Of a DNA stretch of 64,000 nucleotides, positions 1 to 64,000 are shown piece after piece; within the stretch, counting starts at the first letter, position 1, and every line of letters starts with the position of its first letter. The DNA is from Octopus sinensis (lineage: Eukaryota): positions 70,060,001 through 70,124,000 of the forward strand of contig NC_042999.1 of assembly GCF_006345805.1 (NCBI RefSeq), read 5' to 3'. The position numbers and the translations under genes are program-made. The notes under the pieces are model-generated. The model worked only from the letters and a program-made list of their open reading frames with translations. It ran no database searches and had not been told where the DNA came from.

Positions 1-1108
1 GACTACAGTAATTGTGTCTTATAATTAAAAAATAGTTAAGTAGTTGCCCATCGTTATTTAATTCCAAAACGGTTCTGACCAAATGTCTTCCAGCCATTAC
101 CATCCGCGATTTTGTTTTGAAATATCATTTAGCACTTCCTTATGCAATGCATCCTTTTTTTTTAAAGACTGTTGGTTGTGATTCGGAGAATTCTAGCTGA
201 TTGCATGACCACTTACATACCTTGTCGTTGGCTCCTGTATATATTTTTTTTAGTATGGATGAAAAACTGCCCTTTGAATTTGGAAACTCGTTCGTTGTGT
301 CTGGTGGTGTCCTTATCATAAATAAAAATCATATCTTCTGGGAACGATATATGTTGACAGTTCTATTATTGTGTTCTAATTATATTTTTTTCCTGAAACT
401 GATTTTATTTTTCGTTCGTAAGAGAGAAACTCACTCAAGTTAAACACTTTTTTTTTTTGTCAATGAACCACATATTTCTGATATGTATTTCATATAATAT
501 TTTTCGAAGCTTGAATCATCTTCCACACATTTTACAGTCAGCATTTCACGGATTTTTGCTGCCCTCAACAAGCTAAAAGACAACCCAAAAACATATTCAG
601 AGTGTATGATATTCCTTCATTTATAATTTGTTGTCGAATGGCTTCCATTTCCCCAATAAAATTAGTTATATGACAGCAATGCCCTTTTTTTATATATATT
701 CCTTTATCTTTGCATGTCATTCCGGTGTAGATGAAAAAAAAAAACAATATTGAAAAACATTTCAACGACTCCATATTTCTTCATAATAACGTTGTACATA
801 TAGCCATATAGCAGTAACGGTTCTTATTGGCGTGGGTGTTGGTGGTACTTACAGTGGCTATAGTAGTGGTGTTGTGCAGTTAATATTCGTTCGCTTGCAT
901 ATGGAACAGTTGCCAGGCTAGCCTGAATGGTTTGACTGTTTGTTGTAAAAGTCTTTCAAATTCTAAGTTAAAAGTTTCACATTTTTTTCTTATCCGTTAT
1001 TGAAATTATTTCTTAATTGTTTCCTAATATTATCATCCAAAATTCTTCACATCCTATCAAGCACTATCTCTTATTTTAAACAATTTCCTTTAGATTCCTA
1101 CCATAAAG
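1..1108 (-). pseudogene. Degenerate, unidentified coding-like sequence
   Basis: Protein-like stretches in alternating minus frames (KKCETFNLEFERLLQQTVKPFRLAWQLFHMQANEY; ITNFIGEMEAIRQQIINEGISYT; LLRAAKIREMLTVKCVEDDSSFEKYYMKYISEICGSL), broken by stops and homopolymer frameshifts. Family not recognised. Confidence 0.25.
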
Positions 1109-1109
1109 T

Positions 1110-1155
<46 letters not shown>

Positions 1156-1201
1156 TGTTGTTGTTGTTGTTGTTGTTGCCTCTGTCGTCATCGTCGTCGT
1201 T
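1109..1201. repeat. Compound microsatellite (AGT)n(GTT)n(GTC)n
   Basis: Seen directly. Confidence 0.95.
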
Positions 1202-1310
1202 GTTCTCACGTAGCAGCCGAATTGAGAAAAAGATTTCCTACACAGTAGGGGAAATGATCCAGAATCGACCAACCTCTTATTGAAAATAACACATATAAAT
1301 AAAGTGGGAG

Positions 1311-1410
1311 TGAATAGAATGATAGAATATGTGAATAATAAAAGAGAGTGGTGAAAAGACGAATAGAATGATAGAATATGTGAATAGTAAAAGAGAGTGG
1401 TGAAAAGACG
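1311..1410. repeat. About 49-bp tandem duplication
   Basis: gaatagaatgatagaatatgtgaata(a/g)taaaagagagtggtgaaaagac occurs twice in tandem. Confidence 0.85.
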
Positions 1411-1689
1411 TTTACTTTGAAAGTTGATCAACCTTAATACGAGTTCTCACGTTAAAACGTGTATCCAATTTCTCAACGGAAAACCACCTTGGGTGCAATA
1501 AAATTTATGAATAATTCCAACATTTTGCCAACATATGTATTAATAATGGCCGCCGGTAATTTCGGCATAGGAATTAACTTTCAATTAATATTTCACATCC
1601 AGTTTACTTTTACAGATAGTTACTATAATACACATGGCTAAGTTTCACGCAAGCAGTATCAGCACAAATCTGTGTGTGTGTGTGTGTGT

Positions 1690-1794
1690 GGCAGAATTGC
1701 TAGCACGCCGTTCTGAGTTCAAATTCCTCCGAGATCGACTTTGCCTTTCATCCTTTCGGGAACGATAAATTAAGTGAAACACCGGGGTCGATGT
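1690..1794 (+). mobile_element. SINE family A fragment (tRNA-derived)
   Basis: Matches the gttctgagttcaaattcc...gactttgcctttcatcctttcgg core seen in many copies in this window. Confidence 0.75.
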
Positions 1795-2475
1795 GGCTTT
1801 GTTTAGGATGAGGATCTCCTTGTCAAGGGAGTCCCCACACACTATGGCCCCAAATCCTTCTGCCACGGTACTATCTAGAGTCACATGCGATGTCAAGAAG
1901 ATGGGTTGCAACGGAATGCCGCTAGCTCCAATGTCATTAGAGCTACGCCTTTCTAGCCAGTCCGTCTGGCATCGCCCTCTTTTGCTAGGATCAATCGTTG
2001 AGTTCGGAGATCTAGCTTTGTCCGCTTGATCCACCGTTGGGGTCTTGGTTTGGTGTGGTGAGGGACAAGGACAGCGCTCCTGTGCCCTTGTTTGAACAGA
2101 TCTTGTTTTTAGTTCTGATGGGTACCCTCACACCCTCCTCCAAGATCCAGCAAGCTGAACCAAGAGGGGAGCCGGTTTAGCTGCCGACGATCCGACCATG
2201 ACTGAGAGAAGCAGGAGTACAAGGTTACCCGTTAGCTGGTTTCTTCTTGATCCAACTCTTCTTTTCCCTTTTTTGTTCTTTTTTTCTCTCTACAAAAGTC
2301 CAACGGCGATGGGGTAAGGATGGTGGGAGCAGGTTTGGTTTTGTTATTTCGAAGCGTTATCTCGTAAAGTGATTTAAAGTATACCAACAACATAGACAAA
2401 CGCTGCAGTCATTGAGATGCAAGTACCAGTGTGTATTGGCAACTTGTGGTTAGTAATTAAATCAAAATGTATGAA

Positions 2476-2800
2476 TGCGCGTGGCTTAGTGGTTAGGGTA
2501 TTCGGCCCATGATCGTAAGGTCGTGAGTTCGATTCCTGAGGGCATGTTGTGTCCTTGAGCAAGACACGTTATTTCGCGTCGCTCAAGTCCGCTCAGCTGG
2601 CAAAAATGAGTAGTACCTGTATTTCAAAAGGCCAGCTTTGTCACATTTTGTGTCACGCTGAATTTCCCTGAGAACTACGTTAAAGGTATGCGTGTCTGTG
2701 GAGTGGTCAGCTACTTGCACATTAATTATATAAGCAGGCTGTTCCACCGGTCGGATCAACTGGAGCCTCGTTATCGTAACCGACGGGGTGTCAGTTTTAA
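2476..2800 (+). mobile_element. tRNA-headed SINE, family C-related, tail type 1
   Basis: A-box/B-box-like head (tggcttagtggttagg...gagttcgattcc); the tail matches 30770-30960. Confidence 0.75.
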
Positions 2801-2945
2801 TTGAAAATGTCGTCCATGCAGGAATTTAATGTACTTATGAAGTCTGAATATAATTAGTCCTTTTTCCAGTTACAAATATCGCTGCTGATGTGCATTCAAT
2901 GCTTTAGATGAGTAATCCAGATTTTCACGTTGAAACTGAGATACA

Positions 2946-2975
2946 TACGAGGGTGAGTCAAAAGTAATGCCATTT
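2946..2975 (+). mobile_element. Mariner-type TIR fragment
   Basis: TACGAGGG start, resembling the MITE ends at 19272 and 49583. Confidence 0.4.
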
Positions 2976-3120
2976 TGTTACTATAGAGCATAGATACTAT
3001 AGAGCATAGATAACGGAGATCTATTAAATGCTTTCAACCAGTTCATCACGAATAGATTTGAACATTACAGGATTGATTACTACAACTTCTAAATTTTGAT
3101 GGTTCAATTTCACTTTTACT

Positions 3121-3280
3121 CACATTATTTACATTTGACGGATATTTGTCCTCATCTTGCTTGTTGTTAACACAACGTTTCGGCTGATATACTCTCCTTC
3201 CTTCATAAGGCGTCTTGGGGAAATTTCGAACCTGGGTTCTCATTCCTAAGGTATTTTTCGATGTTATTATTATGATTATG

Positions 3281-3339
<59 letters not shown>

Positions 3340-3375
3340 CATTATTATTATCATTATTATTATTATTACTACTAC

Positions 3376-3450
<75 letters not shown>

Positions 3451-3570
3451 TACTACTACTACTACTACTATTATTATTATTATTATTGTTATTATTATTA
3501 TTATTATTATTATCATTATTATTATTATTATTATTATTATTCAGATCACTGCCTGGAATCAAACTCGGAA
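3121..3570 (-). mobile_element. SINE: tRNA B-box fragment + (AAT)n + tail with degenerate hammerhead motif
   Basis: Minus strand reads attccgagtttgattccaggcagtgatctga, then (AAT)n, then a tail with ...CAGCC GAAACGTT GTGT at 3170-3213. The same tail occurs at 28457-28600 and 28640-28780. Confidence 0.7.
3255..3540. repeat. (ATT)n/(ACT)n microsatellite
   Basis: Seen directly; source of the poly-I and poly-N ORFs. Confidence 0.95.
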
Positions 3571-4928
3571 TGACAATATCCGGCAGATGGTGTTCGATTA
3601 CACGATCCGTCTGAAAATCATAGTCCCAGAGTATCGTTACTTTTCCATAATTATCCTCCTGCATAACTTTACTTGATACATACATGTTCATACCAGTTCT
3701 CTGTTACTTCGTATTAGTTATTTACGGCATAAGAGCCAATGAAGATACACACACACTTTATCGTTGCGGCGCCTGTATTCTTTTTGTGCAAGGCTCTCAC
3801 ATCCACTTACCAAGTAGGTCACATTTTCCACACTCTTTCAACAGAATCTGCATTTCTGGTTATCAGAAGTTTTATAGATGTTATACTTCACTGACTTGGT
3901 AACGAAAGCCTAGTCTTGTGCAGCAATGATCAGGCACACTTCAAATCACCTCGCTCAACCCAAGCTCACAATGCTGTATTATCCTTAACGTCCTGTGCAT
4001 TCCTTTCAAATTGTCCATGCTTTCTCGTTTCAAGGTCTTTCTCTTCTCCTCAGGTCTTTGGTTAACTCTTCCTTGCCCATCATTTCATCTGCATTTACGT
4101 TCATATCTTTCGCGGCATATTGCAACATGTTTTCATCACTATTTATCAAATACTCAGCAAGCATTCTCCTTTCACTCCTTATACAATGGTCTATACTAAT
4201 TAGTCCTCTGCCACCATTCTTTCTTTTCAAATACACTCTGTTTACGTTTGCTTTAGAGTGAGCGCTCCATGCAACGTCATCAACTTTCCCGTCCTTCTAT
4301 CCAGTGTTGATATTTCCTCCTTAGTCCACTAGAGAGGATGGACACACTATATCTGACCAGTGCAACTGCCCAGATATTCATTGCGGTAATCAACTTTTTG
4401 GCATTCAGGTTAGATTTCAACACCATCTTCATCCCTTTTTGATACGCCTCGCTGACTTTGGCTTTCATTTCTCTGTGTAGAATGTCATCCAGCTCCAACA
4501 TCCTTTAATATCTATACTCACTACCGTCGGGTTCACCCATGGTCTCTGCTGGTGGTAACCGCAATCCTCTGCAGGCTGCTTTTTTCCCTCTTCTCATGTT
4601 AAGTACTGAGCATTTGGTAATCCCAAATTCCAAATCGATATCCCTACAACATTTCTGGACTGTTTTGGTAAAGGGATCTACCTATTTTTCAGATTTTCTA
4701 AACAATTTCAGGTCATCCATAAACATAGGCTGCTTTAATGATGGGCTTTTCTTCCCACATCGGTAACCCATCTTAACTTACCTAAGTGTCATTGTTATGG
4801 ATATTAGTGAAATTACAAACAGTAACGAGAAAACGAGTCACCTTGGAAGATACCCCTTTTAATATTCACTTCTCCAAGGAATACATTACTTGAGTACAAT
4901 TTGGTTTTCCACTCTTTTATGCTATGCA
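3571..4928 (-). mobile_element. R4/Dong-type non-LTR retrotransposon fragment (RT to start of restriction-like endonuclease), degenerate
   Basis: IKRGIFQGDSFS; FMDDLKLF (4712-4723); YLKRKNGGRGL; TILWDYDFQTDRVIEHHLPDIVI. Many stops and frameshifts. Confidence 0.85.
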
Positions 4929-4967
<39 letters not shown>

Positions 4968-4968
4968 C

Positions 4969-5577
4969 ATTCAGTAGTTTTATTTTTATAGCGTGCTTTC
5001 ACTTCACTACCGAGCGCAGCTCTGTGTGCCTTAGGTATGTGCTGTGATTTGTTGTGATGCTCTGATGGTTATTGTATGGAAAGTGTTCTGCGTAGGATGT
5101 GTGCAGTGCCTAGTAGTGCAATTTTCTGTATGTTATATGTGTTTGTAAGTCCTCGTGTTTTTGTTATGTATTTGTCTGAATATTTTTTTATCATGCCTAA
5201 TGCGCCTACTATGATAGGAATTGTTTCTGTTTTTAGATTCCACATTCTGGTTACCTCTATTTCCAGGTCTTTGTATTTTGAAAGTTTCTCCATTTCTTTT
5301 AGAGACAGGTTGTCATCTGCCGGTATTGATACATCAATTAGAAAGCATTTTTTTCTTCATGATCTCTGACAACTATATCTGGTCTGTTGGCCTTAATTTC
5401 TCTATCTGTGTGTATCGGCATATCCCAGAGTATGGTTGCTTTCTCGTTTTCTGTGACCTTTTCTGGTGTGTGCCTATACCATCTTTTTTCTGTTGTTATT
5501 CCATAATGTTGGCATAGCTTCCAGTGTATGTAGGTTCCAACTTTGTCATGTCTGTGAATATATTCCTTCTTAGCTAG
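4969..5577 (-). mobile_element. R4/Dong-type 3' fragment (RLE endonuclease + 3' UTR) flanked by (TAA)n on both sides
   Basis: RHDKVGTYIHWKLC...ILWDMPIHTDREIKANRPDIVV...FLIDVSIP...EKLSKYKDL...LLGTAHILRRTLSIQ*, with one poly-A frameshift. Confidence 0.9.
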
Positions 5578-6052
5578 GTATTATTATTATTATTCATTCT
5601 ATTCATCATGTACGCGTACGTGTGTATTCGCCATTATTTTATTTATTTTATTCAATTTTAGAGAAATTGAAGCATGTCTTTGACAATTCTGGGCATATTG
5701 AACTTATGTGCGTGAATTTTTGGCCCACCATGTATAAGATTTTCTTTCCTTCTTAAGAGCCTAATATTTAATTTATTAAGTTTTCCGCTTCATGACCAAT
5801 CCACGAAAGTAAATAGACAGATGTCTCATTGGTCGTTCCATTGCAAGAGAGAGAGAGTCATCTTGCTTGGAGTCAAATTTAAATTTGGTAGGGTAGAGCA
5901 CACATTTATCTTGTTTAATTTAGGATCCTTAATGTTCGTATTCAACAATAAAATCTTCAATATTCGTATATAACTATTGCGATTTCCTTTAATTTCATCA
6001 GTACAAGATAACTGAGAACTTCGTAATTAGACAATATTATTCTTTAATTATG

Positions 6053-6360
6053 TGGAGGCACATGGTCTAGTGGTTAGAGCAGCGGGCTCGCGGTCGAAGG
6101 ATCGCGGGTTCGAATCTCAGACAGGGCGATGTGTGTGTTTATGAGCGAAATACCTAAGCTCCACATGGCTCCGGCAGAAGGTAATGGCGAACTCATGCTG
6201 ACTCTTTCTCCACAACTTTCTCTCACTCTTTTCTCCTGCATCTTGCAGCTCACCTGCGACGGACCGGCGTCCCGTCCAGGTGGGGAACCTATACACCAAG
6301 GAAACCGGGAAGCCGGCCCTTATGAGCCAGGCGTGGCTCGAGAAGGAACAACAACAACAA
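6053..6360 (+). mobile_element. SINE family C, tail type 3
   Basis: tRNA-like head ggaggcacatggtctagtggttagagc...gggttcgaatc; ends in (AAC)n. Confidence 0.8.
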
Positions 6361-6736
6361 CATTCTTAAATTACACTATAAGATATTGTTGCTAAAGAAG
6401 AAAAAGAGAAAGGAAAAAAATATTTTTAGCAACAACGAAAAATAAGATATACAAAAACATTTCACTGAAAGTTTTTTTTCCTTGTCCCAATTTGTTAGTT
6501 GTGAAGAAGAAAAGTTAGAGACAGAAGTGGAATTAGTTTTCATCAGTCCTGTGAGAATATCCATCGAGGCAATAATCAATCAATCATAACCGCGTGCATC
6601 AATTATGCTGGTTGTAAGGGGGAAACGTTCAATTCCGTTTTCAGTGTTATGCACGTACATCTGTGTGTGGAGTGAACGGCAATCTCTCCGATGAAATATG
6701 ATCACAACCAATTTCTCTTTCTCTCTCTCTCTCTGC

Positions 6737-6789
<53 letters not shown>

Positions 6790-6837
6790 GTGTGTGTGTG
6801 TGTGTGTATGTATATATATGTGTGTGTGCGTGTAGAT

Positions 6838-7390
6838 CGCAATGGCCCAGTGGTTGGGGCAGCGGACTCGCGGTTGTAGGATCGCGGTGAGCTGGCAGTG
6901 AGCTGGCAGAAGCGTTAGCACCCCGGGCGAAATGCGTAGCCGTATTTCGTCTGCCGTTACGTTCTGAGTTAAAATCCGTCAAGGTCGACTTTGCCTTTCA
7001 TCCTTTCGGGGTCGATAAATTAAGTACCAGTTACGCACTGGGGTCGATGTAATCGACTTAATCCGTTTGTCTGTCCTTGTTTGTCTCCTCTGTGTTTAGC
7101 CCCTTGTGGGTAATAAAGAAATAGGTTGTAGGATCGCGGTTTCGATTCCCGGACAGGTCGTTGTGAGAGTTTATTGATCGAAAACACCTAAAGCTCCACG
7201 AGGCTCCGACAGGGGGTGGGGTGGCGATCCCTGCCGTACTCTTTCGCCACAAGTTTCTCCCCCTCTTTCTTCTGTTGGCCTGCTCGCTTAGCCAGTGGGG
7301 TGGCGTCATTTGAAGGCTAAAGCAATGCGAAGCGCATTGTGACCAGCGGTGTGTAGCAACATCTGATAGCCTGGTCGGTCACGGTGATAT
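6838..7390 (+). mobile_element. SINE family C (tail type 2) interrupted by a SINE family A copy (about 6896-7125)
   Basis: The C head stops at taggatcgcggt (about 6890) and resumes with taggatcgcggtttcgattccc (about 7129). Confidence 0.75.
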
Positions 7391-7396
7391 ATATAT

Positions 7397-7432
<36 letters not shown>

Positions 7433-7439
7433 GGTTAGC

Positions 7440-7781
7440 AATAAAGTCACTATACAGTTACTTATAAAAATGTAAATATGTTTGCAAATTGTTTTTGTTA
7501 CATGTTATTCTTTTATCTGAATACCTCTATTTTAATAAATGTTGCTTACTGCAAGTTATGGATTATTCTTTTATGACTTCATTGCTTTCAGCCTTAGCTT
7601 AAGGTATTTTTGCGCCCGATATTACAAAAGGCGTCTGACTAAACATTGCCGGACAGCAAATAGAGACTCGGACATTTCTTAGAAAATATTTTTCATTTTA
7701 AACCTCGTATATAGTACGCACTAGGGATTTTGACCTTTAAATTTCGGGGAAAAAATGTAGATTATACTCGTGGATTTACGG
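7440..7781. mobile_element. One-ended copy of the pogo/Tc2-like MITE at 39207-39712
   Basis: Shares internal sequence and the terminal gattatactcg(t/a)ggatttacgg-TA. Confidence 0.7.
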
Positions 7782-7815
7782 TATACGTGTGCATGCGCGT
7801 GTGTGTTTGGGTGCA

Positions 7816-7862
<47 letters not shown>

Positions 7863-8239
7863 TGTATGCGCGCGTCTACGCATATACATTAAGATGATTC
7901 TTTCCCTTAGATAAGACAGAGTTGGAAAATCAGGCATGTTCAAGGTATGCAACTCTTGTTTACTTCAGCTGTCATGTTTTTAGATTGCTCTAATTTTCGT
8001 TCATTTTCATATGTGATTTTTTTTTTACTCTTCCTTCGCCTACAGGAATAAACAATATGATATGCAAATTTTATGCAAAAATATAAATGAAAGGGTGTTG
8101 GACTGACCATATTAGTAACATGTGATATTTAGTTTTCATCTTCTACTTTCTGAGACCTTGTCGATAGAATAAAACTGTTGTCATGTACTGGAGTCGGTAG
8201 AAGCGATTAAACCCATTCCGGAAATTTATACTCTCCCTT

Positions 8240-8440
8240 TTTCTCTTTTACTTGTGTCAGTCTTTTGACTGTGGCCATGCTGGATCACCGCCTTTAGTCG
8301 AACAAATCGACCCCCAGGACTTATTCTTTGTAAGCCTAGTACTTATTCTATCGGTCTGTTTTACAGAACCGTTAAGTTACGGGGACGTAAACACACCAGC
8401 ATCGGTTGTCAATCGATGTTGGGGGGACAAACACAGACAC

Positions 8441-8491
<51 letters not shown>

Positions 8492-8632
8492 GCATATATA
8501 TGTATGTATATATGTATGTGCATATATATATATGTATATATATACATGTATATATATACATGTATATATATACATGTATATATATACATGTATATATATA
8601 TATATGTATATATATATATGTAATATATATAT

Positions 8633-8679
<47 letters not shown>

Positions 8680-9362
8680 AATTAATAATAAAACATATGC
8701 ATATATACATACATATATGTACGTACCTACCTCTACATGTATATATACATGCATATATGGGTACAGGACACCAAAATAACGTCGAACACAATGAGAAATG
8801 AATACATAAACACAAAACCAAGGAACTGGACATTTTTCTTAAACAACGAAAAAATAGAGTACACGACAAATAACACAAGGAAAATTCCCCTTCTTCAGTC
8901 GCCATGGTTTCATCTACTCTGCGTTTCGAAGGTGAAGTCGATACGCATCTTCGATAGAAACTTTCCTTCCCGCGAAAAGCAAATTAAATAAAATTTGAGA
9001 TCTTTTTGCGGAGGGGTAAAAATGGTAACAAAAAACAGGACAGTAACGACAGTACAAAATATAAACAGTAAAAGACAGGACAAGGAGAATAACAAGACAA
9101 GAAGGGCTGTTAAGCCGAGCGAGATAAAGTATTACGAACGCTATTTTTGAGAACGGCGAAGGAGCAACGGAAAATGCCGTCTACACTTCAAGATATATAT
9201 ATATATACGATGTGCTTCTTTCAGTTTCTGTCCACCAAATCCACTCACAAGGCTCTAGTCGGCCCGATACTATAGCAGAAGACACTTGCGCAGGGCGCCA
9301 CGCAGTGGGACTGAAACCGGAACCATGTGCTTGGTAATCAAGCTGCTTACCTCACAGTCACT
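8240..9362 (-). mobile_element. SINE family B split by an expanded (TA)n/(TATG)n and a nested repeat (about 8757-9190)
   Basis: 3' half at 8240-8440 and 5' half at 9205-9362. The nested repeat recurs at 45225-45630. Confidence 0.75.
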
Positions 9363-9520
9363 CCTTATAGTTTTGTTTTGTTTTGTTTTCGATTTTTCTT
9401 CTCTTTTCTTTTGCATCTTTCTGCATTCTGAGGTCAAACCTGCTTCTCTCCTCAAACGTGTAAGGGAGTAAATTTGGTTGAATCGAAACCCACTAATTAC
9501 TGGTTCTTATTCTAACTCAC

Positions 9521-9574
9521 TTGTTACGATCATATCACAGCGGGATTTGACGATGGGAATATTGAGGAACGATA
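9521..9574 (-). CDS. Candidate host-gene exon (54 bp, phase 1-1)
   Basis: ttcttaatattttag|...|gtgagt; open frame SFLNIPIVKSRCDMIVT; no recognisable domain. Confidence 0.3.
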
Positions 9575-10819
9575 CTAAAATATTAAGAATCTTAATTACA
9601 TGTCACTATACTATTTTCTATTAATTGAGATTATCTTATCTGCCTCCTTTTCACTTCTTGAAAGAACTACATTAATACTAATGTTTATTCCTTTTTTTTT
9701 TCTTCTTCAGTATTTGTGTAATTTTAAACTGTAATTATAACATTTGTCATCATATAAAAATTGGCTCACTCCATCGATATATATATATCCTGCACTCAAC
9801 TGTATGTCTTTTATGCAGAAGGCGTCGCAGAGAAAATCTCCCATCATATTATTTCAAACGGCCTAGTCAGTGAATCTTTTTCAATCTGAACATATATCTT
9901 CTCGGTACTGCGATTAGATGTTTGTTGCTTTTTTCTTTGTTTGTTTTCTTTTTGTTTTTGTCTTTTGTTTTCACTCAGGAGGTCTAATAACACTGAAACT
10001 TACCCACGGTTATCCCTGGGCTTGCTAAAGGTCAGAATTCACTTGTCTGTATCTTCCCAGCTATACAATTTGTAATCAATTTGTAATTCGGATTTCTCTC
10101 CCTTACATTTCTTCACAAAATTTAACATTAAGGCTGATGATTACGTTTACATTACGAGTGTTACTTTAATTTATTAACATTGGGGACGGATTCAGTAACA
10201 CATTATCTATGTTAGGCTCCACAAAACTAAAGATTACAGTGAGTTAAATAGATGCAGTTATGGCTTTGCACGTACACAAGATTCCAGGTTCAATCGAACA
10301 GCGTGGTTCCTAGAGCACATTCTTCGTTTATAGCTACGTTTTTGGCACAGCCGTTTTGGCGCCGCATATATATATATATATATGTGTGTGTGTATATGTA
10401 TATATAACAAAGTGGAGTTGTAAGGTACCGCACGAGTGGAATTATATATGAAAGAAGGTTTGAAAATGCAATTTTAAAAGATGTTTATTCACTTGACCGG
10501 TTTCACTTTTTTAGAAAAAGATTGTCAAAAGTAACATGTATATATATATATATATATATATATATGGCGTCGCTGAATCGATGCTGACTTCATTGTTAAC
10601 TTTCATTGTTAACTAAAAAAGTTAACAATGAAATCATAACTGACATTTATTATAAACCAACTGACTCAAAACAATATCTTCTTCGATATATAAAAAATTA
10701 TATTAAAACCATGTAAGTGTGCGTATTTTCCTTTTTTAATTTCTTATATACATTACAACCCACCACGTGGGGACAACCGAAATTCCTCTTTTCTGTTACT
10801 ACTATAAATATATATATAT

Positions 10820-13800
10820 ATATATATAGTAACCACAAGGACCACACACCCACTACCAACAAGAAAATCATACACACACAGCTCCATACAAGAACTACCC
10901 ACATTGTTACCACTGAGCAACATAAAACATAACTTAGAACAATGCAAACATCAAACTTCCCTTACCTCGACATTCCTGTTAAATGTACGTGGCATCAACC
11001 CATCAATTATTGCCCAAAAATGGAAGATTCCATATATAGAGAGTTGGCCTGCCGAAACGGCACATTGCTTCCCTTTCTTTATCCTTACCGAGACCCACCT
11101 GAACAACACCCATATGGACGCCGAGGTGAAAATAAAAGATTTCACCATTGTTCGTGCGGATCGCACAGACCGAAATAAGGGAGGAACAGCCATCTTTATC
11201 CATGACACCTTTTCACTTGATGCCAAGGACATATTTTCCAATGGCTATTGTGAATCTGTATCACTATTCAGCAAGGCCAAGGACATAATCATTGTTGGTC
11301 TTTACAGGCCTCCCCAAGCACCTCTAAAGTGCTTTGAAGAGTGCCTTAGCAAAGTCAAGTCCTTCCTTCGGAAGTATAACTCCGGAAACATACTAGTGAT
11401 GGGTGATTTTAACCTCCCTCATGTGAACTGGCCCACAAATACTCTGAAGTTAGGCAAATGCTCTACATCAGATAGAGCAGCAGCAGAACTGCTCTTTAAT
11501 CTGATGGATGAATACTTCCTGACTCAGCTAGTGCTCGAACCAACGAGGCAGAATAAAACGATCTTGGATCTGGTATTGACCAATCACTCTAGCTTCGTTC
11601 ACAGCATTTCAGTTGAAAACACTCTCCTCTCAGACCACGACATGGTACTCTGCAATTTTAATTCCCGACATATAAAAACCAAACCAGCCAATCCCACTCC
11701 ACGGCACTCATTTGACAACATAAACTTCCACAAAGCGGACTGGGGAGCAATCAGAAAGGATCTGTCTTTCATCGGCTGGTCTTTTACTCTCAATTCCACC
11801 CATATTGAGACCGCATGGCAGCACTTTGAAAACATTGTCACCTATACTGCTCTAAACACGCTCCCACGAAATCTACTAACACAAACAGAAACCGGCTCCC
11901 TAAAAAGAAAAAAAACACTCATCAGGCGTATCTAAAGACTCAACAAAAAAATCAACTAATTAAAATATTCCCACACACAACATCCACATTCAACAACAAT
12001 GAAAAGGCTAGAGCTGGAAAAACTTCATCTGCAGACCGACATGAAAACCTCCATTGAAAATCAAAGAGCTGTGGAGGAACAGTGGATAGTCAAAAACATC
12101 AAACAGAACCCAAAAGTGTTCTATTCTTATGCAAATAAGCATAGAACCACTGCCTCACCCATTGGGCCATTGATTGATGATAACGGCATTCCCCAACACG
12201 ATGCTAAAGAAATGGCAGAAATACTGCAGAAACAATACTGCTCTGTCTTCAGTGTTCCCACTGATATTGACGTAAGAGAAGCGAACGAAGTTGACTCCCA
12301 ACATAAAATCTCAGACATAACCTTCACTGCCACTGACGTCATAGCAGCAATAAATGAGGTCAAATACTACTCTGCTGTAGGCCCTGATAGATACCCCGCT
12401 AGTCTCCTGAAGGAATGTAGACACCAACTTGCAGTCTCTCTGACCAACCTCTGGAGAAATTCGTTAGACGCAGGTTATATACCGAAACAGTTTCTATCCC
12501 AGTCAGTCATCCCGGTTTTCAAACAGGGAAACATATCCCTCGCAGTCAACTATCGCCCAATCTCACTCACCTCCCACATCATTAAAGTGTTTGAAAGAGT
12601 GTTAAGATCAAGGATAGCTGACTTCCTGGAGACCCACAAACTCCTAAATGCAAATCAGCATGGCTTTCGCTGTGGCAGGGACTGTCTAACACAGCTCTTA
12701 CACCACATTAAAGATGTACTCAAAGCCTTGGGAACAGGTTCGAACTCTGATGCCATATATCTTGACTTCAGTAAAGCGTTCGACAGGGTAGACCATAATA
12801 TCCTACTCTCAAAATTGGCAAATGTTGGAATCCGTGGAAAAGTTCTACACTGGATTAAGTATTTCCTGGCGAATAGAACACAACATGTTGTAGTTGATGG
12901 AGTCCACTCAAGCCCAGCAAAAGTCACCAGCGGTGTCCCCCAGGGGACTGTCTTGGGTCCGCTACTCTTCATAATTTACATAAACGACCTTTCCAGTGTC
13001 GTACATTACTGCAAAGTGAAAATATTTGCTGATGACACTAAGCTCCAGCAAATCGTCAATGAAGAAGCAGACCGATCTCAACTCCAGTCTGATCTATATA
13101 CTGTGAGTCAATGGGCAGACAGAAACAAAATGCAACTGAACGAGGGAAAATTTGAGCTGATGCATTTTGGAAGAAATTCCTCACTAAAACAGCCATACTC
13201 TCTTCCTTCAGGGGAACCGCTCACAGCCTCTAACAATATCAGAGACCTGGGTGTAATTGTTGACAACGATCTCAGTTGGAGTGCACACATCAACAAGAAG
13301 GTCGATATAGCTCGTAGGATGAGTTCCTAGATCTTAAGAACTTTCCGGTCCAGAGAACAAGGTGTCCTCATACCACTTTTCTTCTCCTTTGTACGGCCAC
13401 ACCTCGAATACTGCTGCCCACAGTGGTCTCCCCATACAAGACAAAACATCTCGAGGATTGAATCACCCCAGAGGGCACTCACTAAACGAATTGAAGGCAT
13501 GGCTGCTCTCGATTATTGGGATCACCTTAAAGCCTTGAAACTCTACTCTCTCCAGCGTCGCCGTGAGCGGTACATCATTTGTACGATGTGGAGAATATAC
13601 CGCCAACTTTTCCCAAACGACCTGAACATTAGCTTCAAGGTTCATCCAAGACTGGGACCACGGGCCATACGTCCCCTGCCCAATTCAAGATCACAACATA
13701 CATGTACACTGCAACATAATTTCTTTTCCTCAACAGGCCCTGCCCTATTTAACATTGTCCCAAAAGAGATCAAAGAGGAAAAGGATCCCATCAACTTTAA

Positions 13801-14003
13801 ACGGAGTCTGGATAGATTCCTTCAAAGAATACCAGATAAGCCACCCATAATTGGATACAGTTCACCCAACAAAAACTCACTATTTGAATGGACCATAAAC
13901 AAAACTTGACTTAAACAGGATTCAAATAATCCTATCAGGTGGTGCTATTAAGTTAGACATGGTCTGGACCAATCTTTGGTCGAAACATATCTAAGTTTAT
14001 CTA

Positions 14004-14010
<7 letters not shown>
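10820..14010 (+). mobile_element. CR1/L2-group LINE, 5'-truncated, near-intact ORF2
   Basis: APE-RT ORF2 followed by a short 3' UTR and a (CTAAGTTTAT)2 tail running into (AT)n. The 5' boundary is approximate. Confidence 0.9.
10904..13909 (+). pseudogene. LINE ORF2: apurinic-type endonuclease + reverse transcriptase, interrupted
   Basis: APE motifs NVRGI, LTETHL, YRPP, MGDFNLP, LDLVLTN, SDH. RT motifs YRPISLTS, QHGFR, YLDFSKAFD, SGVPQGTVLGP, FADDTK. C-terminal YSLQRRRERY. The three ORFs share one frame, with stops near 11935, 11960 and 13330 (TGG>TAG inferred). Confidence 0.92.
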
Positions 14011-14055
<45 letters not shown>

Positions 14056-14094
14056 AATTAAATTAGAGATAAAACCACTATTATGTATTTCATT

Positions 14095-14470
14095 ATTACT
14101 CTTTACTCTTTTATTTGTTTCAGTCATTTTGACTGCGGCCTTTAATCGAACAACTCGACCCCGGGACTTATTCTTTTGTAAGCCTAGTACTTATTCTATC
14201 GCTCCCTTTTGCCGAACCGCTAAGTAACGGGGACATAAACACACCAACATCGGTTGTCGAGCAATGCTAGGGGGACAAACACACACACGCATATATATAT
14301 ATATATACGACGGGCTTCTTTCAGTTTCCGTCTACCAAATCCACTCACAAGGCTTTGGTCGGCCCGAGGCTATAGAAGAAGACACTTGCCCAAGGTGCCA
14401 CGCAGTGGGACTGAACCCGGAGCCATGTGGTTGGTAAACAAGCTACTTACCACACAGCCACTCCTGCGCC
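14095..14470 (-). mobile_element. SINE family B, near full length
   Basis: tRNA-like head (ggcgcaggagtggctgtgtggtaagtagc...gggttcagtccc), internal TA/CA microsatellite, (AGAGTAA)-type tail. Confidence 0.85.
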
Positions 14471-15530
14471 TATTAGATTATAACTATACGTTTTTTGTAA
14501 GTTATTACTTAGCCAACGAGATATATAGATTGTTAAATAGTTATACGGGTTTTTTTGTTTTTTTTTAAGATGGGTTATACGTTTATAATTTGCTTTTTCA
14601 TCTTTAATTTTTAAATATTTTTCATAAATATATTACATTAATGTTTAATATTCACGTAAGTAATAATGGAATAATTAATTTATTTAGTTTTCATTATACG
14701 TCTACATATTTATTGATAGAGAAAATTTTAGATCTTAATTATTATATTTATTCATAATAATTTAATTATTATTCTTAAATATTTTATAATTATTAGATTT
14801 GAACTTAATTTAAAAATATGAATAGTGATTATTTAGTTAAATAATTTGGTAATTAGATATTAACTATAACTAAGATTAGGATATTCGTGAGTTTATTATG
14901 ATTTTTAAAGCCATATTATATCCTAATAGATAAATACATTTTCTATCTATTTTTACCTTAAAAATTAATATTTAACATTATAATTGGGTTGTATGACATA
15001 ATCCTAATCGTTAAAGTTTCTAATTTGATAATAGTTTTTTATAAGAAAAATTATTATTTTATTTATTTCTTAAAAAAATTTGTTTAAATATATTTGCTTA
15101 TTTATTTAACTATTGTCATTAACCTGAAGATTGACTATATTTATAATTCGAATTTTTAATTGAATTTTTAATTCAATTTAAATTAATTGTAATTCGAATT
15201 GGGTTATGGCCATGAAACGTACGTAGTGGTTTTACTTAAAAGTTTAAAAATGTATAAATTTTAAATTTAAAAAATATTAAAAAATATAACAATTTATAAA
15301 TATAAATTAAAAATTTTAAATTCAAATAATTTAAATTTTAAATTTTATATATTTTGTGTATTATATTAATTATATTTATTTTTATGTTTTGGTTTATATT
15401 TTTCACTGTTTGATTTGCCTAATAGTGGTTTTATCTCTAATTTAATTTATATTTATACTGTGAAATTTGATTTAATCCTAAATCTAATATTTCCCTGTAA
15501 GTTTAGGTTTACTCCCTAATATTATTATTA
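14471..15530 (+). mobile_element. Extremely AT-rich element carrying a hammerhead motif; probable decayed Penelope-like 3' end
   Basis: Lines counted have 3-12 G+C per 60 nt. HHR core at 15124-15225. Weak GIY-YIG-like residue pattern (IW*LDINYN*D*DI) upstream. Confidence 0.45.
15118..15230 (+). ncRNA. Type I hammerhead ribozyme, degenerate
   Basis: CTGAAGA (15124-30), stem II TGACTAT/ATGGCCA, GAA, palindromic stem III ACGTACGT (15217-24), GUA site. Stem I is weak. Confidence 0.6.
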
Positions 15531-15533
15531 TTA

Positions 15534-15599
<66 letters not shown>

Positions 15600-15601
<2 letters not shown>

Positions 15602-16318
15602 TCTTTTACTTGATTCAGTCATTTGACTGTGGTCATGCTGGAGCATCGCCTTTAGTCGAGCAAATCGATTCTTTGTAAGTCTAGTACTTATTCTATTGGT
15701 CACTTGTGCCGAACCGCTAAGTTACGGGGGCATAAACACACCACTATTGGTTGTCAAGCGATATTGGGGGGGACAAACACAAACACACACACACACACAC
15801 ATATACATATATATATATGACGGGCCTCTTTCAGTCTCCGTCTACCAAATCCACTCACAAGGCTTTGGTCGGCACGAGGTTATAGTAGAAGCACGTGACT
15901 AAGGTGTCACGCAGTGGGACTGAACCCGGAACCATGTGGTTGGTATGCAAGCTACTTACCACAATCTCAGGTGCAGGAGTGGGTGTGTGGTAAGAAGCTT
16001 GCTTACCAACCACATGTCTCCATGTCCAGTTCTACTGTGCAAGTGTCTTCTACTGTAACTTCGGGCCAACCAAAGCCTTGTGAGTAGATTTGGTAGGCGG
16101 AAACTGAAGGAAGCCTGTCGTATATACTTGTGTGTCTTTTTCACCCCCACCCCACCACTACCACCACCATCGTTTGACAACCAATGTTAGCACGTTTACG
16201 TTCCCGTAACTTAGTTCGGCAATAGAGGCCGATTGAATAAGTCCTGCGGTAGATTCGTTCGACTAAAGGCGGTGCCCCAGCATGGTCGCAGTCAAATGAC
16301 AGAAAGAAGTTAAAGAAT
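15600..16318. mobile_element. Head-to-head inverted pair of SINE family B copies (15600-15962 minus, 15968-16318 plus)
   Basis: Both copies match family B in opposite orientation and are almost adjacent. Confidence 0.8.
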
Positions 16319-16469
16319 AAACGAATACACGCATATACATATACACACATACATACATAATAAATATATATATATACATACGCAATGAACATATATATAC
16401 ATAAAAATATGTATGTGTACACACGCACATTTAGGCACACACACGCACGTACGCACAGCTACAATTCTA

Positions 16470-16536
<67 letters not shown>

Positions 16537-16637
16537 CATATATATATATGTATATGTATATATATACATATACATATACATATATATATGTATATATATA
16601 CATATATATATGTGTATATATATACATATGTATATAT

Positions 16638-17862
16638 AGCAACGAATTGCCTCACCACACACCGAATTTAGAAATAGCAGTCAAAGAGTTATAGCTATTC
16701 TTTCTACTAAAAGGGAGATCTCAGTAAAAACACAGCACTTGAAAGGCAAACACAGACAGGTAAGAGAGAATGAAATGACGGCAATCTATCATACAATTTT
16801 AAGTCACCCACGGACGTACGTTTCGAAATTAAGTTTTAGGAAAGCATAAGAATTAGATAATTATGTCTTACCCAACTTCTTTTCTCATCAGCGTAGGACA
16901 CTACAATTATGAATAATTGTATATTAAATTTCGAGATACTAGAAGGCATCATCTCAACTCAGTATCAGAGCGAGCTAAAGCCGTTACCAGTATCACCAAA
17001 TTCAAAGTGTGAATGAAAGTTTGTGTCACCAACCCCTTCCCACCCGCGTGTAGCCAAGACAAGATGCTGTGGTCATTTACTGGGATGAAATATGGTTATC
17101 AGCAACAATATAGGGTGAAATTAATTAATTTGGAATAATCATTAATTACACCAAGTAGATTTCGGCATGTAAAAGCCTCATTCGAGGAAAGTTTAAGTAA
17201 TACTAAGTAATTAAGGGTTTAGCAACGAATTGCCTCACCACACACCGAATTTAGAAATAGCAGTCAAAGAGTTATAGCTATTCTTTCTACTAAAAGGGAG
17301 ATCTCAGTAAAAACACAGCACTTGAAAGGCAAACACAGACAGGTAAGAGAGAATGAAATGACGGCAATCTATCATACAATTTTAAGTCACCCACGGTGAA
17401 TGAAAGTTTGTGTCACCAACCCCTTCCCACCCGCGTGTAGCCAAGACAAGATGCTGTGGTCATTTACTGGGATGAAATATGGATATCAGCAACAATATAG
17501 GGTGAAATTAATTAATTTGGAATAATCATTAATTACACCAAGTAGATTTCGGCATGTAAAAGCCTCATTCGAGGAAAGTTAAAATTGTATGATAGATTGC
17601 CGTCATTTCATTCTCTCTTACCTGTCTGTGTTTGCCTTTCAAGTGCTGTGTTTTTACTGAGATCTCCCTTTTAGTAGAAAGAATAGCTATAACTCTTTGA
17701 CTGCTATTTCTAAATTCGGTGTGTGGTGAGGCAATTCGTTGCTAAACCCTTAATTACTTAGTATTACTTAAACTTTCCTCGAATGAGGCTTTTACATGCC
17801 GAAATCTACTTGGTGTAATTAATGATTATTCCAAATTAATTAATTTCACCCTATATTGTTGC
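16638..17862 (-). mobile_element. Hammerhead-containing 583-bp unit with partial tandem and inverted copies (retrozyme/Penelope pLTR-like), element X1
   Basis: 16638-16812 repeats at 17221-17395 (period 583). 17009-17193 repeats at 17396-17580. 17579-17862 is the reverse complement of 17102-17385. Flanked by (TA)n. Confidence 0.85.
16807..16897 (-). ncRNA. Type I hammerhead ribozyme, canonical core
   Basis: Minus strand: CCTACG-CTGATGA-GAAA..long stem II..TTTC-GAA-ACGTACGT-C/CGTGGG. Stem I 6 bp, G10.1-C11.1, GUC triplet. Confidence 0.88.
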
Positions 17863-18095
17863 ATATGTATATATATATACATATGTATATATATATATAC
17901 ATATGTATATATACATATGTATATATATACATATATATATATGTGTATATATATACATATATATATATGTATATATATACATATATATATATGTGTATAT
18001 ATAAACATATATATATATGTGTATATATATATACATATATATATGTGTGTATATATATACATATATATATATGTGTATATATATATATACATATA

Positions 18096-18131
<36 letters not shown>

Positions 18132-18444
18132 TGTATGTATGTATGTATGTATGTATGTATGTATAGAGACAGAGACAATGAGTGAGAGAGAGAGATGGGG
18201 GTATTTCTCATATCTTAATGTCTTAACTGAAAGAATATGGTTCAGCTTAAAATACCTTCAGGAAAACTATATCTAGTTTTGTTGAAGTACTTCACAAACA
18301 TTGAGGTTTTCTTTCAACACAAGTTATTTGTTTAGGATTGTACTTCCTGTCTTAATGTAACTTCTATTTTCTGATCATGACTTTGTGTGATAGAGTTATC
18401 TTATTTGTTTTGGTTTCCCCTCTTCTCGCCCCTTCTTTTTTCTT

Positions 18445-18515
<71 letters not shown>

Positions 18516-19271
18516 ATTTATTTATCTATCTCTATCTATCTCACTTTCCTCTATTTTTCTCTGATAGTTTTATGGCACGAAGTAGATGTGTAACTTGCTC
18601 TAATTTCTAACTAAGCATTAACTTCAGAATGACGCTTCTTGAAAAAAGTAAAGCTACATTCGAGGAATAGTTTTCAGTGGAATTGTTTGATAAGATAAGA
18701 AAACAACGATCGAAGAATGCCAGGAAAGGCACTAGGAGAATGTAGAACGGAAATAATAGAAAATTGTATGTAGAAAAAAATTACTAAAGCATACAATGTC
18801 AGATTCTGTTGACTTTTGTAAGATGTTCATCATTTCGAAATGTCAGAAAATGTGCACTCAATGAAAGAGCTTTTAGGTGGTCCTTTGAACTGTTAGAAAT
18901 AACAGTCAAATATCCATCAAATCGTACTCTACTATGTTTGAAAGAGAAAGGACACTTTAGTTAATTTCTTTCTATATGATCCTAAAATATTAAGTGATCA
19001 TTTTAGGTGATCGTAGGTCTGATAAATCAGAACTATTACATTCGAGCTGTTAGAAATAGCCATCAAATATCGCTTAAAATTGCACCTTGCTGCCATGAAT
19101 ATAAAAAAAGATACATTGACAATGTAGTCTTTGGTGTGCTCCTAAAAGGACGAGGGCGACACGGTTGGAATACATTTTACATACATGCGCTCGATCAGAG
19201 TTCACTTGCAAGTCAATACCAACAGATAGACAAACTATGGAATACACAAAAACATTCTCTTGTCGAGCATG

Positions 19272-19491
19272 TACGGGGGGCACTGAAAAGTTCCTGACTT
19301 TGGGTAAAAGAAAATAAAAGGGGATTAGTTAATTATGATTTCATTCAACATATTCGCCTTTCGGATTCATACACTTATTGCAGCGGTCCCTCAGTTTTTC
19401 TAAGCCCGGTAAAAGAACTCGGAAGGTTGAACCACGAACCAGGCATATCGCGATACCATTAGAGCCAAGACCTTTTCAGCAACCCCTCGTA
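19272..19491. mobile_element. Mariner-derived MITE (about 220 bp)
   Basis: Ends tacggggggcactgaaaagt / ccttttcagcaacccctcgta. A reverse-oriented copy lies at 49583-49801. Confidence 0.8.
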
Positions 19492-20884
19492 TTGCTGCTT
19501 AGTACCTTGTGAGCCCTCATCGAGCAGACTTCTGGTTAACGTAATTCTAACCGTGAACATCCCATTTTATCTCATATTACATTATCCAGCGTATCCTTCT
19601 ATCATTTTTAGAGATTTAAGGGAGATTCGGTTGCTAATTTTAACATATTAAGCAGCAACTACGTTGTCTCCTTCGCCAGCTCGTTGTGAATAGGACAAGA
19701 ATGGTGGCGGTCGTTATCTAAAACAAATCCCTTCATCTACTTTATATGGTCTTGCCAGAAGGAGAAGGGCAATATCAACATCCTTACTACAAGGACTTCG
19801 AGATTGGGGGAATGATTGGAATTTGGTAAAAGACCACATTTCGTGTGATATGTTTTATCAGAAAATTTTATTCGAATGCTTGATCCACGTGGACTTTAAT
19901 AAAGACACTCAAAAGCTAGATGGTGGTGTTAAACTGGGAGACGGATTAACCGTACTACTAATGAAACTTACTCAAAAGCAACATATCCAACAATATAAAA
20001 ATCGTTAAACTTTTTGTGTCACACTATTGTTCTTTCTGAGGGTTAAACTGCCACCAACACTGTTTTAGAGGAATATAATGTAGTCTGAGATGACGTGGGA
20101 TGGTTGCAGATAGAATGCCTTTGTTCTACTCGATCAGAATTCATTTGAGGTTAAACAATACATGTTGTCCTGAAAGGGAATAGTCAGTATATTGCTATTT
20201 AACTCCACATCAACTCCGTTCAAACAAACCTATAATCAAAGACATCTCAGCTATGGCCATAAGGTGTTTTAGGAGTATATCTTGGGCTACAGTATCCAAT
20301 GGGTCATTTCTTTATTTAAGACATAATTAAACAGTAAAGTTTGAAGGGAGTTGTCAAACACTGAGGGACAAGTAGAAAAACGACACATACACGCAGCGAG
20401 AAAGGACGGGAGGAAAAAAGTAAAAGAAAATAGCGAATGAGAAAAAAGAAAAAAGAAATATTTATTAAATGTAAATATCTCGACAAATTCCTCTTATTGA
20501 AGAATTAACTACACACAGCGAGAAAGAACGAGAGGGAAAAAATAAAAGAAAAAGGGGAATGAGGAAAAAGAAAAAAGAGACATTCATTAAATGTAAGCAT
20601 GTGGACAAATTCCTCTTATTGAACTGGAAAATACAACCCTCTCTGGATTAAGCATCCACTCTCACAAACTTTAACATTTCTCGTTGAATTAATTACACCA
20701 ACCATATTTTTTCCGATTCTAACGAGTGAAAGGGATGCAACTCTTATTTCCTTTACCATGTTCTTTTACCGTGTTTCTTTTCCATTTTTCTCATTCTACT
20801 TTTTTTGTTTTACTTGTTGCCTCTCGTTCTTTGTCACTTATTTCTCAAAAACCAACTATGTTGTATTTTGAGTGTAAATGGTCG

Positions 20885-20954
<70 letters not shown>

Positions 20955-21005
20955 GATGTACTCGCATAGCAAGTGATTTGATCTGAGATCGTGTGCTGGA
21001 ACGAA

Positions 21006-21165
21006 AACAATTGCAGCGTGGAAGGTGTTTGTAAGCCATTTAAGAAACACACAAAAACCGTTCACTGACAAAAATCCGTGCTGCATCTCTTAAATGTTGA
21101 AGTGAATCGAACGGCTTTTGTGTGTTTCTTAAATGGCTTACAAACACCTTCCACGCTGCAATTGT

Positions 21166-21166
<1 letters not shown>
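21006..21166. repeat. Fold-back inverted repeat, 57-bp arms
   Basis: 21006-21062 is near-perfectly complementary to 21110-21166. Confidence 0.9.
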
Positions 21167-21217
<51 letters not shown>

Positions 21218-21221
21218 TGTG

Positions 21222-21365
21222 TGTGACAGGCTTCTTCCAGTTTCCGTCTACCAAATCCTCTCACAAGGCTTTGGCCCAGGGTTATAGTAGAAGACACTTG
21301 CCCGAGATGCTGCGTAATGGGACTGAACCGAAGTAAGCTTTATAACAACACAGCCATCTCTGCGT
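21222..21365 (-). mobile_element. SINE family B, 5' half
   Basis: Matches the family B head. Confidence 0.7.
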
Positions 21366-21431
21366 CAGATATAGATATAAGAATTGATTTTATATTTAAT
21401 GAGAAACTACAAAAGTATTGATTTTACTTAC

Positions 21432-21510
21432 GTTTAACGCACTTGGTCTTTCGATTTGTCGCTATATGCCCAGGAAGACAACGGCATTTGTTAGCAACAC
21501 ATTCAGAATT
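21432..21510 (-). CDS. Host-gene exon, EGF/EB-like Cys-rich module (79 bp, phase 0-1)
   Basis: ttttatccag|NSECVANKCRCLPGHIATNRKTKCVK|gtaagt; C-x4-C-x-C-x2-G pattern. Confidence 0.75.
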
Positions 21511-21716
21511 CTGGATAAAATCAGTACAGCGACAACACGTTTTGTGTTGCTGACACGGACTGTCGACACGTTTGGCTGAAATAAATTACAATGTAATTAA
21601 TCAGAGAATCTTAACTAGTTTATTGGAATTGTACTTACTTATCTGGCAAGTGACTTGATCTGAGGCTGTGTTGAAATTTCAATTTTTACACTTTAGAAGC
21701 GCTATGGACTATTATA

Positions 21717-22011
21717 CATTTATCCTCGTTCATCGCGGATTCATTTATCAACGATTCTGAAAAATGCAGTATGCCCATTGCGAACAGTGTTACGCTTATC
21801 ACGAATTGATCCTTCATAACTGAATCGACGATCAGTCAAAGATTGAGCTTGGAGCGCAAAATTGCACCTCAGCGACCATCCACAAGTCTCAGTGCTACAT
21901 GGGGTCTCGAAACGAAACCTGTTTTCTCCTATGGACGATTATTTATTCCTCACTGATTCATTAAACACGGTGTTCTTTTAACCAAAGGCCCGTGATAAAC
22001 GAGGGTAGATG
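21717..22011. mobile_element. Tc1/pogo-type MITE with TA target duplication
   Basis: TA-catttatcctcgttcatcgcgg ... cccgtgataaacgagggtagatg-TA. Confidence 0.7.
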
Positions 22012-23639
22012 TATTAACTTTTACAATTATTTCATGAAGAGTCAAAATTTTCGTCGCACACTGCGACCGAATTACCGAGATACTTCCAGTGCAATTATCT
22101 AAAACTTAGTTTCCGACGAATTATTACAAACATCAAATTATCCTCTTAATGAATTTAGTGTAACTCTAGTTATTCAATTTCAGACAGATGCAGTAGAAGT
22201 ATGTCAGTGTCTATGTTGTAATGTGCGGCAATAAAGATAGTTCCTAGCGAGTTCTTAGCTCAAATATTTTCTCTTTATTAAATTTACTGTAACTCCAGCA
22301 ACTAAATTCTAGACAGCTGCAGTGGAATTGTGTTAGTAACCAGGCTGCTTTGCTGAAGTGAAAAATTTGACTCTTCGCGAAATAGATGAGAAATCCATTT
22401 AACAGTTTTCTCTGTGTTTCGAGTAACTACGATAAATCTTAAAGATGTGATTGCTTTACTATCAAACTAGAATATTTTATAATGCATGTGCCACTAATAA
22501 AGACAGTTGACATCATAGAATATTGATTTGTAGTATAGACAAAGTCAAATTTCATAGCAGGGAGTAGTTGGTTACATTGATTCCAGTAGCCGACTGGTAA
22601 TTTTATCGACTTCTGAGGTTGAAAGGTAAAGCTGATGTCGATGAGATTTGAACTTAGGATGCAAAGAACTGTAACTAAATACTGCATAGAATTTTGTCTA
22701 ACACTCGTTTCTATCAATCAACGCCTAAGGACATTAAATCTGTGATTCTCAAATACTTAACCCAATTCCATCTCCAGAAAACTTAAGGAAATTCTGTCCT
22801 TTTTCTTCGTCTTAATTAATAGTTGTTGCTTTTTTTCTTTTTATTTTGACACAGAGTCATCAATTTTGAGAAGAGAAAATGAGTTGATACCATCGATATC
22901 AGTACTTGACCGGTACTCTATCTTATCGACCCCGGAGGGATGAAAAGCAGCTAAACTCCATGGAATTTGAGTGCCGGAAGGCGTTTGTTCCAACACTGCA
23001 GCAGTTCTGTCATCTTAATAAATGTTTCTAATTTAGAACCAAACAAGCAATTTTGAGGAAAGGGGTAGTCGATAATATCGACCCCTGTACTTGACTGGTT
23101 ATTTTATCGACCCTGAAAGAAGGAAAGACAAAACAGAACTCAGCTCGTAATAAGTTAAAATGAATGCTGCAAAGGATTTTTCCGATGCTGTAATTACTCC
23201 ATCAGCTCGCCGCCATCTTTTTCTTAATCATTAAGACAAAATTCGCATTTTCATAATTCCTCTCTCTTCGCAACAATGTTTGGAAGTTCGAAAGGGATAA
23301 AATCGTCTTAATTTTATTAAACCTGCTAATTTGTGCGTTCTCTTTAATCTTCATAAGCCCACTTTTCAAGAGAAACCTTGCATTAAATCACATTGATTTC
23401 AAGCTTCAAACTTGGTAGATAGTGTATAGCCGATTGTATAGACACCAAGGTGATTTCATCAGAACTTCACCCCAGAAACAACCCCAGCACTTAGTGAACT
23501 TTATTTTCGCGACCTTCTGAAGATAAAGGGCAAACTTGATTTTATTGGGAAGTGAACACAGAACATAAAGAGTCGTACATAGATTCTGGAACATGGCATT
23601 TTTCCAACGAACTATTATTTCTGTCATTTATCACCTCCT

Positions 23640-23950
23640 TAAACAATATTCCTTCCATTTATCCATTTTCGTCATCCACTATTTCTGGAAGGTCGCTGGA
23701 GTAGAGTCCCCAAGCACCTCCTCCATAGGGTCCTATCATTACACTTTCCGGTTGGATTCTCAAGTGTGACCAACTGGCATTATAAATATTATCCAGCCAT
23801 CTCGTTATTATTCTATCCGTAGGTCTTCTGCTGGTTGGCTCGGCTTGAAATTCTTTCCTGTGATATTTTAACTACAAGTCCGTTATACTGTAGTTGCGAC
23901 CTCTCAATGCGGAGAAATAGGTGTCCTTGATTAAGGTGATTCGTTTCACG
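23640..23950 (-). mobile_element. RTE-type LINE C-terminal fragment
   Basis: LFLRIERSQLQYNGLVVKISQERISSR. A related copy lies at about 34090-34300. Confidence 0.55.
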
Positions 23951-24159
23951 TTGCTTCACTCCACGTGACTGAAAATTAGTACCACTGGCACCGGGAGTAT
24001 TAACTAACCCTGCATCACGGACTGGAGACCCGTTTAGCAAGAAATCTTGTATTCTTAGTTGCTTCAATGCCATGGAAACCAGAAAAAAGTTAACGACTTT
24101 AAAAACCTAATGGGTGTATAGGTTAACATTCAGTATTCAATAAGTTAATTAACACTTAC

Positions 24160-24209
24160 CAGACGTAAGGAGTTGCACGTAAATAAACACAAAACGTTTT
24201 GGTTCATAG
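24160..24209 (-). CDS. Candidate host-gene exon (50 bp, phase 1-0) linking LDLa to the EGF/EB exon
   Basis: MNQNVLCLFTCNSLRL|gtaagt. Phases fit both neighbours and it supplies the first two Cys of an EGF-like pattern. The acceptor is weak. Confidence 0.4.
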
Positions 24210-24294
24210 CTTTATCAATTAAGTAATACTTGATAACATTCCCATTTTATTTCAGTTAATATAAACAGAAAAGTTATAAAAAAGGGATGCTTAC

Positions 24295-24399
24295 CTTCAT
24301 CACTCTTGTCCTTGCAGTCATCTGCTTGGTCGTTCACCCAGTTTAAAGGGATGCAATTTCCATTTTTACAGCTGAATTTATTGACACATGGAGAGTCGA
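24295..24399 (-). CDS. Host-gene exon, LDL-receptor class A module (105 bp, phase 1-1)
   Basis: ttttttcattatag|DSPCVNKFSCKNGNCIPLNWVNDQADDCKDKSDE|gtaagc. Confidence 0.9.
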
Positions 24400-24966
24400 C
24401 TATAATGAAAAAATAATATTTCCTTATAAGAGAATTTGGTACAATGACTTCAAGCTTAACTGTGTGTGTGTGTGTGCATGCGTGCGTGTGTGAGAGAGAA
24501 ATATGCACATCCACATGCTCTTTCACGTATGTTTGTGCGCTTTTTGGTACGCATTCACATGTTCTTTCGTGTGTGCGTGTGTGCGTGTGTGCACAGGGAG
24601 GTGTGCGTGTGTATGCGTGCGGTGCATTTTGTTGGCGTTGTTATTGTTCAGCCACGCGGTAGCTTCGATCGAGCAAGCAAGGCTTTCAAGGCGTAACCAT
24701 CCTGTTTACATTAATGTATTTTATATATATATATATTATATATATAATATATATATATATATATAATACGGTCGGATAGGTACAGTATATATATATATAA
24801 TATATAGGTACAATATATATATATATAATACGGTCGGATAGTACAATATGGCTAAATGGTTGAGAGGTTCGCTTCAGGTTCGATCCCACTGTATATATCA
24901 TTTTCTATAGCCTCAAGTCGACTCGTGCTTTGAGTGAAAATGGGTAAACAGAAACTGCAGAGAAAG

Positions 24967-25200
24967 CAGCGGCGAGCTGGCAGAAACGTTAGCACGCCGG
25001 GCGAAATGCTTAGCGGTATTTCGTTTGCCGTTACGTTCTGAGTTCAAATTCCGCCGAGGTCGACTTTGTCTTTCATCCTTTCGGGGTCGATTAAATAAGT
25101 ACCAGTGACGCAATGGGGTCGATATAATCGACTTAATCCGTTTGTCTGTCCTTGATTGTCCCTTCTGTGTTTAGCCCTATGTGGGTAGTAAAGAAATAAG
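24967..25200 (+). mobile_element. SINE family A
   Basis: ggcgagctggcagaaacgttagc head, core and tail. Confidence 0.85.
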
Positions 25201-25619
25201 AAATTGCAGAGAAAGCAGTGGACTGCACTTGTAATTTCAAAACTCTAGCTTTATATTTAGCCTTGTGTCACGCTGATCCTCCTCGAGAATAACGTTAAAT
25301 GCGCACGTGACTGTAGAATGTTGACGCCATGCAAGTTAATTCGGGAACAGCTAATTCACTAAGCCGGGCAATTGGATCTCTATCATTGAACTACGGAGAT
25401 CTACCACTACCATCAGTGTTCATATGAGAGAGATTTGACTGTTATTTTTAGTAGATCAATATCTATGTGTTAGTAGAGGGTTGGGGGTTACACAAAATAA
25501 TGAAATTGACAATATGTATATTTATAAAACTGAGACTCAAACTGATTCTGAGTTATTTATACCAAGTGGACTATGGTACCATAAACTATATGAAGTCCAG
25601 GACCATTATGTATATTATA

Positions 25620-25690
25620 TAGTTGATAAAGGAAACGGAAGATGGATTTAGTGCGAATCTTTACCCATCTTCCGCTTCCTTTATCAACTA
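25620..25690. repeat. Hairpin with 26-bp arms (1 mismatch) and a 19-nt loop
   Basis: tagttgataaaggaaacggaagatgg / ccatcttccgcttcctttatcaacta. Confidence 0.9.
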
Positions 25691-26019
25691 AAACTCAACA
25701 AATATTGCGGATTTTCTGACCATCGATCGAATAAAAATTATATCGTTACTGAGGATGATATGGTAAAACTATCACACTCCAGATGTGTCAACAAGTAATT
25801 TTTATGGATTAAAACAATGCAACATTGACAGTTTCCGTATTACGTCGCAAAACTCGAAGAATAAAAGTGAAACCTTCGACGAATTAAGTTATAGTTTCAA
25901 TTTTATACTGTTTCTCTTTTAATAGCTTCACTCTTTTACTGTTTCACTTTTAATAGTTTCATTTTATATTGTTTCACTTAATAGTTACACTTCTATTCTT
26001 TCCCTTTTAATAATTTCAC

Positions 26020-26085
26020 TATGTATACACACACACACACATATATATATATAATATATATATAATATTAAATTATATATATATA

Positions 26086-26116
<31 letters not shown>

Positions 26117-26447
26117 CATACATGTATGTATATATGTGCATATATATGTGTGTGTATATATGTGTATATATATGTGTACATATAGTATGTGCGTATATAT
26201 ATATATATGTGTGTATGCATATTTGTGTATATATATATGTATATATATATGTATGTATATATAATATATATATATATAATAGTATATATATATATTGTAT
26301 ATATATATATGTATAAATATATATATGTATATATATATGTATATATATATATCTATATATGTATATATGTACATCATCTACTAATATATATATATCTATA
26401 TATGTATATATATATATGTATGTATATGTATATGTTCTATATATATT

Positions 26448-26512
<65 letters not shown>
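26020..26512. repeat. Long compound (TA)n/(TG)n microsatellite
   Basis: Seen directly. Confidence 0.95.
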
Positions 26513-26515
<3 letters not shown>

Positions 26516-26519
26516 GCAT

Positions 26520-26695
26520 GTAGGAGTGTCTGTGGGTAAGTAGCTTGCTTACCAACGACATGGTTCCGAGTTCAGTCCTACTGCGTGGCATCTTGGGCAA
26601 GTGTCTTCTACTAGAGCCTCGCCGACCAAAGCCTTGTGAGTGGATTTGGTAGACGGAAACTGAAAGAAGCCCGTCGTATATATGTATATATATAT

Positions 26696-26755
<60 letters not shown>

Positions 26756-26980
26756 TGTGTGTGTTTGTGTGTCTATGTTTGTCCTCCTAGCATTGCTTGA
26801 CAACCGATGCTGGTGTGTTTACGTCGCCGTCACTTAGCGGGTCGGCAAAAGAGAGCGATAGAATAAGTACTGGGCTTACAAAGAATAAGTCCCGGGGTCG
26901 ATTTGTTCGACTAAAGGCGGTGCTCCAGCATGGCCGCAGTCAAATGACTGAAACAAGTAAAAGAGTAAAAGAGTAAGAGT
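26520..26980 (+). mobile_element. SINE family B, full length
   Basis: Head, internal microsatellite and (AAGAGTA)n-type tail are all present. Confidence 0.85.
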
Positions 26981-26987
26981 ATATATA

Positions 26988-27019
<32 letters not shown>

Positions 27020-27315
27020 GTATATATATATATATATATGTGTGTGTATGTATGTATGTATGTATATATGTGTATATATATATGTATGTATATATGTATA
27101 TCTATATACATATATATATATATATATTATATGTGTGTGTGTGTGTGTGTGTTGTACGTGTACAAATATATGTACAAATATATTATACATATATATGTAC
27201 ATATATATATATATATATTATATATATCTATATATATATATAATATATATATATATCTATATAATATATATATAGGTATATATATATATATATATATATC
27301 TAATATATATATATA

Positions 27316-27358
<43 letters not shown>

Positions 27359-27642
27359 TGCACATGCTTGTATATATATATATTATATATTATATTTATG
27401 TTTACCTATATATGTGTATATATATATTTATATGATAAGACGCCACCAGTTCTTTAACAAACGAAAAATCAGATTATAAATACACCGGATTCCAAAACAC
27501 AACGTTACAAGCGAAAGTTCCTTCACACGACGGAAAGATATCAGGGAGATCGTAAACCAATTCTCTTTTTTTTTTCCCTCTTAAATCAGTGTGACTGAAA
27601 CTTGGATGATATTCATTTCTTGCCGATCACTACTAACATTAA

Positions 27643-27862
27643 CCTTTTAGCATTCAAACCGGCCATATCCAGCCAAAATATTTAACCTGTTTTATATTGA
27701 AACTGACCAGATCCCACCTCTCACCTCAGCCCTACCATGTCATTCTAAAACTAAAACATCACATCACAGAAATATCTAAACTACAAGATAATGCATAATT
27801 AATTCAAAACAATATAAATAAACAAACATCACATTTGATAGAATAATCTGAACACTAAAGGG
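27643..27862. mobile_element. piggyBac-type MITE (220 bp)
   Basis: TTAA-ccttttagcattca ... tgaacactaaaggg-TTAA. Confidence 0.8.
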
Positions 27863-28260
27863 TTAATGACCTTTATACATTCAAACAATTTGATCCACAG
27901 TTTTAATATAATTGACAGTTACGAACATTTAAACTTATCAACATCGAAATTTTTCTCATTCATAATTCTAAATTTGACTGTTATGAACATTTAAATTTGT
28001 CAACATTGAAACTTTTAAAGATGTTTTTCGAATTCTTAATTCTAAATTTTTACCATTGCTAAACAGAAAATATTGTTGAAACTAGTTTGTTATATATATC
28101 TATATATATATAAAGTTTAACGCAGGTATAATTCAAATACTTTTACTTCTGACACATGTTTCGAAGATTTCACTGATATTATTCAAAAGAATAAATGGTA
28201 TAAAGCAATGTAATCTATTTTTTCCGTGTTAATTGTTAACAAGGGAAAAATACACTCATC

Positions 28261-28321
<61 letters not shown>

Positions 28322-28322
<1 letters not shown>

Positions 28323-28950
28323 CCTCAGGCTCACCAAAGCCTTGTGAGTGGTTTCGTACGCAGAAACTGAAAGAAGACTATCGTATATATGCGTATATTT
28401 GTGTGTATGTGTGTGTCTGTATTTGTAGCCTCACCATCGTTTGACAACTGATGTTGTTGTACATTATTTACATTATTTACATTTGACGGATATTTGTCCT
28501 CATCGTTTTGTTAACACAACTTTTCGGCTGATAATCTCTCCAGCCTTCTTTTGGTGTCCTGGGGAAATTTCGAACCTGAGTTCTCATTCCTTGGGTATTT
28601 TTCGATGTATGTATTTATACCAGGTGTGTGAATATAATTCAGGTTCTAAATTTCCCCAGCACACCTGAAGAAGGCTGGGGAGTATATCAGCCGAAACTTT
28701 GTGTTAACAACAAACAAGATTAGGACAAATATCCGTCAAATGTAAATAATGTACATAATTCCTCATCTCTCAAATATAGAACTGATGTTGCTGCGTTTGC
28801 GACTCCGTAACTTAACGGTTCAGCAAAATACACCGATAGAATACGTACTAGGCTTACAAAGAATGAATCCTGCGGTCGTTTTGTTTGACTAAAGGCGGTG
28901 CTCCAGCATGGGCGCAGTCACATGACTAAAACAAGTAAAACAAAAAAAAA
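28322..28950 (+). mobile_element. SINE family B interrupted by an inverted pair of hammerhead-bearing tails (28457-28779)
   Basis: aactgatgttg is repeated at 28446-28456 and 28780-28790, either side of the insert. Confidence 0.75.
28661..28704 (+). ncRNA. Minimal type I hammerhead motif (stem III G>T substitution)
   Basis: ACAC-CTGAAGA-A-GGCTG..CAGCC-GAAACTTT-GTGT. The copy at 3170 has GAAACGTT. Confidence 0.65.
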
Positions 28951-29629
28951 ATTCTGCCATTTTAATCCCTAGCAACGCCGGATATATCTGCTAGTATCTA
29001 TTACATCCTTTCAATTTTCTGCTTTGTGGCAGCTCGTAAAGTATCTGACGAATGCTCAAATTTCTTGTATTATTCTGTAATTACAGGAGTATTAGGGATT
29101 TGTTTATGTGAACTCTTTGTTTAAGATAACCACTCTGGATAAAAGTTGTTAACAGACAAATCTAATATGGGAAGTAACTTTTGTACCACCTTGAATTTTT
29201 AGAATTTACTCATCAACTTGGTCGGAAAAGATGCTTTACGGCATTTCTTCTGACTCTGTACATTCTGAGGTTAAATCTGGTGGAGTTCGTCTTTGCCTCA
29301 GAAGTCGATGAAATAAAGTATCAGTCAAGTATTGGAGTTAATGTAATCGACTTAACCCCATCTGTCAAAATTGCTGACCTTCTGAAAAGCTTGAATTTAT
29401 GACTATATTTAATAAACTACATTTAATAAAGGTTGTTAATATTGACGCATGGTTACAGTTTGGGTAGGTTATATAGGGTATTAAACCGGTCGCAGTACTA
29501 GACAGGTAAATAAGGTTGAAAGAAGGAAAATTAATCTGAGTTTTTTCTATTGTTAAATTTAAACGTAATGAACTTGACTAAATATCATAAAACATTTTAA
29601 CCGATGCTCTCCTATGTCAGTTAAGCCCC

Positions 29630-30700
29630 CACCTTTATCATTATGGCCGGGTTCCAACCCAGGCCTCAGCAACAAAGTCTGCCCGCCACACTTCTCGATC
29701 CATCATCACTGCGTCGATGTCCTGGATTTATTCCAGGCCAGTGCCTGCAATCAAGTTGTTGATGTAAGTGTGACGACGTCTTCCTCTTCTTAAATCTCCA
29801 TGAAGTGGATTTCACAAGGCTAATTTGGATACTTCCAGTGACGAGATGGCGAGCTGGAAGAATCGTTAGCACGCCGAGCGAAATGCTTAGCGGTGTTTCG
29901 TCTGCCACTACGTTCTGAGTTCAAATTCCGCCGGGGTCGACTTTGCCTTTCATCCTTTCGGGGTCGATTAAATAAGTACCAGTTGCGCACTGGGGTCGAT
30001 ATAATCGACTTAATCCCTTTGTCTGTCCTTGTTTGTCCCTTCTGTGTTTAGCACGTTGTGGGTAGTAAAGAAATAGGCATTTCGTCTGCCGCTGCGTTCT
30101 GAGTTCAAATTCCGCCGAGGTCGACTTTGCCTTTCGTCCTTTCGGGGTCGATTAAATAAGTACCAGTTGCGCACTGGGGTCGATATAATCGACTTAATCC
30201 GTTTGTCTGTCTTTGTTTGTCCCTTCTGTGTTTAGCACCTTGTGGGCAATAAAGAATTAAGATGGCGCGCGCAGTGGCTTGATCTTCTCGCTAACTTTTG
30301 GCAGGTTTCCATATAGGTATTCATTTGTCGTATGTTGCTACCGTTTCACATTTAGAGCTATTCATAGCATCCTTGTGTGATATCCATTTAGCCCGCTTGA
30401 TAACTTCTCTGCCAGTGTCCATGTTTCACTGCCATAAAATAGCACTGATTCCACAGTTACAATGAACAGCTTAATTTTGATCTACCTCAACAATTTGTAA
30501 TTCCAGACTTTCTTTAGTTTGTAACAGGCTGTCGATACTTGTGCCTTCCTGATCTTAATGTCTGCTTCCGAACCACTCACCTAAGTACTTGAAATCTTCA
30601 GCAATATTCAATTTGAAACTGCTCAAAGCAAACAGATCTTATCTTTCAACCAATCAAATGATACAGAACTGTTTGCTTTGAGCAGTTCCAAATTGAATGC
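29630..30700 (-). mobile_element. RTE-type LINE 3' fragment interrupted by tandem SINE A
   Basis: DFKYLGEW; RRGRRRHTYINNL...MMDREVWR. Confidence 0.6.
29845..30255 (+). mobile_element. SINE family A with a 184-bp internal tandem duplication
   Basis: ttcgtctgcc at 29897 and 30081. Confidence 0.85.
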
Positions 30701-30767
30701 TGCTGATATTAGTTAATGGTAAAATTTTTTTTCTTTACATTAAAATAATGTGGAGTGTGTATTCAAG

Positions 30768-31160
30768 ATATGTTGTTGGCACTCCGTCGCTTACGACGAC
30801 GAGGGCTCCAGATGATCCGATCAACGGAACAGCCTCCTCGTGAAATTAACGTGCAAGTGACTGAGCACTCCACAGACACGTGTACCATTAACGTAGTTCT
30901 CGGGGATATTAAGCGTGACACAGAGTGTGACAAGGCTGGCCCTTTGAATTACAGGCACAACAGAAACAGGAAGTAAGAGTGAGAGGAAGTTGTGGTGAAA
31001 GAGTACAGCAGGGTTCGCCACCATCCCCTGCCGGAGCCCTGTTGGAGCTTTAGGTGTTTTCGCTCAATAAACACTCACAACGCCCGGTCTGAGAATCGAA
31101 ACCGTGATCCTATGACCGCGAATTCGCTGCCCTAACCACTGGGCCATTGCGCCTCCACAT
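30768..31160 (-). mobile_element. SINE family C, full length, tail type 1
   Basis: ggaggcgcaatggcccagtggttagggcagcg head; ends gagtgccaacaac. Confidence 0.85.
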
Positions 31161-31210
31161 TCAAGATATAACTATGAACTTAACAATGTTAAAAAGTTTC
31201 TATGTCTGAA

Positions 31211-31600
31211 ATCTCTCTATATAAAACTGAGAATGTGTGTGTCTGTCTGTCTGTGTGTTTCCCTAAAACTTGAGAACTACAGAACCAATTTCATTCAAAT
31301 TTTACACATATCTTACTTAGGGTCCATGGAGTGTCATGGGCAAAACAAATTTTTAATTTTTGCCGAGGGCGAGCCCACAGCAATATCATGTCTTCTCCAC
31401 TATGATTCCCTAAAACTTGAGAACTACACAACCAATTTCATTCAAATTTTACACATGCCTTACTTCGGGTCCATGTAGTGTCATGGGCAAAAAAATATTC
31501 AACTTCTTGCCTAGGGCGAGCCCAGAGCAATATCATATCTTTTCCACTATTTCAGTATTACGTGTTAAAAGTGAAACAAAAACATCTCTCTATTTTATGT
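31211..31600 (+). mobile_element. Non-autonomous Helitron/HINE-like element with a 147-bp internal tandem
   Basis: TCTCTCTATATAAAA start, (GTCT)n, and ccctaaaacttgagaactac at 31261 and 31408. Confidence 0.5.
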
Positions 31601-32149
31601 CAGATACGTTCACTTTAACAATAAAAATTAGAGATAGTAATAACAATTGAATTATATGCAGTAAGTAATAATTAAAATCAAACTAAAGTATAATATAATA
31701 ATTAAATCGTAACATAATTAAAAGTAAAAATAGCATTTGGTATAAAATTGCATCAACGACTTGAACTTGAATAAGAGGTTTCACATGAATGGGAATAAAT
31801 TAAAAATAAAATTAAAGTGCAGAAATGGAATAGTCCAGATGGAGCTGTGCACATACCCTTTACCACGGCTTTTACATTGGATTATCTGCTAATTACCTAG
31901 CATTAAGTATCTATATGAAGTTTGGCTGTTTGTAATGTCTGTTTTCTCGAACAGACGCTTCTACTGAGTACTGCTGTTGGTTTATTTCTGATCCATAAAT
32001 GACTATAGCTTCAACTGAGTACTGCTTTTTGATTCACTGTAAGGTTTGTTGTTATTATTATTACTGTTTAACTATTGTTATCACGTTTGTTGGTTCCTCG
32101 TAAGGGAAGCGTTGTTGTGTTGCATTTGTTAAATAATTGTAAACCATAA

Positions 32150-32790
32150 CCCTCCCCCTTTGGGAGAAGGAGCTTTAGTTATTGTTTAAAAATTGAATTG
32201 TGTCCCTGCTTGGGGAAATTGACAATATTTTCACCGTTTACACGGAAGCATTTTTGTTAAAATGTCTTCGATAGAAGAAAGTCCAAAAATGAATTTCCTT
32301 GCAGCCGTCGGCGGGCGCGAACTCATTAAAATTAAAATGGAAGAAATACAAGCCTATTTCGGATTGATCACCGACAAAGACGGTGAATCTAGGATAACAC
32401 CACTAAACGAAATAAAAAATTAAATTAAAGAAAAGATTATTGTCTATAAAGTATACAATGTAGAGAAAAAAAAAGATTTGAACACCTGGAGGAAAACACC
32501 GTTGAAAAGTGTCTTGGGGCAACTGTGAAAGATATCAAGTATCTAACCAGAGGCGGTAAAATCGCCACAATAGAAGCAAGGTTCGAGTCAACGGAGCGTG
32601 CAAGGGAAAACTCGACTCGAACCTTGCAAAGTGGAAATATTTTATTTTTACCTTTATATCTGGGACGTAGGACGTCCCGGATAAAAATTTAAAATGTCCC
32701 CCCAGAAGTAGAGGTAGGCTGGATAGTAGCCACACTTCTCTACAAGAGGGAGGACAAGATATAATTGATCGAAATTACAAGAGACGGGCC
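32150..32790 (+). mobile_element. Probable LINE ORF1 fragment, degenerate
   Basis: Frameshifted protein-like text (EKCLGATVKDIKYLTRGGKIATIEARFES; VPPEVEVGWIVATLL). Assignment is tentative. Confidence 0.3.
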
Positions 32791-32926
32791 TACAATTCCA
32801 GTCTGTTATATATTTTGAGTATTGTTATCACTAGCGATATCAAGATATAACTTTGTATTTTGTATTTTATGTGTAGATGTATATATATATAGATGTACAT
32901 GTAATATGTACACATATATATATGCA

Positions 32927-32965
32927 CTAGCACTATGACCCGGCGTTGCCGGGTCATAATGCTAG
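32927..32965. other. 39-bp palindrome with CTAG ends (Helitron-type terminus)
   Basis: ctagcactatgacccggc-gtt-gccgggtcataatgctag. A related end lies at about 28970-28995. Confidence 0.6.
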
Positions 32966-33022
32966 TTATTAATTAAAAAAGCTCATTATTAGTTGATTAA
33001 ACAAAAACAAAAACAAACTGAC

Positions 33023-33121
33023 CTTCATCGGAATTGTCGAAACAATCATTGACACCGTCGTTGAATAATATTTTTTTAATGCAGGTTCCATTTTGGCAAG
33101 GTAGTTTGCCTTTCCCACAAC
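33023..33121 (-). CDS. Host-gene exon, LDL-receptor class A module (99 bp, phase 1-1)
   Basis: tttctttttttgtacttatag|CGKGKLPCQNGTCIKKILFNDGVNDCFDNSDE|gtcagt. Too short for the ORF track. Confidence 0.88.
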
Positions 33122-35229
33122 CTATAAGTACAAAAAAAGAAACTCATCAGTCAGAGATTAATTAAAAGTACATCATTGAAATATGAATCTATGTAATATC
33201 TGCAACAGAAAATTCAGAAATGCAATTCATGTGAAGCGAAGCATGAAAATAGTAGCATAGTTATCTTAGTTAAATACAGAAGTATTTTTGGTAAGAAATT
33301 GAATATAGAGACGCAGGTATGGTCGTGTGGTTATGTAGGTATGATGCTTTAAAACCAAGGCATTTCGGCATTCATCCACAAAGCGATATATTGAGTATAA
33401 GTTCTGAGTTATAGATATATGGCAGAATTCCATATACGTAATACAGTGAATTGGAAAAATAAACTTCGACTAGCTGACATACATACTAAACACAGACACA
33501 GACACACACACATACCCACGCACGCACACATATGTATACGTCGGGCTTCCACACAGTTTCCGTCTACCAAATTCACTCACAAGGTATGGATCAACCCGAG
33601 GCTATAGTAGAAGACACTTGCCCAAGATGTCACGTAATAAGTTCGCTTTGCAACCACGCGGTTGCAAAGCGAACTTATTGAAATAAATATCTAACGATCG
33701 CTTTTCATGTGTACCTTAAATTCAGAAACCTAGAAAGACATTTTAATGTTTTAAACTTGTTGCTCTCTACTCGGGCAATTCCAACAACAATAATAATTTT
33801 TTTAAAAACTACTGAGGATATAATGTGCTTAAAATTAAAAGGAAGATTCTGGAAGATTGCCAGTGTATGATAGCTAATATAAATACAACACTGGTAGCGT
33901 CTGACAAAATCTTCATTGATATTTCAGTTTGATATAATGTTTATTTCTAGAGCGCAAAGCCAGAGAAAAGGAACGCGTTTAGTACGAGGGTTAGCTGATA
34001 AACCCAACTCAATAAAAATGTTAGTCATTTAGTTGGAAGTCGATAAACTGGAGAAATATGCCTCTTTGGGATATGAATTTTGGATGAATCTTACTCCATT
34101 CATCTATCCATCTTCTCCGCTCACTATTCCTGGAAGGGTTGTGTGAGTAGAGTCCTCGGATAATTTCTCAAGAAGGCCCTATCGGAAGCAACCATCATTA
34201 CACTCTCCAGCTGGATTTCCAAGTGTGACCAATTAAGTCTATGGATAGTATCCAACCTCCTCATTCTTGGTCCATCGCTTGATCTTCAGCTTGTTGGCTC
34301 GGTTTTTTTTTTGTTTTATTTTTGTTTTCTTGCTAAGTTTCATCAGATGAAGGACAAACTGTAAGATCATAATAGAAAAAAATGAACGACAGGATAAATT
34401 GTTATTCAATCACCTGTCACAGTAACGTTAACGATACTGGAAAATTCTCCCTTCCCCTTCTCAATATTCGTGGTTTAGCCTAGAACCCACAGATCACGTA
34501 TTCTAATACACTAACCGCACATCCTCTCCTAACCTCTTATCTAGGGCACATTTCTACTGTCTAGGTTATACTCTTTATTCCAAATTCACTCTAAAAGATC
34601 GTGTCTGTACATATGTATAATCCTCTCTTCCAATCATTCACCTTTATTTCTACCTTTATGTCAACTACAGACTTCTAATGACTCTCATTCAAAGCCTTCG
34701 AATTTACTTGACTTTGATCTGCATCCCCTTACAAATCTCACCACTTCCACCAGTCTCTACACTAAGTATAATTAATTTATGCAGACGTTACCTGTCTAGC
34801 ATGAACAAAGTTATTGACACCAACACCACCAAAACAATGCTTTCCTTATTTTCCTCTTCCCTTTCTTTCACCATTCTATATATGTACATTTCTTTCTCCT
34901 CTCCCCTTCCTTATTACATACTTTTGTTTCTTTCTTTATATGCCTAAAAATAAATCACACCTGCTTTGCAACAACTACGCCTCACTAACAAAGTGAACCA
35001 AAATGTATATAAAAAGCTTGGAAAATGAAAAAAAGAATTAAACTTTCAAGTCTGATGAAAGTAAATGAGCCAAAACTTTAAAGTCACTTCCAATCTTTTT
35101 TCTTGAAAAATTAAAATAAATGTTATATTTTACTTAAATATATTGAGATATCTTTCAGTTAATGATTCACTGCTTTTATACATTAAAACAAACAACATTG
35201 CATATACATACACACACACACATATATAT

Positions 35230-35345
<116 letters not shown>

Positions 35346-35346
35346 T

Positions 35347-35497
35347 CTTTGCTCTTTACTCTTTTACTCTTTTACTTGTTTCAGTCATTCGACTGTGGCC
35401 ATGCTGGAGCACCGCCTTTTAGTCGAGCAAATCGACCCTAGGACTTATTCTTTGTAAGCCTAAAACTTATTCTATCGGTCTCTTTTGCCGAACAGCT
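35347..35497 (-). mobile_element. SINE family B, 3' half
   Basis: Matches the family B tail. Confidence 0.75.
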
Positions 35498-35507
35498 AAT
35501 AAGGTAA

Positions 35508-36162
35508 TGGATGACTCGTCCGAGAACATAACATTCTTCCACTGTTATAGGGAGCAATTCTGTAGGTTTTTACTTCACTCTAAACGCTTTGCAACGTTTA
35601 TTTTTGCAAGTAGTGGTTTTCTGATTGCAGCCCTCCCTTGAAATCCAGATTTATGCAGCTCCCGACGATCAGTTTTTTGTGGAAACTGGGTTCTCGAGGT
35701 GGTCATTAAGCTCTGCAGTAAGTTTGGGTGCTGTACTTTTGTGATCCTTTCTAACAATTTGCGTAAGAGTCCGACGGTCCCTATCTGAAAGTTTTCGTTT
35801 TCTTCCGTAGTTTTGTTTCGACAAGGAGGGTTTTCCCTCTTTCTGAAAGGGTATTATTACTTTCGAGACAGTACTTCTTGATACACTAAACATTTCGGCT
35901 GTTTCGTTACGCTAGCGCCTGTCATACGAGCACCAACAATTTGACCTCTTTGAAAGTCCGATAGATCTGTCATTTTAATGAATTTTAATTACCTTTTTCT
36001 GATGATATCTGAAAAGAAACAGCAATTTTAGCAAAACATATTAAGCAACGCTAATAATAAATCAAAAAACAAAAATGAACAAGCTTTTTGCGGTTTTATA
36101 GATATTTCAAAACTATGGTACTATGATGCTAGGTGTTTCCATTATATTTTGTCCAACACCTG
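35508..36162 (-). mobile_element. Tc1-type transposon, 5' half (TIR + paired-like DNA-binding region to the first catalytic D)
   Basis: TA-caggtgttggacaaaatataatggaaacacc TIR; MTDLSDFQRGQIVGAR...GRKRKLSDRDRR...KNVMFSDES. Confidence 0.88.
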
Positions 36163-36954
36163 TATATATATATATATATATATATATAATAAACGCACAA
36201 ACAAACGGAAAACAGACACAGATAACCAAATCGTCATCAGTTTAAAGCCAGAGTGTCAAACGCAATATTGCACCCAGCAACAAGCGATGGTAAGAAAAAA
36301 AGGGGAAAAGACTGAGAATTTGAAAATTAAGGATTCAGACAAGGCTGTATATTATTTCCTAGTCTATATAAGCTAGACAATGAAATCATCAGAATTCATA
36401 GGTCCTCTTGACCAGAAGTGTCAATCGAACGTATGGACATCAACAACCTTTGGTATGCAGAAAGTACAACCTCAATAAACTTCCATCAAAGGAACCTACA
36501 AATCCTTGTAACTATAGACAAAGAAATGCTTTTGTGGACTGGAAATGGGAGCAATTAAAACTTAATCAATGGTAATTATCCAGAAGAAACAGCCACCCAA
36601 AATAATACTCTAACTGAAAGAAAGCCAAGTGAATAGACATGACGAAAGATAACATACATTGACGGATGAAACGAAAAACTAGACAGGATTAAAATACAGT
36701 GAATGTGAGGACAGCAGAAGAAGGATAGCGAAGGTGACCCAAGGTTTTTACCGAAGGAAAATACATGGTGATGATGATGAGAAGGAGGAGGAGGAGGAGG
36801 GAATGGCTAGCATATATATGTGTGTGTGCGTGTGAGTGTACATATATATATGTACGTATACACATATGCATGTATGTGTATATATATATATATGTGTGTG
36901 TGTTTGTATGTATATATATATATATATATATATCATCATCATCATCATCATCAT

Positions 36955-37170
36955 CATCATCGTTTAACGTCCGTTTTCCGCGCTAGCACGGGTTGGACGG
37001 TTTGACCGGGGTCTGGGGAGTCAGGGGCTGCCCCAGGCTCCAGTCTGATCTGGCAGTGTTTCTACAGCTGGATGCCCTTCCTAACGCCAACCACTCCGCG
37101 AGTGTAGTGGGTGCTTTTTACGTGCCACCTGCACAGGTGCCAGAGGGGTCTGGCATCGGCCACGATCGGT
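36955..37170. mobile_element. Short interspersed repeat next to (CAT)n
   Basis: Contains ggatgcccttcctaacgccaacc, recalled as an RTE-related SINE tail. Confidence 0.55.
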
Positions 37171-37801
37171 TATTGCCTTGTTTCGTTGCATTGCGGCAGG
37201 GGGAGGGTTCCGGCAGAGAGAAAGTGGAGGGGGTGTGCATGTAATATAGGGGAGCACCAGTGGGGAAGGTTTGGGGTAAAGAGAAACGATGACAGGTAGG
37301 GTTGGTGGCAGGTTCTAGACAGAATGAAAAGTAGGAAGTAAAACGTAGGATAAACGTAGTTTATTGAGCGAAAACACCTAAAAGCTCTACGAGGCTCCGA
37401 CAGGGGGTGGTGATCCCTGCTGTACTCTTTCACCACAATGGCGGTGCCCCAGCATGGCCACAGCTCAAGAGCTGAAACTGGAAAAACAAAAAAAAAAAAA
37501 TATCACGAGTGGGGGAGGGGGCTGGAAGGAGATAGCCGGTTGAGGCAGTGACACATTTCAAAACAGGAGGAACATAAGATAACAGGTTAAGTGGGACGTT
37601 TGATGAGCTGCGGCGCTAGCTGCTTCTGTCTAGGGGGAGAGAGGCAGGGGTAAATACATAGTGAGAAAGTATATTGAGGAGGAGGGGTAGGAGGAACAGA
37701 CACACGTAGTGGTGGCGGTGGTAGAGGGGATATCCGGTGAGGATGGTGTAAACAGAGTGTTCTCCGATATGGGTGGTGGGGTGGGAAAGGGCGGGCGAAC
37801 C

Positions 37802-38476
37802 GCGAATGGCGGGCTGCGAAGATTTTGATTGGGGACAGTAGTGATAAAGACTTAAGCAATCGGGGTTTGAAGAAATGAACAGAGTAACGAACGAATTAAC
37901 TAATGAACTTGGTACCGAGGGGTTAAACAAATTAAAGAGTTATATTTTAAGAACAAGCAGAATTAGTGAATAGATTCGAACATTTAAGGGTTAGCGGCAA
38001 ATGTATGTGTGTAGTACAAGAGTCGGAAGAAATGAAATGAGAATTCTTAGATTGCTTGCTTGCTATGATCATCGCTGTGTGGTCAAGAAAGGGTGAATGA
38101 AAGAGAAGCACGAGGTGATAATTTATATAGGTTCACCGGAAGTGGGTTGGAAAGACGGAAGTTTTGATTGAAGACAGGACAGTACAGTAATGGCAGAGGA
38201 CGAACGAAATATCTTCATACCGAGGCATTTTTAAAAAATTAAAGAATTTTGAGGAGGAAAGATCACGCAGGTTAGCGAATGGCGGGCTGCGAAGATTTTG
38301 ATTGGGGACAGTAGTGATAAAGACTTAAACAATCGGGGTTTGAAGAAATGAACAGAGTAACGAACGAATTAACTAATTAACTTGGTACCGAGGGGTTAAA
38401 CAAATTAAAGGGTTATATTTTAAGAACAAGCAGAATTAGTGAATAGATTCGAACATTTAAGGGTTAGCGGCAAATG

Positions 38477-38483
<7 letters not shown>
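37802..38483. repeat. 473-bp-period partial tandem duplication (about 208 bp repeated)
   Basis: 37802-38010 recurs at 38275-38483; ends in (TA)n. Confidence 0.85.
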
Positions 38484-38538
<55 letters not shown>

Positions 38539-38688
38539 TGCATACGTATGTATGCGTATGTGCATGTAGCATCTATATATATATATAGATATAACGTTTT
38601 ATGTATACATACGTAAACTATAGGTGTATATAATTATATACATGTATAGTATATAATTTACACACACACGCCTAGCACGCGCACACAC

Positions 38689-38767
<79 letters not shown>

Positions 38768-38909
38768 TATATCGCTATCGGTATGAACTACGAGTCATTA
38801 TACATAAATTCGTGTTATTTTCAGTGCAAAATCGTGTTATAAGTACAGATTGACTGACAATAATTATCTTAACATCTTTTCTTTTAACAGATTGCCATAT
38901 TTCTCTCAC

Positions 38910-38993
38910 ATCGTTCAGAGCAGCTGTTAGTTGTTTCAACATTCCCGAGGAAATGCACGGCTTGTAGCATCTTATCTCCCTGACAGTCTGGAA
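38910..38993 (-). CDS. Candidate host-gene exon (84 bp, phase 1-1)
   Basis: tttctgccgcag|PDCQGDKMLQAVHFLGNVETTNSCSER|gtgaga. Cys-containing but no firm domain. Confidence 0.25.
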
Positions 38994-39206
38994 CTGCGGC
39001 AGAAATAACTTTTTATAGACAGATACATGCATACATACATAAATATTGTTTACTGCTCTGTAAACAGATATTTCTTTTTATCGTTTTTGTTGTTCTTGTT
39101 TTTAGTTTTTCTTTTATATTGTTTTTCTACTTGAAAATCCCACCCGTTTACAAAGTCATTCAATTAATTATTTACTTAAACATAAAAGTTAAATAGTAAA
39201 TAGATA

Positions 39207-39712
39207 CCGTAAATACTCGAGTATAGTCCGCCCTTGAATAGGATACGCAGGGGCTTTTTAGGGGGTCTTAGCTCTGAAAAACCTAAACCTTGTGTATAAT
39301 ACGTACCCCTTCTCTAACTTCAGTCAATGAGGTCTATATAACGTCCTTGGTTTGTAAAAATGTATACAGTAACGTCCTTATTATTGTATATATAACATAA
39401 TGCAAACGTGTAGCTTTTTTGTGCATTTTGTTTGCAGAGAATAAAGAATTAACAGTAATAACGTTTAATAAATGTTGCTTATTGCAAGTTATGGATGATT
39501 CTTTTATGACTTCATTGCTTTCAGGCTTAGCTTAAGGTATTTTCGCGCCCGACATCATAAAATGCGTCTAAATAAACATTGCCGGACAGCAAATAGAGAC
39601 TCGGACATTTCTTAGAAAATAATTTTCATTTTTAACCTCGTATATTGTACGCACTAGGGATTTTGACCTTTAAATTTGGGGGGAAATGCGGATTATACTC
39701 GAGGATTTACGG
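39207..39712. mobile_element. pogo/Tc2-like MITE with TA target duplication
   Basis: TA-ccgtaaatactcgagtatagtccgc ... gcggattatactcgaggatttacgg-TA. Confidence 0.82.
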
Positions 39713-39944
39713 TATGCAAAACTTTAATTGAAAACAACTGACTGTGCGGTGGTAACAACCTTAGGGCACGCAGAGACTACCCGGACCTCTTCGCTGTGAC
39801 TCGACTTGCTATAAATAGTAATCAAGTTCCCGTTTTCAATAAAGATGAATCACATTCGACCGAATAGGTTAACGATGTTCATTATTACCTGATGGGTGCA
39901 TTCGTGGTGGCTCAGTAGGTAAAAGGGTGTAGCGTGGTAAGGCA

Positions 39945-40520
39945 GTGAGCTGGCAGAAACGTTAGCGCGCCGGGCGGAATGCTTAGCAGTATTTCGTCTG
40001 CCGCTACGTTATGAGTTCAAATTCCGTCGAGGTCGACTTTGCCTTTCATCCTTTCGGGGTCGATTAAATAAGTACCAGTTACGCACTGGGGTCGATATAA
40101 TCGACTTAATCCGTTTGTCTGTCCTTGTTTGTCAACTCTGTGTTTAGCCCCCTGTGGGTAGTAAGGAAATAGGTATTTCTTCTGCGGTTACGTTCTGAGT
40201 TCAATCTCCGCCAAGGTCGACTTTGCCTTTCATCCTTTCAGGGTCGATAAATTAAGTACCAGTTACGCACTGGGGTCAATGTAATAGACTTAATCCCTTT
40301 GTCTGTCCTTGTTTGTCTCTTCTATGTTAACCCCTTGTGGGCAATAAAAAAATAAGAAACGTTAGCACCCCCGAATCAAAATATTGAGTGGCAATCCGTC
40401 CGTGTATATGTTCTGAGTTCAAATTCCGCAGGCGTCGACTTTGCCTTTTATTATATTTTTTTTTCGAGGTCAATGAAATAAGTACCAATGAAGTTCTGGG
40501 ATCGATGTAATCGAGCAGCC
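39945..40520 (+). mobile_element. SINE family A, multimeric
   Basis: 184-bp period (39993, 40177) plus a third partial copy. Confidence 0.85.
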
Positions 40521-40694
40521 CTTGGCCCCAAAATTCCAGGCCTGTTGTAGAAAGGACTATTGACTGATGGCTGTGAGGCAGCAGGTTGGCAGAATCGTTA
40601 CTGCGCAGGACAAAATGCTTAGCAGCATCTCTTCCGACTTTAAGCTCGGAGTTAAAATGCCGTTAGGGTTGACTTTGCCTTCCATCATTTCGTA

Positions 40695-41147
40695 CCACCG
40701 GCCCAATAGTTTCCCTTCATGACAGAATTAATAGTCAAGACTATGTAAGCATTTTATCTAATCAAATTCATTCTATGGTTGCGGAAATGTTTCCGGAGGG
40801 AAACGCAATCTTTCAGGATGATAATGCACCAATTCACACAGCTAAAGTTGTTACTGAATGGCACGAGGAACATTCTATTGAAGTTGAGCATCTTATCTAG
40901 CTACCACAGTGCCCAGATCTCAATATTATTAAATATTTATGATGCATTTTAGAAAAACAAGTGAGGAGTCGATATCCTTCACCATCATTACTACAAGAAC
41001 TGGAGACTGTTTTAGCTGAAGAATGGACCAAAATTCCTTTGAAAATCATTCAAACTTTGTACGAGTCCATGCCTCGTAGAATTCAAGCTGTAATTACTAC
41101 CAAAGGCGGTCCTACCCCATATTAAAATAAATGTGTTTGAAAATTTA
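40695..41147 (+). mobile_element. Tc1-type transposase, 3' half, degenerate
   Basis: IFQDDNAPIHTAK...PDLNIIK...MPRRIQAVITTKGGPTPY*. Confidence 0.88.
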
Positions 41148-41149
41148 AG

Positions 41150-41212
<63 letters not shown>

Positions 41213-41274
41213 TGATTGATTGATTCTAGTTCAGCTCATGAGCTGTGGCCATGCTGGGGCACCGCCATTTATAT

Positions 41275-41475
41275 ATATATTATATTATATTATATTATAT
41301 TATATTATATTATATTATATCATATTGTATTATATTATATTATATTATATTATATTATATTATATTATATTAATTATATTATACTATACTATACTAACTA
41401 TACTATACTATACTATACTATACTATACTATATTATATTATATTATATTATATTATATTATATTATATTATATAT
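41275..41475. repeat. (ATATT)n/(ATACT)n pentanucleotide microsatellite
   Basis: Seen directly. Confidence 0.95.
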
Positions 41476-42187
41476 AACCGAAGTCACTGTCGATAATATT
41501 CCTCTTAAGGAATAATAAAATAATAAATATAATAGCGTGACCCGTGAATATTCCACGGAATTAATCGTAAACTTATAGGATTATTTCTGAAAACTTTATC
41601 CAAAAATACTGAAAGTGTAGCCTGTATTGTGTCTTTATCGATAGTCTCTCATCTGCTATTCATTGAAAAGTGAAGGAAATTGAAATACAATGATAACTTA
41701 ATGTACTTTATATATACACTTTATATACTTTATGCACAATTTTATAGACTTAATATACAATACCCTCCCTCTTTCTCTCTCTTCACCTTACCCTCTTTTT
41801 CTCTTTCCTTTTTCGTTCGCTCTTCGCCTTTTCCTTCAACTAATTACGTGAAAGCGTTACAGACTGGCTAAGTAGCAGAGAAAAACTTAGTTAAAAAAGC
41901 ATTACACATTTCACTCACCATCTCCTCTCTCTCCCCTTCCTCACTTCTCCGCACCCCTCCCGTCCCCTTTCAACTAATCACGTGGAAGCATTACGGACGG
42001 ACTAAGTAACGGAGAAACAAGTAGAAGATATTTATATACATAAACTATTTGTATACACACAAACATATATATTAATATGAATACATACATACACATACAT
42101 ACACACTGATAGATGCATATATTTACAGATACATAGGCAGAGAGGCGGGCAGGCAGGCAGACAAACAGATAGCTAGATAGATAGATG

Positions 42188-42222
<35 letters not shown>

Positions 42223-42223
42223 G

Positions 42224-42262
<39 letters not shown>

Positions 42263-42263
<1 letters not shown>

Positions 42264-42612
42264 CTCTTACTTGTTTTAGTCATGTGACTTTGGCCATGCT
42301 GGAGCACCGCCTTTAGTCGAGCAAATTGACCCCAGGACTTATTCTTTGTAAGCCTCTTTTGCCGAACCGCTAAGTTACGGGGGACATAAACAAACCAGCA
42401 TCGGTTGTCAAACATATACACACACTTGCATATATATATACATATACACGACGGGCTTCTTTCAGTTTCCGTCTACCAAATCCACTCACAAGGCTTTGGT
42501 CGGCCCGAGGCTATAGTAGAAGACGCTTGCCCAAGGTGCCAGACTGTGGGACTGAACCCGGAACCATGCGGTTCGTAAGCAAACTTCTTACCACACAGCC
42601 ACTCCTACGCCT
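42263..42612 (-). mobile_element. SINE family B
   Basis: Head and tail match family B. Confidence 0.85.
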
Positions 42613-43004
42613 ACAATTATTATTGCTCGTATAGTTTTAGATTACTGATGATATAAAAGTACATTTGTTTGTATGTATTTATAGATAGGTTAATGAGAAT
42701 ATATTAAGAATAGATTTTTTTAAAAACGGCATACATGGATAGACACATATGTAGCTGGGTATATGAGATAACCACCACATCAGAATTAAAACCAGAATCA
42801 GAGCGGAAAAGAAACCATTACAACAGAAATAAACTATCGTGTTTCTCTTTTGGTTATATCTTACATGGTTCTTTCACTATAAATCATTTTAGAGTTTCAG
42901 CTCTACTGCCCAACCTATAACACGAATTGTAAATATCAGGATCAGGATCATCATCATCATCATCACCATCGTCCTAGTCATCATCAGCAGCAGCAGCGTC
43001 GGCG

Positions 43005-43200
43005 GAGGCTCAATGGCCCAGTTGTTAGGGCAGCGGACTCGCGGTCGTAAGAACGCGGTTTCGATTCCCAGACCGAGCATTGTGAGTGTTTATTGAGCAA
43101 AAACACCTAAGCTCCACGAGGCTCCGGTGGTGATGGTGGTGGGGTGAACCCCGCTGTACTTTCACCACAACTTTCTCTCACTCTTTCTTCCTACTTCTGC
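43005..43200 (+). mobile_element. SINE family C, 5' part
   Basis: ggaggctcaatggcccagttgttagggcagcg head. Confidence 0.8.
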
Positions 43201-43483
43201 CACAAAGCAGAGGAACCATGGTGTAACCCACTATGGTGTCGTAAGCTTTCAGACCCTAGTCTAGATTGCGAATCCTCTGTACCCCAGCATGGTCCAGTTC
43301 TCCACCCGTTAAAAGCCACCTTTTACGGAATGAGAATAACAACGTAGCCTTCGCGCCCGTGCAACCGCCAATCTATCGCGCGTGGTGGGTGGATCTTCAA
43401 GTTGCCACACGCATTCTTAGTAGCTTAGAGTAAGGCTCGAATTAGAGATTATTCTTTGTGGCTAATGGCGTAAGTCCTTGTTG

Positions 43484-43650
43484 GAAGAAGAAGAAGAAGA
43501 AGAAGAAGAAGAAGAAGAAGAAGAAGAAGAAGAAGAAGAAGAAGAAGAAGAAGAAGAAGAAGAAGAAGAAAAAGAAGAAGAAGAAGAAGAAAATGAGGAG
43601 GAGGAGGATGAGGAGGATGAGGAGGAGGAGTAGCAGCAGCAGCAGCGTCG
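43484..43650. repeat. (AAG)n(GAG)n(CAG)n microsatellite
   Basis: Seen directly. Confidence 0.95.
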
Positions 43651-43869
43651 TATTCATCATATATATGTATCAGTCAACTTTGGAAGCATCTATATCTGAT
43701 TCTCAGTCGTTTTTCCCTATGGACCCATGGACCCCCTTCATTTATATTTTATTCTATAGGACCCCACTAGCTATTTGATTTTTTTTTTAGAAATCCTATT
43801 ATATATATTATTATAATTAAATATTATTGAGGATTGTATTAAATACTTGTTAAAATAATTGTGTATTGT

Positions 43870-44075
43870 AGAAGTCACTGTGACCGTCACCGTGACCTAC
43901 CAGGCTATCAGATGTTGCTACACATCGCTGGTCACAATGCGCTTCGCATTGTTTTAGCCTTCAAGTGACGCCGCCCCGCTGGCTAAGCGAGCAGGCCAAC
44001 AGAAGAAAAAGTGAGAGAAAGTTGAGGCGAAAGAGTACGGCGGGGTTCACCATCCCACCCCGCCGGAGCCAGTCC
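43870..44075 (-). mobile_element. SINE family C, 3' part, tail type 2
   Basis: Reverse complement of 7200-7390. Confidence 0.8.
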
Positions 44076-44505
44076 AACTGACAAAGAGACATATTTTACC
44101 GTTATAACTATTTATGCCCTATTCACTTATATTTTACATTACATTCTGTAAACTTTAATGTTAATCCTATTTTTAACTTAATTATCATATATACGTATTT
44201 TTATACGCACGCGCGTGTTTGCATATGTGTATGCATTTATCTAAGAACATATGTGTGCATGCTTGTATTTGGATGGTTATATACACTAACGCATGTATTA
44301 TTCTAAATACACGCATTTATATATGTGCGTGTATATATGCGAATACATGTCATGTAAAATTACACGTAAAAACATCGCATATATGTAAGCGTATAAAGGA
44401 CATACGTGCACATTATATATTTACATACATATATATGTAGAAATATGTAGAAAATATACATACAAATGTATATATGAATGTATAGGTATTCGTATGTTTT
44501 TACAC

Positions 44506-45152
44506 GTATTAGAAATAGTTTTAAAAAAGTTTTTTAGCTACTATTTCTAATGAGTTCAGTATGCGGCAAAGTAATTTATTTTACTAAGCCCTTTTATATA
44601 ATGTAATAATTTGAATTCGCCTTAAATGGTCCCTTTGCATACTGAATACTTGGTGAAATTGATTAATAATTAATTAATTTTACCCTCAATTGTTGAAATT
44701 ATAATTCATCTCTCTCTATTTAATGCCTCGGATTTTACCGAAAAAAGCATAGTGTTTACTGATTTTAACCCACGCTGGTGGAAAGGGGAGAGCAGAAATT
44801 CTTCGCTTGCATATTTGAGTTTGCTGGCACTGTTAGTTTCGAGCAGATCTTCAGAAGCGATAAGAAGCCGAAAGGGTATGCTCCCACTTCAGTGTTTTCA
44901 AATCCAAACCAAGGAGTTCTGAGCTGATGATAGAAATGTCGAGTTGACTAATCTTGAAACGTACGTTCTCAAATAACCTTTGCATTTGATTTTTTAATGT
45001 CTTTACCCCCATACTTTCGTGAGTTGAATTGAGCAAACACTATATGAGAGAGGTTTTCTTTAAGTATTAGAAATAGTTTTAAAAAAGTTTTTTAGCTACT
45101 ATTTCTAATGAGTTCAGTATGCGGCAAAGTAATTTATTTTACTAAGCCCTTT

Positions 45153-45160
<8 letters not shown>
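44506..45160 (+). mobile_element. Hammerhead-containing 558-bp unit with a 97-bp terminal direct repeat, element X2
   Basis: 44506-44602 is repeated at 45064-45160; HHR at 44920-44971. Confidence 0.8.
44920..44971 (+). ncRNA. Type I hammerhead ribozyme with U10.1/U11.1
   Basis: TGAG-CTGATGA-T-AGA..GTC gagtt GAC..TCT-T-GAA-ACGTACGT-T/CTCA. Confidence 0.75.
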
Positions 45161-45184
<24 letters not shown>

Positions 45185-45224
45185 GTACGTACCTACCTCT
45201 ACATGTATATATACACGCATATAA

Positions 45225-45630
45225 GGGTGCAGGGCACCCAAAAAAACGCTGAACACAATGAGGAACGAAAACATAAACACGAAAACAAGGAACTGGACAT
45301 TTTTTTTAAACAACAAAAAAATAGAGTACAGGACAAATAACACAAGGAAAATTCCCCTTCTTCAGTCGCCATGGTTTCATCTACTCTGCGTTTCGAAGGT
45401 GAAGGCGATAGAAACTTTCCTTCCTGCGAAATGCAAATCAAATAAAATTTGAGATCTTTTTGCAGAAGGGTAAAAATGGTAACAAAAACAGGACAGTAAC
45501 GAAAGTACAAAATATAAACAGTAAAATACAGGACAAGGAGAATAACAAGACAAGAAGGGCTGTTAAGCCGAACGGGAAAAAGTATTACGAACGCTATTTT
45601 TGAGGACAGCAAAGGAGCAAAGAAAATGCC
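45225..45630. mobile_element. Unclassified interspersed repeat (second copy of 8757-9190)
   Basis: Collinear similarity between the two copies; both are embedded in TA microsatellites. Confidence 0.7.
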
Positions 45631-46930
45631 GTCCATATATATATATATATATATATATTTATGTGTGTGCGTATACGAGTATATGTGTGTGTATCCATAT
45701 ATATTTGTTTATTTCCTTTACACGTATGTGTGCTTATGTACATATTCCTGTTTTAGGTGCGTAAAATATATACATGCACACACACACACACACATATATG
45801 TATGCATGTATGTATACACACTACACACATACATACACACATATATATATATATATATACAACGCACATACGCTTATGTACACATATATATGCATACATA
45901 GTGCATACATACATATACATATACATACACACACATACATGCATACATACATACATACTACATACATACATACATACATACATACATACATGGATGCATG
46001 CATGCATACAAACTTACATACATACATATATACATACATACATACATACATACATACATACATACATACATACACATACATACATACATACATACATTTT
46101 CTGTCAGTAATCGTTGTTACAGATTGGTAATATTGATGTGACAGTAGTGTACTGCAACTGGTGTGTCACTTAACCTGTCGTCACAGACGTGCAATATGGC
46201 GGGGATTTGAGGGCTCTGTGCAATGTTATCCCACTGAATGAAGCTACAAATCGTTAGTCGATTAAGTCGACTTCACTACTTAAATCTTACTTTATTTTTA
46301 TCGATGCTGCATGGATGAGCTTTGACCTCAGCTGGAATTGAATTCAGAAGTTAAAGAGCCGGAACCAATACCGTAAGGTATTTTGTCTGACGCTCTAACG
46401 ATCTACCAATTCACCTCCATAAATGTAGATATACTGCTGGAAGACAGTTATGATGTATCACGTGACCTAATGTAAAGAACAGACGACATATTGTATCATG
46501 TTACTAGATGTAAAGAGCAGGCGACCATTTTACCGCGTAAATAAATAAATATAAAGAGCAGACGACACGTCTATTATATTTGTTTCGATGTCATGTTTGT
46601 TAAGTCAACTTAATGTAAGTTATTTATTAAAAATGTAGTCGTGAGAAATATAGAAAATTAAGATGTTTTAATGTTAATCCATTATTGACTGACAAGTAGT
46701 GACTCCCTAAAACTTGTATAAATATTAGTGTTTGTGTGTGTTTGTGAGTGTATGTGTATATATATGTGTGTGCGTGTGTGTGTGCGCGTGTGTAAGTGTG
46801 TGTGTTCACTTATATTTATAAATATTTGTAAATATTTATAAATAGCATCCGCTTAAAGTCATGTATATACAGTCATATTGCTTCTATTGTAAACTTTTTC
46901 GTTGCACTGTATCTTCATCATTTAAACAGG

Positions 46931-47099
<169 letters not shown>

Positions 47100-47408
47100 C
47101 GATCGTCAGGTACGTATGTGCGTAAGTTGCCGATGAATAATGGATACATTTGCAATAATTCACAAGGTACAGCATGGAACTAGGCTTAAAATATTTCCTG
47201 GTTGTTCCACTAAATGCTACTCTATCTAGCATATAATTTGATATAAAGTGCGAACTAGAATACTGCTAGATTCATTTCTTAGGGTCATATCGAGATGATT
47301 AAACAAGACAAATTCCGAATTATATGAAATAACCACAATAGTTTACAGCGGTGCAGCCTCACAAATTTGTAACGGAGCAGAGGAGTTCAATTCATTGTAA
47401 CTTTCTCT

Positions 47409-47510
<102 letters not shown>

Positions 47511-48034
47511 ACACACACATATATATATAGGGAGAGTTTACGAAAAAAACAAAAGGCGAAGACAGGTGGTGTACAAAACAAATAGATGTATTAGTATAAC
47601 GCTCAGGAATAGAAAAAAACTTTTACGTTCGAGCCTACGCTCTTCTACAGAAAGGGACACAGAAAAAGTAAGACCTTCCCTTTGTCTCTTTTCGGATATT
47701 ATTATATATATATATATATATAATATATATATATATATATAATATATATAATATAATAATAAGGTAAATAATTTCTATAAGGTTTTTTAAAAAAACCACA
47801 ATTATTACTGGTAAATTCGGTATGTAAATATAGCCGATTACCGGCAGGAACTATCAAGTTTCAGTATATATATTGTATATAGAAAAAGGGACAGCAACAG
47901 GTTGCTTGACCGCTACCGAAAAAGTAGACATAGTTTAATTCTTATTTCTATCAAAGTGGACTCCGGGCACGACAAGCCCTGTAATTCACATATGCCAAAC
48001 AGAAGATAGATATCTTAAACGAAGTCGTGGTTAT

Positions 48035-48142
48035 CTGTGAACATCATGTTCTGGATTATAAACATATTGAATATATATTTCATATATTTTTGATATATAT
48101 TTCATATACATTGCATATTATTTCACATCCTCTTCAGCACAG
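48035..48142 (-). ncRNA. Second hammerhead copy in X3, with GAA core scrambled to AGA
   Basis: Same stems I and III as 48665-48774. The difference may be a sequencing error. Confidence 0.55.
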
Positions 48143-48664
48143 CTTCCATTGAAATAGATTTATCATAGATTTATCAAATGCTACTTACCTCAAACCTTCT
48201 GACCATGGACATCAAAATATTTGAAGAAAACGAGCAAAGGCTAACCTACATAGACGTTTGAATTCGTAAACTTCCCTCCAAAATTTTGCCATGCGCACTA
48301 CAAAAATAGTTCCATGGGAGTAGGAACTATTGGGTTGTCGTAAGGAGTGAAAAATCCAATTAGTAATATAATAATAGGGTAAATAATTTCTATAAAGGTT
48401 TTTTAAAAAAACCACAATTATTTACTGGTAGAATTCGGTATGTAAATATAGCCGATTACCGGCAGGAACTTCTGTAAAGTTCAGTATATATATTGTATAT
48501 AAGAAAAAGGGACAGGCAACAGGTTGCTTGACCGCATACCGAAAAGTAGAAATAGTAGTCAAGAATGCTATTTCTATCAAAGTGGGACTCCGGGCACGAC
48601 AAGCCCTGTAATTCACATATGCAAAACAGAAGAATAGATATCGAAAACGAAGTCTGGTGGTTAT

Positions 48665-48774
48665 CTGTGAACATCATGTTTCGGTATAAACATATTGAAT
48701 ATATATTTCATATATATTTTTGATATATATTTCATATACATTGCATATATATTTCACATCCTTCTTCAGCACAG
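48665..48774 (-). ncRNA. Type I hammerhead ribozyme with a long AT-rich stem/loop II
   Basis: CTGTG-CTGAAGA-A-GG..CC-GAA-ACA tga TGT-T/CACAG. Stem I is 5/5 bp. Confidence 0.8.
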
Positions 48775-49449
48775 CTTTCCATTGAAATAGATTTATCATA
48801 GATTTATCAAATGCTACGTACCTCAACCTTCTGACCATGCGACATCAAAATATTTGAAGAAAACGAGCAAAGGCTAAACCTACATAGACGTTTGAATTCG
48901 TAAATCTCCCTCCAAAATTTTGCCATGCGCACTACAAAAATAGTTCCATGGGAGTAGGAACTATGGGTTGTCGTAAGGGGTGAAAAATCCAATTAGTAAT
49001 ATATAATAGGGGTAAATAATTTCTATAAGGTTTTTTAAAAAAACCACAATTATTTACTGGTGAATTCGGTATGTAAATATAGCCGATTACCGGCAGGAAC
49101 TTCTGTAAAGTTCAGTATATATATTGTATATAAGAAAAAGGACAGGCAACAGGTGCTTGACGCATACCGAAAAATAGAAATAGCAGTCAAGAATGCTTAT
49201 TTCTATCAAAGTGGGACTCCGGGCACGACAAACCCTGTAATTCACATATGCAAAACAGAAGGAATAGATATCGAAAACGAAGTCTGGTGGTTTTCGATAT
49301 CTATTCCTTCTGTTTTGCATATGTGAATTACAGGGTTTGTCGTGCCCGGAGTCCCACTTTGATAGAAATAAGCATTCTTGACTGCTATTTCTATTTTTTC
49401 GGTATGCGGTCAAGCAACCTGTGCCTGTCCCTTTTTCTTATATATATAT

Positions 49450-49499
<50 letters not shown>

Positions 49500-49582
49500 T
49501 TATCTAGAGAGCGGGATAGATATATAATGTGTGTGTGTGTGTGTGGTGTGTGTGTGTGTGTGTGTGTGCATATATGTATATA

Positions 49583-49801
49583 TACGAGGTGGTGATGACA
49601 AGTTCCTGGCGTTGAGGGTGTCGCGAAAGGTTTGGTTGGAGGCTCAACCTTGCAATTTCTTTTAGAGCTTAGGAAGACTGAATGACAGCTGCAATAAGTG
49701 TGTGAGTCTGAGAGGGGAATATATTGAATAAAATCATAATTATCTGAGCCTCCTACATTTTCTTTTACCCATAGCGAGGAACTTTGCATCACTCCTTCGT
49801 A
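49583..49801. mobile_element. Mariner-derived MITE
   Basis: Reverse-oriented copy of 19272-19491 with TACGAGG-type ends. Confidence 0.78.
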
Positions 49802-49933
49802 CGTACACACACACATGTACACACGTATGTATGTATGTATGTATGTATGTATGTATGTATGTATGTATGTATGTATGTATGTATGTATGTATGTACCAAA
49901 GTCCGAAGAAACCAAAAGTTTGCTCCCTGTTAC

Positions 49934-49987
49934 TTGTACAGTGGTCAGCGCATAAAAGTTTTTGGCATTCGCTTAGATTCTCATAAT
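49934..49987 (-). CDS. Candidate host-gene exon (54 or 63 bp, phase 1-1)
   Basis: tttag/ctacag|[17 protein letters not shown]|gtaaca. Cys-rich. Confidence 0.3.
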
Positions 49988-51069
49988 CTGTAGTAGCTAA
50001 ATGTGCAGATTTGCATGCAAAAAATAATGAACTCCTGTATTTCTGTTTTAGTCACATGATACAGCGTGCCGTCTGTTTTTCTTCTTGATTTTCTCAAATT
50101 TTCTCACTCTTTTCACCTAACTTCCATTATCAGCCCCTCTTCTTATTTTTACACCCACACAAATATCTAGATCCGTATTTATGCGTCGCTAAAGCGGTCC
50201 TATAAAATCGGCTTGAAGAGTTAAACATTTTTTTTTTAAACCTGTTAATTTATAGATTTCTATTCTAAAGCTCTGAACGTCTCTGCTATTTTTGAAAGTG
50301 TTTTAGTTCTCTCCTTTACTTTGTCTATGCGTTCATTGTGGGTGGTAATAAAAAAAAATTGAATCAAATAATAGGATACAGAAGGAACATTTAAAGATAT
50401 TATGACAATTTGGAAATAGATAGCAAATGAAAATAATACGTTTTTTGTTGTATCAAAACGTGTCAGTTTTAGACACAGCTTAACATGTCACACCTGACAG
50501 CTTAAAAATAAACGAAGATTTGTCCATCAATTCTGTGTGTATACATGTTATTATTCCAGATATATTATCGTTGTTTACCATTCCTTCGGTAATGAAGATA
50601 AATATTCTCTAGATCAGTGCCTCTTTCGCCGATTGGTATTTTACAGACATACCCCACCCTCTGTCGGTGTATGTCTGTTAAAAAAATGCAGATTATTTTA
50701 AAGAAACTGAAGCTAATTCTTATGTAGTGGTTCCGTATCCAATTTTTTTTAAATAGTAATACATCATGTGCTTCTTTTTTGACTTACGTGAACTAATGCA
50801 GCCACCCACCCACCAACACATACTTCTATGTTAAAATAGTTATAGAAATTACAAAAAAAAAAATTGGAATTGTTATCGTCACAGATGCATCACCAATCAT
50901 GATCACTGATCAAACAATGTCTATCCTATTATATTTTGAGCGCATCAGAGATTTTTTTGGAAAGCATATTTTTAAGGTGTTTAAAATACAAGTAATGCAC
51001 CTGGTTTAACTATTATATTTGAAAGAACAATCACCACTATAAGTTTAACTCTTCCTTTTCAAATTATTT

Positions 51070-51760
51070 CGCCCCCAATCGTGTGCTTATAGATGAGGTA
51101 CGTCCTGACTATCATACAATAAACTCAGGTGTCAATTTTAGCGTGCCTGAAGGTTTGTCTATGTTTCCAGCACAATTTCCTCTGTACACTAACGACCTTC
51201 TTGGCGAAACTTTTAACTACACGGTCTCCCTTCAGATAATATTACTCTTTAATTCTCCGTAAATTACTGCACACTGAATATAATCCATACTAAATCTAGA
51301 CTACTCTGACCAGATATGTATTGTTTCTACGAAAAGAGACATTGGCAACTGGTAATGTAACAGCCTACATATATACAGAGCAACCACCTACAACATCACA
51401 TGTTACCTACTTACAAACCATCCTCAATTAAAACCACTGATTCTCTGCAAAATCTAGGCCTTACAATTTCTCTTAGTGTCTCACATCGACCACGCATCTA
51501 TAATATTGCCAAGAATTCTTCTCAAACGTTTGCCTGTCTCTGTAGAGCATAAAACTATTCTATACAAAACACATGATTCGCATTAGAGTACTACTTACAT
51601 ATTTGAGACGATAATACTGTTACACATACAATCATTATAAACCACATGTCCCAAAATATTCTCTGGCTTACATACAAACCTCAGTTATCAACCAATAGTT
51701 CAACAACATGCAGACTAGTGCCTTTGCCTTTTCTACCGTAACTACATCGGTCTGTGTTCT
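51070..51760 (+). mobile_element. Highly degenerate LINE RT fragment
   Basis: TINSGV..VPEGLSMFPAQFPLYTNDLL; LGLTIS. Confidence 0.5.
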
Positions 51761-52382
51761 GATCTCGTAATCTATATATCTAAGTGCTAACGTTCAGTAT
51801 GTTTGTTTTGCTTTCCTTCTTTTTTATGTTTTATCTTGTTTTGCTTCATTTTTTTTTTTTTTTTTTTGCTTTTTTTGCTCCTAGGGGAATAAAAGACAGT
51901 CTCCATGATGCTAAATTCTTGTGATTGGTATATCAAGGAAGTTATTCTCACACAGGAAACTTGGCCTCGACGCTTGCTTCAGAGTAAACTCCGTTAAAGG
52001 TAGTCAAAGATCAAGTGATGGTGTTAAACTGAGTGACGGATTAAGTTTAAGAATCAAAAACGCAGAAGGCAAAGATCTGGAACAAATAGCAGATGATCTC
52101 TTGTCCGACGCTCTAATAATTCCACCAATCCACCATCTGTTACTTTATTTATCGACCACGAAAAGATGAAAGAAAAAATTGATCTTGACGCCGACGGTAT
52201 TTGAACACAGAGAACCAGAACAAACTCACCTTTTATTTCTCTGCCTGTCCTCCTGATTGCTAATCCCTTTCACCCTAGACTCTGTACTGGACACTGTTGC
52301 ACAATAATACCCCCACCTCCATATAACTGCAAACCTCAGGAATATTCTCCGTGCCAAAAGTTAGTCTCCAATTAAAGTAATG

Positions 52383-52575
52383 AACTGACAGAATCGTTAG
52401 CACACCGGGCAAAATGCTTAGCGGCATTTCGTTCGTTTTTACGTTCTGAGTTCAAATCCCACCGAGATCGACTTTGCCTTTCATTCCTTTCGGGGTCGAT
52501 AAAATAAGTACTTGTCGAGTACTGGGGTCAATGTAATCGACTTACTCTCTCTCCCCGAAATTGCTGGCCTTGTGC
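52383..52575 (+). mobile_element. SINE family A variant
   Basis: Head and core present. Similar copies at 58190-58390 (+), 55370-55525 (-) and 60175-60345 (-). Confidence 0.75.
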
Positions 52576-53639
52576 CAAAACTTGAAACTATTATTTACTT
52601 TCCAAACTTCAACCAAAATTTCAAGATCAATATCAAACACTTTTGATATCCGTAATGTGGGACAGCTTGCAAGAGAAATGAGTGCGGCTCCTCTTTTTCA
52701 GACTAAACAAAACAACGTATACACCCTCACCTTGGGATTCAAGTCTATTTCGGTGAATCAGAATAGAAAACACTCGATATTACTACTGTTTCTCGCACGC
52801 TTATTTTATTACATAGCTCAACATGCAAAGACATAGGTGAACTTTACCTTTCATCTTTCTAAGGTCGATAAAATAAGTACAAGTTGAGCCCTGGGGTCGA
52901 CGTAATTGATTTCCACATCCCCTTAAAAATTGATGGCCTTGTACCAAAATTTGAAACAATTGTGTTACTTAATCACGGAAGGCGATAGTACCTATATTCT
53001 TTGTAGGTCTTCCAAGAGTTATACGACTGATATAGTTGATGTTTAGTTTGAACGCCCCTAAGGTAACGACTGAAGGTAAAACATAGACGAACGGGATTTC
53101 AAAGTAGTTGTCTCACTAAGTAGGAATGATTAAACAGAGTATTTAGTTTGGGAAGTGGTAAACTAAGGCATAAGTACAGGACGACGAGCGAAAGAGAGAA
53201 CCTCTGCATTATCACTCGACTTGCAAGAAATATCAACCAAATCTTCTTTAAATAATGCCTTACCGTCACTTAGAATTATGTCATCCTGAATTCCCCGCAC
53301 AGAAAAAATACGAGGATGTCACAACTGGAATGTTCTTCGCTCAGCTCAACCAGAATTGACCAGCAACAACAACGTGAAGAAAGGAGTCGACTGCGTTGAT
53401 TGATCTAGTTGTAGCATTTTTTTTAGCTCTTGGTCAGTATTAATCAAGCAAATCTCAAATTCTTTAAAAACTAATGACACTCCTCACCACCTTCCCATAG
53501 AATTCTTTATTAATTATGGTGTGATAAGTTGAAAAGGTTTATAATCAATTTAATTTGGTTAAAAATGGTATTGGAGATAACTGTTCCATGAGAGTGAAGG
53601 AAGGGGGAGGCGCAAAAGAGGAAGAGAGCTAAAAATTGG

Positions 53640-53940
53640 TGGATGATTGTGCTGCAAGAATGGGTGGAGAATGAGGTGTTTACTGGTAGAAGTTGGTAGT
53701 CAAGTGTTCGCAGCTCGTACCCCCCGGGTAAGGCCTATTGAACCTTGAGCATTACAAGAATGAGAAGAAAAAGAGCCATCAAGAACAAGGTAGAGGCTGC
53801 TGCTGCTGAGAAAGAATTTAGGTGGCTCTGACTGAAAAAAGGTGGTTGGTAGAATCAATAGAATGCTACTTGGACTCGAGATTAGCTCTGATTTCAATCT
53901 AAGTCGGATCACCTGGATGTGGGTGAATGTTATTGGACCC
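53640..53940 (-). mobile_element. Possible degenerate LINE endonuclease fragment
   Basis: LVLDGSFSSHS resembles the GDFNAH motif; weak. Confidence 0.3.
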
Positions 53941-55106
53941 TAAACACTCAGAAACTTCAGAATAAAACATTGACGATGTATCCAGGCATTGCATCTCTAG
54001 ACGTATGCTGAACTGTCGATCTTCGACCAGTGATTCTATTAGGATTATTCAAAATAGCAACTCTTCCAGAGTAGAAGATGCTCCTCTTAACTATGATAAA
54101 CACCGGTTCAAAATGTTCTGTCTATAATCAGCCTTTCATTTCGTTAAGGCTCTTCCGTTCTTTTATTCGAAATTGCTAGCCTTTTGCAATATTATCATCA
54201 TCTTTTTTTTTTTTTCAGGCAGTTTTGCTATGCGGGTATTGTGACAATACCTCACGGAGGGACGACTGTGCCCAGCACAGTTACAGGCTGTCCTTTGGCA
54301 AGGCATAGCACTCGTTCAACCACCCTGCCAGGGATACGGTGAAGTCATGTGACTGTAACATGGCGTGTTGTAAAGAGATAGCAAACGGGCTCAAATGAAC
54401 CAACGATGCTTCTTACACTGATGCTGAACGGAGAACTCCTAGATCAACGACCAGGATCACCAGTTTTTATCAAAAGAGTAACTACAACGCATCCATAGGG
54501 TCGGTGTCCAAAGTTATGTAATCAGTTAATGGAAGATTCGCTATGATTCAAGATCCCAATTTAAATTCATAATGGAATTGGATGGCGACAGAGAGCTATG
54601 GGAATCCGCGAAAGCAGCGTATGATTATTATTCGGGAAGCATCATGTAATAAGCGCTCTGATTTTTAAGGGATTTGGCTGCTATTACTAGCAACTACGTA
54701 GAAGAGGCGCCCTTGTTAGATTATCGGATGACCTATGATAGAGATGATACAAACCTTGCCAATACAAAAGAACAGAAACTGGTTTTTAAGTACGTAATAA
54801 GATATAAATCTTATCATATGACGTTTACTGATGTATTTCAATGAATTTCAATGAATAAATCTCGTCATATCGCACATTTTGAGGAAACATTTACCAAGAG
54901 ATGTTAACATGCCGGAAATAAGAAATAAAACTTGTCTTAGTTTGTTCTTTTCAATTATTTTATCTATCTCATGAACAAAAATAGTAAATCAATCTAGATG
55001 GTTATCTTCGCAGAAGTGAGAATTCGTTTGTCTCTATATATATTGTATATGCGTATGTGTATAAATGTGGGCGTGTATATATTTATATATATATATACAT
55101 ACATAT

Positions 55107-55182
<76 letters not shown>

Positions 55183-55553
55183 CAAATATAAATGTGTGTA
55201 TATATATACACACATACATATTCATACAGATACCAAGGTCAACGATCTGTTTATCGTATTAATCTAATTTTGATACAACTCATTCTGCTGTTAGAATTAT
55301 GACTAATATTAATAATAATCCTTTCTACCGTAGGCACAAGTCCTGAAATATGTAGTGGTGGTGCGGGGGGGGGACTAATTGACTACATCGACTCCAGTGT
55401 TTCACTGGTACTTAATTTATCGACTCCAAAAGGATGGAAGGCAAATTCGGCCGCTGAGTAATTTGAACTCAGAACGTAAAAATGGGGGAAATGCCGCTAA
55501 GCATTTCGTCCTGCGTGCTAACGAGTCTGCCAGCTCACCGCCTTGATGATGAC

Positions 55554-55589
<36 letters not shown>

Positions 55590-55591
<2 letters not shown>

Positions 55592-57806
55592 CATTTATTT
55601 GCCACAAGGGCGAAGGATGGGGGGTCAATACAGAGATAGACATAAAGTGTGTGGTTTACATATAATGAAATGATAAAAGAATAGTAAGTATACACGGTGT
55701 GCACTGAAAAAGAAGGGACTTATGCATAGCGTAAAAAGGTTAAAAAAAATGGCAGGGATGATGATACAGATGTGGCCCTCCTGATACAAGAAGGCCCCCT
55801 AGGGATAAACGAGGAACCTCACTGTTCGAGATTTCCCTGAAACTCTAGGAGCAACTGCCCTCTCCAATTCCTTCTCTCCGACTCACAGGTCTACACTTAG
55901 AGAGGTACCATCCACTCTTGCTATTTCCGCAACTTTCACCCACCTTTCAATAAACTTACTCGAGGACAGCACTTCCCTCTCCACTCTCAGTTTCCTTTTC
56001 AAGTGAAACTTGAAGATGTCACTGAGAGCTCTACCAAAAAGGAATGTATTTGTCCTCATGCCTTTCAGCCTTGTCCACCAAACAACCTCTTCCGCGACGG
56101 CCACCAGGCAAGGGAAAACTGCCTTGTCTGTCCGATTGAAGGAGGGTGGTGGTGCAATCATCCCTGCAGACTCGGCCGACAGAGGGATCCGTCCCACACG
56201 TGAGAGCAGCTGCTCGACATAACCCCACAAGTCAGCAATGTCCGGACACTGAACGAGATCGTACAGAACGGTTTCGTTACTGTGCGCACCTCGGACAAGC
56301 CCGTCTGACAGCACATCCGTGCCTGAAGAGCTTGTCTCGAACCGGTAGCGCCCCCTGATAGCATTGCCAAGCCAAAGACATCTTGAAATTATCCATGATA
56401 GTTCCCGACCGGAAAGTCCTCCGGAACAGACTAGCCACTTCGTTTTCATCGGCGCTTATAGTTTCCCCGACACTAATTCTCTATAAATTTCTAAAACGGA
56501 ACGTCCACCGATCCCATTGTCTCACTGGTAAAGGGTTGTAAGCGCCTGACAACATTCAAGGTGCCCAGTCTCGGTCTTTTCTTTACCCAGGACTGCAGCT
56601 CCGTCAAAAAGACGATCTGCGGAAAGACGAGCTTCACAAACGAAGCCCACACATGCTCACCGTCCAGAAATTGTTGCAGGCGGCGTAATCTTAGCGCGTT
56701 TCTGCGCATTAGAAGCCACGGCAAACCTAATCCGCCACTCAGAGGATGCTGGCAACAGACTGACCGCCTGACCATTGGAACGCGTCCCTTTCACAAGAAT
56801 AAGAGACGCTCCAACCTGATCAAGCAGTAACCGGGACAAGGCACGACGGTCAGGCGATAAATGATAACGGAGGCATTCGCCACCTCTTCAGGTACAGCTT
56901 TATTTCAACTTGTCAAAGTTCTTACCAGCCTGGAGGTCGAAACCAAACCAGACCCCGAATACTTTAACTGGTTCGTCGGTCCAGCGTCCGACGACGCCAT
57001 CCGAAAGCTTCATTCTGCCTCTCCAGGAGCCCAACAGCAAACCAACCGATTTGTTGGCGTTGATATCAGCCCCTACAACCGATTCATATTCCTTTAGGAA
57101 GGTGCCGACCGTCTCAACTTTGGAGGTGTCCGACACCATGACGGTGACGTCCGCGTATGCTGACACTGCCCCTCCTTGTCCCAGTTCGAAAGGGATGCTC
57201 CTTAGTTGTTCCAACTTCTGAAACAGTGGCTCGTGTGCCAATACGCATAGAAGAAGCGACAGTGGACAGCCCTGACGGACCAAGCGTGCGATGCCAAACG
57301 GTTCTGATAGGTGGCCGTTTACTTTGACCACTGAACAAGTGCCGCTGTGCATTGCAGCGATCAAGCCTCTGAAAACGGATCCTAAACCGCCTACTTTCAG
57401 GACGGCTTCCCAGTAATGATGGTCGATCCTATCGAATGCTTTTCATTGATCCAAATGGATCAGAGCACCTCCGAAGTCAGCTGTGGTCCCAGCCCTCTCT
57501 ATGACGTATTGCATAAGGTGGGGGTTGTGGATAGACCTGCTCGGGATTACGTACATTTGCACTTCTCCGACCAGGCTACCGACGACAAGCGCCAACCTTT
57601 TCGCTAACACCTTGGCTAAAATCCTAAACTGTTTAGCAGAGTTATGAGTCGAAAATTCTCTAGTACATTGTCGGCGTCCTTCCTCAGCAGTGTCACCACA
57701 CCTCTGCTAACAGCACTAGGAATTCTCCCGTTCTGTTGCCAGTTGCAGTAGACGTCTGCCAAGAGATCGCCAAATAAATCTGTCATGAATACATAGATTT
57801 CGTAAC
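55590..57806 (-). mobile_element. Tx1/L1-clade LINE, 5'-truncated, frameshifted
   Basis: NFRLITLLN; LDQ*KAFDRIDH; VRQGCPLS; AYADV; GADINANKS; GGLGLP; zf-RVT-like C terminus; AATAAA then an (ATC)n tail. Confidence 0.9.
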
Positions 57807-58929
57807 ATTTTCTTTATTAACCACAAAACTCATTAAAAAGATCGAGTATGATACAGGATAGCATAGGAGAATGCAGTGTGGAATTGCATTAAACAGCGTG
57901 TAAACAAGACAAATAACAAAAATATAAAAATTCCCTAAAAGGACTACTCGTGGACACCCAACAAAACTTACCTTACCGGCTTATAAAAATTTCGTGGTGG
58001 TTAATGAAATCTTGGAAACATTTATTTCAAAAAAATGAAAAGAAAACCTCATCAAACTCGAAAGCTTTAGATTATGGAACTGATAGATAAAAGCTGATAT
58101 GAAAGTTAAACAAAAAGGACAAGGAATTAACTGATTAGTGATTAAGCACAATTCTCTGTTCTCTAATATGAGAGAGTAAAATTAAGGCTGCGAGCTGACA
58201 GAATCGTTACCGCACCGGGCAAAAGGCTTGGCGGCATTTCGTCCGTCTTTACGTCGTGTGATAAAATTCCGCCGAGGTTGACTTTGCCTTTCATCCCTTT
58301 CGGGGTCGATAAAATAAGTAGCACTAGGTCGATGTTATCGACTTACTCCCTCCCCCGAAACTGCTGGCCTCGTGCAAAAATTTGAAGCCGGTAAAGAGCA
58401 ACATACCTGCTGAATGGATTCGAACCACATATCTACCACTTATTAAGTATTCTATGTTACACGTTAGATTCCTCTACTTGACATCTAAACATTTATTTCA
58501 TTGTTTGAATTTCTTGCATTACTATCTACCAACGTAAACTGTCACTGCGTACCTCAATGTTACTACATTCCCATTATTACAATACAGAGGGTTTGTTATT
58601 CTCGGTTCTAAACTTAGCTACTACTAAGAAATACTTTTCTTGAAATGTAAATAAGCATTTTTTGTTTCTGAAGTAAATCACTTAAAGTATTTTAATTTAT
58701 TTATTTTGTTAGTTAAGTTGATAACCATTGGATTTGTGAACAATAATGCAGTAGGTTACTAAAGGGGCAATCACTATTTCATTTTCTTTACGATAGAGGG
58801 GTTAGCAAGTGAATGTGCGTGTGTTACACAGAGCTGAGCAAATATCTCAGGGAATTTGCGTTAAAAAAATTCGAGTTATCATTTATCTAAAGGATCTTTA
58901 CATAATCCTTTCTACTATAGGTAGAAGGC

Positions 58930-60093
<1,164 letters not shown>

Positions 60094-60840
60094 AGAAGAA
60101 GAAGAAGAAGAAGAAGAAGAAGAGGAGGAAGAAGAAGAAGAAAAAGAAGAAGAATCCTTTCTACAAAAGACACACGGCCTGAAATTTTGGCGGGAGGGTA
60201 CTAGTCAATTACATCGACCCCGGTGTTTCACTGGTACTTAATTTATCGATCCCGAAATGAGGAAAGACAAAGTCGACCTCGGCTGAATTTGAACCCAGAA
60301 TATAGCGACAGGCGAAATACCGCTAAGCATTTTGTCCAGCATGCTGAGTTGAAATCGTACTCTTCATCTTTTCGGATTAATAAAGTACCATCGCAGTGCC
60401 TAAGCTGCTTCTCTTCATATTCTTCACATGATTTCGTTTCACTTCCTCTTTTAATCAGAAAACGTCATGTCTAATTTTTAAAAATAATATTTAGGAAAGT
60501 TAGGTAAGCGTTACCTTTTGGAAAATATTAACATGATTTGTTAAATTCAGGTGAGTCAATTACATCAGCCTCATGGAAAGAAAAACTGTTTAAAAATAAA
60601 TAATATTGTACAAAAAGACTTTATAGTTTTTCTGATAGTTTTTCTTTTCTGGCTTATTTATTTTTTGTTTGTGGCGTTAAATTGCACCAGATGCGATTTA
60701 TATTCAAGAGCATATGTACTTTTCCCCTTTTTTATATGAATGATGGTGGAGTTAAATTAACATATCTATTTTGACAAGGATTATAGTCAAATACATGGGG
60801 TAATTAATATATTAAAAAAGACAGACAGATAGATAGATAG

Positions 60841-60900
<60 letters not shown>

Positions 60901-61272
60901 TTGATATGCTAGTGTAAAATATGTAGAGAGAAACATAAGAAAATATACTTATGTACTTTTGAACATCTTGTAAGAATCTCCTTTTAACAGTATCTCTAAT
61001 TACTACAGATAAAGTTCATACTGTAAGCGGCAGTTAATAGCAAATTAATCTTCAAACCATGTGCGATTAATTGTTACACAAAGGCCGAAGAAAATATATG
61101 TTCTTAGATGGCTTCGTAGGTAACGGGTTCGCTTCACAACTCCGTGGGTTTTTTGTTCGTTCCCTCTGCACTCTCGGCAAATATCTTCTGTAACATAGTT
61201 TCGAGTCGACCAAAGTAAATGAAATTTGATTGACAGAAACTAAATGGAAAGTTTTGAAGGGACCATTCTTAC

Positions 61273-61370
61273 TTGTAAATGGCCGATTAATCTATCACCA
61301 GGCTTCAACAACACCAACTCTACTTTCATGCTACCCATTCTGATGTAAGCATTCGGGCATGTTTCCCCGT
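61273..61370 (-). CDS. Candidate host-gene exon (98 bp, phase 1-0)
   Basis: ttatcttcag|GETCPNAYIRMGSMKVELVLLKPGDRLIGHLQ|gtaaga. Only this frame is open; loosely like the start of an SRCR domain. Confidence 0.4.
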
Positions 61371-61915
61371 CTGAAGATAACCCTTTACGTTCTTATCAAT
61401 CAAAGATACACTCACTGAGCGTTAAATAAAATAAAATAAAATAAAATACTACTGTCAGATTTACTATTTTGTTGGATCACTGAACTTTTCAGGGGTTGTT
61501 TCCTTCCGAATCCTTTTTAAGAAACATTAGTAATTCTACTTATTGATTATTTGGATTGGTAAAGTTAGTATTTAGATACAGCCTAACGAACTAGTTTACT
61601 ATCCAGGACGTCGATAAATATAGCACCAGTCAAGTATCGAAGTCTTTTAATCCTTCCATCAGAATGTGCGGCCTTATACCAGCATTATAAATCAGTTTTT
61701 ACCAGATTTTGACCCTCCGAGCATTTGAGTGAAATGCAATTTCCTCCAACGACTGAATCATTCGTTGACTGTCGAAAAATGCTGGAAGGTTGTTTTTCTT
61801 TTTCTTTCTAGCTAACACTTTTCTAAGGCAGCCATCACACGTCAGTTTATCGTCTGTGTAAATGACTCTTTACCAACTTTCTTGTAAAATCGATATTCGG
61901 ATCTGTTGCTTTATA

Positions 61916-62466
61916 CAGGGTAGACCAAAAGGATCTGACACATTTGGAGGCTTAATAAAAGCACAAAATAAGAAATAATGAAAAGAAAAATTTTATTTTT
62001 TGAATGTACATATAATGCCATTTTATTTCATTAAGTTTTAAAAATTAAATCAGCTAAATGCTTACCATCATTGTCAACACACTGTTGGAGACGTTCATGA
62101 AAGTTATCGATAACTCTAGGGATCATTTCTTCTGGAATGGTTGCTATTTCTATACAATTTGCACGTTTTAATTCATCAATAGATCGAGGGCGATGACGGA
62201 ATACTTTTGATTATAAATATCCCCACAAGAAGAAATCACATTTCACCATTCCAGAAGAAATGATCCCTAGAGTTATCGACAACTTTCATGAACGTCTCCA
62301 TGTGTTGACAATGATGGGAAGCATTTAGCTCATTTAATTTTAAAAACTTAATGAAATAAAATGGCATTATATGTACTTTCAGAAAATAAAATTTTTATTT
62401 TCATTATTTCTTACTTTGTGCATTTATTAAGCCTCCAAATGTGTCAGATCATTTTGGTCCATCCTG
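61916..62466. mobile_element. Fold-back MITE built from a mariner/Tc1-superfamily transposase 3' end, with TA target duplication
   Basis: About 235-bp inverted arms. The minus strand encodes CDFFLWGYL*SKVF...RVIDNFHERLQQCVDNDGKHLADLIFKT*. Confidence 0.85.
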
Positions 62467-63119
62467 TATTACACATTCCCTCGCATCATATCACAATTTG
62501 TTTGAAAGTGCAAGTAGATATGGTTGTAGAGTAGAGGTCTGCCATCAGAACATAAATGAAAAGTGTAACTAAATATCACAATGAATTTTGTCTGGTTCTC
62601 TTCAGATTCTGTTGCTTCACCGCCCCTTGAAAGGTAAATTGACCATGGTAGGATTTGAACTCAGAACAACAGTGAGGATATAACTAAATCTCACAGTGAG
62701 GTTTAGTCCGATTCTCTGACAATTCTACCACTCCACTACTCTAATTATTTCCATACTAGTTTTGTTTTTATTATCGATAAGGCTGCAGGACTTCATATTA
62801 TGTGAAGAAGATATGTTGACTACCTGGTATCTCTTGTAGCGATTTCCGAAGGATAACAGACATAATCGATCTCGGCGTTATTATAATTCAGAATATACAG
62901 AGGCGTAGCTATATAAAGCAAATAAATTTGCCAGACACTTTCACAGTTTGAACAATCCATCGCCCTTGCTTTCTTACATAAACACAGAACCAGGCATTTG
63001 GATGGGAAGGGTACAGTCAATTAAATAGATAATAACACTTTATTTTACAGACCCTCGGCATTATTTGAACTCAGAAAGCAACTAAATGCTGCAATACATT
63101 TTGCGTGATGTATTACCTA

Positions 63120-63348
63120 TTTTTTTTACTACCCACAAGGGGCTAAACACAGAGAGGACAAACAAGGACAGACAAATGGATTAAGTCGATTACATCTACC
63201 CCAGTGCGTAACTGGTACTTATTTAATTGACCCCGAAAGGATGAAAGGCAAAGTCGACCTCGGCGGAATTTGAACTCAGAATGTAACGGCAGACGAAATA
63301 CGGCTACGCATTTCGCCCGACGTGCTAACGTTTCTGCCAGCTCGCCAC
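63120..63348 (-). mobile_element. SINE family A
   Basis: Head, core and tail present. Confidence 0.85.
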
Positions 63349-64000
63349 CTTGGCGTGATGTATTACCAATACGGCCATACCGCAGGTTGCAATTGCAATC
63401 TACTATATTGCCAATTATCACTTTTATCGTTCTCGCAGTTGTTATTGTTGTTGTTTTTGGTCAAACGCATGCCAGGCGTGACCACCCGGCCATATTTTTC
63501 GGACATAATGTATCTAAGGCTACTGTGTCCTATTTAGGAAGTCGAGGTGTTATTGTCTGCTATTTAAATGTACATGCATCTATGCATGTGTGTGTCTGTG
63601 TGTAGTGAATATGTGCATATTTTATGCATGCAAAAACAACTCCACGAAAGACAGAAAAAAGAGTATTCAATAAGTATTGTAGAGTTTTGTGTATGGAAAC
63701 ATCCTAAACCGTTCCTTTTAGTTTCACGTTCCGAACTTCGGGCGGCAGTGGATGTTGGAACAAGTAGAAGTAGCTTATGCAACGAAACCTCCGTAAACTA
63801 GACACTCTTAAATAAGTATAACTTTTACCAGAACGAGATTCACTACAGAAGGACAATCATGCAATATTAATGTATGATACAATATAATAAATTATAAAAC
63901 CACCATAAACCAAGAATCCCCTTCTATTCAAAAAAGGGGCAAATATTTTTGTATAAAGGCGAACCCTGATTGGGTGCATAGCCGCCAAGTACATAATAAA

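What the first reader, a model, noticed from the sequence alone, without database searches (positions are those of the whole stretch)
44509..44646. Unrecognised multi-helix RNA domain with compensatory changes, shared by X1, X2 and X3
P1 hairpin: TAGAAATAG/CTATTTCTA. P2 12-bp helix: X1 TTCGGTGTGTGG (17715-26)/TTACATGCCGAA (17792-803); X2 TTCAGTATGCGG (44555-66)/TTGCATACTGAA (44635-46); X3 TTCGGTATGCGG/TTACATACCGAA (minus, 48532-43/48434-45). P2 position 4 is G-C in X1 and X3 but A-U in X2; position 10 is U-A in X1, C-G in X2 and a C.A mismatch in X3. P3 hairpin: GGCAA-UUCG-UUGCU, AGUAA-UUUAUU-UUACU, GCAA-CCUG-UUGC (C-G vs U-A). P4 has different sequences but always pairs: CCUC/GAGG, GCC/GGU, GCCG/CGGC. 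G.U wobbles work only on the hammerhead-sense strand, pointing to RNA rather than DNA structure. It does not match the hammerhead, HDV, twister or pistol consensus as I recall them. It could be an RT-recognition signal, a stability/circularisation element or a new catalytic motif.
Basis: partly seen in the sequence, partly recalled or inferred. Interest (0 to 1): 0.88.

Follow-up and report, generated by a model that had tools for sequence, protein, structure and literature searches.

The report
Folded core of hammerhead retrozyme repeats
The reported helices are real and keep their pairing through compensating mutations, but they are the conserved folded core of a known kind of selfish element: ORF-less tandem repeats that carry hammerhead ribozymes ("retrozymes", relatives of Penelope-like retrotransposons), here apparently in an octopod genome.

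Summary
All helices sit at the stated coordinates. Each of the three sequences folds on its own into the same architecture. X1 and X2 differ at 19 paired positions, yet 31 of 32 pairs survive, 7 of them through double compensatory changes (null P ≤ 2e-5).

Two corrections are needed. P2 is 10 bp, not 12: its two G's pair with the conserved CCC and form the base of the P3 arm. The G·U strand argument is equivocal within the domain. X3 has three C·A/A·C mismatches and its domain folds better as antisense. Whole-unit energies do favour the hammerhead strand in all three.

The context explains the domain. X1, X2 and X3 are 583-, 558- and ~633-bp tandem units without an ORF. They lie in tandem and inverted arrangements inside (TA)n microsatellites. 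X1 and X2 carry a type-I hammerhead with a 2-bp helix III and a palindromic GUAC loop; the X3 copy is degenerate. One X1 unit has a 196-nt deletion ending at the predicted cleavage site.

The domain is the best-conserved block of the unit and sits at the tip of a unit-long rod. No Rfam family matches it. I found no homologues outside the window and no evidence of catalysis. Its function is inferred: a cis-acting fold, possibly the platform where reverse transcription is primed.

The parts
44510..44549 (+). X2 P1 hairpin (TAGAAATAGT / ACTATTTCTA, 10 bp, 20-nt loop that can pair internally)
   Evidence: Nine pairs are invariant. The 10th covaries: C-G in X1, U-A in X2, C·A in X3a.
44555..44646 (+). 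X2 three-way-junction domain closed by the 10-bp long-range helix P2 (44555-44564 / 44637-44646). Contains P2.1 (44565-44567 / 44588-44590), P3 (44570-44574 / 44581-44585), the UA-rich single strand J3/4 (44591-44618) and P4 (44619-44622 / 44627-44630).
   Evidence: MFE and centroid folds, covariation counts, coordinates.
44652..44684 (+). X2 P5 hairpin (GGUGAAAUUGAU.../...AUUAAUUUUACC), just outside the reported interval. It is followed by the conserved tail CUCAAUUGUUG (44685-44695).
   Evidence: A hairpin is present at the same place in X1 (17812-17850) and X3 (48426-48378) with a different sequence. It is AT-rich, so the column alignment is ambiguous.
44919..44967 (+). X2 type-I hammerhead: CUGAUGA core at 44924, helix II closed by U·U, GAAA, helix III of 2 bp plus a GUAC loop. 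The predicted cut is between 44967 and 44968.
   Evidence: Not called by Rfam.
44968..45160 (+). Start of the next X2 unit (leader, P1, P2 5' arm, P3). It is 99% identical to the first copy from 45064 on and ends in J3/4 against (TA)n. Unit period is 558 bp.
17671..17862 (+). X1 domain, plus-strand copy: P1 17675-17712, P2 17715-17724 / 17794-17803, P3 arm 17725-17748, P4 17777-17788, P5 17812-17850. The copy ends at 17862 against a TA/TG microsatellite.
16637..17583 (-). X1 partial tandem on the minus strand: a 3' part of a unit (17583-17489), a spacer with a 196-nt deletion (17488-17386), a full domain block (17385-17102), a spacer with the hammerhead (17101-16803), and a second block truncated just after P3 (16802-16637). 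Period is 583 bp. It is inverted relative to the plus-strand copy.
   Evidence: (I1, I5).
16813..16897 (-). X1 type-I hammerhead: helix I CCUACG/CGUGGG (6 bp), CUGAUGA, a long helix II closed by G-C, GAAA, helix III ACGUACGU. The predicted cut is after 16813.
   Evidence: Not called by Rfam.
47749..49295 (-). X3 tandem of about 2.5 units (~595-633 bp). Domains lie at 49209-49058, 48580-48426 and 47954-47809. The hammerhead region is degenerate (UUGAUGU...GAGGUACGUAGC). The array ends 17 nt after P5 against (TA)n.
49290..49456 (+). Inverted, truncated X3 copy placed head-to-head with the minus-strand array. It ends in J3/4 against (TA)n.

Best explanation
The 138-nt region is the conserved, base-paired core of an ORF-less, hammerhead-bearing tandem retroelement. 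The element fits the non-LTR retrozyme class, that is, a non-autonomous derivative of Penelope-like elements. Three diverged subfamilies (X1, X2, X3) lie in this window.

Shown here:
- The units are 558-633 bp and have no ORF.
- They are arranged in tandem and inverted, inside (TA)n microsatellites.
- X1 and X2 carry type-I hammerheads on the same strand as the domain.
- The domain is the best-conserved block of the unit.
- Its helices are maintained by compensatory substitutions.
- The whole unit folds significantly better than shuffles, and better on the hammerhead strand. The domain (P1, the P2-P3-P4 junction, P5) forms the branched tip of a long rod made by the 5' leader pairing with a G-rich block about 200 nt downstream.

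Inferred from the published retrozyme model: multimeric transcripts are cut by the hammerheads, which act as dimers through the palindromic GUAC loop. Monomers fold, are circularised by a host ligase, and are copied by a reverse transcriptase supplied in trans.

My committed but weakly supported reading of the domain's own job: it is a cis-acting module needed for propagation. A rigid junction presents UA-rich single strands (J3/4 and the tail after P5). Nicked (TA)n target DNA anneals to these strands and primes reverse transcription.

Confidence by part: about 0.85 that this is a selected RNA fold inside a retrozyme-like element, and about 0.3 for the priming-platform role. The 0.6 below averages the two.
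For: Element identity:
- Hammerhead cores, helices and cut sites were read directly and found by my own descriptor.
- Helix III of 2 bp with a palindromic tetraloop, a U·U at the base of helix II, and hammerheads on opposite strands are all described for metazoan and PLE hammerheads (PMC4209133, PMC7229834).
- Tandem and inverted arrangement and (TA)n insertion bias are described for PLEs (PMC8557442).
- A 196-nt deletion ends at the predicted cleavage site, within 1 nt. This is what a template switch at the 5' end of a self-cleaved RNA would leave.
- Only short spurious ORFs are present.

Structure:
- Searches support the domain fold and its covariation.
- Full units: X1 -160.1 kcal/mol (z -5.98) against antisense -121.6 (z -1.95). 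X2 -147.2 (z -5.42) against -129.4. X3 -155.4 (z -4.76) against -148.7.
- The domain helices persist in the MFE and centroid structures of all three full units.
- The conservation profile peaks over the domain.

Priming idea: all five array 3' ends in the window abut (TA)n. They fall immediately after P3 or in J3/4 (16637, ~45160, ~49445), or 11-17 nt after P5 (17862, 47749).
Against: - Only three independent lineages, all from one 64-kb window. No homologue was found elsewhere.
- Rfam hammerhead models do not score the X1 or X2 ribozymes even at E <= 10. Cleavage is untested.
- No Penelope-like ORF is in the window.
- The units are longer than the 170-400 nt typical of described animal retrozymes.
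- X3 breaks 4 of 32 pairs and folds at least as well as antisense within the domain.
- In the full-length X1 fold, the lower half of P1 is displaced by an alternative pairing.
- The five termini are few and were grouped after the fact. They coincide with UA-rich stretches that could seed microsatellites after insertion.
- A LINE in the window also ends in (TA)n, so the TA runs could be retroposition tails rather than targets.
Confidence: 0.6

Rival explanations
1. Generic compaction. The helices are simply part of a viroid-like, highly self-paired fold. That fold protects the RNA from nucleases and holds the hammerhead in an inactive conformation in the monomer. No protein or primer recognises the domain specifically.
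For: - Whole units are strongly structured.
- In X2 the 5' end pairs with an internal segment instead of forming hammerhead helix I.
- Published retrozyme circRNAs are described only as stable and highly self-paired (PMC7229834, PMC7761336).
Against: - Generic compaction does not require the same sequences. Here the arms of P1 and P2 are the most conserved bases of the unit, while most of the rod differs between subfamilies.
- The array ends cluster in and next to the domain.
Confidence: 0.3
2. The copies are pieces of the pseudo-LTR or untranslated region of full-length autonomous Penelope-like elements, not a separate non-autonomous family. The domain would then be that element's own UTR signal, such as a transcript-processing, translation or promoter-proximal element.
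For: - The tandem plus inverted 5'-truncated arrangement and the microsatellite flanks are typical of PLE insertions (PMC8557442).
- Retrozymes and pLTRs are reported to be homologous (bioRxiv 10.64898/2026.07.22.740005).
Against: - Successive hammerheads or unit starts are 558-633 bp apart with no room for an ORF.
- No RT/GIY-YIG ORF was found anywhere in the window.
Confidence: 0.15
3. A DNA-level feature. The palindromes are binding sites for dimeric factors or an internal promoter, or they form cruciforms or hairpins in single-stranded cDNA.
For: - The arms of P1 and P2 are conserved in sequence.
- Within the domain both strands fold about equally well.
Against: - Compensatory changes connect positions about 80-100 nt apart. 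Protein binding sites do not predict that.
- X1 uses G·U pairs that are C·A on the other strand. Whole-unit energies favour the hammerhead strand by 7-38 kcal/mol.
Confidence: 0.05
4. A new self-cleaving or self-ligating ribozyme.
For: It is a conserved junction next to a known ribozyme, and no known family matches it.
Against: - The junction strands are short or variable. J3/4 is 28-46 nt and not conserved.
- The only invariant unpaired bases are CUU after the P3 arm and UUU before P2.
- The one processing-like junction seen in the window is at the hammerhead site, not in the domain.
Confidence: 0.03

Closest known systems
Metazoan non-LTR retrozymes (Cervera & de la Pena 2020, PMC7229834; review PMC7761336)
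   Same: - Short tandem repeats without an ORF, with one type-I hammerhead per unit.
- Weak helix III with a palindromic loop, which implies dimeric cleavage.
- Low GC.
- RNA predicted to be highly self-paired.
- Association with Penelope-like elements.
   Different: - Units here are 558-633 nt, against about 170-400 nt in the described cases.
- Arrays are short (3 units or fewer) and mixed with inverted copies.
- A non-ribozyme block is conserved in sequence and pairing across three diverged subfamilies. [quoted passage not shown]
- Circular RNA has not been shown here.
Pseudo-LTRs of Penelope-like elements with minimal hammerheads (PMC4209133, PMC8557442)
   Same: - A hammerhead sits in a terminal repeat.
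- Partial tandems with an adjacent inverted 5'-truncated copy.
- Insertion into microsatellites.
- A second hammerhead element of the PLE minimal type is also in the window (28657-28705).
   Different: - No RT/GIY-YIG ORF lies between repeats.
- The X1 and X2 hammerheads have a 2-bp helix III with a tetraloop, rather than the fully minimal form.
Plant LTR retrozymes and hammerhead viroids (Avsunviroidae) (PMC4918200, PMC7761336)
   Same: - A 0.25-1-kb non-coding RNA with hammerheads.
- Rod-like or branched folds.
- The ribozyme is inactive in the compact monomer.
   Different: - Those use type-III hammerheads.
- Plant retrozymes have LTRs, a PBS and a PPT.
- Viroids replicate RNA to RNA and are not encoded in the genome.
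3' stem-loops shared by 'stringent' LINE/SINE pairs such as eel UnaL2/UnaSINE1 (from my own knowledge, not tested here)
   Same: This is only a functional analogy for the inferred role: a conserved structured RNA element, next to a short repeat tail, that lets a non-autonomous element borrow an RT and sets where priming starts.
   Different: - A different RT class.
- There, a single hairpin at the very 3' end. Here, an internal three-way junction plus hairpins in a possibly circular template.
- No partner autonomous element has been identified.

Membership tests
Type-I hammerhead ribozyme (context of the domain; X1 and X2) | Conserved core CUGANGA ... GAAA, followed by helix III and an H (non-G) base at the cleavage site | tested here: met
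   X1: CUGAUGA...GAAA-CGUACG-UC|C. X2: CUGAUGA...GAAA-CGUACG-UU|C. In X3 the core is mutated (UUGAUGU...GAGGU), so the feature is not met for X3.
Type-I hammerhead ribozyme (context of the domain; X1 and X2) | Three helices around the core, with helix I open | tested here: met
   X1: helix I of 6 bp, helix II closed by G-C, helix III of 2 bp plus a GUAC loop. X2: helix I of about 4 bp, helix II with U·U at its base, the same helix III. Both variants are described in PMC7229834 and PMC4209133.
Type-I hammerhead ribozyme (context of the domain; X1 and X2) | Score against the Rfam hammerhead covariance models | tested here: not met
   No hammerhead family was reported at the gathering score or at E <= 10, even in a 111-nt search. 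The long helix II and the very short helix III probably explain this.
Type-I hammerhead ribozyme (context of the domain; X1 and X2) | Self-cleavage at the predicted site | not testable with these tools
   Indirect evidence only: a 196-nt deletion in one X1 unit ends at the predicted site, within 1 nt.
Metazoan non-LTR retrozyme | Head-to-tail repeats of a few hundred bp, each with a type-I hammerhead, and no ORF, LTR, PBS or PPT | tested here: met
   Periods are 583, 558 and ~595-633 bp. Only spurious ORFs of 108 aa or less lie within the X units; two longer ORFs (115 and 174 aa) listed at the edge of the X3 array run mostly through flanking microsatellite. No tRNA-like part. Caveats: the arrays are short and the units are larger than the described range.
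Metazoan non-LTR retrozyme | RNA predicted to be stable and highly self-paired | tested here: met
   z = -5.98, -5.42 and -4.76 for the full units.
Metazoan non-LTR retrozyme | Accumulates as monomeric circular RNA | not testable with these tools
Penelope-like element (autonomous) | RT plus GIY-YIG endonuclease ORF between the repeats | tested here: not met
   No such ORF was found. The RTs in the window are LINE-type: an APE+RT at 10904-13330, and a fragment at 56900-57364 with the RQGCPLS motif.
Any Rfam family (for the domain itself) | Match of the P1-P4 region to a curated covariance model | tested here: not met
   Zero matches at gathering. Between E = 1 and 10 only noise falls on the domain, for example CRISPR-DR50 at 44508-44551 with E = 8.9.
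Known small self-cleaving ribozyme classes (twister, twister-sister, pistol, hatchet, HDV-like, hairpin, VS) | Match to the class consensus | tested here: not met
   These families are included in the Rfam scans. None was reported over X1, X2 or X3 at E <= 10.

The most novel reading that the evidence does not exclude
The domain is the missing cis-acting signal of animal retrozymes. It would be a three-way junction, flanked by two hairpins, that a Penelope-like reverse transcriptase recognises. It would hold out UA-rich single strands that base-pair with nicked (TA)n DNA to prime rolling-circle reverse transcription. This would explain both how ORF-less hammerhead repeats are mobilised and why they land in TA microsatellites.
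Probability: 0.25. Interest if true: 0.7.

Novelty: new member of a known kind. Interest (0 to 1): 0.42.

Why it matters
Animal retrozymes are abundant, but how they are copied is unknown. The field's own review says their repeats show no conserved motif that points to the machinery they use (PMC7761336). Here three diverged subfamilies share a block kept in both sequence and pairing, and array ends cluster in and next to it. That gives a concrete, testable candidate for the recognition or priming signal. It also extends hammerhead retrozyme-like repeats to what appears to be an octopod genome. If the domain turns out to be only part of a generic compact fold, the result is an ordinary annotation of a repeat family.

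Tried and rejected
- Rfam, at gathering over the whole window and at E <= 10 over the three loci plus a 111-nt hammerhead stretch. Only AT-rich miRNA-like noise came back. No ribozyme matched, not even the hammerhead.
- A covariance model of the domain (R1), run without filters over the window. It found only the nine copies or fragments already known from BLAST. A 19.7-bit hit at 10060-10166 is unrelated on inspection.
- Homologues elsewhere by exact pattern scans of JGI metagenomes, GTDB genomes and IMG/VR. The seven hits were all chance: they lack the partner arms and score nothing with R1.
- More cephalopod DNA through proteins:
  - The LINE RT search showed the closest named relative is Argonauta hians at 56%.
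  - Two Argonauta loci (44 kb) contain no copy of the domain.
  - Exact look-up of ORFs overlapping the repeats found nothing.
  - A conserved carboxyltransferase exon from the Argonauta locus retrieved only compact non-cephalopod genomes.
- tRNA origin: none.
- A pseudoknot between the P1 loop (UUGAC) and GUCAA at the base of P3. It is possible in X3 only, so I rejected it.
- MAFFT could not align P4 and P5. I aligned P4 by hand and passed it in with N padding. The P5 column counts are not reported as statistics because the helix is AT-rich and its alignment is ambiguous.

Full report
**What is there**

In X2 they are:
- P1: 44510-44519 / 44540-44549
- P2: 44555-44564 / 44637-44646
- P3: 44570-44574 / 44581-44585
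- P4: 44619-44622 / 44627-44630

A further hairpin, P5 (44652-44684), lies just beyond the reported interval. It recurs at the same place in X1 and X3 with a different sequence.

**Is it more than chance?**

Each sequence, folded on its own, gives the same architecture: a P1 hairpin, then a 10-bp long-range helix closing a junction that holds the P3 arm and P4. The z-scores against dinucleotide shuffles are -2.2, -5.4 and -4.6.

I built a structural alignment of the three (A3).
- 94.8% of the 96 pair cells are standard pairs.
- 8 of 32 pairs change on both sides.
- Only 3-5 of 500 shuffles reach these values.
- Sliding the partners by 1-3 columns drops pairing to 32-45% and double changes to 0-2.
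- RNAalifold returns the same structure.

The consensus energy was compared with column-shuffled alignments. It gives z = -9.2 for a purely sequence-based MAFFT alignment and -14.1 for the manual one. None of 300 shuffles reaches the observed value.

The cleanest comparison is X1 against X2. 19 of 64 paired columns differ, yet 31 of 32 pairs are intact in X2.
- 8 pairs changed on both sides, 7 of them compensatory.
- All 3 single changes give G·U.
- A random-placement null gives P <= 2e-5.

Three of those seven pairs are in P4, which I had to align by structure. Without P4 there are still five compensatory pairs out of five double changes.

**Corrections to the observation**

The next pair covaries (U-A, C-G, U·U). 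So P2 is 10 bp and P3 is a longer arm with an internal loop.
- The claim that G·U pairs work only on the hammerhead strand holds for X1 and X2 but not for X3.
  - X3 has C·A, C·A and A·C at three paired positions.
  - Its domain is more stable as antisense (-49.6 vs -37.2 kcal/mol).
  - The alignment-level test does not separate the strands.
- X3 keeps 28 of 32 pairs. Its sister copies carry indels inside P2 and P3, as expected for decaying genomic copies.

**Context: the three X's are units of hammerhead-bearing tandem repeats**

BLAST within the window shows more copies.

X1:
- It occurs on the minus strand as a partial tandem, 17583 to 16637, with a period of 583 bp.
- A 100%-identical inverted copy lies at 17579-17862 (I1 and I5).

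X2:
- A second unit starts at 44968 and is recognisable from 45064. The period is 558 bp.

X3:
- It forms about 2.5 units on the minus strand (49295-47749, ~595-633 bp).
- A truncated inverted copy lies at 49290-49456.

Near the 3' end of the X1 and X2 units there is a type-I hammerhead on the same strand as the domain.
- X1 (minus strand, 16897-16813): CCUACG-CUGAUGA-G...C-GAAA-CGUACG-UC|CGUGGG.
- X2 (44919-44967): GAG-CUGAUGA-U...U-GAAA-CGUACG-UU|CUC.
- My own descriptor recovers the X1 motif, with helix I of 6 bp and the ACGUACGU palindrome scored as helix III, read here as 2 bp closing a palindromic GUAC loop.
- X2 differs by a U·U at the base of helix II.

Both features are described for animal and Penelope-like hammerheads, which are thought to cleave as dimers (PMC4209133, PMC7229834). 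X3 has a recognisably homologous but mutated core.

Rfam's hammerhead models do not report any of these, even at E <= 10 in a 111-nt search. The identification therefore rests on direct reading, not on a curated model.

**Evidence that RNA was the template**

One X1 unit (17488-17386) lacks 196 nt. The deletion's 3' boundary coincides, within 1 nt, with the predicted hammerhead cleavage site. A reverse transcriptase that reached the 5' end of a self-cleaved RNA and then switched template would leave this junction.

The units contain only short spurious ORFs and no tRNA-like part. Every array is embedded in TA/TG microsatellite.

Tandem plus inverted 5'-truncated copies and a microsatellite bias are the published signature of Penelope-like insertions (PMC8557442). 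Animal retrozymes are now argued to be non-autonomous derivatives of these elements (bioRxiv 10.64898/2026.07.22.740005).

No Penelope-like ORF is in the window. The two RTs found are LINE-type. The closest named relative of the LINE RT is from the octopod Argonauta hians at 56% identity. A tRNA-derived-looking SINE is common in the window. This is consistent with a cephalopod source.

**Where the domain sits in the whole RNA**

Full units fold far better than shuffles, and better on the hammerhead strand.

| Unit | Sense, kcal/mol (z) | Antisense, kcal/mol (z) |
|---|---|---|
| X1 | -160.1 (-5.98) | -121.6 (-1.95) |
| X2 | -147.2 (-5.42) | -129.4 (-4.51) |
| X3 | -155.4 (-4.76) | -148.7 (-4.59) |

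In all three MFE and centroid structures, P2, the P3 arm, P4 and P5 persist. They form the branched tip of a long rod. The rod is made by a pyrimidine-rich leader pairing with a G-rich block about 200 nt downstream. In X1 the lower half of P1 is displaced by an alternative pairing. The domain is also the best-conserved block of the unit.

So the 'unrecognised domain' is real. It is best described as the conserved core of a retrozyme-type fold. Such RNAs are already known to be 'stable and highly self-paired' (PMC7229834).

**How it probably works**

Steps taken from the published model, not shown here: multimeric transcription, dimeric hammerhead cleavage, ligation to a circle by a host ligase, and reverse transcription by an RT supplied in trans.

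For the domain itself I commit to a cis-acting role in propagation, with a specific but weakly supported version. The junction presents UA-rich single strands (J3/4 and the tail after P5). Nicked (TA)n target DNA anneals to them and primes reverse transcription.

The only evidence is positional. All five array 3' ends in the window abut (TA)n.
- Three lie just after P3 or in J3/4: 16637, ~45160 and ~49445.
- Two lie 11-17 nt after P5: 17862 and 47749.

There are only five ends. I grouped them after seeing them, and UA-rich stretches could seed microsatellites later. A LINE in the window also ends in (TA)n.

The main rival is that the helices serve only general compaction and hammerhead regulation. 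A DNA-level role is unlikely, given compensatory changes 80-100 nt apart and the whole-unit strand asymmetry. Nothing points to a new ribozyme.

**Novelty and limits**

The kind of element is known. The instance (apparently cephalopod, 558-633-nt units) and the conserved non-ribozyme block are not described in the papers I could search. The field's review states that animal retrozyme repeats show no conserved motif pointing to their mobilising machinery (PMC7761336). This makes the block a useful candidate.

The evidence is limited to three lineages in one window. Every attempt to find homologues elsewhere failed.

Noticed in passing
window 28455-28750: An inverted pair of a different, Penelope-type minimal hammerhead element. 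The right arm (28657-28705, +) has an intact core: CACAC-CUGAAGA-A-GGCUG...CAGCC-GAAA-CUUU-GUGUU. In the left arm the core is mutated. A related fragment lies near 3225-3262 next to a (TTA)n array.
   Followed up: partly
window 14060-15540: An element of about 80% AT, flanked by (TA)n on both sides. It has GAAACGTACGTA at 15214 (the same helix III palindrome as the X1 and X2 hammerheads), CTGAAGA about 90 nt upstream, and 24-nt inverted termini (14060-14083 / 15421-15444). It may be a decayed relative. It has no copy of the domain (R1 score 10 bits).
   Followed up: partly
window 17386-17488 (minus strand): An X1 unit with a 196-nt deletion whose 3' edge is the predicted hammerhead cleavage site. 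This looks like the footprint of a template switch at the end of a self-cleaved RNA.
   Followed up: yes
window 49232-49336: A 105-nt near-perfect hairpin that scores 60 bits against Rfam MIR7696, below that family's gathering score of 83. It is the head-to-head junction of two X3 copies, not a microRNA gene.
   Followed up: yes
window 17102-17385 and 17579-17862: A 284-nt inverted repeat at 100% identity, 193 nt apart, with microsatellite on both outer sides. It is either a very recent Penelope-style tandem/inverted insertion or an assembly artefact. I cannot tell which from the window.
   Followed up: no
window 10904-14010: A LINE with an APE endonuclease ORF (10904-11935) and an RT ORF (11999-13330). 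Its best named relative is an Argonauta hians protein at 56% identity. Its 3' end seems to be a short hairpin (GACCAATCTTTGGTC) followed by (TA)n. A second LINE-type RT fragment lies at 56900-57364 (-).
   Followed up: partly
window 6890-7126, 24964-25273, 29841-30334, 39937-40358, 52372-52491, 58182-58301, 63121-63351 (inverted): A frequent SINE-like repeat that looks tRNA-derived, although ARAGORN calls no tRNA. It often occurs as two copies 184 bp apart (...GTTCTGAGTTCAAATTCCGCCGAGGTCGACTTTGCC...). It is unrelated to the finding.
   Followed up: no
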